NCBI GenBank assembly: GCA_030265395.1
Contig: JARFYF010000056.1
Location: 16,397,065 to 16,461,064, forward strand
DNA: 64,000 nucleotides
DNA from: Rhina ancylostomus
Taxonomy: Eukaryota
Direction: 5' to 3'
Part shown: positions 1 through 64,000 of the stretch, piece after piece
Position numbering within the stretch: position 1 is the first letter of the stretch
Layout of the letters: each line of letters starts with the position of its first letter
Position numbers and translations under genes: made by a program
The notes under the pieces: generated by a model
The model's database searches: none
The model's input: only the letters and a program-made list of their open reading frames with translations
Told to the model about the DNA's origin: nothing

Positions 1-720
1 TAATCTTAGCTATGGAGTCCAGCTGAAGACAGCTTCCTTTCTTGCCAGCTCTGCAGATTAACTCCACTCCAGCCACAACCAAGTTGGTGGCTAGATCCAC
101 TATTTCTAAACAATTGAGAAATAGGTTGCGGCAATGATCATTGTCTGTACTGAGTATGGGTCTGTGGTGGACCCATTGGTTAGGATCTTTGCTCACATGC
201 AGAACGAAAATGAATTTTTATGGAAAGTCAAATGTGACAAAGGGTTCACCATAAACCCTGTAAATGGTAGCCTCAAAGGTTTTCGTGAACTTGAAAAAGA
301 TCAGGTACAGTGGTTGGTGTTGATCTCTATACTTTTTTTGGGTTTGTTGCATGGTTAAGATCATGATCAAGACCGTGCTCACTGCAACTCTGGCTGGGCA
401 GAATCCACACAGTGACACTGAGAGGAGCTCTTTTGACCATTGGGAGTAGGCATTTGAGGAGGATCCTTGCAGTGACTTTCACAGGGCAGAGAGCAGGATT
501 AGAATCTGTAATGACCACAATCAAATGTGTCTCCATTCTTGAAGACATTCATAATTAGCATGTGCGAGATCCACGGCATGCTCTCCTCTACCTAGGTGAG
601 TGAGACAAAGTTATGAATTCATGCCAGAAGTACTTCCAAGTTTTACTACTAGCAGGGATTTCATCTGATCTCAAGGCCTTGAAGGTTTTCAGCTACTGGA
701 AGGCATTTTCAACCTGTTGC
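1..720 (-). mobile_element. Decayed RTE-clade LINE, reverse transcriptase fragment
   Basis: Minus ORFs 218-418 (CGFCPAR..STVLIMILTMQQTQKKYRDQHQPLYLIFFKFTKTFE) and 327-548 (KVTARILLKCLLP) resemble RTE RT motifs QCGFR..STxDMIF..QEKCREQ.QPLY..F.DLTKAFD; frameshifted. Confidence 0.6.
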
Positions 721-1039
721 TTGTCTGGGTAGTGCCAAGAACTTGGAAGTGCTTCTTTCAGGGAAGTCTGATTATATCTCTATTTTTAATAAGCTTTCTT
801 CTGTTCTTGAACATCAGTGGGGAGCTTTGGGTGTTTGGGCACCCNNNNNNNNNNNNNNNNNNNNNNNNNNNNNNNNNNNNNNNNNNNNNNNNNNNNNNNN
901 NNNNNNNNNNNNNNNNNNNNNNNNNNNNNNNNNNNNNNNNNNNNAAACTAACTTGATAATTGATGGATATTCATATATCTATATTTGCTATTTGGGGAAG
1001 GCAGCCATTGATAAAAGTCACCACCAGTGTGTGTGTCAG

Positions 1040-1265
1040 CAAAACCTTTGGACCAGTGAAGAAAGGGGTGGAGCAAAAAATCTGCAAACATTGGAAATCT
1101 GGAACAAAAACAGGAACCTGGTTCTTGAAGTTGTTCATTCTCTCTGTTTTCTACTTTCTGGTTTTCTGCATCTTTAAACACTTGTGTTCTTACTTTTCCA
1201 ATTCTAATGAAAGGCCGTTAACCAGAAAGGTTGACTCCTGAGTACTTACAGCATTTTCTGCTCAG
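1040..1265. mobile_element. Penelope-type terminal (pLTR) fragments in inverted arrangement
   Basis: ctgcaaacattggaaatctggaacaaaaacagg followed by its approximate reverse complement and a decayed ctaatga...gaaa segment; same repeat recurs across the window. Confidence 0.4.
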
Positions 1266-1299
1266 TTGAGGAAAGGGATATTTGTGAAGACCATGGCTA

Positions 1300-1740
1300 T
1301 AAAGCTCAGTGCCTAGCTTGTGGCTTACTGAGCAGCAGTTGTCCCTGCCCTCCTGTATGCTTTGGAGTCCTGGGTAACCTATACTAAAGCACTGGATAAA
1401 TATGTCAATGCTGTCTCTGCAAAATCCCCCAAATTGATTGCCTCTCCTAGGTTAACATTCCCATTACTGAGGCTCAATTGTGCTTGACCAGTCCAGTGGT
1501 TGGGCCACATAGTCAACAGCACTCCCAAGATGAGCAGTTTTACCAGGAACGAGATTTCCTAGAGGACAGAGGATTCTTCAAGGGAAAATTTATCATCTCC
1601 TTGTTGACTGGCTCATGGGAATCCCTGGTCCCTGACTCTGCAGAATAGAGAAGCAACCCATAGGAGCACACTCGACTTTCCACACCAAGAGCAAGTGGAG
1701 GCCACTTGTGAAAGGAAAAGGACTTCCAAACTACCGAGGC
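1300..1740 (+). mobile_element. Decayed RTE-clade LINE, 3' part of ORF
   Basis: gttgtccctgccctcctgtatgctttggagtcctgg = VVPALLYALESW, then aaagcactgga...tgtctctgcaaaatc (KALE..CLRKI-like), typical of the RTE C-terminal region. Confidence 0.5.
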
Positions 1741-2209
1741 ACTTCACAGATCATGAGCTTTGATTTTTTTTGTTCTAATTGTGTTCTTTGTTGTAAAAAT
1801 TGTGTTTAATTTATGCTTTTCTTTGGAATGCTATGTGCCTAAGATGCTGCTGCAAATAAGTTTTTCATTGCACCTGTGCATATGACAATAAACTCAACTT
1901 TGACTTTGTCACTGTAAAATTTAGCCTGGTACAGAACACGATCCCTCAAGCAGCAAAGGTCCCTCGATCCCTCAAAGATGTAGTTTTGGGGGAAACAATC
2001 AGAAACAGAGAACTAAACCTTTTCTCAAAAATATTATCTCATGAAGATGGGAGAAATAGTCCATCTTGTCTTTCCTTATAATGTAGGTTAAAAGGATGAG
2101 ACAATAAAAACTTTTCAGAAGAACAATAATTCAATTAAGACTGACACAATCCTTTGGTAGAGGAAGTACTGAACAGAATTAAGAGTTGAGTGCTTCAGGA
2201 ATAATTTTC

Positions 2210-2620
2210 TACAGAGCATCTTTTACACTAGAGCACAGAAGGCAGCTGTTTAGACCACTAAATCCACACCTGCTCTCTGTACAGCAACCCCCTCAGTCCC
2301 AATCCCATACTCTTTCTTTGTAATCATGCAAATCATTTTCCATTATCTTCAATTCTACCTTTAAAGTCCTGATTGACTCAGTTTCTTTCACTCAAACAGA
2401 AAGGAAGATCCAGGTCATTAACATTCTCTACACAGGAAGCTTTCTCCCTCCATCCCTCTGTATTCTTTGAATCTCTGTCCCCTGGTTCTTGAAGCACACT
2501 GTAAAGGGAAAGGCTTACCCATCTAAATGACATGGTTTTGTGCACTTCTATCAAATCTCCTCTCAACCTTAATTTGCTCGAAGGAGAACCACTCCAGCTT
2601 GTCCAACAGCAGACATCTGG
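2210..2620 (-). mobile_element. CR1 LINE 3' fragment
   Basis: Minus ORF 2378-2665 contains LRLRGDLIEVHKTM, matching the CR1 C-terminal RRLRGDLIEVYKI motif. Confidence 0.6.
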
Positions 2621-3339
2621 AATATCCCCCCTCTCCAAACAAAAAATATTGAGGGTGGGGATCATTACAAATCTTCAAATGAGGTTGACATTGATATAAT
2701 TGAGTACAGATACAGTTGATATAGTTGAGTAAGGATATTCAAGAAAAGAGGTTACTACACAGGTTAGCCCTGATCTAATGTGACATCAGATGTGTCTTGT
2801 TCTGTCCCTATAAAATGGACTGGAATCATCAAATGGGGGAGACGGGACTCTGGTGAATTGCATGATCTGAAGTATGCTTACACCAGACTTCATGCCTGTA
2901 ATTGGGTACATGGCACCCAATGCCATGACTGCAACGACAAACATATTCTTTTTGGGATTGTTTCCCCATATGTCTTATGGATTGAATGGTTAAAGCATAC
3001 CACTGCAATGAAGATCTTTCCCAGCAGACTTGGCCCTTTGCTGAAACTGTGACACATCTCAGGATGAAGGCTTCAGAATAGAGTTCCTGGAAAAGGCTTA
3101 CCACAATCAACTGCTGCCACACAATGTACAGTTAACTAAATCACCAAGGCAGGAAATGCTGGATGGGACAGCAAGAGAGGCAGGAAAGTACTTAATCAGT
3201 AGCACTTAATGAGAGATCAGAATTCTCTGGATTTTAACCATCACTTGGAGTATCACACTGAATTACTGCCTGCAGCTTCCAACCAGACTCTCCAATGCTG
3301 CCCAAAACAAGTTCAACAGGCACTTATAACTCATGATGG

Positions 3340-3880
3340 AAGACTTGCATTTCTATTGTGCCTTTCGTAATCCCAGGATGCTCAAGATACCATACAATCA
3401 ATGAAACCATGTACACAGTATGTAATGTAGTAAACACAGCCACCAATTTGTACACATCAAGCTCCTTTAAACAACGATGAGATAACAACAAGATAACTTG
3501 ATCTTGTTTAGTTATGTCAACTAAGGAATAAATATTAATCAGGATACTATGGACAACTCCACTCTACTATAAAATGGTGCCTGGGAGTCTTATCTATCTA
3601 CTTAGCAGAGCAGGTAGGCTCTTGGTTGAATGTCCAATCAAAAAGATGACATCGCTGATGACACAACACCTGAAAATAAAAAAAAACAAAGCCTGGAAAT
3701 CTAAAATAAAAGCAGAAAATGCTGACAATACTCAGCATGTCAAGCTTCATCTGTAGGAAAAGAAACAGAGCTAGTGTTTCAGGTTAAAGACCCCTCATCA
3801 AAAGATATTTGAGCACTCAAGTTTGTGCACAATTCCCTGGACTGGAGCTTTAACTCATATCCCTCTCACTGGTGAAAGTG
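3340..3880 (-). mobile_element. DeuSINE-like SINE interrupted by a Penelope terminal fragment (~3670-3805)
   Basis: Reverse complement of the Deu-domain/tail text (agacttgcatttctat..gcctttc..cagccaccaatttgtacac..aaatatt..aggat); the insert has gaaatctaaaataaaagcagaaaatgctg..gtttcaggt..tcatca. Confidence 0.55.
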
Positions 3881-4129
3881 ATAACTCATGACTGATACAC
3901 ATCAGTTTGAGTGCAAAGGCTATCTTGAAGAAACTAGGAGCATTTTAGCATCCAGCAAGTCTCATCTCCAAGCCAGGGGAATGAAACATCAATCCCTATT
4001 CAAGTCATCAATCAGCACAGGTACTGTGAGGTTGCTCCACAGTCAAAAATAATTCATATAAAACATTAAACCAAGGTCCCATATAGGTACTCCAGATATT
4101 CTGGGAGCAGTGTGTGATCAAGAGCAGGA

Positions 4130-4430
4130 CGGCACAGAACAGTGGCACTGTTCCAAACACCCGAGTTCAATTCTGACCTCAAATGCTGTCTTGGTGGAGT
4201 CTGCATCATCTCCCAGTAACTACATGGGTTTTCCCAGTGCTCTGTTGCTTCCCACACCCCAAAGACAAAATGGTTTCTAGGTTAAGTGGAGTTTAAGTTA
4301 TGCCTCACAAGGAATCAGAGGTTGGAGACCAGTGAGCACATGAGGCAATGGGTAAGAGGGAAATGAGGGTGAATGGGATTGCCCCGAGAGCTGGCACAGA
4401 CTTGATGGGCCAAAAGCCCCATATCACCAG
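4130..4430 (+). mobile_element. V-SINE/HE1-like tRNA-derived SINE
   Basis: B-box-like gagttcaattc, then V-domain text gtggagtctgcat..tgggttttcccagtgctc..tcccacaccccaaagac. Confidence 0.65.
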
Positions 4431-4659
4431 AAACCATGGAACAGCTTGTCTTAAACTATCCCCCTTTATTATCAGCAAAAACAGATGAACTGATCATGAA
4501 CATCAGCATTATTCCTATCTTAGGGTGAAAACAATGCAAATTACAGCAAAAGCCTGATGTATTAGTGTAGTAACTGTAGGCAAGGACTAAAGACCTTAAC
4601 TCAAGCAACAGCAAACTGGATACAATAAAAACCTAGCAAACAGAAACAAAGACAAGCTA

Positions 4660-5910
4660 TTTGGCTCCTGGTGCCTGCTGTTCTTGGCCTCAGTTCCACT
4701 TTCCTTTCTGTTCTCCTATAGATCAAAAATCTATCCTGGCTTTCAGCATTCTCAATCACAGCTCTCTGGAGTGGAGAATTCCAAAGATTCATGAGTCTTT
4801 AGCCTAGGTTGACAGGAGGCGGCAGCAACTGTTAAACTCCTGGCCAAAGGTTGTGGGAGTCTAGCTAAAAGAAATTCCTCCTCATCAGTCTGAAATGGGC
4901 AGCCCCTTATTCTGAAACTAAGCTTCCTTGTTTTAGATTCTCCTGTGAGGGAAAATATCTTCTCAGCATCTCTCCTATCAAACCCCTTCAGAATCTTTTA
5001 TGCTAGGATTACTTCCATTCTCCTAAATTCCAATGAGTATAGGTCAAACCTGCTCAATCACTCCTCACAAAATAACCCTTTATTCCAAGTCAACCTACTC
5101 AAGACTACCCCCAATGTCAGTACATAGCTTCTTAAATAAGAGCAAAAACATATGGCATGCTCCAAGTATGGCCTCACCAAACCCTGTAAAGTTTTATCAA
5201 GATCTTCCTACTTTTATACTCCATCCCCTTTACAATAAAGGCCAACTTTCTTAAATTACTTGCTCAATTTGCATGCTATCCTTGTTGTACATGCAATCAA
5301 AGGATACCCTCTATACCACACCACAATTTCTGCATTTCTACTCTTCCTATCAAATGTCAAATTTTTCATTACACTCTACCAAACTTTGGCACTCTTGTTT
5401 AATTTTATTTTGCTTCACAACCTTCTGATGCTCTCCTCATGACGTGCTTTTCCACCCAGTTTTATCATCAGCAAATTTGGCTACAATACACCCAGTCCTT
5501 TCACCCAGATTGTAGACAACTGAAGCAGCACTGATCCCCGTGGCACCCCACAAGTTGCAGCCTACCAACCTAAAAATGATCCAATTGCAATGATTCTATG
5601 TTAATTAGCCTTTCTTATATCCAAGTCAATAACATAATGCTAACCTCATGCAACTCTTATCTTATGCATTTCATGTGGGACACTATTAAGTGACCTTTGG
5701 GAATCTAAATACATCACATGTCCCCCTTATGNNNNNNNNNNNNNNNNNNNNNNNNNNNNNNNNNNNNNNNNNNNNNNNNNNNNNNCATAAAATGATGTTC
5801 AACATACTTAGTCCTGTCATGATTTTCTAACTAGCCTGCTACTTTATCCAAGTAACGGATTCCAGCAATTTCCAACAACAGACATCAGGCTAACTACTGG
5901 TTTCTGTTTT
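4660..5910 (-). mobile_element. CR1 LINE fragment (RT to 3' end), degenerate
   Basis: Minus ORF 4601-4792 NLWNSPLQRAVIE; plus-strand atcatcagcaaatttgg is KFADD on minus. Confidence 0.65.
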
Positions 5911-5989
5911 GTGGTTCTCTCCAAAAGGAACACTATTCCCATTCTTATGCCAACTAACTATCAGAGAACCAAATAAATACCTTGCTGAA

Positions 5990-7727
5990 AGACAGAACTA
6001 AACACATTAAACCTTTTATCACAAAAACCTGCACCCACCTCATGAGGCAAAGCCAACCATCCCCCACAATGGGTTGAAAGTAAACCAGATGCCACCCATA
6101 TCCCCCCCCCCATACCCCCACTGAGAATGAAGTGGGACACACCCAGGTTGAGGGTAAGTCAGGCAAGCTCTCCTGACAAAGGGGAAACCAGGCACACCTC
6201 TCCTGGGCCAGTGGTAAAAAAGACATCCCCACCAAAGTCAAGAATAAATGAGACTGCCACCAGACACCTTCTCTCTCACATAAGAGGCAAACCAGACCCC
6301 TCCTTTCCCACCCCACCCATCCATAGTCAAGAGCATATGAGATACCCCCTAACTCAGAATGAGGATAAACCAGATGTCCTGCTCCCACCAAACTTGTAAA
6401 TGGTAAATCAGAAGACCATCTTCCCGGTTCAAGGGTAAATTGAATGTGCACAGTTTCATGTTATGGATAAACAATGTGCCCCCAGTCAAGATCGAACCAA
6501 TGGAGTCAGCTTCAGATTAGGGCAAATTAGGGCGGTGGGAAACTAGGCATCTGCATTTGTCCAGGGCTAGGGGCACACATCCTGAAGTCCCACATCCTCC
6601 CAGAGTCAGTGGATGCCCAGTGCAAGGATGAATAAGACATCCCTCTGATCCCAGGTTTGAATGTAGACTGGACACCCCTCCCACCCTGAATTTGAGATTT
6701 ATAAAAATACACCTTCCCATTGTAAATGCAAGCTAGACTCTCACCAACTCTGGGCAATTGCTACCTCCCCTGTCATCCTAGGCTAACAGTAAACTAAATT
6801 ACCCCTCCCAGCTAAGGGTAAACCAGATGACCACTTATCCCTGATCAAATGCAAGCTAGGAGTCCACCACTTTACATCATGGCTACAAGAGGTGTCCTCC
6901 AAACCAGATGCTCCTCGCCCTTGCTCAGAGCTACATAGATGCCCACAATCACTATTGATGGTTGTCAAAATGCTCAGCAACCCCCACCCCGCCATGTCAA
7001 ATTAGATACCCTCCGATCCTGGACTCAAGAGTAAACCCATCGCTAGTCCATAGCATGTCACACACTCACCATTTCTGGCAAAGGGTATACCACACTACCC
7101 CCATTCAAGACTAATGGTACACAAGAATGAACCACCTCACCCCCCGCTGGGTTGCGGACACACCAAAATGCCCCACCATTGGGTAAAAGTCACCAGATTA
7201 GCCTATTATGGGTACTGATTCAGTTTGAGATGCTAGTACATAATGTGAGTACACTGTATCACCCCAGCATAGGATATGCCAAGGCGACCCCCATCCCAGA
7301 TCCAGGGTACACCAGACGATTCCCATCTCGGAGTGAACATAAATCAGACACCTCCCTCCGGAGTTAATGAAAACACTGTTGTAAGATTAACCCTGACGAG
7401 TCCAAATCCCCAAGATCCATGGTCAAGTATAAGGTGAGCACACCTTTCCCTCCCATTCCCATCATACAAAGTGCACAAGGTCTTCAATTGGTAAACTAGA
7501 CACCCCCCTCCTACTAAACTATACAGAAAGTACCTTCTCCTGGATTGAGGGTAAACCAAACCAATTCCCAACCTTGTTTGATGGTAACACGGCTAACCAA
7601 CCGCACCGTTCACCAAGAGGGAAGCAAACATCACCGCATCCCGGTACAGATTCAACCACACACCCGCACTCCAAGGATTCACCAGACGGCGCCTAATCTC
7701 CCAGTGTAAACAAAACACCGCGTCCCA
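5990..7727. repeat. Highly degenerate ~30-40 bp tandem repeat, core GGTAAACCAGA plus C-tract
   Basis: Recurring gtaaaccagat / ggcaaaccagac / gataaaccagat / ggtaaatcaga / ggtaaactagac cores, each followed by C-rich runs, over ~1.7 kb. Confidence 0.6.
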
Positions 7728-8325
7728 NNNNNNNNNNNNNNNNNNNNNNNNNNNNNNNNNNNNNNNNNNNNNNNNNNNNNNNNNNNNNNNNNNNNNNNNN
7801 NNNNNNNNNTCCCAGACCCTCCCACCCCCCGACCGTGCGTTCGCCCCTTCCTCCCTCCCGGGACGCTCCGACCCCACAGGGTTGCAGTGTGAGGCGGGGA
7901 ACGGGAGGTCCCAGGCCCCCAGGAAGGTGAACCCTGGACCGGATCAGGCGGAGGGCCGGGCTGGGCTGGGACCCTCCCGCCCCCCGGGTTTAGGGTGACC
8001 CCCCCTCCGGGTCCGGGATGCACAACCGGTGACCCGGGCCCGGGACTCGCCTCGGGGTCAGGCCGGCCCGCAGCGGCCCTGCCCGCCCGGGGGTCCACCG
8101 ACAGGACCCAGGGGTCGGCCCGGTCTCCACAGCCGCCCTCCGCTCTACCCAGCCCGGGATATCAGGACGGAGAGGGGCCGAGCGTCCGCTGCCAGGGTCC
8201 CGGGACCTCCCCCCGCCCTCGCTGCTCCGTTTTGTGGGGAATCGGAGGCAAAGATGGCGGCCGGATGCCGCCGGGAACAAAGCGGGAGAAAACCTCGGGA
8301 TCGGAACCACGAAAAGGCCCTTTAC

Positions 8326-8500
8326 CTCAGAAATACCGACCTCGGCTCGTTCTCGGGGCTTCCTCGGCCTCAACTGCAGCAGGAAACGGGGATCGGTGCC
8401 GAACTACAGCCCGATGGCGGCGGATGGAGAAAGATCCGGGGCCTAAGCAAAAGGATTGAAGAGAATCCGACTCCGGCCTCGTAAACCGGGCTCAGAGACT
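8326..8500 (-). other. Putative non-coding first exon of a leftward gene (PRRC2B by synteny, inferred)
   Basis: Minus-strand donor GAG|GTAAAG with exon end at 8326 inside the CpG island; human order is PLPP7 then PRRC2B on the same strand; no PRRC2B coding exon recognised in the window; 5' limit unknown. Confidence 0.45.
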
Positions 8501-8508
8501 GAGCCTCC

Positions 8509-8865
8509 GCGCCGGGGCGGCGCCTGCCGACGGCCCCTGGAACTGCAGGCAGGAAAACGGTGCCGAGGCGGCGCCTGCCGACGGCCCCGGGAACTGCAGG
8601 CAGGGAAACGGCGCCGGGGTGGCACCTGGTGGCAATACAGGGAACTGCGTCCAGGGAAACGGCGCCAAGGCGGCGCCTAGTGGCAACACAGAGAACTGCA
8701 CCAAGGGAAACGGCGCCAAGGCGACGCCTAGTGGCAATACAGGGAACTGCGCCCAGGGAAACGGCGCCAAGGCGGCGCTTAGTGGCAACATAAAGATCTG
8801 CAGCTAAGGAATCAACATTGAGGCGGCACCCGGCGGCTGTACAGAGAGTTCTACCTGGGAAACAG
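8509..8865 (-). repeat. 51-bp GC-rich tandem repeat, block 1 (7 units), CTCF-motif-like
   Basis: Units start at 8509, 8560, 8611, 8662, 8713, 8764, 8815; e.g. gcgccggggtggcacctggtggcaatacagggaactgcgtccagggaaacg. Confidence 0.9.
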
Positions 8866-9449
8866 TAAATGATTTTCTTTAAACTGCAGAGGCAGAAAAT
8901 CTGAAATAAAGACAGAAAAGCTCAGCAGCACAGCCAACATCCGAAAAAAGAAAATCAGAATTAGCGTGTCAGGTCTGAGGCTTTTCGTCAGAACTGAAAA
9001 ACAGAGAAAACAAGTTAGTTTTCAGAAGCAGAGAAGATGGTGACAACAAAGGGAATGTATATGCCCTGCTCTGTATCTCTTGATATATTTCAAAAAGAGA
9101 ACAAAAATAAAGTATCAGAGTAAACTTACATGGAGTGTAAGAACAGACTGTGAAAGATTCTGCAAGTGTGTAAGAAATGTGAAGAAATTTAGGCCCCTTG
9201 GTTGGAAATGAAGCATGAAACCTCTTTGCATCCTCATAACTATTCACGTTCCCACCTGAGTCAGCAGCAGACTCGGAAATGTTACATTTCAACCAAATTG
9301 AATTCTGAACAGTCAGATCTCTATTCCCAGCTCATCACATGTAGAGATCACATTTTTCCTATTCTTTGTTTTCTATGTTAACCAGCATTCAAATCATGCT
9401 AGGATGATACCCCCAAAGCCACGTGCTGTCACTTACTTGAGTAATGGGA

Positions 9450-9920
9450 CCTTATCAATAATCTACTGAAAATCCAAATGCACCACATCCACTGGTTCCC
9501 ATCCACTCCACTAGATACATCCTCAAAGAACTCCAGTATAGTAACTGAACATTATTTCCCTTTCATTCATCCATATTGACTCTGATCAATGATCATCTTA
9601 CTTTCTAAATGTCTGTTTCAGGCTCATTAATTTCTCTATAGTAACACTAATTTCTTTAACTTCCTCATTTGCACTGACATTTTATTCTTCAGTACTTCTG
9701 AAATTTTTTGTATCATTTTCCATGAAGGCAGATACAATGCATCAGTTTAATTCCTCTGCTGTTTGGTCATTCTCCATTAGAAATTATCCCATTTCCACCT
9801 TTAAGGATTCTGCATTTGCTCTTGCTGGTCTTTATTTTTATCAATGCCTACAGAAGCTCTTACCAATTTTTTTGTTGTTGCTAGTTTACTCTTTCTTTAT
9901 CAATTTCTTGATCATCCTTT
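9450..9920 (-). mobile_element. Old CR1 LINE fragment
   Basis: aaatccaaatgcaccacatccactggttc..catcctcaaagaactccagta is the reverse complement of the CR1 LLEFFEDV...VDVVHLDF region. Confidence 0.5.
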
Positions 9921-9960
9921 ACTGAATTCCAAAATGCTCCCACTCCACAGGCCTATCACA

Positions 9961-10061
9961 TCCAGAGAAACAGTGCCAGAGCAGCACCTGTGGTGGTACA
10001 TGGAACTGAACCCAGGGAAACAGCAGCAGGTTGACAATTGGCAGAAGTTCAAGGACCTGCA
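9961..10061 (-). repeat. Isolated degenerate copy/copies of the 51-bp unit
   Basis: tccagagaaacagtgccagagcagcacctgtggtggtacatggaactgaacccagggaaacag aligns to the unit. Confidence 0.7.
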
Positions 10062-10500
10062 ATAAAAAACAAAAGTACTAGAGATCCTCAGCAGGTCAGG
10101 CAGCATCTGTGGAAAGACAACAGAATAAATGTCTCAGGTCAATGACTTTTCATCAGAACTGGAAAAATGAGAAAAACAAAAATGTTACAAGTTGCCAAGA
10201 GCAGACGGGGTGAAGAAAATAATGAGAATGTGGTAGGGTGGAGATCAAGGTTGTCCAGGTGCAGAAATGCCATTGGCACTCACCAAGAGAGGGTGACAAA
10301 TGCATGTAAATCAATGCTGAGCCGTCTGGAGAAGTGCAAGTAGAGAGAGATGAATGAGGGAAGTGGAAAGAAATGAAATGTTGGAACTGTGATGTGCAGG
10401 ACATGGACCAGTCATCAAACTCTGATTCACTCTGCACTGATGCTGCTTAATCTGCTGAGGATTTCTAACATGTTCTGTTTTTATTTCCTTTGTTTATTTT
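10062..10500. mobile_element. Penelope-derived element with inverted terminal copies
   Basis: Left ctcagcaggtcaggcagcatctgtgg; right gatgctgcttaatctgctgagg, the approximate reverse complement. Confidence 0.5.
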
Positions 10501-10529
10501 CTGTAGAGTATTTTTTCTAATTAGAAAGA

Positions 10530-10857
10530 CCTGCATCCAGGGAAACAGCGCCGGAACAGCACCTGCCGGCAATACAGGGAGCTTGCACCCAGGGAAACCG
10601 GCGAAGGCAGGGAACTACACCCGAGGAATCAGCTCAGGGCAGCACCTGCTGGCGGCACAGGGAACTGCACCCGGGGAAACAGCGCCGGGGCGGCACCTGT
10701 TGGCGGCACAGGGAACTGCACCCGGAGAAACAGCGCCGGGGCGGCACCTGCTGGCGGCACAGGGAACTGCACCCGGAGAAACAGCGCCGGGGCGGCACCT
10801 GCTGGTGGCACAGGGAACTGCACCCGGAGAAACTGCGCCGGGGCGGCACCTGGCGGA
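10530..10857 (-). repeat. 51-bp tandem repeat, block 2 (~6 units, last four nearly identical)
   Basis: agcgccggggcggcacctgctggcggcacagggaactgcacccggagaaac repeated; 17-aa periodicity in ORF 10490-10891. Confidence 0.9.
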
Positions 10858-11939
10858 TAAATGGGGAGCTTCAATATGTGGATTGAGGTAAATCTCACCA
10901 TTAAAAATCGCTTAACTTCTGACATCCTTTCACTAGCGGACCGAAAATTCCTCCAATTAATATTTTCGTTTGTTTATAATCGTCCCAGATCTTTATTCCT
11001 CCGAGAGACGCGTAATTCTGCCCTCATGTGCAATCCCCACCTCCATCCCCCAGCCCCGGGGCTTTGCTGCCCAGCCCCTGCCCCAGCGTCGGTTAATTCG
11101 GTTTCCTCCTCTCCAGCTTCTCAACACCAGTTTCTACCCAGAGCCAAGCTGCATCTATGTAAAACCTTGAACTTCTCATAAATGCCTCCAGAACCAAACT
11201 GGGCGTTCTTATTTGCTTTATTGGGGCTTACTATAATGTCAAAGCCAAAACACTACAGATGCGGGAAATAGTTATCAAGTCAGGCAACATCTGTGGAGAA
11301 ATAAACAAAGGTAATGGTTCAGGTATTTGAAGGGCCACCGATCTGAAACAGTGACAGCTCTCTCCAAAGATGCTGTCTCTCTGTTTCTCTTTTATTTTTG
11401 CATAATTTCCTTGCACTTGTATTTTCCTCTGGTAATGAAATCCAGAAACGTGTATTCTTCTATTAATAGAATCATTGGACAAATCTTACTGGTTGTGGCT
11501 GTTCTTCTTTGAACTGATGATAGTCAACTGTGTCTACACAAGCAAGCCCCTGATTTACATGGGCCCTCTGTAGGTCTGAGATATTTTCAACCTGGTGAAT
11601 GGGAGAGGTAGGCAATATCATTTAAAATATTTTATTTCAATCTAATGTTTTTATTGATGTGTAAGTATGTTCACGTGTTTTAATAACTTTAATTTTTCAT
11701 ATAGTTTTTATAATTTCTTCAGTTTTCATAGTTTATAAATGTCCTTGAGTATCAGAGATACTTAAAAAGTTTAAAATTGCTTTGAAGGTTTTAGCAGGAG
11801 ATGATGTTCCAGTCCAGATTATTCCTGGGGCAGGACCTCAGAACTGGCTGCCTCAGGTCTTGCTACCAGTTGGCAAAATCAGCTCTCTGCATCTGGCCCA
11901 GCTTCATTTTTTTCTGAAATTCCATTGATGATGTTTAAG

Positions 11940-12415
11940 GATCAGTGTTAACAGTGATGAAATATTCTATTGTTATTTCCAATTGTTGGCATTTCCTCAG
12001 CAGATATTTGCAGTGTCAGTATTCCCAGTGCTGATACTCTCAGTGTTTGATTTACCAGTGCTGATATGCAATATATCATCATTTTTATTCCCAGTATTAA
12101 TATTGCCAGTGATAAAATTACCAGTGCTGATATTCCCAGTTAGTGTTTCCAGTGCTAACACTCCCAGTTTCAATGTTTCCGATACTGATATCCCTAGTTT
12201 CACTGTTTCTGGTGCTGACACTCCCAGTGATAGTATTTCCAGTGCTGACACTCCCAGTGTCTGTACCTGCAGTGGTGACACTCCCAGTGTCGGTGTTTCC
12301 AGTGGTGACACTCCCAGTGTCAGTGTTTCCAGTGGTGATACTCCCAGTCTCAGTGTCTGCAGCGGTGACACTCCCAGTGACGGTGCTTCCAGTGCCGGTA
12401 CTCACACTGATGATA
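11940..12415. repeat. 30-bp (2x15) minisatellite
   Basis: agtggtgacactcccagtgtcagtgtttcc units, homogeneous at 12240-12400 and degenerate leftwards. Confidence 0.85.
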
Positions 12416-12928
12416 TTCCCCATGGTCTTCGATCCTCTTTCAATGACTTAGTAATTGATACTTTGCTGCTTTTGTCCTGTTTGGGTTCCAGAAATCCATG
12501 AAAACAAACAGTTTGAATGAATTCAAATCTTGTGCAGGCTGCCTCCCATGATCGTTAAATTATACATGGGGCAGGTGAGAGGGGTTCGCACCTGGATTGT
12601 AATTTCAGCCGCCCCATCTTCCCACCCTCCACTAATCTCTGGTTTAGTATTTTCTCTCTGCCTCTTGTAAAATCAGTCACATTTAAACTACAACCAACTG
12701 TCACGCAGGCTGGGCAAAGATTAAATAAACAGAAAGAATATGAGAGGCTGCTGGAAAGTAAAAGCTAATGATATTTGGGAGCCCAGAGGGTTCCACCCCT
12801 CCACTATGCCACAAAATCTACCGTGCATCTTGGAATCAGCTGAGCATTCTGCCTGTGTCCACCAGCCTTTGAAACCTGCCTCAGTGGGGGAGCCCTCAGC
12901 CTCTGTCAGCAGCTCCTGCCCACGGCCC

Positions 12929-13311
12929 AAGGTAGCCAAACCTCCAGTCTGGAGTCTCCAGGGATCGAAGATTATTTCCCAGGACGCTGCTCTGAGCAAT
13001 ACATGAGAGAAAAACCATCCTAGAATTAGAACAACCCCATCTTTAAAAAATATATTAGAAATATTAAAGAGTTCTGAAGATTTTTGTTTATTGGTCATGA
13101 AAGTAATGGAAATGGGAAAAGGAAAGACCTTTCAACATACAATCAATAATCATCAATTTATGATGCAAAGAGGCAACTTTCCTTCTAATTGGCCATTGGA
13201 GGTCAAGCTGTGTGATGGACGCGTTAGGTGACCAATGACAGGGATATATTGGTGGAGCTGTTGGAGACGTGAAACCTTCAAGAATATGTCCAACCAGAGT
13301 TGGTAAATGTA
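12929..13311. mobile_element. Decayed MITE, hAT-Blackjack-like ends (AGGGTTGCCAAC type)
   Basis: Starts aggtagccaaacctccag..ggagtctccagg, ends ccagagttggtaaatgta; related pieces near 25970, 45240-45540, 50850, 52285, 55450, 62060. Confidence 0.4.
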
Positions 13312-13479
13312 CCCCTCCTGATAACCCCCTTGGGGTAGTTTGCTTTGTGAGAGGTATTAAATAAATGTGAGATAATTGTTGGAAAGATTCTGGCCTCCAG
13401 TCAAAGCAAGTTTGTTCATTGTCTAAACCCTCAGTGTATAAGTTCCCTTTATATAGTGGAGCTCGCTGTGTCAGCCTTT

Positions 13480-14030
13480 GATCAGAAGACATTCCAGAGA
13501 CTTGAGCACACAAACTAGCAAAAGCTTTATGAATATTACTGAAGACGTGTAGCAGTTGCAGTTCATAACCAGTAAGGAAATGTCTGCCTTTGCAGCTAGA
13601 TACTAAAGATTCCAAGGTGTATTTTGGAAAAGAGGGAGGTTCTCCTGGTGTCTTGGCCAACATTCATCCCCATCCCAGAGTCTTGAGCATGAAGATCTCA
13701 GCTAACACTGCAGTGGATTACTGTGGGAAGCCTTTACATTTGGGATAGTCTTTCAAAAGAGATATTAAGCCAATGCTCCACCATGCCCTCTCAGGTAGAA
13801 GCAAAAATAATCCCATGGCGCTAATTACAAGAGCAGAAGTGTTATCCCGGGTGTCTAAACCAACAGGGTTGAAAACAGATCATCTGGTCTTTGTCACACT
13901 GCTGTTTATTGGAGCTTGCTGCATGCTTCATACTTTGCACTTGTATCTACATTTAAAAAAAATAATTGGCTGTGAAGCACTTCAGGGCTATTTGAGGTTG
14001 TGAAAACATTGCAAGTCTATCTTTTTAATG
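13480..14030 (+). mobile_element. Two adjacent DeuSINE-like SINE copies
   Basis: gaagtgttatcccgggtgtc..acagatcatctggtctttgtcacactgctgtttattggagcttgctg..attggctgtgaagcacttcagg; further copies near 16975, 20970, 28560, 30330, 39680, 42920, 46770, 54270, 61410, 62500. Confidence 0.55.
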
Positions 14031-14959
14031 TTGAAACAGTGTTCTGAGATTTCAACACATCCTTTCTTCTGGTTTTAATGCTCAATTTCCACAGTGAGTT
14101 GCGATACCGCACAGCAGTTAATTTGCCTAACAAATCGTTTATCTCCTCATGTGTCAAAATTGCGCCTGAATTCACTCCTGTGAAGGGTTGTGGAATGTTT
14201 ACCTACATTAGTACTACATTAATGGAGACTTTCTCGTCTGTGATGGATGGCCAGTTGGGAATTGCTTTTATTTTCCACTTGTTCCTACGACTCTCTGCTT
14301 CCCTACAGACACCCGCCTTACAAAAGCAAATAACATCCACGTCTATCAACAACACTGGATAGATCAGCTGATCTCCCTATTGTCTGCTATTGTAGTCTCT
14401 TTGTGTACTTATTGTACTCATTTCTAAATGAGAAGCCCATTCATTTTAATTTGTTAAATATGTTTCTATTTTAGGGTTAAAAGTTGTTCTACCTCAGCCT
14501 GATGAAGTCATTTGTGTAAGTGGTTTGATGCAAGTTCCCTTAAGTTTAATGTAGATGGCATCTCAACTCACATCAGTAACTTGCTGTCCCTGCTCCCTGT
14601 TTAATGGGCTTGGTTGATTTGTAGGCTGCAATATAATTAACTAATCCAACAGAGAACTAAAATTGAAGCTGCCGATAGTGCGTTCATTTAACAACGTTCA
14701 CTTAAGAAAAGAGAGAAAAATTTATGGATTTAATGGATTGAGTGAGGTTGCAAAGACTGGGCACTGGGAGCGACCAAATGTAGGACTGATGCCTAAAAGT
14801 GTTCCCCAAGACCTTCATTCAACATAGTTAGTAACTGCACCTTGTTCACAGCTCAGGGAATCACAAGGGATCTTTCATGTTTAGAGTGAAGTGCTATATG
14901 TATGTGACTATTTGCAGAGTGTCCCTAGGAGTATGTTATTATCTACAGAGAGTCACTAG

Positions 14960-15990
14960 GAGTGTGTCATTATTTACAAAGGTCCCCAGCAATGTGTGTA
15001 TCGATAGTAATATACTGGTGTGGACTGAGGATTGGTTAATGTACAGAAAATAGAGAGTAAGTACAAACGGATCATTTTCAGGTTGGGGGGCTGTGACTGG
15101 CGGGATGCTGCAGGGATTGCCACTGGGACCCACTGTCCATAGCCTATATCAATGATTCGGATGAAGGGCTCAAGTGTAATATGTAGTATAAGTTATGAGG
15201 AGGAAGCAAAGAGGCTTCAAGGGGAACAGAGCGAATGAGTGAGGCTGTGGCAGATGAAGCATAATGTGGAAAAATGTGGGGTCATACTTTGGTGGAAAAA
15301 AGAGAAAAGCAGATCTAATTCTAAATGGTGAGAGATTGAAAGGTGTTAGTAATGGGAGGGATGTGGGTGTCCTTGTACACAAATCACTCAAAGTTAACAT
15401 GTCAGTGCAACAAGCAATTAGGAAGCAAATGGTATGTTGCAAGAGGTTGTGATTATAAGGGTCAGGGTGCCCTGGGCAAAGGCCATAAGTAAAGGGCCAT
15501 GGGGAAACTGCACCTGGTATATTGTGGACAGGTCTGGTCTCCTCACCCATGGATGGACGTATTTCCAATAGAGGGAAGAAAACAAAGGTTCACCTGATTG
15601 ATTCCTGGGTTGGGAAGGATTGTCCTCTGAACAGAGATTAAGCAGGTTTAACCTATATTCTGGAGAGTTTAAAAGAGTGAGAGGTGATCTTNNNNNNNNN
15701 NNNNNNNNNNNNNNNNNNNNNNNNNNNNNNNNNNNNNNNNNNNNNNNNNNNNNNNNNNNNNNNNNNNNNNNNNNNNNNNNNNNNNNNNNNNNNNNNNNNN
15801 NNNNNNNNNNNNNNNNNNNNNNNNNNNNNNNNNNNNNNNNNNNNNNNNNNNNNNNNNNNNNNNNNNNNNNNNNNNNNNNNNNNNNNNNNNNNNNNNNNNN
15901 NNNNNNNAAACGGCAAGTTTTCAAATGAGTCATAGAACATGGGTTTAGTACAGGAAGGTGGCAATGAGGTAAAAGATCAGATCAGGTTTA
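14960..15990 (+). mobile_element. CR1 LINE RT-to-3' fragment (contains gap)
   Basis: tatatcaatgattcggatga (YINDSD); ORF 15620 SSEQRLSRFNLYSGEFKRVRGDL. Confidence 0.75.
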
Positions 15991-16974
15991 GTTTCACCAT
16001 GGCTGGATCGGGTTTGGCCTGGGTCTTAATTTTATACCCGAGCAGATCTTTAGAGTGTCAGTATTTACAGGAGCCTCCTCCACCAACAATCCTCCAGCCC
16101 TGAGGTACTCAAATTTGACCCCAGAAAATGTGTAGCTATTTATAGGCTATACCAGGAAGCACATCAGTATTCACAAAGACTATCTCAGTAATTGTAGCGG
16201 GTCTCTTGGATTGTGCTGGAGTGTGTAGGGTTTCCTGGTTTACGCAGGTAGTTACACTATTTAACCGTCAGTGTATTGCACTCGTATCCAAGCCTGAAAT
16301 CAAGACTTCGCACCCCCTCCTCACCACCACCAACCAGTAGGTGGGAGTGAGCAGGAATGAAACTGCTGATTAGCCCAAGGAAACACTGAAGTCAATAACA
16401 ATTTCTAATACACTTTCTCAGTCACCTCAGCACAGACTTGAGAATCAAGCCACGAGACACAGCTGGCTGAGTTTTAATTTACAAAAGATATATGGATGAC
16501 ATGTGCCCGTGTTTTCAAATAGACAGGAAAATGAGAACTGTAGTCATCTACAGTGGATGATGTTTTATTACGCAGCGAACACCTTCACTGTCCAGATGAA
16601 TAGCTTCTCATATTAGCATTTATGTTAGCATTTATATGTTAGCATTTGTTATCATGTTAACATTTATATATTTAAATTCTTGATCAGTGTGGGGCCTATC
16701 AATGTGGAAAACTCCAAGCTCTCTGCGAAATGTTTGAAGACAGTGTGACATTGTGTATATTCCTCTCTCTCAGAGAGAGCTCTGGTTCTCTTCAAAGCAC
16801 AGTCTCCCAAAGGCTGGTTTCCTGTTTCCTACCAAACACTTTCCTTTAATAAGTTTTCAAAATATAAACCTGCTTTATTCCACAATGGAATCCTGGACAA
16901 TCTCTTCCTTTCACTAATTCCTGGCCCAGAAGGGCTGTTCCTCTCTCACCACCAGATTCTCTCTCATCCCATCT

Positions 16975-17360
16975 TCCAAGTTGGAAGTTCATGGGTTCAG
17001 CTCCCAATCCAGACTCTTGATCACAATCCCCAGGCTGAAAATCCAAGTGCAGTACAGAGAGTGTTCTGCTCTGTTGAAGGTGCCATTTTTCAACCTGCTC
17101 TTGACGCGTGAAAGATCCTTCAACGTTAAACTGACCAAGGACATGAGAGATCTCCCCATTGTCCAGAGGTTAATATTTAATCCCTCAACCACATCCACAA
17201 AGCAGGTAATCTGCCTGTTAACTTGAGTACAGCCAACTCCCACTGGAGTTAAGTCTCACAAATCTATGCTAACAACAGTATTCCAAAAGTACTTCACGGC
17301 TGTAAACTGCTTTGGGACATAATGAGATGTGCAAGATATTATGCAAGTTAAAATCTGTTG
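16975..17360 (+). mobile_element. Near full-length DeuSINE-like SINE
   Basis: tRNA-like head gggttcagctccca, then gtgcagtacagagagtgttctgctctgttgaaggtgcc..aaagatcc..aatatttaatccctcaacc..aaaagtacttcacggctgtaaactgctttgggac. Confidence 0.6.
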
Positions 17361-18589
17361 TTATGGAAGTAACAGTTAATGACTACATACATTTTCCATT
17401 AAATCTTCCTTGTGGCAAATTTTAAAACTCTGCAGTGAAGTAAATGTGCACAGTTTAATTTTTGTACAATAACACCTAAGAAGACTTTTCTCTTCCCAGA
17501 CTATGAAACTCACACCACAAGTTTAAATTTGGAAAATACCTTAGATTGCCAACTAGCTCCCCACATTAATTAACACAAGGGGGAAGGAGTGTGAAATTTG
17601 ACAGATACATTCCTTATTCCACCACACAAAGCAAAATGTCCTGCAGTTCCATAGGTAACTGCTGAAGGACCCTCAGGCAGTCCCTCAGAAACAAGGATAA
17701 TTTACTTCCATTCCAATTCTGTGGGCTCTAAGGTCAACACGGGAGCCACAGATTTTGTAACCTGAGCAGGAGATGCTTGGTGGAGCAGGTGGGCTGTTTA
17801 GGAGATGGTGCTCTGCCGCCACCTTTTATGCTAGACTTTTGTGTGCTCCCAACACATGGAGTTGACATCCTGAATGCCACTTGTCTACTTGGTTTGATTG
17901 TCCTGCCAATAGATTTAGAGAATTTTGCAGAGACAGCGTTGGTTGTATCTCTATAGTACTTTGAGGTGCCTCCTGTGGATAATCTAAGTCTAGTAGGGCA
18001 GGGATCACTGCTGACCAGTAGACCATGACTTCTGGACTATGAGGTGATAACCTTCAAACAGTCTTTTCCTCAGACCACAAAGGTTATGCTGGTGCACTCA
18101 GGGTGTTGGAGAACTTTGTTGTTGCTGTCTGCCTTCACCGAGAGATGGTTCCTGAGATATGATAAATAATTATTAAAGCACTGTATCAAAATGGTATACA
18201 TGTATAGCAAGAACTGTGTGAATTAAGCAATATAGTTATGAACCATTGCTTAGATGTTGGCTAGAGCTGTCTACCCATCCTGGCACCACACCTGGGTTGT
18301 AAGTCATGAGGGAGTCTGAAGAGAAGATTTATGGGAGTGATACCATGGCTGAGAAATCTTGAGATCAGAGAAGGTTAAAGGAAGATTTAATAGAGACAAA
18401 TTTATCAGAGACTTTATAAAGAAGTTAGGATTTAGAAACAGGCAGAAAGGTCAGTAACATGATGACACAGATTAAATCTTATGGGGAAAAAGATCCAGAG
18501 GAGATTTGTCTTATCTACCCACTGACTTGTTAAGATCTGGAAAGGGCAATGCAGTAGATTCATTATAATTTTCAATAGAGAAATGGGTT

Positions 18590-18930
18590 GCATGGTGATA
18601 TAGCAGTCAGCACTGGTACCTCAGAGCTCCAGGGAGCTGGGTTCGATCATGACCTTGGGTACTGTCAGTGTGGAGTTTGCATGTGTTCCATGTGACCTCA
18701 TAGTTTTCTTCCCATGTCACAAAAGATGTGCTGGTAGGTTAGTTAGCTACTGTAAATTACTCCTTGGTGCAGCTAATTGAAAAAAGAATCAAGTTGATGG
18801 CCATGAGTCACAGGGATTATGTTGATGGACTACAAGGAAATACATAAAAAGGCTGTGGAATGGATGGGATTGCTCTGCTAGGAGCTGGCATGGACCCGAT
18901 GGGCTGAATGACCTCCTTCAGTGCTGTAAT
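18590..18930 (+). mobile_element. V-SINE/HE1-like SINE, preceded by a CR1 3' fragment (~18230-18590)
   Basis: B-box gggttcgatc, V-domain ctgtcagtgtggagtttgcatgtgttcc, CR1-like tail gatgggctgaatgacctccttc. Confidence 0.7.
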
Positions 18931-21900
18931 AAGTGTAAATACTTTTGCAGAACCACAGGGGAAGAAGAGGAGCACTGGAGATAATTGGACAGCTGTACAA
19001 GAACCATACATTCTATGCAGTATGGTTCTTGATTTTATGAATTAAGAGTTATCAATTGGAGCGGTCCTATGAATAATTGAAGTGTTATTAAAAATTAATT
19101 CCCAGGTTGTATGCATCATTGGCAAGGCTGACAGACTTTAGCCATCACTTTTCATTCTTGAGGTTATTGCTGGGCCTTTGTAAGAAAGCCCATGTACATG
19201 CTGGATTAGGAGGGTTTTTTAAATTTCTAACACAATTGTGGATTTTTACTGTGGCTAGACATACTATGAACCAAAACGTGAAGTGTCAGAGAACAACTTA
19301 GCTCACTGTAGTGTAGGCTTCTGCTGAAAGCTTAACCCGTCTGAGCAGAGGTAGTCAGAAATTGTGAAGTGAGATGAGCCAGGAACAAATGACGGAGAGC
19401 AACATAGTGAACTCAGTGACCAGTTTCATTTTGTGATGATAAACGAGTCAGCATCTGGTGTTTTGTAGGAACTACCTCATTACAGGGATGCTTTGTACAG
19501 GATAACTATATCAGGACATAATGAATCATCTTGGATACTATGTGCATGGCTGGAGACCTATAAACATTTTAAGCTTCCCTTCGTGATTTATAGAGATGAA
19601 TAACAAAAGGCTCAATAAGGCTTACAACAACACCGAGACACAAACTACTGTAACTGTACATCTATTGCTCAGAGACAATGGATGAATCAACAACTTGTTG
19701 AACACAAAAAGTTGCCAATCCTTTTTAGTTGTGCGGTTGGAATTCTCTTCTGCCTCATTCAGGAATGCTGCAATCAGTGTGGTGAAGAAACAAATGCAGT
19801 TGTGTTGGAGAGGGAATTCCAGGATTTTGACCCAATGACAATTGGTCAATGCATATCCAAACAGGAATCATGTGTAAGTTGGGGGAAACCAGACTGGAGG
19901 TGATGGTGTTGGTACATCAGCCTTTGTACAAAGCCTTTGTACTTTTTAAGTGAAGGAAATCTTTGGTGTGGTTTGAGAGAGGTTAGTTTACACTGAAATT
20001 GCTTTACCTTCAAATCTGCTCCACAGTCTTGGGTGACCTCCAACTAGCCAGCTTGGTGATACTTGCATCGGTACAGCCACCACACAGATTTACATGAATG
20101 ACAGAGGAGTTGTGATGTACTAGATCCATGGCAGAAGCCATCAGCTGACCAAGGTAACATTAGTGTTCAGCTCCTAACAGAATGGCCTGAGGGTCCAGAG
20201 GAGCAAGAACATCTTCTCCTAAACCGCCCCCCCCCCCCGAGCCTCACTAATCATGGCCTCCTGCACAGCAGGTCTTACTAGGACCCCCTGTAAAGCCTTC
20301 TTCCCACATATCCTGCCCACAGATGNNNNNNNNNNNNNNNNNNNNNNNNNNNNNNNNNNNNNNNNNNNNNNNNNNNNNNNNNNNNNNNNNNNNNNNNNNN
20401 NNNNNNNNNNNNNNNNNNNNNNNNNCCCACAGATGCTCCTGCCAGTTGCCATGTTCCTACTCTCAGCTTCCAGTCAGGCAGGCAGAGGACCAGCCAAGAA
20501 TTCTTCAAACAAGGTCCTGATGTCATAATGATAGGAGACCTCCAGCTTCCCTGTTCCCTTCTCACTTCCCTGGTAAAATCAGGGCCAATGAAAGTGGGAC
20601 ACCAAAGGCAGGCAATGTAGTTTCAGCCTGCTGGCTCTGTCTAGTAAACAGTAAGTAAATCGTCAACCACAGTCTTCTGGGATGTGTACTTACTAACCTT
20701 TCTGATGAAGAACAATGGCAGGAGGGAGAAAGTTGGCTGAAGTGGACCTTTTATCAAATTTACAATTCAAGTCACACTCAGTCACTGTCTGTACAAGTGG
20801 TGACTTCTCAACATCACCCACCAGTCAGAAGGAAGAGAAAGATGGTCATGGCTGTAAACTATTCATGCAGTCATCCACCACCATTAAAGATTTAGAAGAC
20901 AGCATGTGTGTGTTCTGAAAAAATCCTCTGCTAAAAATAAATTTCGGCATCTTAAAAAAAGACTCACATGTATATGTGACCTCAGAATGTCCCAAAGCAC
21001 TTTACAGTCAGTGAAGTACTTTTTTGAAATGTGGTCACCTTTGTAATGTAGGAAAGGTAGTAGCCAATATTTGTACAGCAAGCTCCCACTAACAATAATG
21101 TCAAAATTCCTCAGCATAGAAGGAGAGAACAAAGATAACACATTAGTGAAGATTTTGGTGTGTTTGAGTCTCTCCCACACCTACCTTAGGAAGGGAGCTG
21201 CCAATGTTGGAGCTGACCAATGGAAGGCACTGCACTCCTGGGCTGATGGCTCTTCTGGCCTGCCTGCCCTCGCTGTGGGGAAATGCTTTACCCTGCTCCA
21301 GGCCTATGCTGAGGCAATTGAAATCAACCAGTACCCATGTGGACGACTTGGTAACTCTGCCTGGATGATTTGTGAGAGCTTTTGTTACATGACTTCCTGC
21401 TCCAGCCACTGGTCAGCCGACACGTCTATTCTCATAAAGTACCAGTCAGAAAGTGACCAGAACCATTATCTGATGATTCTTGAGTCAAACAAACTTTATA
21501 TTCTCTTCAACGTATTTCTCATTATTACTTTGTCTGATTTAACTATCAGAGGAAACTCCAGGCCAACCTTGATAGTTAACAACCTTACCAAAGGTGCAGC
21601 AAACCCAGGTCTTTGTTGTACCCTGATGGGGCCTCCACATGCTGCCCAGAGGCCCCTCAAACTTAACATGTTCTTTGATTATCTGAGGCATGAGTTGGAG
21701 CAAGTTAGAGCTGGAGATTTGGGGCTGAGGACAGAGCCATCCTCTGCAGTTCTTTTTCTTCAGTAATGCAGTGGTTGGTAATTTCACTCTTTGTAGGTTA
21801 AGTAAACGTGACAGGAATCCATTTTGCATCTACAAATTTCCAAAAATTGTTCAGCAGTTTGATGAAAGCAATATGAGAGTGTTTGTCACTTTTCTCAATT

Positions 21901-22044
21901 TCTGAAACAACAGAGACCTCAATCGCTCAGCCTTGCATTGTATATTATGTCTTTGGAGAATTCAGATAGACAAGCATGCTCGGAATCTGGAAGAACCCAA
22001 CATCTGAACTGAATTGCAGTTTAAATTGTGAGAGGTTAGTCTTA

Positions 22045-22376
22045 GAATCATAGAAAGTACAGCACAGTACAGGCCCTTCGGCCCACAATGTGCCTACCTT
22101 TAAACCTCGCCTAAGACTATCTAACCCCTTCCCCCCAACATATCCCTCTATTTTAAATTCCTCTATATGCCTATCTAGCAATCTCTTGAATTTGACCAAT
22201 GTACCTGCCTCCACCACCACCCCAGGCAGTGCACTCCATGCCCCAACCACTCTCTGGGAACAAAACCTCCCTCTGATATCTCCCTTGAACTTCCCACCCA
22301 TTACTTTAAAGCTATGCCCTCTTGAATTGAGCATTGGTGCCCTGGGAGAGAGGCACTGGCTGTCCACTCTGTCTGT
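22045..22376 (-). mobile_element. Relatively young CR1 3' end
   Basis: ORF 21945-22367 SRGHSFKVMGGKFKGDIRGRFCSQRVVGAWSALPGVVVEAGTLVKFKRLLDRH, open over the CR1 C-terminus; tail gggccgaagggcctgtactgtgctg. Confidence 0.85.
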
Positions 22377-22974
22377 GGGAGTGGGTGGAGGGGAGGCTTG
22401 TGCTCATTAAATCAATGCGTAAAAATCACTGAAGAAGGTGGATGAGGTTATAATGCAGAGCTGCTTCGAACACTGTACACAATTGTAATCCACCAGGAAC
22501 TTCCCTAGTTCTGCAGTGCAAGCCATGTATTCAGGACAGGTCTGCAAAGGGTCTCACTGTAATACACAAAGGAAAATCAGAATGTGCGAAGTCCACGCAG
22601 ATGGCACCCAAGATCAGATTGAACCTGGGTCTCTGGTGCTGTGAGGAAGTGGCATCACCAGCTGCGTCACTGGGCTGTCCCAAGAGGAGGGCATGTAAAG
22701 GGGGCAGTATCCCATCCTGAAAAATATGGTCACTTGATTATAGAAAGCCACATCTGAAGGAGAATCTTACAGCACAGGAGCTGGACCATCACTGGTTGAT
22801 CCTGGTTGCATCACCACCTGGTATGGAGGCTGCAAAGCATTGTAGACTCATCCAGCTCCATCACGGACATCTTCAAGAGGCAGGAAGGCAGGATCCATCG
22901 TTTAAGAACCCTCACCACCTGGGACATGCCCTCTTTGCATTACTACCATTGAGGAGGAGGTACAGGAGCCTGAT

Positions 22975-23310
22975 TTTAAGAAGGAATTTTGAGGAGAGAG
23001 TTGAAAGTGGAGAGATTTAGGGAGGGAATTCCATGACTCAGCTGAGGCATGGCTGCCAGTGGTGGGATGAGAAAATTCAGGGATGTGCAAGAATCCAGAA
23101 TTGGAAGAGTGCAGAGATCTTAAAGGATCGGGCAAAAGTTTACAGATACAGGGAAGGCCAAATGCTGGAAGGCTTTGAGCAGGTGAATAAGAACCCAAAG
23201 CATTCCCAGTCCAGTGGGAACATAGGTCTGTATCTGCAGGAGTGGCAGTAAACTAGTCTTGGTCATATTAAGGGCAGCAGAGTTTCAGAGTAGCTCATGT
23301 TTGTGGTGAG
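22975..23310 (-). mobile_element. L2-like LINE 3' fragment
   Basis: gatttagggagggaattcc (WNSLPK on minus; ORF 22902-23198); similar pieces near 37730-38110, 50265-50430, 57900-58170, 63620-63970. Confidence 0.5.
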
Positions 23311-24399
23311 TGGGAATTGCTTGAAGATAATTTTAACAGCACTTTAACTGACCATTGGGCTGCTTTGTGGAGTGTTTCCACCAGGCACTGGCTGATTTGC
23401 CTGTTTTTTTTTATCCAGTGTTTTGTTTTGATCACATTGTACAACTATAACGGTAATCAATGTAAGCTGCAATTTACTGTTAGGACAAGGGAGGCAATTA
23501 TGTTCCATAATAAACTGTTTCAAAAATAGTTTGAGATCTTTTATTTTGTAAACCATCTTGGTGCAAAGGCAGCCTTAGACTTTTCTAACACTTGTACAAT
23601 AAACTCTTGTGTAGATTGCTTGAACCTTGATTAGCAGACTGAATATTCTGAGGTGAAATGGTTTCCACACAAAAAGCTCTGAAACTGAAGCCTCAGTTTG
23701 TGAGATTCAGCATTTATTATCCTGAGGCATGGCAGTANNNNNNNNNNTTTTCTTGCCCCGCTGTGGCTGTGTGGTTAAAGCAGCTCCGTGATGCTGCTGG
23801 GCAGGGACTACTAGGACTCTGATCCATTGGCAATGAATGAATAGTGATATATTTCCAAGTTGGGATGGTGTGTGGCTTGTGGAGAATCCTAAAAGTGACG
23901 GTATTCCCATGTAGCTGAATGTAGAGAATGGCAGGGAACTGGTTTTACTTAATTGGGTGAAAGATCGAACATAGCTCCATCTGCAATCTGAGGTCACTAT
24001 TTTGAATGGCTGCAGTGAGTTATTCCCTAAAAACAATTTCTGTATTGCAATTTGTGGGAGTTTGCTGTGGAAAAATGGCTGCTGTGTCTCCTACATTGCC
24101 CTGGTGAATCCACTTCAGAAATTACCTGTTCTGTGAAGTGCCCCAGGCCACGCTGAGGTGGGGGACAGTGCTTCAGAAATGCAAGTTCTTTCTTTCTTTA
24201 GAAGCAGGAAGTTCTCCTTGTGTCCTTACCTTAACCACCAACACCATCAGAGGCAGACCAACTTGTGATTCAGATTACTGCTAGTGGACTCTGCTCGGAC
24301 AGTGGCAGTAAACTGTTCTTAAAGGCAATTCCTTGGCACGCACTTGAGAACTTTCTGAGGCACATAATAAGTTGTGATACAACTGCATAAACTAGAATG

Positions 24400-25318
24400 C
24401 AACCAAAGCTTTATATCAAAATAATCAACCCAATATCATTACAGAATACAAATGCATTTAATACATTAAGATTATAAACAAAACCAATCATGCTTATTCC
24501 AAGGAGTTACATCATTCCAGTCCTTTCACAAATCCCAGTCACACTTGTGCCACTGAAGTGCATCCCCCCTGCCCCATTCAGTAAGATTAAGTGGCAGCGA
24601 ACCGCATTAATACATCTCATTCACACCATTTTATGGCTTTTGGATCACAGCTGGCTTGTGACGTTCAGTGGGCTGGATCCAGCTGTCTTGGTGTGGCCAC
24701 TGGTTTGGGAGCAGTTGTTCTATGGGAAGCCAACATCAATACTTTGAACTCAAGCCCAAGTACTACATATGATTTTAAATCCATGATGAGTATTTATTTA
24801 TTCATTTACTTGCAAGTTACTGGGCGATAACGTACCATGTTGACAGTAAGAGATGGCAAAAACAGCTAGTTTTTGAAGTCAGTGGGAAATGATAGCATCC
24901 TTCCCACATTTCTACTAGTTGAATGTTCCATCATTTCTTATTAAACAGACTCTGACATCCTTCATTGGTATTAGAAGTCTCATTCATTGTCTATTGATAA
25001 GTTGAAGGTTATGTGATATTGGCAGCCAATGCAAAGCCCCCACCACCCACCCACCCCCACAACCCAGCTAACCTTCATAACAAGCAAATCTTTTGAAATT
25101 TCAAATGCAATTTTCAAAAGTTCTATCTTCTAAAGAATCTAAAAGGCAGAAATGTCTTTCACATTTCCAAAAACGAATTAACGACGGGCTGTATGAGGCA
25201 CATTCTAGTTCCACCATTTCACCAATGGGGGTACCTGTGTCCTCCCCACCCTGCATCCCACTTCCACCGCCCCCATACCCGTCTCTTATCTGCTTCATCC
25301 TTGCAGCTCCAATGTTTG
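24400..25318 (-). other. Putative PLPP7 3' UTR
   Basis: Repeat-free sequence after the stop; minus-strand AATAAA at 24793-24802 (two overlapping) and ATTAAA near 24457; true end unknown. Confidence 0.4.
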
Positions 25319-25705
<387 letters not shown>

Positions 25706-27208
25706 TCACAGGGTCAACAACTTAATCAAACACTTTGTTAAAACACATGAAAGGAAACAATTTACCCAGATATTAAATACATCATTATGTAGACACATTA
25801 GCATAATGGTAGACTGAAGACAGGAGATCTGCACAAGAACCTGTAAACTGTAAAATTTTATCTCTTTCTTTCAATGTATATTATGTAAATATATGTATTA
25901 GCTGAAACCTCTGTCTTTATTAAGGAAGTTCTCCTTATGTGATAAAAAAGCTTGTGTTGGTGACCTGGAAGCTAATCTTTAACTGTTAGAGGCTCCAGGA
26001 TAATCCTGGAGTGTTGGGAAGCCCAATTCGTGGAACTGTTTCAGCATCATTCATAGAAACACAAGTTTCCAGTAAAAGTAACTGATGATTTAGATGGATT
26101 GAAGAGATAACTGATGAGGAAAGGAATAAAGCAGTCTGTCATTAGGGAGCCATGAGATAAACAGAGTGGAGGAGGTTTGTGTGGTGTATTTAACTGACCT
26201 GTTTCTGCCCTATAAACTCAGTTTATATAAAGATGGAAGATGGAGAATCTACACTTTACCACTGTTGATTGCACAGGCCCAAAATGAATAGCTCTTCCTT
26301 TCAAAATCTGATATGACTTGGCCCAAAGTTTAACTAGCAACAGACAGGATGACAGTGGATATTGCTGAAGTTTCTGAAGGTCACAGCTTAAACACTGTTC
26401 CATTACCAAAATGCTGGACAGAAAGTTGAGGTTTTGAAAAATATTCAGTGACCTCACTCCTAATGTCACTGGCTTCGTCAGATCAGATTCTGGTGAACTG
26501 ACATTTTAACATCTCTGGGTCTTGCTATTACTTGCAGAAAGCACATAAGCTATTTTCAGATAACTACTGCTATATATCCTTAGAAGGATGTATTGCGGGT
26601 TGTTTTGTGACACATTAACTTTCCAGCAATTGTATTTACCTATTTTTGATTTGCTCAGACAGCTTTGTGCCAAACCAGATANNNNNNNNNNNNNNNNNNN
26701 NNNNNNNNNNNNNNNNNNNNNNNNNNNNNNNNNNNNNNNNNNNNNNNNNNNNNNNNNNNNNNNNNNNNNNNNNNNNNNNNNTGAATCAGCTTTGGGGTGA
26801 CTTACACCCAGAGAGAAGTGCTAAATATGACCTGCACAGTCTCCAACAGGACCACACTCAATGCAGCTGACTGCGGAGAAGGGAGCATCTTCCCCAGGGC
26901 AGCAGCTTGTATTATGGCTGCCATGGAGAAATGAGAGGGGGCAGAGGAAAGGGAGACAGCTCCAGGACATTTGGAAAGGACCTTGAGATAAATACCATCA
27001 GCAAAATCCTGTGTGCTAGGGTTGGAGTGGGGACAAGTGGGCAACAGTCCCAATTGGACAAACAAGAAGAGCTGGGCAGGAGTGACTGGAATGGTCTCCT
27101 CCAGGAGGGAGAATCCCCAGACAAAATATTTCTTGTTCTCACTAAATATGTCAAAGTGAACCACGCAAGAACACTGTTTACTTATGCATGTGCCCATACA
27201 TACACTAC

Positions 27209-27243
27209 ATACACACGCGCGCGCACGCACACACACACACACA
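27209..27243. repeat. Alternating purine-pyrimidine (CA/CG) tract
   Basis: atacacacgcgcgcgcacgcacacacacacacaca. Confidence 0.8.
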
Positions 27244-30200
27244 TCCCACTTAGCCCCTCTACCCCACACAACAGTCAAGCCTTCAAATATATGATAATGA
27301 AATAGTTTAAGCAGCACCTTCCATTCTGCCCAACCACTTGGTCCATGAAGCACCATATGCTTCACCTGTATGTGCATCCCACATTGGCCTGTTGAACTCA
27401 CAGAACTAGATTGGAAGTAAGTCATCCTTCACTTCAACTCACTAGCTGGTTGCAGTCTGGCACCAGATGTGGGGAATTTGCTGAAGGGGCTCGCTGGTGA
27501 GGGCTACAGGGGCCATGCACCATACTGCCAGAGGACTCAAATGATCCACTTATTTAAGTGGATAGAATGAAGAAGGTAGGATTGTTCCCCTTGGGAAAGA
27601 GGAGGTTGCAAGGAGATATGATAAAGATATTTAAAGTCACAACGGGTATACACAGAGTATAGATAGAGAACAATTGTTCCTATCAGCAGGGGTCACAAAC
27701 TAGGGGATATAGAATGAAGGTGATTGGCAAAAGAACCAATAGCAACATGAGGNNNNNNNNNNNNNNNNNNNNNNNNNNNNNNNNNNNNNNNNNNNNNNNN
27801 NNNNNNNNNNNNNNNNNNNNNNNNNNNNNNNNNNNNNNCCTGAAAGGAAACAAATTACTGTGGGGAGAGGATGGGAGAGTGGAGTGGAACTAACTGGATG
27901 TGGACTAATTATTAGCAGAGCTGATGTCACAGGGCATCCTACTCCCCTCTGAAAAGTGGTGATGCAATGATAGTTAATTCAGGATGGACAACATTCCTTG
28001 GACAAAAGCTCCCTTATGCTGCCCCTACTGTGCATTCAGCCTCCCAATGTCCCAGTGAAAGCTATCATTAGGAAAGAGCAACCTTGATAGGATGGTCTGA
28101 ATTTCAAATGTTGAGATTGAGAATGCCAGTTATCTTCTGATTCATTTCAGTTGTACGTGACTGCAATTTTGTTTAATTCTGTTAAGTGTTGGCCACACTC
28201 AAGGACTTCACATTATGTTTTAGGATCCCCAACCCAACAGCTCAGAAACCCACCTGGATGGTGTACAATGGAATTCCATGGTCTCACCATTCTCTGAGTA
28301 AATATGTTTAAGCCAGACCCGTGTTTCAAATTGTTTTCAGTACTGCAGCCTTCCAGTTTACCAATTCATTGTTGAGGGGTATAAGGCAATGCCAAACTCC
28401 AATAAACAATCTGAGTCTTCTCCTCTATAGCTACTCTACACTCTGTTTAGTTTCTGTGTAAGGTGGTAGCTCCCAGGCCCCAGTGTCACCAAATCATATG
28501 TTCATGTCCTACTCCTGAAACTAACACATACAAACTGCACTGGGCCTCCTACCTGGGATTATTTTGAAAAAGAATAAAGGGGTTCTCCCCAGTGTACCAG
28601 CCAATATTTATTCACTAGCAAGCCAAATTATCCTGTTGTGGGATCTAGCTATATGCAAATCACCGACCAAATTTCCTTCAACAGTGATGACACTTCACAT
28701 ATATGTCATTGGCTGTGAAGCATTTCTGGAAGTGCTGAGCTTTGAAAGGTCCCATGAAAAGATATACTTCTCTATTCATGTTGCTACTTTAGGACTGCAG
28801 TTGCCCAAATGTGCCTTTTTGCAGCATTTTCTCTTCTCTCCCCTCAGTTATGATTTTTGTTTCTCCATTTCCATTCAGGTTCTTGGATACCAAGGAACAT
28901 GAGGTAAGTGCAGGAAGGTAGGATTTAGCTAAAAGATCAGATAGGATCTGTTTGGATGGTACAGGGTAGGGCAGAACAGGTTTGAAGGACTTAAGAGGCT
29001 CCTCCTGATTCTATTTCTTATGATCTTATGCTCCTATTTAAACTGGCACTGAGTTCCAGGCACAATCTCTGACATCATTTTGATCTTTCCAGTCTTTCAT
29101 ATTTTTCTCACTAATGTGCTGAACTTTGCTTAAAAAAAACAAACGTCAGCAAGCTGGTCAGTTCTTATGCTTACTAAATGAACAAGGAATAAAGATAGAT
29201 CCAGATTAGATTTACATTCGATCACATCCATTGTGCTATTTCTACCCTGGTGCCAGCATCTGCATTGGACATGAATGGTTGTCAATACAAAAAAGAGTCA
29301 ACAGTTAATAATGTGAGACATGTAAATGAACATTGCCAAATATTTCATTAATTAGTTTATTGAGTTTCATAGTAATAAATAACTTACAAAATCTGTAGAA
29401 TAAATCCTTTTACAATTTAAATATATTGATATTTGAGCAATTGATAAAACAGATTTTCAATTCAACTTTCTGGTAGACTAGCACATTTCCACGGAGCCAT
29501 CAGCATGCTGGATGTCATTCTTGTTGTTCTTTCTGTGCTGGCTCTTTGAGAGATCTAAATAATGTCCCACCCCGTGTCCCCCCCATCAAAGTTCTGCAAA
29601 TCTTTCCTTTCCAAGTAATATCCAATCCAAAAGTTATTGTTTCATCTGCTTTCCCACCCTTTCAATGCAATCCACATCAGAACTTATATAAAAATATACT
29701 AATTTTTCCTCTTGTTCTTTTACCAAATTTTATAAATTTGCATCCTCTAACTACTGATTCTCTTGCCAATGGAGAACTTTGAATACCTCTATTAAATATC
29801 TCACCTTAACCTTCTTTGCTTGAGGGAGAATAACACCAGCATCTCCAGACATGCCTCATCCCAGGTACAACTCTAATAAATCTCCTCTGCATCAAGCCTA
29901 AGGCCTTGACAATTCTTCCTGAAGTGTAATGGCCAAATTGGGACACAGTCCTCCTGCAGTGGCTGAACTAATGGTTTAGCATGATTTATACGGTGTCAAC
30001 AAGGCATGTGGAAATTTACTTTCGGCTGGCTTTGGATACCAGGAATATGTTCCAAAAAAATGACTGGTAATTTTCACAGAACATACATTCCTTAGCTCAG
30101 ATCTTGGCAGAAACATTAACCACTCTTTCCCTTTCAGGCGCAGCAAATTTCCGGTATTTATTCAAGATATTCTGATTGGTAACAGGCTGGAATCATTTCA

Positions 30201-30999
30201 CTGACTGAATTGAAACTATTTGACAAAAGGATCATCACCAATGCATCTCCCTCCTACTAAAGTCATTTTTTTTTACTTGTCCTTTCCCTGAGCATAATTT
30301 TAAAATTGAAATTCTTATAGCTGTATGCCCAATTAGCTTTCACAATCTCAGGGTATCTCAAAGTGCTTTTATAGCCAATTAAATATTTCTGAAGTATTTC
30401 AGCATAAGGAAACATTGCAGCCAATTTGCACAGAACAATATCTCCCATACAGCAGTGAGGTAAGTGACCAGATAATCCATTTCGGTGATGTTATGTGAGG
30501 CGGAAAAGTTTGGCTGATCACCAAATAACAAACCAATACTAAGTGAAAGGTGAGATTTGCTGGCTATTAAGCTATATTGTGTTTTTAATCATAAGCCTAA
30601 ACATGCTGCTGATTCATTGAGGTCTAATGATTAATGTTTAATATATAGAGACATTTAGTTTCTAACATTTATTTTCACCACAGATCAAGAAAACCCCCAC
30701 ACTACTGAAGTATGTTCATGAGGAATAGATAACAATGAACATATGGTTCCCAAATTCCTCCACCACTGGAGATTACTTATCTCATACCTGGGTCTGTTGT
30801 AGAATAATTTGGTGAGATTGATTGGAAGATAAATCAAAAACTCCATCGTCATTTGTTCATCTGACCACCACATTGCTGGGAGGTGGAGCTTGGTTATTTT
30901 TTGACTCACAAATCCTTAAAATCTATTTTGTTGAAAAAATAATTAAACAAATGTCTACTGCCCATTCTCAGTTTTTCTTCAAGAAGTGAAAATCAAAAA

Positions 31000-33470
31000 G
31001 AACCAGCTGATGCAGGAAATCTGAAATAAAAACAGGAACTGCAGTCAGCAGGTCAGGCAGCGTCTGTGGAAAGAGAAACAGTTTATGTTTTAGGTAAAAG
31101 GCCCTTCATCAGAACTGGGAAAAAGAGATTATAAAGTTTTAAGTTTGAGATGGTGGTAGTAAGGATAGATAGAACAAAGGGAATTTTTGTGATGAGGTGA
31201 GGTAGGGTTACCATGGGAACGAGTTGTCTGGTCAGAAGAGTTAATGAGGGTGATTATGCTTCTTTGTCTGTGTATTGTGCTTACAGCAGGGCTATGGGAT
31301 ATGCCCAGCTGATCAGGTTATACTAATGCAGAGAGAAAAACTGAGCCAATATCGCAGATGGATGATTACCAGCAGAAATGGCTAGTGCTAATATAGACAG
31401 AAAAAGCAAGTTATCTAAAATTCATTATTGAGTCTGGAAGGCTGCAAGTGCCCAAATATAAGATGAGGCATCATTCCACAAACTTGTGCTGGGCCTCATA
31501 ACAGTGCAGGAGGCTGTGGGCAGACAGGTCAGAGAGGGAGTGGGATGGAAAGTTCAAATAGCAGGAAGCTCAGGGTCACTCCAGTGGATCGAATGTAGGT
31601 GCCTCACAATGTGATCACCCAATCTATGTTTGGTTCCTCCAGTGTGGAGAGACCACACTGTGAACACCTAATGCAGTACACTATATGCTGCTTCACTTTG
31701 AAAGACTGTTCGGGTCCCTGGATGGTGGGAAGAGACAAGGTAAAAGAACAGGTGCTGCAGCTACTGCAGTTACAAGCGAAAGTGCGATAAGATGGGGAAT
31801 GGTTGGTGGGAATGAAAGCAGAAATTGTGAAGGATGATCTGATGATTGCAGGGCAGTAAGTATGGATCTCAGGATGTGATGAGAACAGTGCCTCAAGAAA
31901 CACTGGATAGTTTGAACATACCTGTCACCCTGGGTGAGTCCAAATAGTGAAGGGTAGTATTTGAGCTGAAATCCAAGTGGGATAAGTTGGAACCAAAACT
32001 TTGATAAGGAAAGAGATTTGGCCATAGAAACGAGTTTTGGTTACAATCTGATTGAAGACTAGAAGGGAAACAAACCATTGAAAGTGAACAAGGCAAAAGA
32101 GACAGATGGAAATCCCATCAGGGAATGTTGGAGAGCTTCATAAAGCTTGGCATTCTTGGAAGAGAAGTGGCAGTGAATTCAACAGTAAATGAAAAAGAAG
32201 AAAACTGCAGGTGCTGGAGATCAGAAATAAAAACAAAAAATGCTGGAAAGACTCAGCAGGTCAGGCAGCGTCTGTGGAGAAAGGAACAGTGTTAACATTT
32301 CNNNNNNNNNNNNNNNNNNNNNNNNNNNNNNNNNNNNNNNNNNNNNNNNNNNNNNNNNNNNNNNNNNNNNNNNNTAGGTCAAAGAGAACACCTATGATAA
32401 GGTGAGGCCAGGATTGCCATGGGGATAAATCATCCGGTCAAAAGGGGTAATGGAGGCAGATGGTATTTATGTTTCTTTTGTCAGTGTTATGTGTTGTTAA
32501 TAGCAGGGCTGTGAGACGTGCCCAGCAGGCCAGGCTATGCTAATGGAGAGAGGCAACCTCATCTATTATCACAGATTGATAACCTACAGCAGTAATGGCC
32601 AGTTCTGATACACGCAAAGAAAATAAATTACCTAAAGTTGAAGATTTTGATATTAAGTTTGGAAGGCTGCAACATACCCAGCTGGAAGATGAAATGTCAT
32701 TCCACATGTTTTCAGTGGTTCTTGCTGTGACAGTGCAGCAGGCCACAGACACATAGGTTAGGACGATTCCTTTCCTCCCTCAGATGCTGCTCGACCTGCT
32801 GAGTTCCTCCAGCAGATTGTTGTTCCAGATTCCCGCATCTGCAGTATCTTGTGTTCCAGAGTGGGATTGGGACAAAGAATCAATTTGGCAGGCAACAGAA
32901 AGGTCAGGATTGCTCCCATNNNNNNNNNNNNNNNNNNNNNNNNNNNNNNNNNNNNNNNNNNNNNNNNNNNNNNNNNNNNNNNNNNNNNNNNNNNNNNNNN
33001 NNNNNNNNNNNNNNNNNNNNNNNNNNNNNNNNNNNNNNNNNNNNNNNNNNNNNNNNNNNNNNNNNNCAATGAGACTTTCCATAGAGGAGCCTCTGAAATG
33101 TCATCTTTCTTCCTGAACCATGGCTTCTCCTCTATTGTAGTGGACAGAGCACTTGACCACGTCTTGTGCATTTCCCACACTGCTGCTCCCTCTGCCCCTC
33201 CTGGATAGAGCAAGGATCAAGTTCTCCCGGTCCTCATCTTACACCTAAATTTGCATTCAATTTCTGCCAGCTCCAACAAGATTCCACCACCAGACACATA
33301 TTCCCCAACCCCCATCCTTTCAGCAATCTGAAGGGCTTTCTCTCTTTGCAACTCCCTGGTCCACGTTTCCATCCCCAGCAACCACTCCCTGTCTTATGAC
33401 ACTGCAACCCAGGAGATGAGATGTCTGTCGTTTCACCTTTTCCCTTCCCACCAATGTAAAACATTTTATG
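31000..33470. mobile_element. Decayed Penelope-like element cluster (GIY-YIG and RT-linker remnants, duplicated and inverted termini)
   Basis: Minus ORF 31604-31903 IQGPEQSFKVKQHIVYCIRCSQCGL (GIY-YIG start); plus ORF 32849-33208 ETFHRGASEMSSFFLNHGFSSIVVDRAL; terminal block at ~31000-31500 repeated at ~32200-32755. Confidence 0.75.
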
Positions 33471-33529
33471 AGGTGCAATAATGCAAGCAATTATACAATG
33501 AACAGTAGTGTATTGTGTGGTGTAGAAGC

Positions 33530-34210
33530 AAAGAGGGGTCATGGATTGTACATCTGACAATTAAAAATAGCAGGACAGATCTAGAGGGGGTTATATAGAG
33601 CATACAGAGTGCTTCCCTCTACTAGCCAAGGCACTGAACATCAGAGAAGGAAGATTATTCTAGAATAACACAATTTAGGTGACATTGGTGTGCTACATAC
33701 CATTCTGATCACCACAATGCAGAAAAGATGTAATTTAGAGGAGATTACAGGAATATTGCCATGACTGGAAAATTACTGGGGTAAGTTTGGATAGGCTTGG
33801 GTTGTTTTCGTTGGAACAGAGAAAGCTGAGAGGAAACTTAATTGAGGTGTATAAAATTATGAGAGGCCTAGATAAATAGGAAGAACTTATCTCCCTTGGT
33901 AGAGGGATCAAGAAAAACAAGGGGCATTGATTTAAAGTAATCCATAGCAAGTTCAGAGGGAAGATGAGGAAAATATTTTGCACCCAAGGGATGGTAGGGT
34001 CTGGAGCTCAATATCTGAAACAATGGTAGAAACAGAAATCTTAATCATATTTAAAAAGTGCTCAAACGTGTGCTTAAATAGCCATGACGTGCTGGACTAC
34101 AGACTGAGAGTTGGGATTATAGTGGGATTAGGCTAAGTAACTCTTTTTCAACTGGTCTAGACATGATAGACCAAATGTACTCCTTCTGTGTTGTAAAGTT
34201 TCTATGATTC
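33530..34210 (+). mobile_element. CR1 LINE 3' fragment
   Basis: cttgggttgttttcgttggaacagagaaagctgagaggaaacttaattgaggtgtataaaatt = LGLFSLEQRKLRGNLIEVYKI. Confidence 0.75.
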
Positions 34211-35689
34211 CATGTGGCTGAGTGTCAAGTATTTTCTAAACACGTTTCTGTGAAGTGCCTTGGAACTTTTAACTCTGCTAAAAGCGTTATATAAATACAA
34301 GCTGTCACTGTTGGAATGATAGATTTAAGGCCCGCTCTGCACTTTTATTATCTGTCAAATTGATAATTCAGTTTTATCAAATGTACTTCATATATTTTCT
34401 TAATTGACATCGAATACACCACCACCAAATTTAAACAGCACCCACATACTCTGATCCAAATCATATTTGCTCTTCATCAGATCTTCATATTTCTTACACA
34501 ACAATAATCCCTTATATTCAAAGGAGAAAGTCTAATGTCTCTCACCAGTAAATTGAGCTAAAATCACTAACTGTATTCATAAGTATGTATGTTTGTGTAA
34601 ATGACAGAAAATGAAAAAGCAATACAGCCAGATATGTGAAAGCAAGTATGACACTGTAGTGAAAGAGAGAGATAGAGTCATTTGTATGGATTATATGTGA
34701 GAGAGCAGTATGCAGGTGATTTTAAGAGAGAAATGTCCATGCGAGTGTGAAACAGTCATACAGGAGACCGCCTTCTCCATCCCTGACCACACATAGGCAA
34801 TCCTAACCATGAGTAGTGCAAGGCTGTCAAAGATCTTTCTGCTGACTGCTGCGCAGCTCTGATCCAGATGAATCACCAGCACCAAGAGCAGACTGGACTG
34901 AATTGACGATGACCTTGGACAGAATCTTATCACTGCTTATGCATAAGGGTGATGGTGCCCTTTCTCACGGATTCTAACACGATTACAGCTAGAATCATGG
35001 TGCTCTACACTCCCAGCAGGTTTGGGCCGACTCAGTCTCACAGAGCCAAGTACAACTCAGCTAACAAACTGTAGTTTCCAGTAGCTGTATTTTGCTGTAA
35101 GGAACAGATCGACCATGTCAGCTTATCCAGAGTTAACTGGTAGTCCAGACTCTTCTGTTTGCTGCCATCTAAAACCTTTGAGATGGAGGAGAGGAAGTTT
35201 TAGGAGCCCATGGTGTTTATGGTCTTGAACTAGTATGGTCCACCAAAGAAGAATTTGCAAATCATTAATACATCTTACTGTGAGGACATTATAGAGCCGT
35301 CATCTTCCTTACAGTTACTGATCATATCTCATGCTGCTTCGAAATGTGGACACTGGATCAGAAGGTCACCAAAGAGAGGCTTTCTGGCAATTTCATCTTG
35401 GAGCTCCTCCTCAACATCCAATACATGGACTGCAACAGAAGCAGCTTTTGCATGCTTTTCTAGACGTAGAGTTGGTGTAAATGGGTGTTTGGTCAGTGGG
35501 CCAAAGGCCCTGTTTCCATGCTGTATCTATTTTAGCTCTTTGATTTTGATATAATGTAAATCTTATAAGCAAATTGAATGACATGTCTTGCACTGTGATT
35601 GGCAATATATGAATGTACTGTATTATATTTGCAAATTTTATGTATAAGGTGTATTTTTGGAAAAAGTAGCACTGGAGAGTGAGAGACTC

Positions 35690-36200
35690 TAAAAGCAGTG
35701 TTATAAATGTGAGGGAACAAAAAATAGATGTATGAATTATCAGAAAGTGGATATGTGTGAAAGGTTTGTTATCGTGAAATCAAGAAAGGTTGTGATGGTA
35801 TGAGGCAGGAAGAGGGAATGGTGCGAGAGAGAGAGTAGTGTTTGAAAAAATGAGTGCATGAGAAAAATAGGAAGAGAGTGACATGAGTGTGCATAAGAGG
35901 CACCTCTGTGATAGTCAGAGGCAGGGTCTAAGAGATATGGATCTGTGTGTGAAGAAGAGCCATGGGTGTGCATGAGGGGACAGTCTGAGTCTGTAGTGTG
36001 TGAGGGAGGCATGCAGGCTGTGTGCAATAGAAAGAGGTGAGGATCTGTACCGTTCACTTACAACAGGCCTGTGCTGATCCAGGCCATGAGCATGAGTGGG
36101 GTGTAGTGTATGAGAGAGTGAGAGATCGAGGCGTGTATCTGTGAGTGAGAGCCGCAAGAGTGGTCGTGAATAAAAGAGAATGAGGTGTATACGTGTAGAG
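35690..36200. repeat. GA/GT-rich low-complexity tract
   Basis: Degenerate gagtgtgtga / gagagagagt microsatellite-like sequence, C-poor on plus. Confidence 0.6.
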
Positions 36201-39200
36201 ATTGAGGGGTAGAAATTTAGCATCAGTTTTCAAGAGGGGAGTAACAAGTGAGGGAGGGTCCAGCAGCCAATCAGCACTGGCTGCAGAAAACACTTTTCTC
36301 CCGTTAGAATTTGCGGGTGGGAGACAGTCATCACCCAATAATAACGATCATTCTGATGCAAGCTCTTCAGAAATTCCAGGTTGTTGCTAAACACCAGCCC
36401 CTGGGGTACAGGAGCTGAACAGAGGCGGTGAGGGAAGCCTCCATCCAGCTTGCTGACACTGTCTGTCGCTGCTGAGAGCTGGGGGCAGGGCAATGAGAGT
36501 CACAAACAGCGGCTGGTGCTGCTGCTCTTCACTGCCTGCATCTCCAGCTGACCCACACATCAATTAGTGCCACCTCTGGGTCCACCCCCTGTTTCTCAGA
36601 GGGCCACAAGAGGAGGCAAGGGAAAGTGCCAACACTCTCACGGCTGTAACAGATCAAAATTTCTTTGTCGATTAATATTCAACCAAATGAATATTTGATG
36701 TTACAGCTCATTTTGTACAAAGCTGGTTTTGTACAGATAGATCATTTAATCAACAATCACGGAACATTGCAAATCCTTACTTGCTCAGGGATTTAGTGAC
36801 TAATTAGTGAAGTAGGAACAGGAACTCGAATCTACTCCACCATTCAAGGAGATCGTGGTTGATTGGTCTCTCAACTCCATTTAGTCTCTGCTCTCCTACC
36901 CTCCTATAACACTGATAGATTTTGTTTGGGCGGGAGGGCAACCTCAGCACTCAGAATGTGAGTTTTGACATTTTCAACAAAAACAGAAAATACTGGAAAC
37001 ACGAGCAGGTCAGATGGCATCTGTGGAAAGAGAAACAATTCATGTTTCAGGTTATAGAGTCACACAATATGAATTTAGACCCTTCAGTCCACCACATCCT
37101 TCCAAGCATCAAACACCCATCTGCACCAATCCTATTTTATTCTCTCCANNNNNNNNNNNNNNNNNNNNNNNNNNNNNNNNNNNNNNNNNNNNNNNNNNNN
37201 NNNNNNNNNNGCCAACTAACCCTCCAAATGCTCTGTCTTCGGCATGTGGGAGGAATCCCATGTGTTCACAGAGAGAACGCACAAACTCCACTCAGATAGC
37301 ACTGGAGGTCAGGACTTAACTCAGGTTGCTGGGGTTATGAGGTAGCAGCTCATTTTCTGTTTTTTTTGGTTCAGATTTCCAACATCTTCAGTTTTAAAAA
37401 AAATTTCATTTGATATTTTCAACTTGCCTCAAGACTCAACAGCATTCTGAGACAAAAGTATTGCAAATTTTCATTTACCTTTGCACTGAGAAAGTGCTTC
37501 CTACATAACCCTGAATAATCTGACATTAATCTTAAGGTTAAATTCTCCCTAAATACCCCTCAACTCCATCAATCATGTTCACCTCCTTGGTAATGATCAC
37601 AATTTAGCTTCCTACACTTGAGGTAAAAAGGCAAATGATCCTTCTTATTTCATAATATAGCCAATGTATCTCCCTCCATCCACTATGGACAGTGCAGATG
37701 AAAGCAGCTCTTTCCAAATACCGCAATCAGATTCAACAATGCATACCATTTGACTAATACAGTACTTTTAAGATGGAAAAATGACTTGAGGTGTAACAAG
37801 AATAAATATCTATAGAGCCAAAGGAGATCTTTGGTGGAGGGGGGTAGGTTTGAAGGAATATCTGGAAAGAAGAGAAGAAGTGACAGCATTCCTGGAGAGA
37901 ACTGGATCAGGGAGCGAGACAGTGAAAGCTGGTGGGGCAAAGGGGATGAGGCACAAGGCTGGGTTGTTAGAGGGACTGTGGAGGGGGTGGGGGGCTAGCA
38001 GGGACAGAAAGGAATGCAGAGGTAAGGAGAAACAGAGGCCATGAAGCGTTTAAATTTGGGAATAAGAAATTTAAAATGCAGATTTGAGGACCTGAAGCCA
38101 ATGTAGGTCAGTCATCCAATGAATGAATCATTTAAGAACAAAAGCTGACTTTGAATGTAACAAATGTAACATATGACAAAGACAATGCTTTCACACAAAC
38201 ATTGCGCCCACAAATAAAATGCAGAGCAGCAAGGTTTTAACTGCACCTGTGAAATGGAAACTTTCATCCAAAAATAACAATTGGCCCAAGAACCACTCAA
38301 GATAGACCTGATGTTAAGGAGCTCTTTAATAGACTGACACTACTTACAAATCTGCATTTCAGATCAACACCTACTTATATTGCTAGGGCACTGCAGATAT
38401 GAGAGATGATCATAAGGTGATCATGAGATCAAAGTGCAGACACCCACAGAGGGAGCCCACAACTCCATTCAAAGGCCATGTGGAGAAATGGAACTTTCCA
38501 AATCACTCTTTGCTTTCAATTGTGTCAATAAGAGACAGAATTCAAAGCTGTGGTCTGATATCTTGATAAACATTTTATTCAAAAACATGCCAGCATTTAC
38601 ATATTATAAGGTCATGTAATATTTACTGAAGAAACTGGTTAACTTCACAACGCTGCAAAATTATTTCTGAGTTATCACCTGAGGCGATAAAGATCAATGA
38701 GAAAATAGGAAGGCAAAAATTATGTTGGCCTTCACTGCAAGAGTAGAAACATTTTGCTCCAATTATATAGGGCCCCGGTGAGACTATGTCAGGAGTATTG
38801 TGTGCAGGTCTGGTCCATAGTAAGCTGTACTTCCAAGGTTTGTCCACGGCTATTCAGGTCTGGATAGATGCAGAGTACTGTGGTCAGTTAACATTTTTGC
38901 TCTGTTATAACCGACTTCCTGCTGCTACAGCCAAGTTACACAATGACTGGGGTAAAACCGAGAAGATGGAAAAGATACAGACAGCATCAGCAAGTGGAAA
39001 CTCATTTAATCAAAATGTTTGAGGAACTGAAAAACAAGCCAAGAGCAGGACAGCTGAGACCAAGAAGTGATCCTATTTCAACTGCACCAGGTTTATTCCT
39101 AGTGAAAGATGATCGGTGTACTCAGTACACACACATATTTACATTGCCTCATAGAATGAATGTTAGATACAATTCTCACAGTCTCAAATCCAAAGTATTT

Positions 39201-42200
39201 GCTCACATCTTTCTTCTGCCTGCCTTTTATATTCACACAGCTCCTCCCAAACCTACCACCTTCTCCATCTAGTCCGACAAGGCCAGCAGCCACTTGGAAG
39301 CACCGTTACCTTCAGGTTGCCCTACAAGTCAGACCCCACCCTGACTCAGTCATGTATCACCAGCATTGGTTTAGAATCCTCAAACTCCCAACACAGCACC
39401 TTCACTACTTTAGGGCCCACCGCCAGCACCTCAAAGAGAAACTGCACATGAGCAACAAATGCCAATGTTTCATTTATCCTGAGAATGAACTTTTAAAAAA
39501 TCAACAATAACTTGCATTTTTTGCACTTAACACAGTTTGACTGACCAGTCATGTTAGTCAGTAAAGGATGGGATATGTTTCGATCAGTACCATTGAGGAA
39601 GTCTGGTACTTACTCAGATCTCCATATCCCAAATCCTGCTAAGTGCTTACTCATTTCCCACTGTCATCTGGACTTGGTTGGCGTTCTTGCCTTTGAGTCA
39701 GAGGGGTGTGAGCCCAAGTTCTGTTCCAGACACTTGAGGAAGAAAATTCACACTGACACTGTTTCAGATGAGGCTTAATTTAACCTCCCTCCCTTTGCTT
39801 TCAGGTGGACATATTTTGAAGAGCAGTAAGGTGTTCTGGCCAGTGTTTATATAGCATTGAACATCACAAAAACAATGGCCATTATCATATCGCTTTTGTG
39901 TGAGTCTCTAACATCAGCATAGTACTTCATTTGCTGTCGAGCACATTGAGATGTCCTGAGGTTGTGAAAAGTACTATGGAAATGCTACCCTTTCTTTTCC
40001 TTTCACTGTGCTGATATGTATATAACTTGCAAGCATTTGAATATTCTCTGCCAGTTCTGCTTTCGTCTAGCCCTCTGCCTGCAGCATTAGCTCCTTACAT
40101 TTCACAAAATCCATCACCTGTTACTTCATTTTAGATTTTGGACAAACATCTAGCCACATTTCTTACTTTCATAGATTAGTTTCTCTCAACCAGTGGGTTT
40201 GCGTCAGCATTTTCCCTACCTAGCAACAGATGTCAACATCATAGTCCTGTAGATTTTCTCCACAAATTCCTCTACCATCACTAAAAGAGATGAGCTGGCC
40301 ACTACCACATTGTTGTGTGAGAGATCTGGCTATGCATAGATTGGCTGCCTTGTCTCCCCCCCCCCCCATGATTTGGGTGAGTACTCTGTAAAGTGCTTTG
40401 GAACACATTGGTGAAAGATGGTTTATAAATGAGTTGAAAGTGAAATGTGTTTCTTTAAGAATCTTCTCATTGGCTTCTGGAGGTGGTACTGATGTTTGGC
40501 TCAGTGATCGCTCTTAAAGGTTGTCCCTGATAAGTTATAAAGTTCAGTGATGGAAGCTAATTGGCTAGGAAGCCTATAGTTATCTATGATTGGTTATGAA
40601 GCCCAGCAGTTGTCTCCAATTGGTTACAAAGCCCAGTGAGTTATTGGTTATGATGGTGGGATCCATGTAGTGGATTAAAAATGAGATGGAACTGGAAATA
40701 TTGAATTAGTTTCCACAAGATTGGTCAAATTGATTAAGTCCTTTTCATAATACAGAATAAATTAAATGGAGAGTTTATCAAAGCAGTAGAAAGTTTTTGT
40801 TAGGGGCTGAAGATAGGCTTTTATTTGATGAATACAGTTTGTTGGTGTAGGCTGTGTTTAAATAAGTTTCTACAATACAAATGATTGTTGTGTTTGTATT
40901 GCCTCTGTCTCATGTGTTCTCAGTGTCATGGATCAAATGCATAAATATTTAAATATCTTTTAAGGGTCACATGATAGCCTTGTGAGTAACTGGGGTTGGG
41001 AAGATTAACAGTTGATTAGAGAAGGAATATCTGATCTTTTGGTCAGGTAAATGCTCTACTGCCTAATAGTGGAGCAACAATGAAATATCTATTTGGGGCT
41101 TAGATGTTCAAGAGGGTCATGGGTGTTTAAAAATCATGATGGAGAAACTGGACCCCATTCCTGGCTGCTTTAAATTTTAAAATGCATGAACAAGGCTCCT
41201 GCAAAAGAAGAAGAGGGTCTAATTACTGGACCAAAGTCATGGTCAGACACTGTGTGCTATATGTCGGAGAGGCCTCTCGTAGGATTCTGAGTGGCTGATG
41301 CAACACAGAAACTGCAGCCTCCCTAGACCATTCTCTGTTTTTAGCATTTAATGGCCAGGGGGATGCATAGCACTCCCATTGCACCCCACGAAGATCTTTC
41401 TTTTTGTTTAATGAGAGAAATGGGAAGGGAAAAGAGAGTTGAAATTGTGACGGGGAAGGGAGATAGCAACATAAAGAGGGAGGGAAGGGGGTCAGCAGGA
41501 CATATTTCTATAGCTGTCAGGACAGAGTGACTCTTTCATTGTTGCTTCTCTTTTTCTCATCCTTGTTCCCAAGGCAGGTTTGTGTATCAATAATAATCCA
41601 ATTGTCATTCACAATCTGTCATTCAATTTTAAGACTCTTGAGTGTGAACCTTTCTTCTGCTATAATCCACCTGTAGTAACTTAGTAACACTGCGGAACTC
41701 AAGAACTCCATGAGCATGTAGCTTTAACTCTGCAAGACTATATAGACACATATACATGTTTCTGTGCAGCATTTGTTTTATTACATTAAAAGGATACCTA
41801 GCTGTGAAAGAGAAAAATAGGGCAGTTCATTCTAACGATGTCACTGCTCTCTCATGGCTAACTCTGAAACATAGATTGTGGGTTTAGTGGAAGAGTTGAG
41901 GGGGCGTTAACAGATGCTTGTCGTGCCAGAAACCACAGAAAATGATAAATATATTGTTTTCCATTCCTATTCAGAATACAGTTTGTATGCAGTTATAACT
42001 CTTCAGTTATTAATCATTTCCTGTGCTGTGTATGCATTTGACAACTGTGGTGTTTCTTAGGCTTGGAAACTGCACTGGCAATGGAGTTACAGACTGCCAA
42101 GAGGCCTCAGGAGCGCTATTTATACACACCCCTTACATCTGTTCCTTCATCATCAATTGTTCAGTGTTTGGCAGGTCCAATCCAGACAATCTTTTAACTG

Positions 42201-43239
42201 ATTTCAATTATTAATGTTAAAAATATGAAGGATTTAATCTTGTTGAAAAAAAATGTGGGAACAGTACACAGTATTGTCCAAAATGTCCTGCAACTTTTGG
42301 GCAGGAAGAAGTTCTCTGTGAATTGGGAGTCACCACATTGTTGTTCATTTGTGCTGTGTTATTCTTTCAACAACATAATAATGGTTGATGACTTCCAATC
42401 AACTCTACTTACCCAGAAAGCAAATAATTATAAGCGAGGAATTTTATTCCTTCAGGTAGTGAATTTTTGTGGATATTTTTCAAAAGGTAAAGTTTGTATT
42501 TTAAATTTTTTCCTTACTTGTCCTTTCTATCTTCTTCCTCTCTCTTAATCCCAGCTTCCTTTCTCACTCTGTTTTTATTTCTGATTTGGCATTGACTTTA
42601 TTCACTCCTTCTCAGTTCTTCCATTCTTAAATACTCAATTCTTAAATCTCACTGATTAAGAAAATAATTTGTTGGTTTTGTGATTCATCAAGGTCCCACA
42701 TGTCCTGTTGCATGTCCAACAGCCTTCTGGGCAATGTTTTTTCAAAATTAATTGTGCACAAACCAGATTAAGTAATGAGGCATACCACAAACAGCCTGCT
42801 CCAGCAAAATGTGGGCCATAACTTTGGAAGTGTACTCCATGGAATGTTAGGCTGAGAAATTTTCGCTGCACTCCAGTGGTACAGTTTGACAACTTAAATG
42901 AAGTGTGAATATAAGGTTGTTGACCATGGCTCAGTAGTAGCTGTCTTGCCTCTGTATCAGAAGGCTTTGGGTTCAAGTCCCACTTCAGGAGACCTAAGTC
43001 CCTGAATACAGTGAGGTAATGAAGGAGTGCTGCACTGTTGAATGTGCTGTCTTTTGGAAGGAACATTAAAAGATCTATCTTTCCCCACAGGCAGAAACAA
43101 ACCATCCAGCAAAAGAAAAGCACGATATCCTGCTAACACCATCATAACGTAGAAGCTAGTGGAGAAAGTAGGTAAGATAAAAATAGATGGTGGTTCTTGA
43201 ATGTTTGCCAATAGTCCAAGTGAAATAAGTCACACAAAT

Positions 43240-44390
43240 GCAATGCAGGACCAAATTAATTGGAAAAATATGAGTTAATAAATGAAGTCATGAATTTGTT
43301 AAATATAATGGTGTTTGACTGATCTAAATGAGTTCTTTGATGAAGTAACAAGGAAGATTGTGAGGGTGGTGCAGATAATGTTGTGCATACAGACTTTCAA
43401 GTACTAACAAAGTACAATGTAAAAAACATGATCGCAAAATTGAAGGAATTGTAACCATGTAGGTAAGGAAATTGGCTAAAGGCCAGAAGGCAGAGAATAT
43501 AGGTCATTTTGTTTTAAAAGAAGGGAATTGTGCAGTGCTGTTCCCTAAGGGTCAGCATTGGACTCGTGCTCTTTTTGATAATATAATAGTGACCTGTACA
43601 TATAAGGAATAGCTCAGATGACATAAAAGTTGGAATTGCCATTGAGGAAGACAAGGACACAATGCTGAAATGGACACATTGATAACAAACAACATTTGGC
43701 ATTTTGGGAGGAAATATGAAGAAAGGTAACAGAAACTAAATGATGTGGTTTTAATGGAGGTGCAGCAGAATAGGTGTACAGCAGAAACTTTTGAGAGTGG
43801 CATGAGTTGAATGGTTTATTAAAAAGGCAAATATAATCCTTGATGTTATAAATAAAGTACAAGAACAGGCAAGCTATATTAGCCCTTTAATGACATGCTG
43901 ATTGGACCCCAGCTGAAGTTTTGTGACTAATGTAGGCACCACACTTTTGGATGAATGTTAAGGCCTTAGAGAGGATTATTGAATAGCGAGGACAGACAGG
44001 AAGAGCTGAATCATTTTCCTTATATCTAGATAGGTTACGGGAAGATTTGATGGATATATTCAAAAATTATGAGGGGTTTGAAATAAGACCACAGGCAGAA
44101 GTGCTGGTTGCTAGAGGACACAGATTTGTTAATTGACCAAAGAGCCAGAGCAAACAAAAGGACAGCATTTTTATATCTTGGATTATTTTGATCGAGAATG
44201 AACTGCTGGAAAGGCAGGTGGACATAGATTCAACAATAATTTTCAGAGGACAGAGGACAACAGGATAAATAGTTGAAGAAAGACATTTTCAGAGAGATGG
44301 GAGAAATGCAGGGTGGATTAATCAGAGCTTTTTCAGACAACTGGCATGGGCAAGTGGTCCAAAGGGCCTCCTTCTCTGCTGCATCATTTT
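43240..44390 (+). mobile_element. Old CR1 LINE (RT to 3' end)
   Basis: gagttctttgatgaagtaac (EFFDEV), gttccctaagggtcagcattgg (VPxGS), taggttacgggaagatttgatgga; tail aagggcctccttctctgctg. Confidence 0.6.
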
Positions 44391-47300
44391 ATTAAAGGTG
44401 TTATATAAATGCAAGTTTTTCCCTATCTTTTCTGTCGTAATTCATCAACATGTAACTTAAGTAGAAAGTGGTGTTGTGAATCAGCCACTCATTATATTCC
44501 CAAGGAAGTTAAAGTCAGGCTGCCACAGGCACATGATTTGATCAAGTACTTAATATGTGAAAAGGATTAGATAGAGTTTTGGGGTAACTATACCCTTTGA
44601 TCAGGGACATACCCTAAAATTAGAGCTGGCTTTTTAGCAGTGAAATTAGGAAGCACTATACGTGCTGGAAATCATGAACTTGGTCTTTCTCCAAATGCCT
44701 GTAAACATCAAACAATAATTGGAACCTCCAGGTCCGAAATCAATTGAAATTTGTTAGGTAAGGAGTATTAAGAAATATGGATCAAAACCAGGTAAATCCG
44801 TGCAGGTAAACCACAATCTACAGCCATTTGGCAAGTGTATGCTCCATTCTGGTGTCCTCCCATCTTGCATAATCTAATCCCATCAGCATCCTTTCCTGTT
44901 CCCTTCACCCGCAAGTATTTAAATATATCTTTGCTATTTGCTTCAGTCACTCTATATAGTAAACAGAGAAACCACAGAACAAGTTTGAGGGACTGAGTGG
45001 TCTACTCTTAGTCCCATTACAGACATTACTATTCCCTAAGTAACAATTTGAACAACTTTCTCTCCATCTTTCTTAGACTTATTTACAAAGATGATTTCTA
45101 CTCCTGCAGGAGAATAAACACAGGTTCAGTGGCCCAGCCTTAAACATGAATTGCACAAAAGAATTGAAAACCTATGTATCTTTGCATTACCTCTCTACCT
45201 ACATAGGTCCTATCTATAATTTGGTTGCACTAATCCATAGTTTGCCAGTTCTCCAGGATGGTCCCATTCTCTAGAAACTCAACAATAATTTTCAGAGCAA
45301 CCCCATGGTAAAATTATTGGGCTAATAAACTATTTCCTTCAAACATTTTGTCTATTCATTCTAAAGATGTTTGAGTTGGCTAAGGAAAATTGGTGGTGTG
45401 GGAAGCCTACATCACAAGGATGGGTAATCACTGGCTGTGAGCCTTGGGGGTGGGGGGGGGGGAGGGAATCAGTTGGAGGGAAGAGGTCATATGATGAAAT
45501 GAAGCCTTCAGAATTACACCCAATTTGATTTTACAACACTAGCTAATGCCTTTAAGGAAATATAACTACTACAGAAATTTTGGGCTGGTTTATTGGTGTA
45601 ATACCAACTGTCACCAGTTTTGTTGTCAGTAGTTAGATGGTATACTGTTATGATTTTGGACTAGTAATCCAAAGAGCCAATTTAATAATCCAGAATGACA
45701 TGAGTTCATCTTGCATCATTAGTATTAGTAAAAATAGCCATGAAGCTGTGGCAGATTGTAGTAAAAACCCAAGTAATTCACTAACATCCCTTAATATTAG
45801 GAGACCAGTCATGGCAACTGCAAGACAGGTAGTTTGATGAACCATTCAGGTATACCTGTCAACCAAAGCTAGCAAATTAAGATTTATATGGAGCCATTTG
45901 GCTGGAATCCCAGATACAAACATTGGTCTTCATCTCCAGGTCCCATTGGTGAAGCAGCCTGACTGGTCAATCAGTAGAAAAACACTGGCTCTCCTTCTAT
46001 TAGTTCTGGGTGCTTTGTCTCAGGAACCTTGATCTGTGTGACGTACAAAAACTGATGGACACTAAGACAAATGGCCTGTTTCTGGCTGCAGCTCTTATGT
46101 AATACTATGTACTCTGTGTGTTCACCCACCCACTGCAGCAATTATTCCTTTGTGCCCCATGACACCAAAAGCAGAATTTAAAAAGAGATGTCCGAAAACT
46201 GCTTTAGCTATTCCCAATTACTTCCATCTATACTATTAAAAGTAACTCTGGACTCTATTCTCACTACTCCTTGATGAATACCTACTCAATATACACAAGG
46301 TTTAAATAAGGTTTCAGGCTAAACCAGGTTTCAGTATGCAGAGATCGTTTAATGATTTTCAAACAGGTTTCCCAGATTAGAACAATTGAAATTGCTCGCA
46401 TTGAAGTTGGGAGCTCAGCAGGAAAAGTGAACTCCTTCAGCAAAGGAAGGTTCAAGATCTTTACAGGAATATAATTTACAAGCTATTCCCAAGCCTGTGT
46501 TAAAAGAACAACAGAAATTGCCTGTTCACCAAGGAAACTTTTGCATTGTTCAAAGATCATGTCTGATCTCCACCTCATTCCCTGTCTTGGTTCCATAATC
46601 CTCACATTCTTACCACATCCCATACCAATAACAACAACAACAACAAAAATCCATCAAACTCAATTCCAACACTTCCAGTTGGCCCTGAGTCTCAACAACT
46701 TTTTTGTTGGTCCTTTCTCCATGTTTCTTTTATCCTTTGTGTGAAATTGCACTTCCTGACATCTTCTCAAAACAGCCTAGTTCTAATTTCAAGGGAACAT
46801 TTCTAGAGCTGCTTTCACGGTTCTGCAAAATACTCGACAGCCAATGGAACTGTTCTGTAGGACTATAATATAAGTAATGTAACATGTAATTTCTACAGAG
46901 CAAAACCCACATACAGAAGGTCATAAACTCCAAATGACCTGTCTTAGAAATGGTTGATGGAGAGATAAATATTGACCAAGGTATCACCTCTCGGCTCTTC
47001 TTTAATTAGTGCCTTGCAATCATTTGCTTCCAAAGAAAGCAGGTGAGACCTTAGTTAGATGAAAGAAACCAACTCCAACAGGGGAGTATTCCTTCGGTGC
47101 TGCCCGGGAGAAACAATCTGGACATTTGCGCATGGATCCTATGGTGCAGGGACCATTTTCATAGTGGGAGTGGTAAAAAATCATCTAACATAATTCTAAA
47201 CCAGCAAACACTTCATACCTTTGGGTGCTACAGGGCCTACCACACATCTGGTTCTCACATTCGTGCTAGTGTGTGACTTTCTGAGTCAGTGGCAAGGGAG

Positions 47301-48379
47301 TGATTAACTAAGCTACCGGTGACAATTCCATCCCCCTTATTCTGGGTTCTCCCACCAGAAGAAATAGTTAAAAAGTAGAATAACTAAAGTAGTTAAATAG
47401 TTAAAAGGAATCTTAAATACTTTGATCAGTTCACCCCTTAAACTTCTCTTTCTGAGGATCTGGAAGCCATGTCAAGGATTAGAAATTTTTTAATACTCAA
47501 GTAGCATTTAAAAGTATGTATCTGTGTCCAATTTTACAAACTAAAGATTAATCTATAGATATGACTCAGTGACTACAATTAAAAAGCACATTTTTACAAT
47601 CAACTGTTTCCTGTGTCAATGCTTTGGGGCATTTCGAGATTATAATATGAACACTGCAAATAAAGACTTTTCTCTTATCAAACATAAATACTAGATTAAC
47701 ATGGTATATTAATCTGGTTCACTCTAGCTTTAAGCTGCAATCTACTGCTCAGTCACAAAGATTTCATTTCTCTTTTCCACCGAATGCAGTGACAGCAGGT
47801 CTATTAAAAGACACTTGCACTCTGTTTCATATCAGGTTGCATCAACTTGTTTACAAGGCAGTCCAGCTGGTAACAATCTTAGGTTTTCAATATTATTCCC
47901 ATTTGTCATGTAATGTTTTGGGAGCTCAACTGAAAGAAAATGTGACCAGTTAAATTTGGTCAGTCAAGATTTGGACCAGGTGCCCTCAGTGGGGGGAGCA
48001 GCCTTTAACCTAACCAGCTCTAGATTAGAGAGAGATGGAAACAGGTTGTCAACAGGGCAATCAATAAATAGCATCAGGAATGCAGATTAAACGTAGGTCA
48101 TTAGGTTTCTAAGTAGTAAATGCTTCACAAAAGCAAAACTGAGCAAGATAAAAAATCCATTCATATAATCTTACAGTGAAGAAATAGATCATTCAAACAG
48201 GCTAGAGTCAGTGCTCTGAAAGAGCTTTTCCTCTTTCACAGGAGTGTTGTTAAATGTATCACTATCAAATATTTATTCATTCTCCTTTTTGTGAGTAATT
48301 ACTGAATCTACTTGCTCAAACTTTGGGTGGAGCAATCCAGACCACAACGATTTGATGCCTCAAGTTATCTCTTCTTTAA

Positions 48380-49470
48380 CTCTCGTGGGGTTGTTCTCTG
48401 CTTCCGGTGCCAGTGGCAGTTATTACTCCTGGTTTGGGTCTCAGTTCCTGCTCTCAATGTTAATTTCTACTCCCAGTATCAATTACTGCTCCCACTGTCA
48501 GTGGGGTTTACTACTACTATATTTAGTTGCTGCTACCAGTGTCATGTATTGTTCCCAGTATTGGTGTCAGCTACTGCTCTGGGTACCAGTTCCTGATCCT
48601 GGTGCCAAGTACTAATCATATAGTTACCTATTGCTACTGTCATCGGTTATTGTTCCAGGTATCAATGTCAGTTCCTGCTTCCAGTATTTGTGACTACTTC
48701 TATTGATTACTGCTGCTGAATTGGTATCAGTCGGAACTCGCTCAATCAGTTACTGCTCCCAGAGTCAGCTAATGCTCCAGGTGAGAGTTACTGTACCTGG
48801 AGCTGATGTCAGTTGCTATACCTGATGCTGGTTACTGCTCCTGGTGTCAGATCCTGCTCCCAGTACCATTTATGCTCTTCCATTATTTCCTGCTGCCATA
48901 GTTAGTTACTGCTACCAGTATCAGTTATTGTTGGTTATTGCTCCCAGTGTTAGTGTCCCTTACTTCTCCTAGTGTTGGTATTAGTTACTATTCCTGATAT
49001 CAGCAACTTATACCAGTATTGGTTACTGTTCCCAGTATCAACGACTGCTCCTATAGTTAGTTACTGCTATCAGTGTCAGTTACTGTTCCAGGTATTGGTT
49101 ACTGTTCCTGTGTTGGTGCCCACGCAGGAGGAGTGTAAATGGGTGGTTGGCAGAAGGGCCTGGTTCCCTGTTGCATCAATCTACAAGTTACTACTTCCAG
49201 TCATAGTTACTGTTTCCACTGTCAGTTTCCAATCCCAGTATCAATTACTGTCCACAATGTCAGTTGCTGCTCCCAGTGTCAGTTACCACTCGCTGTCAGT
49301 TACTATTCGCAGTATCAATTACTGCTCCCACTGTCATTGTTCTCATTGTCAGTGACTGGTCTTGTTCTGATGTCAGTAACAGCTCCTGCTGTCAGTTACT
49401 ACTACTGGTGTCACTGTCAGTTAGTGCTCCTGGTGTTGGTGTCAGTACCTGCCCCACATCAATGTCAGTT
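48380..49470. repeat. Degenerate 19-bp minisatellite (cagttactgctcccagtgt)
   Basis: Units such as cagttgctgctcccagtgt, cagttactattcgcagtat, caattactgctcccactgt over ~1.1 kb. Confidence 0.8.
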
Positions 49471-49489
49471 CTCATATTTCTTATAATTT

Positions 49490-49880
49490 AAGAGACTGTT
49501 TAGCCCTTCAAGTCTATGCAACTATTGGTGTATCCCAGTAGTCTCATTCCCCCAGTTATTTAATGTCACATGCCCATCAACTCCACCTTAATTCCCCTTC
49601 CATCTACACTAGGGTTAATTTATGGTGGCCTTTTACCCTCCAAACCTGCACCCATTTACATCAATTCCACACTAACCCCAACATTCCTATCACCTCGCCC
49701 CAGATCCCACTACTCATCTATGCACCAGCGGCAATTTATGATGGCCAATTAATCATCCAATTCATGTGCCTTTGGAAACTGGAGTACCTTGAGGTCATAC
49801 GGAGAACATATCAAACTCTACACAGACAGCACTGGAGGTCAGTATGTGAGACAGCAACACTGTGCCGTTGTGCCACCCAT
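49490..49880 (-). mobile_element. V-SINE/HE1-like SINE
   Basis: caaactctacacagacagcactggaggtcag is the reverse complement of the V-domain; similar minus copies near 22570-22680 and 37060-37350. Confidence 0.55.
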
Positions 49881-51316
49881 TGGGAGTTACAGCTCCCAGG
49901 ATCAGTAGTCCACAATATCTCTGTGTCAGGTATTCAGATATAGGCAACTGCTCCAATACTGAGCCTTCAACTTACCTCAGCACCATTCTCTTCATTGCAT
50001 CAATTGTAGCTGCACAGAAAAAAAACTACCAGAAAGTCACATGGGCTACTTTCATCTGTGGATCCATACTGGGTTTAAGTCTCCCTCCAGGTACTCAAGG
50101 ACTCCAAGACAATGCTCCGTGTTGTCCTAAGGGAGGATAGCCCAGTAAGAAGGCTCTTCTCATGCTGTGATGTTAAGCTGATTTCTTAACTGTCTTTTTG
50201 GATGACTGTAAGTTCACAGAGTCAATGTTTTGAAGAGCAGTGGATTTCTCCCTAGTGTCTTCATTCCTGGAATTCCCTCCTGGAGTCTCTCCATGTCACT
50301 GCCTCTCCATCTTTCTTTAAGGCACTCCTTAAAACCTGACTCCTTGACCAATTTTTTGGGCACTTGCCCTAATATTCCATTCTGTTGCTCAGTGTCAAGC
50401 CTTCCTCTGATGCACCTTGGTATTGTTAACAATGCTTTATGGGTGGACGTGTCAGTGTTGTTACATTTTGACCAACCTCCAGATTGGACTGTAGTAGAAA
50501 TGTTCCAGCTTCATGAACCAATAGGGATGTACTACAAGGTATCAGGGAGAGAATAAAGTGCCCAATTGCGCATAATTCACTTTGTTGTTACTGACAGATC
50601 TCAATGCTCTGATTTAGGGATTCATCAACCAATAAGGCAACCACACTGAGAAAAGATCTTTCCAGACTCCCAAGCCCATAATATTGAAAGTGTAATATCA
50701 AATAATTATAGTCACAGAAAGCACACCAGAGTTGCCAGCTTTGGGACTTTCATCGCATGGCATTGCATGGCAAACATTCTTTCACCTCTCTAACATGTTA
50801 TCTAAATTCCCCATGATTTTCCTCCCTGTATTCTGCTCACATTGGTAGCCGGGGGATTAGTCTGCAGTTCCGGGTGAATCCAAGGCAGTCCTGCAAGGTT
50901 GGGAATCCTGCTGAATAAAATCTCCAGATGTTGGGAAGGACTCGGGGTGGGGGGGGGGGGTGNNNNNNNNNNNNNNNNNNNNNNNNNNNNNNNNNNNNNN
51001 NNNNNNNNNNNNNNNNNNNNNNNNNNNNNNNNNNNNNNNNNNNNNNNNNNNNNNNNNNNNNNGGGCCAGTGTTTAGGGAGGGCCTGTGGACTGGAGTTTG
51101 CACACACCATCATTACAGAGAAGCATAAGCAAATATCATGAACAAAACTTCCAACATAAATTCCAAGACCAGAACCTGTCGTTATCTTACAGAGTGATCA
51201 CTGACCCAATTCCCTTTGCATTTTGCCCTTCTCATGGCAAAAGTGCTTAGTTGATTTTCAGTGCCATCTGTTGCAATTCAAACCAAAATAAATCTTGTAA
51301 GTGGTTGAGAAATTCA

Positions 51317-52210
<894 letters not shown>

Positions 52211-54605
52211 ATTTAACCTGGGTAGTTAAGTGACACAGACATAAATTTAAACAAAGTACAGTGCAAGGTCATCATATGGTGTTTAGAGTTGCCAGCCCTC
52301 CAACATTTTCTGGACTGTTCAGGAACTAAACATCACACCACCACAGCATCAACCCAGGAGAACACTCATAAAGCCACTGCGTTTTCTACATTACAGCAGT
52401 TACTGCATTCCAAAAGTTGATGTCACAGTGCTCTGGAAAATCCGAGGCCCACCTTTTTAACCTACCCTTACATTTCTGGGATGAAGCAAGGTACCACCCT
52501 CCCCGAGGATGTTAAGCATCAATCACTTGGTTAAACTGTCGTCATTTGTCCAGAAAGGCAAACAAGTTTTCCACCTCTGAGGAGCATTTTTAATCATTTG
52601 AGTTCTTACAAAACTTTTTCAACACATACTCACAAATTAGCAAGTTTGTTAAATTGTTTCAGAATCTGTCACGGTGCAACAAGACATTAACTCAAGGCTT
52701 TGTTTGGATGATTTGTGTTCAGCTGGAAGTAGAAGATCCTTTGGGATCATTCACAGAAAGAGCAACAAATTTTCTCAAAGTCTGGATCAACATTCCTCAC
52801 TCAACAACACCACCAAAAACCCAATTACATGACATTCATCTCATTTGTCACTGGTGGGACCTGGATGTGTACAAATGAATTGCCACGTTCACTGACATTA
52901 TCTCAAAAAGTGCTTTAGTTTGGGATTTCCTGAGAATGCAGCCGACAGGGCAACAATGAATTCCTTATAAAATCTTTCTGCCCTCAATCAGGAACCCTCT
53001 TGTGAGACGGTTGGGATCACTCTCCCCACAAAAAGCTGCAGATGCTGGAGGATGAGTGAACATTTCAAACTGAGATACATTTTTGACGGGTTTAGGTATT
53101 TAGAGATATAGAACCAAGGTGGATAAACAGAGTTAAGGTACCGATCTAATTGGATGGTGGAACGAACTCAAGAGGCTCAAGGGCTTGCTCTTATTCCTCG
53201 TAAAATGGATGTCTTAATTTCTGTGCACACACAAAAGCAACATCAGATTTGCTTTTACCTTCTGATTTAACTGTGGGAAATGCCATCACATAGTGCAATG
53301 CATAATATGGAACTTTAACTATGTGCTCCTCCAGCCTATCCATGAGCTGAAATGGATAGAATATTGCCAGCTAGTAAGAACAGAGGTGGAATTTCTGCCT
53401 GTAGATTTAAGAACCTGGGTGGTCACCACTGAATCGGGTTAAAATGCAATACCGTAATGCTCAGTGTGAAACGCATGCCTCAATTTTACATTGGTGTTTA
53501 TTGTTTAAGAATGTCCAATAGATCATGTTGCTTTGTAAATAATATCCCAAATGGTAGGGCAGATATGTGACTGGATCCTACTGTAATTTTTGATGTCTTT
53601 TCTGGAAATAAGCAACACAATAAGAAATCCTGAGATATTCTCAACTGAATGATGAAGTTTTTGGCAGATGTTAAATATTAAGAATATAAAAAATAGAATC
53701 AGGAGTAAGCATGTTATCGCTCAGACTGGCTTTGCTGTTCAATAAGGTCATGGCTAATCTTATACCTAAACTCCNNNNNNNNNNNNNNNNNNNNNNNNNN
53801 NNNNNNNNNNNNNNNNNNNNNNNNNNNNNNNNNNNNNNNNNNNNATACCCTGAGAGGGAGTGTACTCAGCTTTCTGGGGTATGGACTTCCGGAGATCCGC
53901 AACTGTCTGAGAGAAGAAATTTTTCCACAGCTCATTTCTAAATGGTTGACCCTTTATATCCAACAAAGTATGCAAGAATTTACCCAAAGCAGGGTTGTGA
54001 TTGATTTATCATCTTATCTGCCGCATTGACATCACAAGGTAGATAATTGATTTACTATTCATTGATGAGTATAAGGATTTTGGATTAGACTGACATGGAA
54101 ACAGTCATATTTCTATTTGATTTCTTCTGGCAGATGATCCACATTGCCAGCTGGCGGCAAATCAGAAATCTAACCCACAGCGTCAGGGTACTTAGGTAGA
54201 CATCTGGTCATCAGTGGAATACAAAATGGGCTTAAATTCAAAAAGTCTTAGAGGCCCCCAACCCCTAATCTTGAGCCCATAATTCAAACTCACCCCGGTG
54301 CAGTGCTGTCTGAAATGCTGTCCTGATAAAACATCAAGCTGTATCTGTTCTCTCAGGTGCATATAAAAGATTTCATACTATGTTGAAGGGAGCAGGAGCA
54401 GGATAAATATCCCCAGTCTCCTAAACAACAAGCAAAAAAAAAGTGATTTAATCATATTCTGATCAATATCATATTACATTTTGTGGAGCTTGCTGTGCAC
54501 AATTTGGCTGCTGGAGTTCTTATCTTACATCAATAATTGCAATTCACATGTATATTTTGGTTTTAAGTTGCATTGGTACATCATAAGGTTGTGAAAGGGT
54601 TGTGA

Positions 54606-54607
<2 letters not shown>

Positions 54608-54657
<50 letters not shown>
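54608..54657. repeat. (GT)n microsatellite, ~25 units
   Basis: Uninterrupted gtgtgt run. Confidence 0.95.
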
Positions 54658-54658
<1 letters not shown>

Positions 54659-57600
54659 GTTCATATGGACAGAATCAAGGAGATGGCCTCCCTGAAGCAA
54701 CAATCTCTCTGTTCAAGGCAGGGATGGAATGTTGTCTGAGCATAAGCCAAAAGCTCTTTCGAGAGGACCTGGCTTCCATCTAATTTCCTTAGTCGCAGTG
54801 CTTACCCATTCATGGTATGTGAATTGTCGTAAGTGAACAGTGACTGATCTCATTCCAGCTCTTCACATTGCCACAGAGTAGAAAAATCAATCCCCAGTCG
54901 AATCAAGTATGTATATTCACTCTCGGCTCGGCACCCTGCCAAGTTCCTTTCCACACTATGGTTCCATTCTTAAGCCTAAAGCAAGATGTGTGTGTTTCTT
55001 GTTAACGATACAGCAGTGGATCCCAGTGATTCCAGGTGAGTTGGAAAACTGACAGAAAGTTGTCCACATACACCAAATTTTTGTTATTCTGTCAACCGAG
55101 GTTACATTACCAACAAGTTATCCCTTTGGTCGAAGGTAGTCTTAAAGAAAGAGTAGGGTAGAAGGGTAAAGAAAAACATTTCCTGAATCTGAATGTTGTA
55201 GCCAAGGGAGAGAGAGACGTACATTGTCATGTTTGGAGGAATTAGATGTTCAGAGGAGGGGGTTATGGGCCGAGAGGAGATTACATAGATTAAGAGGGTT
55301 TAGGCCACGGAAGGATTTGGATGCAATTATATTTTTAAACATAAGGCACAGGGATATATGATTGAAGAACATGAATGATGAATGTGGCTGCAAGCTGGCG
55401 TTCAAACCCACAACACTCCTGACCATAAGTCATGTATCTCAGTGATAGGGTTCTGCTGGTTCTGCTCTATCAAGGGAACCCTGCAGTGCAGGAACACTCC
55501 CCTAGAAAATTCCTAGGATTTGTTTTGGAAACTGCACAGTCCTGGGAGGAGACCATCTCAACTGGTTCCATGTTAAAGTATACGTCATTGGGGTTCTTGT
55601 ATGGATTACTGTATTGAGATAAATCACTTTTGTAGTTTATATACATAAATATATTAGAAAGAGATTTTTATTTAGGGACTGCTCACTGTGCTTCCAGTGT
55701 AATGGATCAAAACTGACAATGCTTTCATCCAGGATTACCACATAACTATACTGGGAAATGTTAGAATGTGTCACAGCTTGCTGCATTCCTGACTATTTAA
55801 CATTAGAAATCGGAGAAGACCAGTGTCTAAAATCAGGCAATTACAAAATTGTTTTCCCAATGTATCTGTCAAGGATTCATGCCCTAAGGGTCTTTCCAAC
55901 TTAACTTCAGATTCTGTTAGTTTTTAATTGGAGTGAAAGTAAAGGAAACAACTCAAAACCACAACTGCCTACAATGCACCTACCTAAACAGTGGTAGTCA
56001 TGGAGGTTGTAGTCATGATCAAACTTAAGATTCCAGTACCAACCCTGAGGGAATCCTGAAATCAAGGTGCTGACTTTCATTATCGGATGATAACCAAACT
56101 TCATCCTGAATGCCCTCTCATGGATGGAAGTTGAACCTGTGATTCGCTTTTACAGTGTACCCACAAGCCACAGCTGTAATCTGCAGCCACAGAACCATTT
56201 GATCCATCATCCTGTGCCTCCCCATGAAAAGTTATCCAATTAGTGCCACGTCTGCCCACTCTTTATCCATACCTCTGCAATTATCTTTTCTCTTGTGACA
56301 TTCACAGTTTTTTTTTATTTTCAGCTGCATTTTAAACATGTTTAAAACTGTGTAACAATAAGACTATCAACCCTCAGTTCCATTGATGTGCAGTTCTGTC
56401 CAACATAAAAGAAGAAATCACATTTACAATATACAGCTATTGCACGATACAAAATCCAGAGACTGCACTTCCCCACGTTCTCATCTATAAATAGAGTAAG
56501 ACTGCAGGTTAAAAACAGTTTATGCAATTGGTCCAAACAGATTGAACTCTAGTTATTAGTATTAATAGCAGCTCTGCTCTTATTCCGATCCTGAGGTGCT
56601 TTGTTAATTATGGATATGAAGAAAAAGAACCAAATACATTGATTTTATTTTGCCCATCTCTACCAGACCATCAACTTCCTCTCACACCTCCCTCTAACAT
56701 TTGTACAGAAGAAGGGCTATTTGGTGTTCTAACTGCTTCTAGTGCCTGATTCCACCTTCTCTCTTCCCTATTTATGATGAGTTTCTATGCCAAAAGGGAA
56801 ACAACAGCCTGGGGGAGGGGGAAGAATTGAGATTAACACTTTCAACGAGTTGACATAGTGACAGTGGGATGAATGGCCTTCAGTTCTGTTGTGTGTTCTC
56901 TGGAATCTGCAGTTTTCTGCCCTTCATCTGCTTATACAATTACTTTTGAAAGTTATAATTGAATCTGCTTCTACCAGCCTTTTGGGCAGCAAATTCCATA
57001 TCAGAATGAAGGTTGAATAAAATGAAATCTTCACATCTCACCCCCACCACCACCCACACACCCCATCACTCACCTTAAATCTGTAACATCCGCTTACTGA
57101 CACTCCTCCCTCTCAAACCCCTCCAATTTTGTAACACCCCTTGTCAAATCTCCTCAAAGCCTTTCTCTGCTTTAATTATATGTAGGTGGTGGCATCATGC
57201 ATTCAGTTTTATTAGTAAAGGAATATTTTATTGTCACCACTTGATTATGTTTTTATTTCTCCAAAGATAAGAATAGCAAGCCAGTGCGAATACAGCTCCT
57301 CGTGCTGTGTGTCCTTTTCATTGTTCTGATTAGAGGTGTCTCCAAAACCCAGGAGTATGTTATATATATCCCTTCTCCCAGGGAACTCAAGTTAATTTAA
57401 GAATCTTTCATTTGGTTCAAATATAATTAGGAGGAAAGCTGGGAATCAAAGTAAATCTAGAAGACTCTTTCTCCTCCTGGGATTTGATTTTCAGTTGGGT
57501 GAAGACCTCCCTCTTCTGTTGAATCAGTCTGGTAAGTCTGCAGTTGCTTTTAATCCAGTGCTTGCTTCATTGTTTGGGAGAATGATGTCAAATTAGTTGA

Positions 57601-58629
57601 CTTCCTGGGTTCTACTGTAACCTTATCCTTGCAACAAATCTGTAGACACCATGGGAAACTGGGTTATGTTGAGCTAAGGAAGGTATCAGTTTCATCCATG
57701 AGATCATGCAAAACCAGCTCAAGCCAAATTAAAATAATTTGTATTTATATAACAAAATTGTGCATTTAGATAGCATCTGAGTGATGTCGAATGAACTGAT
57801 GAGGTAGGTAAAATTGAGCCTGTTCTTGGGGCCAGAACTGGAGGGGGGTTGAGATCTCAGGTAGTTGTGGGGTTGCTCTGGGTAACAGAGATAGGGAGGT
57901 TATGAAGGAATATGACGGCAAGAGTGGTTTCTGTAATGCAATGAAATGACCCAGGTTTCCTGACAGGAGTGAACAAATTGTGACACCCAGCCAAAAGTGG
58001 GCGCATTAGGGCAGGTGATTAAAAGCTTGCTGAAATAGGTGGATTTTAGAACTGGCTTAAAGGAGGGACAGCTGCAGAGAGGCACAGAGGGTTAAGAGGA
58101 CTTAGGGTCCAGCTGAAGCCACAGTTACCAAAGGTGGATCAATGCAAGTCAGGAACATGCAACAGCCATAAGCAAATCTATTTCTTGTCACCTGGGCCTG
58201 GGGGGGGGACACAGCTCACCTGTGGGGTCACCCAGCAGAGCTCACCAGTGGNNNNNNNNNNNNNNNNNNNNNNNNNNNNNNNNNNNNNNNNNNNNNNNNN
58301 NNNNNNNNNNNNNNNNNNNNNNNNNNNNNNNNNNNNNNNNNNNNNNNNNNNCCACCCCCCCCCCCACAAACCTATGATTAAGAAAATTTAAATAAAATTT
58401 TCCTCTTTTTCAAAACACCCCTACTTCAATGCCATGCCATGACTCAATGCATAGCACCTTTCATCTCAGAATCAGAAGACTACGGGTGCAAGTCCATGCC
58501 AGAAATTTAAATGCAAAATGAAGGCTGACACTCCTGTTGGAGGTGCCATCTGTCTGCTTGGGTAGGGCACTAAAGCTTCCAGATAACTTAGGGATGCTAG
58601 GAAACCAAGAGGCCAGTGACATTAGTAGT

Positions 58630-60255
58630 TCTAGAGTCATGAAGTTGAAAGTACAGGAGTGGACCCTTTGGGCCCACCCTGTCCCTGCCAACCGCAATGC
58701 CTATCTACACTAATCCCATTTTTCTGCATTAAGCCCCTATCCCTCCACTCCTTTCTTATCCAACAGCATGTTCAAATGCCTTTTTAACACTGTAATTGCA
58801 TCTGCCTCTACTACTTCCTCTGGCAGCTTGTCCCAGATAAACATCACCCTCTGTGTGAAAACCTTGTCCCTCAGATTGCTTTTAAATTTCCCCTCTCACC
58901 TTAAACCTGCATCGTCTATTTTGAGATTCCTCCATTCCAGGCAACATCCTGGTGAATCTCTTCTGCACTCTCTCTATTTCTACCACATCCTTCCTGTAGT
59001 GTGATGACCAGAATTGCACACAATACTCCATGTGCAGCCTGACCAGTGTTTAGTACAGATGCAACATGATTTCCCAACTGTTCTACTTGCAGCCTATTAA
59101 GGCAAGCATGCTGCATGCCTTCTTCACTGTGCTATCCACCTCTGTTGCCATTTTCAGAGAGCCATAAACTTAAGGTCCCTTTATATAAGGTCTCCGTCAT
59201 TTAAGCATTTGTCTTGTTAGCACTTGACATCCCAAAATGCAATACCTCACACTTATCTGGATTAAATTCTATCTGCCACCACTCACTCTGTATCTTTCCA
59301 CAACCTCCTTTGCTATCTACTACACCACCAATTTTTGTGTCATCAGCAAACTTACTAATCAGTCCACCTATATTCTTATCCAAGTCATTTATATATAACA
59401 ACAATGGTCCCAGCACCAATCCCTGTGGTACCCACTGGTTGTAGACTTCCAATCAGAAAAACACCACTTGACCACTATCCTCTGCCTCCTATCACCAAGC
59501 CAATCTTGCATCCAGTTTGCCCACACACCCTGGATCCCACGTGCATTAACTTTCTGGAACAGCCTACCACGTAGGACTTTGTCAAAAACTTTGGTAAAGT
59601 TCATGTAAACCACATCTACCATACTGCATTCATCAATTTTCTTAGTTACCTTCTCAAAAATTTCAATCAGATCAAATTTCAGTCAGATAGGACTTCCCCT
59701 GCACAAAACCATGTTGACTCCACCTCATCAGTCCAAGTAGGAATGTTTCCAATAATTTCCCTACTATCGATGTCAGGTTCATTAGCCTGTAGTTTCCTGG
59801 CTTAACCCTACTGCCCTTTTTGAATAAGGGTATGACTTCGGCTATCCTCCAGTCTTCTGGTACCTCACCCGTGGGTAACATAAGTGTCACAATGTTGATC
59901 CAGAGCAAACTCAGAGAACCCAAATGCGGCACACCAATACACGACTGGAGTCAGGATACTTCCTCAGGACAAACACAGGCAANNNNNNNNNNNNNNNNNN
60001 NNNNNNNNNNNNNNNNNNNNNNNNNNNNNNNNNNNNNNNNNNNNNNNNNNNNNNNNNNNNNNNNNNNNNNNNNNNNNNNNNNTGGCAAGGGCTTCATACA
60101 GAGGATTCTTGTCCGCTGGGTTCATGGTGGCCAGAGTATTCTGTCACAATGTTGATCTGGATCAACATTGTGACAATAAGTGCAAAGACCTCTGTTAGTG
60201 CCCCAAAAATCTCCTCCCTTGCATTCCATAGCATCCTGGGATAGATCCTGTCAGG
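58630..60255 (-). mobile_element. CR1 LINE RT-to-3' fragment, interrupted by a small insertion
   Basis: ORFs TGEVPEDWRIAEVIPLFKKGSRVKPGNYR, VDVVYMNFTKVFDKV, VPQGLVLGPLLLYINDLD..SKFADDTKIGG; frameshifted. Confidence 0.85.
59885..60175. mobile_element. Small TG...CA element with perfect 20-bp TIRs and 5-bp TSD (solo LTR or non-autonomous TIR element)
   Basis: TGTCACAATGTTGATCCAGA (59885-59904) and TCTGGATCAACATTGTGACA (60156-60175); ATAAG at 59880-59884 and 60176-60180; the CR1 reads through when it is removed. Confidence 0.85.
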
Positions 60256-61410
60256 TCAGAAAATGATAGAGTCTATTATTGTGGAAGTGAAAACAAAAGC
60301 CTAGGGAAAAATCAACAGGATTAGGCAAAATCAACATGGATTTATGGAAGGAAAATTGTGTTTCACAAACCTACTGGAGTTTTTTTTTTGAGGATGTAAC
60401 TGGTAAAATTGATAAGGGTGAACCAGCAGATACAGTGTATTTGGGTTTTCAGAAGACCTTTTAATAAAGTCCCACATGTGTGCAAACTGAAAGCACAAGG
60501 GATTGAAGGTAATATATAAGTGTGGATTGAAATTCGATGACAGAAATAAAATAGAGAGTAGGAATAAAAGGTTATTCTGTAAGGTAGCAGGTGCTGTTTG
60601 GGCACCAGCTACTCACAATGTATATCAATGATTTGGATTAGAGAACCAAATGTAATATTTCAGAGTTTGCTGATGTCACAAAGCTAGATGGGATTGTGAG
60701 TTCAGAGGAGGATGCAAAGTGGCTTCAAGGCAATTTAGGAAGTTGAGTGTATGGTTAAATACTTGGCAGATATAGTATTACATGGTTAAAAGTGAAGTTA
60801 GAGTTAACACAAAGGCAGAGAATTGTTTAAACGGTGATAAACTGGGAAATGTTGATGGCCTTGTGAGTCAATCATCAAAAGTAAACATGCCGGTTCAACA
60901 AGAGGTAAAGAAGGCAAATGGTAGGCTGGCATTTGTTCGAGGTTTTGAGTACCAGTGCAAGGATACTATACTACAGCTGTGCAGGGCCTTGATGAGGCCC
61001 CACCTGAAGTACTGTGTGCAGTTTTGATCTCCAAACCTGAGAAAGGATATACCTGCCATTCATGAAGTGCAACGAAGATTCAGCAGACCAATCCGGTGAT
61101 AGTGGGACTGTCATGCAAGGAGAGATTGTGTTGAGAAGGCCTATATTCACTAGACTTTAGAGAAATGAGAGGAGATCTCACTGACGCATACAAAACCTAT
61201 GCCTGATAGACTGGATACAGGGAGATGGTTCCCCCAGCTGGAGGGCCTAGAACAAGGGGTCACAGGCTGACTACAGAGGATAAAATATTTATTACCAAGA
61301 TGAGAAGACATTTCTTCACGCAGAAGGTGGTGAACTGTGGAATTCTCTTTTCAGTGGGGTAAGAAGCCAAGTTGCTGAATATGAGAAGGAAAAAGGTAGA
61401 TTCCTAGACA
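60255..61410 (+). mobile_element. CR1 LINE RT-to-3' fragment (different subfamily, opposite strand)
   Basis: caacatggatttatg (QHGFM), tatatcaatgatttgga (YINDL), gagtttgctgatgtcacaaagcta (EFADVTKL), ORF 60782 LCRALMRPHLKYCVQF. Confidence 0.8.
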
Positions 61411-62862
61411 CACAGGGAAGGGTGGTTGTCCCTAGTGTCCTGATCAATATTGATCCTTCATTCAACTGCAGTAGAATGGATTCCTGACTCAAAATCAAAA
61501 TGCATATTGTGGAACCTTGCTGTGCACATACTGCTGTCTCTTTCATTTCAACAATGACCGGGCTTCAAAAGTACTTCCTTCAGTGTCAAAGCTTTGGGAC
61601 AACTTGATGTCATGAAAAGCGCTGCATAAATGCAATTTCTTTCTCATTCAGCATTGCAAGTGTAGACTTTCCTATAACAAGAATAACTGTGTAACATCAG
61701 TAAGCAGTTCTTTAGTTTNNNNNNNNNNNNNNNNNNNNNNNNNNNNNNNNNNNNNNNNNNNNNNNNNNNNNNNNNNNNNNNNNNNNNNNNNNNNNNNNNN
61801 NNNNNNNNNNNNNNNNNNNNNNNNNNNNNNNNNNNNNNNNNNNNNNNNNNNNNNNNNNNNNNNNNNNNNNGTCAGAGACTCATTACTGGACTGAATGATA
61901 TTTCACTGTTTATTATGCAGCCTTTATTCCCAAGACCCACAATTTTTGTAAGCAACAATAAACTTCTAAGGAAAAAATTTAAACACTCAATTATCCAGTA
62001 TTATTGCTGCTGCAATTTTGGACTTGGGAATTACAGCCTCCTCTTGTTTTTTTTTGTTTAATTCCTGGAGAGCTTGAAGCAATCCAGAAGATTGGAAACC
62101 TTACTTAGGAGAGACAAGAGCAGCCTGCTGCTAGTGTTGTGAAGAAAGTCAGCACTATATTGGTGTTAATCAAAGGCAGCAGCTCAGGGCAAATTAATGG
62201 GATCCCTGGAGGATACTGTAGACTCCAAGTGACAAGCAGGACAGATGAACTGAGCAACAACATTGTCCCTGTGGTCCTTTAAACAATAACTTTGTTCATA
62301 AGATAGATGGTTTCTTTTGAAATATATTTTGGAAGTGTCATTAACTATTTATTTCTCTGCTTAACTTTTTCATACCTTCATAAGACCATAGAAAGAGTAG
62401 GAAACTATTAATCACTTCAAATCTGTTCCATCATTAATTTGATTATTGCTAATCCATATCTCAAATCCATCTGATTTGCAACCCTTAACTCCTGTACTGT
62501 GGTTGAGATTCATCCATCAACCAACAATGCTATCATAATAAGGTTATTATTGCATTGAATTTTGCAGGACCAGCTGCACACAAATTGGCTGTCACATTTC
62601 CAACATGAGTGGTGACAAACGTACTTTAAAGGTTCTTGGCTATTATCCACTATGACAGCTCAACATTGTGAAAGCTTCAAAAGATGCTTGTTTTCTTTCT
62701 TGCCTAACAATCTCAGATTCTGTATCAAAGCAATAAAGTTAACTTACTACACCTAGGTGTTTGGACAATGAAGGGACCTGTTGAAATAAACTGTTTAATA
62801 CACTGAAAGAATATGCAACTAATTTGTGCTGATGTTTTAATTCAGAAAAATAAGGGTCTTTG

Positions 62863-62937
62863 GGTTTGAGAGGCCATAGCTGAATGCCTATTGGTCCCTT
62901 TGGAACCAATAGGTTTTTAGCCATGGACTCTCAAACC
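62863..62937. repeat. Long imperfect inverted repeat (36-bp arms, 3-nt loop)
   Basis: ggtttgagaggccatagctgaatgcctattggtccc-ttt-ggaaccaataggtttttagccatggactctcaaacc; 32 of 36 positions pair counting 2 G-U. Confidence 0.85.
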
Positions 62938-64000
62938 AGACCAATTGGACCAATGACCTGAATATATTCTGATGGACACTTATTTTCTCTGAAACTGAAT
63001 GGCAGCATCAATGGGAGCATATCCTGTGAAAGAATTTCAACTCAAATGCAACATACATAAACAAAAACTATTTAGAAAACCTGTTTAGAACCATCAAACT
63101 AAAAGAAACAGAAAGAATGTGTGTTAACTGATCAAATAAAAAAGATTGGTGTTTCAAAATTTATTGGTTTAAAACATTTTGATTAGATATGCCTCAGCCT
63201 TCTGAACAAGTAAGTAAATGCCATATTTCTATAATGTATTAATTTAAGCCCGGTTATCATTCTCGTGAATCTATGCCAAAACTGAACCTGAATCTCTGGA
63301 TGGACTCTGGCCAGTGCTCAACAAAACTAGCGAGTCACTCCTTCATATCTGTACTTCAACTGCCCTTTGTTTTTTGTCCCTGTTTTTAAGCTTTAACTAA
63401 GTTTTACGTATTGAACATAAATCCCTTCACTTCTCAACAGTGCCTTGTCTTTCACCATTGAGAAAATGTTCTGATTTCTCTTTCCCAAATCCAAAGGATC
63501 TTGTCCTTGCTCACACTGAACTCCATCTACCATCGTTTTCTTTTTTTGACACCTTAGTTCTCTGATTATTCCAACACACACCTGGTTGGTCTCCTTGTAA
63601 TCAAGAAGTCATCCTATATTCTGCTGTCCATTTTCTAATTCGCACTAATTCCCTCGCACCCATCTGGCATTATTTAAAGGTCTTGTCTATCCCTATCTCT
63701 GTAAACTCCTCCAACCCTGAGTTCTCCACTAATTCTGGCTCTTGTTTCATCCCTGATTTTAACTGCTCCACAATTAATAGCTATGGCAAATACCTTAAAC
63801 ACTTTCCTCCTTTCAGGTGTTCCTTAAAACACACTCCTTTGATCAAGCTTTTGGTCAATTGCATTTTTACAGCTGTATCAAATTTTGTTTCTCACAATCC
63901 TGTATACTGTGAATGTATCCTGTACACAATCCTGTATACCTTGGAATGTTTTATTATTTTAAAGACGCTATAAAAATTCCTTTGATGTGGGTGTAGAGTC

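Follow-up and report, generated by a model that had tools for sequence, protein, structure and literature searches.

Introduction

Tandem repeats that carry CTCF sites have been described at a few mammalian loci. The closest described case to the array analysed here is DXPas34, at the mouse Tsix promoter, which PMC3149622, in the sections drawn on here, presents as a CpG-rich minisatellite lying in several blocks beside the promoter, with one CTCF site per monomer and with copy number and site number varying among related species. Its monomers are 30–34 bp long, its context is rodent X-inactivation, and its CTCF binding is published. DXZ4, FIRRE, and ICCE are also tandem repeats dense in CTCF motifs, conserved in position while their sequence changes; as described in the relevant passages of PMC6125249, they are large repeats with demonstrated occupancy that anchor multi-megabase loops on the inactive X. 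A different group of sites lies close to promoters. A class of forward CTCF sites immediately upstream of start sites has been described (bioRxiv 10.64898/2026.01.05.696797; bioRxiv 10.1101/2024.11.29.625887). According to the passages of the latter used here, those of housekeeping genes lie directly upstream of CpG-island promoters and often have non-canonical motifs, but they are single, within 200 bp of the start, and known from mouse cells; there, forward sites just upstream of housekeeping starts activate, and those further up damp antisense transcription (bioRxiv 10.1101/2024.11.29.625887). Finally, the probe of the IL3 insulator, in the part of PMC12885311 that concerns it, combines an upstream module, an 8-bp linker, and a core with G at position 11 (G11), and its enhancer blocking was tested.

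Here, we analyse an array of 14 short units, spread over 2.4 kb of the Rhina ancylostomus genome, that resembles each of these systems in part. It differs from DXPas34 in its 51-bp unit, its full upstream module, a C fixed at core position 11 (C11), an autosomal-type housekeeping gene as neighbour, and sites that are predicted; from DXZ4, FIRRE, and ICCE in its small size and sub-optimal cores; and from the promoter-proximal sites in being multiplied and reaching 2.4 kb upstream of a start whose position is putative. With the IL3 probe it shares the module and the linker, but all its units lack G11. Literature searches with exact 12-mers plus CTCF, and on PRRC2B/PLPP7/CTCF, minisatellite/insulator, and elasmobranch topics (the topic searches judged from the lists returned), yielded no paper describing the repeat. 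We judge the chance to be about even that the array consists of weak, forward, extended CTCF sites in minisatellite form, produced by tandem multiplication at the upstream margin of what is probably the PRRC2B promoter.

A single-locus repeat of 51 bp in three blocks

The window is the whole stretch of DNA that we analysed, 64,000 nucleotides long. TRF reported a period of 51 at 8509-8844 and at 10608-10852. We cut minus-strand units from the upstream module, which gave 15 candidates, and built a profile from the 13 ungapped ones. A search of the window and 200 kb of other DNA with this profile resulted in 14 significant copies (E 3.5e-14 to 1.6e-7), all on the minus strand and split 7 + 1 + 6 among three blocks:

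8497-8853, minus strand: block 1, seven 51-bp units, forward relative to the gene
8599-8649, minus strand: best unit of block 1, with its core at 8619-8632 and a mismatch at position 11 alone
9960-10010 (approximate limits), minus strand: block 2, a single decayed unit that has lost 1 bp (profile E 2.6e-8), followed by a short tail fragment
10536-10873, minus strand: block 3, six units, with cores at 10639, 10690, 10741, 10792, and 10843

The fifteenth candidate, at 10011-10061, was not significant (profile E 4.8) and mostly aligns with the adjacent interspersed element, so the middle block is one unit plus a tail and not two units. With this adjustment, the first-pass annotation of the locus was right to count about 14 copies in three blocks and to have every motif pointing left (14/14 units), and the sequences it wrote out for the best units match exactly. 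The four inner units of block 3 are 80-100% alike and have 9/9 of the upstream module.

Run X1, which may be the source sample, has contigs that match 7986-9032, 10182-10671, and 10776-11164 with zero differences and so reproduce exactly block 1 and the two ends of block 3. Because of this agreement, an assembly artefact is an unlikely origin of the repeat. DNA searches of the 2.2-Gb assembly with block 3 and with a 25-letter pattern found matches at this locus alone, counts that are lower bounds. We therefore rejected a dispersed satellite or a transposon-borne repeat, the outcome that the first-pass annotation had named as fatal to its proposal; the position of the array is also kept in three relatives. 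The array thus consists of head-to-tail units at a single locus, each with one motif orientation.

The array abuts a likely housekeeping promoter

The surroundings of the array contain the following features:

7810-8496: CpG island (GC 0.69, CpG o/e 0.79), interrupted on its left side by a run of N
8326-8496, minus strand: putative non-coding first exon and start region of a PRRC2B-type gene, with a donor-like GAG/GTAAAG at the exon end, 8326
25322-25705, minus strand: last coding exon of a PAP2-family neighbour (Pfam PAP2 E 2.5e-10), transcribed toward the array

Minus-strand coding exons with the BAT2_N domain of the PRRC2 family are found 4.1 kb beyond the left end of the window. Given these exons and the minus-strand donor-like site at 8326, the CpG island is likely to be the promoter and first exon of a PRRC2-family gene. 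We take this gene to be PRRC2B and the PAP2-family neighbour to be PLPP7, following the label of the first-pass annotation and the synteny expected for these genes. The array begins about 170-190 bp upstream of the putative first-exon donor, its motifs point along the direction of transcription, and some 14 kb separate it from the end of the final PAP2 (PLPP7-type) coding exon. A location abutting the promoter, forward and so far from the PAP2 exon, fits a promoter-proximal site better than an insulator of PLPP7.

Inside the putative first exon, 8374-8391 resembles by eye part of a unit (module and tail), unscored in the profile search. The only other CpG island in 184 kb of DNA is just right of the window, at window-relative positions 65600-67200. 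About nine copies of a 30-bp tandem repeat occupy 11980-12440, within an open plus-strand frame (11932-12501) of Ser/Thr/Val-rich 10-residue repeats that has a Pfam CTD match below the cut-off; similar CCAGT-rich repeats occur at 49013-49436. This 30-bp repeat is probably a low-complexity satellite.

Units resemble an extended CTCF site

The best units have 9/9 of the upstream module (TGCARTNCC-like, the ZF9-11 part of the site), an 8-bp linker, and 13/14 of the core. Across the 14 units, the module scores 9/9 in 6, 8/9 in 4, 7/9 in 2, and 5/9 in 2, and the linker, which should be 8 or 9 bp in an extended site, is 8 bp in all except the decayed unit, where it is 7 bp. Five units have 13/14 cores in which position 11 is the one mismatch, and two of these also have the 9/9 module. 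The description of the best units in the first-pass annotation, with 13 of 14 core positions matched and the module at about the expected spacing, thus stands, and this spacing is enriched genome-wide: when module and core were searched with linkers of 6-11 bp, 6 of the 9 matches outside the array had the 8-bp linker (p 0.001). For G11 cores, 32 matches were in register against 18 over five off-register spacings, i.e., 8.9-fold per spacing. The off-register spacings are the control of this genome pattern search; the backwards pattern (0-1 matches) is a weak control in a CpG-poor genome.

The scan with the core matrix that had been suggested as a check was made with an MA0139.1-like matrix, over 184,000 bases (172,726 not N). 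Eight of the 14 units passed p<1e-4 on a uniform background and nine on a 41% GC background, and units of the array make up 7 of the 9 best matches across the 184 kb. The two units nearest the promoter reached p ~1e-3 only, and the block 2 unit p ~1e-2. A plus-strand CTCF register was rejected, because it scored lower than the minus strand in all eight units passing p<1e-4.

We shuffled the unit 400,000 times: no shuffle had the exact module and a core of at least 14 bits in register, and 8 gave looser matches; the product estimate of a chance module-core match is 1e-7. These shuffles and the genome-wide linker enrichment make a chance resemblance to an extended CTCF site unlikely, with the reservation that the motif was picked after the sequence was seen. 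The matrix columns outside the search pattern contribute 2.6-5.1 bits in eight units, compared with the 3.0 expected for true sites.

Resemblance of this kind could also be a relic. If a CTCF site whose position 11 was already defective seeded a neutral, GC-rich minisatellite, the repeat could be unbound in vivo and kept only by turnover beside the CpG island. We regard this as the second most probable account. In its favour, the site columns do not exceed the remainder of the unit significantly in conservation (22 variants over the 23 site columns, 37 over the other 28; p 0.14; 7 of 51 circular shifts give as good a result). The module, on the other hand, is at 8-9/9 in 10 of the 14 units, which speaks against neutrality.

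Core position 11 and the strength of binding

None of the 14 cores has G11 (13 C, 1 T), a substitution for the informative G to which the first-pass annotation had itself drawn attention, and 5 of the 7 block-1 units have C9 as a second poor base. In binding assays with human CTCF ZF1-7, changes at position 11 cost 2-fold for T, 7-fold for A, and more than 54-fold for C; the loss with C is attributed to Lys365 of ZF4, which excludes it, in an assay without ZF8-11 (PMC10484683, in the sections consulted). Both CTCF-type genes of this genome keep the ZF4 helix, including the lysine. A high-affinity canonical CTCF site should have G, or at least not C, at position 11, and the predicted cores of the array fall short of this. 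The C11 penalty and the spread of C9 through block 1 are what a neutral minisatellite would lead one to expect.

The same substitution bears on the function first proposed for the array, a strong insulator or loop anchor that would keep PLPP7 enhancers from acting on the housekeeping promoter. Tested insulators typically have tandem sites with the upstream module, in the part of PMC12885311 cited here, the array has the best matrix matches in 184 kb, and it sits between the two genes. Yet none of the 14 units has a canonical core, other tandem clusters in this genome reach 18-24 bits with G11 cores where the array has at most 15.9 (uniform background for both), and all its sites face one direction and abut the promoter. 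A strong anchor does not follow from C11 combined with a kept lysine, and we consider a strong insulator improbable.

A weaker mode of binding would depend on the upstream module. In an affinity study with 276,765 measured sequences, removal of this module costs more than eightfold in affinity on average, and flanks rich in G/C, as those of the array are, reduce affinity (bioRxiv 10.64898/2026.01.05.696797, in the parts used here). The module matters most for intermediate cores and cannot rescue defective ones, according to the passages of PMC10287918 on upstream rescue, which do not vary position 11. In the genome outside the array, C11 cores show 9 matches in register vs 11 over five off-register spacings (4.1-fold, p 0.003), or 7 vs 11 when two short-contig matches, one of them a satellite, are left out (p 0.02). 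With a stricter module, position 11 is G in 4, T in 6, A in 1, and C in 2 of the 13 matches outside the array. A comparison of unselected columns in and off register gave p 0.70 for C11, and likewise p 0.55 for the G11 control, so that this test is powerless. Since C11 cores with the upstream module in register are enriched about 4-fold elsewhere in the genome, an observation that tells against a neutral minisatellite, weak, module-dependent binding of CTCF to the units is plausible.

Other proteins or a transcript

The least probable account that we weighed, a slight prospect, has the repeat serve another factor (ZEB/Snail-type E-box repressors, some other zinc-finger protein, or CTCFL in testis by itself) or its blocks be exons of a divergent plus-strand transcript. 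CAGGTG, noted as an E-box at the outset, is present in 7 of the 13 ungapped units; its distribution makes a poor case, with 6/6 units in block 3 but 1/7 in block 1, i.e., it is gone from six of the seven. The genome has a second CTCF-type gene, and shark CTCFL is testis-biased (PMC7471279, in the portion used), but the ZF4 helix of this second gene is identical, which leaves no route to a preference for C11; a CTCF paralogue with altered ZF4 specificity was rejected for this reason. A ZNF143/THAP11-type motif was rejected on inspection by eye, since neither the TTCCCA half nor the spacer is present in the unit.

On the plus strand, splice-like AG/GT dinucleotides flank blocks 2 and 3 (~9950, 10523, 10888), which would suit exons. 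Against this, block 1 lacks an ATG and is interrupted by stops in each of the three plus frames, the indels in relatives are not multiples of three, and neither a Pfam match to the four repeat frames nor an Rfam match was found. A coding repeat of 17 aa per unit was discarded on the same grounds (no ATG and stops in block 1, no Pfam match, frame-breaking indels in relatives). A structured RNA was rejected as well: searches of the window against Rfam at gathering scores, and of 8300-11400 at E<=1, found no match. The sites flanking blocks 2 and 3 might conceivably give rise to a spliced upstream antisense RNA.

Insertions and copy number in relatives

The blocks of the array are set apart by copies of a very abundant interspersed element:

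8875-9030, plus strand: copy of the abundant interspersed element right after block 1, at which thousands of contigs pile up; it aligns with 10030-10200
10030-10525: insertion that separates block 2 from block 3, with two inverted copies of the same element at its limits, as seen from the inverted repeat, alignments, and depth

The copies at 8875-9030, 10030-10200, and 10400-10525 are decayed, and two of them form the inverted arms. They appear to resemble the Penelope-like terminal repeats of cartilaginous fishes.

We had 13 runs from five coded organisms, among them no RNA run, which bears on expression in neither direction, and the comparison rests on 5 of these runs. Run X11, from organism E, yielded no record of the array, a result that does not prove its absence there. 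In organism B (~2-5% different) and in organisms C and D (~4-8%), the promoter, both large blocks, and the insertions are all in place. Hence, the array is older than the insertions and than the splits of organisms B, C, and D. Contigs of organism B are 113 and 89 letters shorter over blocks 1 and 3, which we read as two units fewer in each large block, and also have an 11-nt deletion and a 13-nt duplication in the array. In organism C, one 81-letter contig has a depth of 257 vs ~35 for the flanks; depth is not copy number, and this is a hint that more identical copies may be present. The end of block 1 is 8.5% diverged in this organism vs ~7% for the flanks. Across 12 records from three relatives, aligned to one unit, the core changes listed are G/C at position 4, G/A at position 13, one C>T at position 1, and one C>A at position 11; in this small table the changes are few, and the majority are of a kind that CTCF cores tolerate. 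G11 is absent from all units of the window and from these 12 records, in which differences near piece ends are unlisted. The comparison of orthologous intervals envisaged by the first-pass annotation therefore found a conserved position and a variable copy number in B, C, and D, among relatives that are all within ~8% divergence.

Free gain and loss of units, indels of 11 and 13 nt in organism B, and a block-1 end no less diverged than its flanks in organism C would all be expected of a neutral minisatellite. CpG content points the other way. The observed/expected ratio is 0.89 in block 1 and still 0.68 in block 3, 2 kb beyond the island, whereas it is 0.00 at 9961-10061, where the isolated middle unit has lost all its CpGs. 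Either methylation protection or repeat turnover could explain this contrast.

PRRC2 paralogues and other multiplied sites

The two other BAT2_N loci of the genome each have a CpG island and a single forward core of CTCF type, which lies 464 and 366 bp, respectively, ahead of the putative first donor; the best block-1 unit of the array is at a comparable 309 bp.

L021:4562 (G000:C68): forward core of one paralogue, on the upstream margin of its CpG island
L025:8231 (G000:C63): forward core of the other paralogue, on the upstream margin of its CpG island

Local dinucleotide shuffles gave p 0.0105 and 0.0525 for these cores (combined 0.005); at the second locus the test covered 500 letters, excluding a run of N. 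Reverse-strand cores at the paralogue promoters were not significant by shuffle, and the paralogue first exons have no significant homology (scores 42 and 39 vs shuffle maxima of 48 and 60). These positions suggest an old promoter-proximal forward site that would have been multiplied at the present locus.

A genome search for same-strand core pairs 22-50 bp apart resulted in 11 matches at 10 loci, including this array. Of the nine other loci, two have same-strand cores within short tandem repeats, five cores in L101 and three in L108, most of them G11. The clusters of canonical cores are:

L101:1408-1574 (G000:C29): same-strand canonical cores
L108:1472-1646 (G000:C104): same-strand canonical cores
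L104:1311-1600 (G000:C74): same-strand canonical cores
L103:1515-1554 (G000:C71): same-strand canonical cores

Two of these four sit within tandem repeats, of 28-59 and 39 bp. Because the L101 and L108 clusters lie in tandem repeats, multiplication of predicted CTCF sites is recurrent in this genome. Among the tandem clusters seen, the array is the longest and has the best upstream module, but its cores are weaker. Separately, an independent mini-tandem of 35-37 bp with 2-3 units, each with the module, an 8-bp linker, and a C11-type core, is found in a GC-rich patch at L046:1000-1082 (G000:C7:38394693).

Discussion

If the array is a minisatellite of weak forward CTCF sites, its history and action may be pictured as follows. 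One forward extended CTCF site would have been tandemly multiplied into a single-locus 51-bp minisatellite. Later insertions would have split it, the isolated middle unit decaying while repeat turnover kept the tandem blocks alike. With ~38 bp of finger contacts per unit in a period of 51 bp, adjacent units could be occupied together, and the contacts of ZF9-11 with the upstream module would partly offset the loss from C11. Several weak sites might then sum to a CTCF mark at the promoter edge, which would support the housekeeping promoter through a forward site near the start and damp upstream antisense transcription; block 3 could act as a modest anchor facing left.

A bolder version, which we hold doubtful, is that an ancient forward CTCF site, single at the other two PRRC2 promoters, became a copy-number rheostat here. 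Its cores would be held at C11, with binding set by fingers 9-11 and by copy number, and it would tune PRRC2B output between species. Were this true, the array would test naturally whether the upstream module can rescue a base excluded by ZF4, and would count among the CTCF-site minisatellites that recur in this genome.

The array makes a biochemical question directly testable: can ZF9-11 contacts rescue a C11 core that ZF1-7 reject? If the units are unbound, the array would be a VNTR of the ordinary kind beside a promoter, and would caution against matrix scores, which overcall such repeats. If they are bound, it would be a natural array of weak, module-dependent CTCF sites at a housekeeping promoter, with a copy number that varies among close species.
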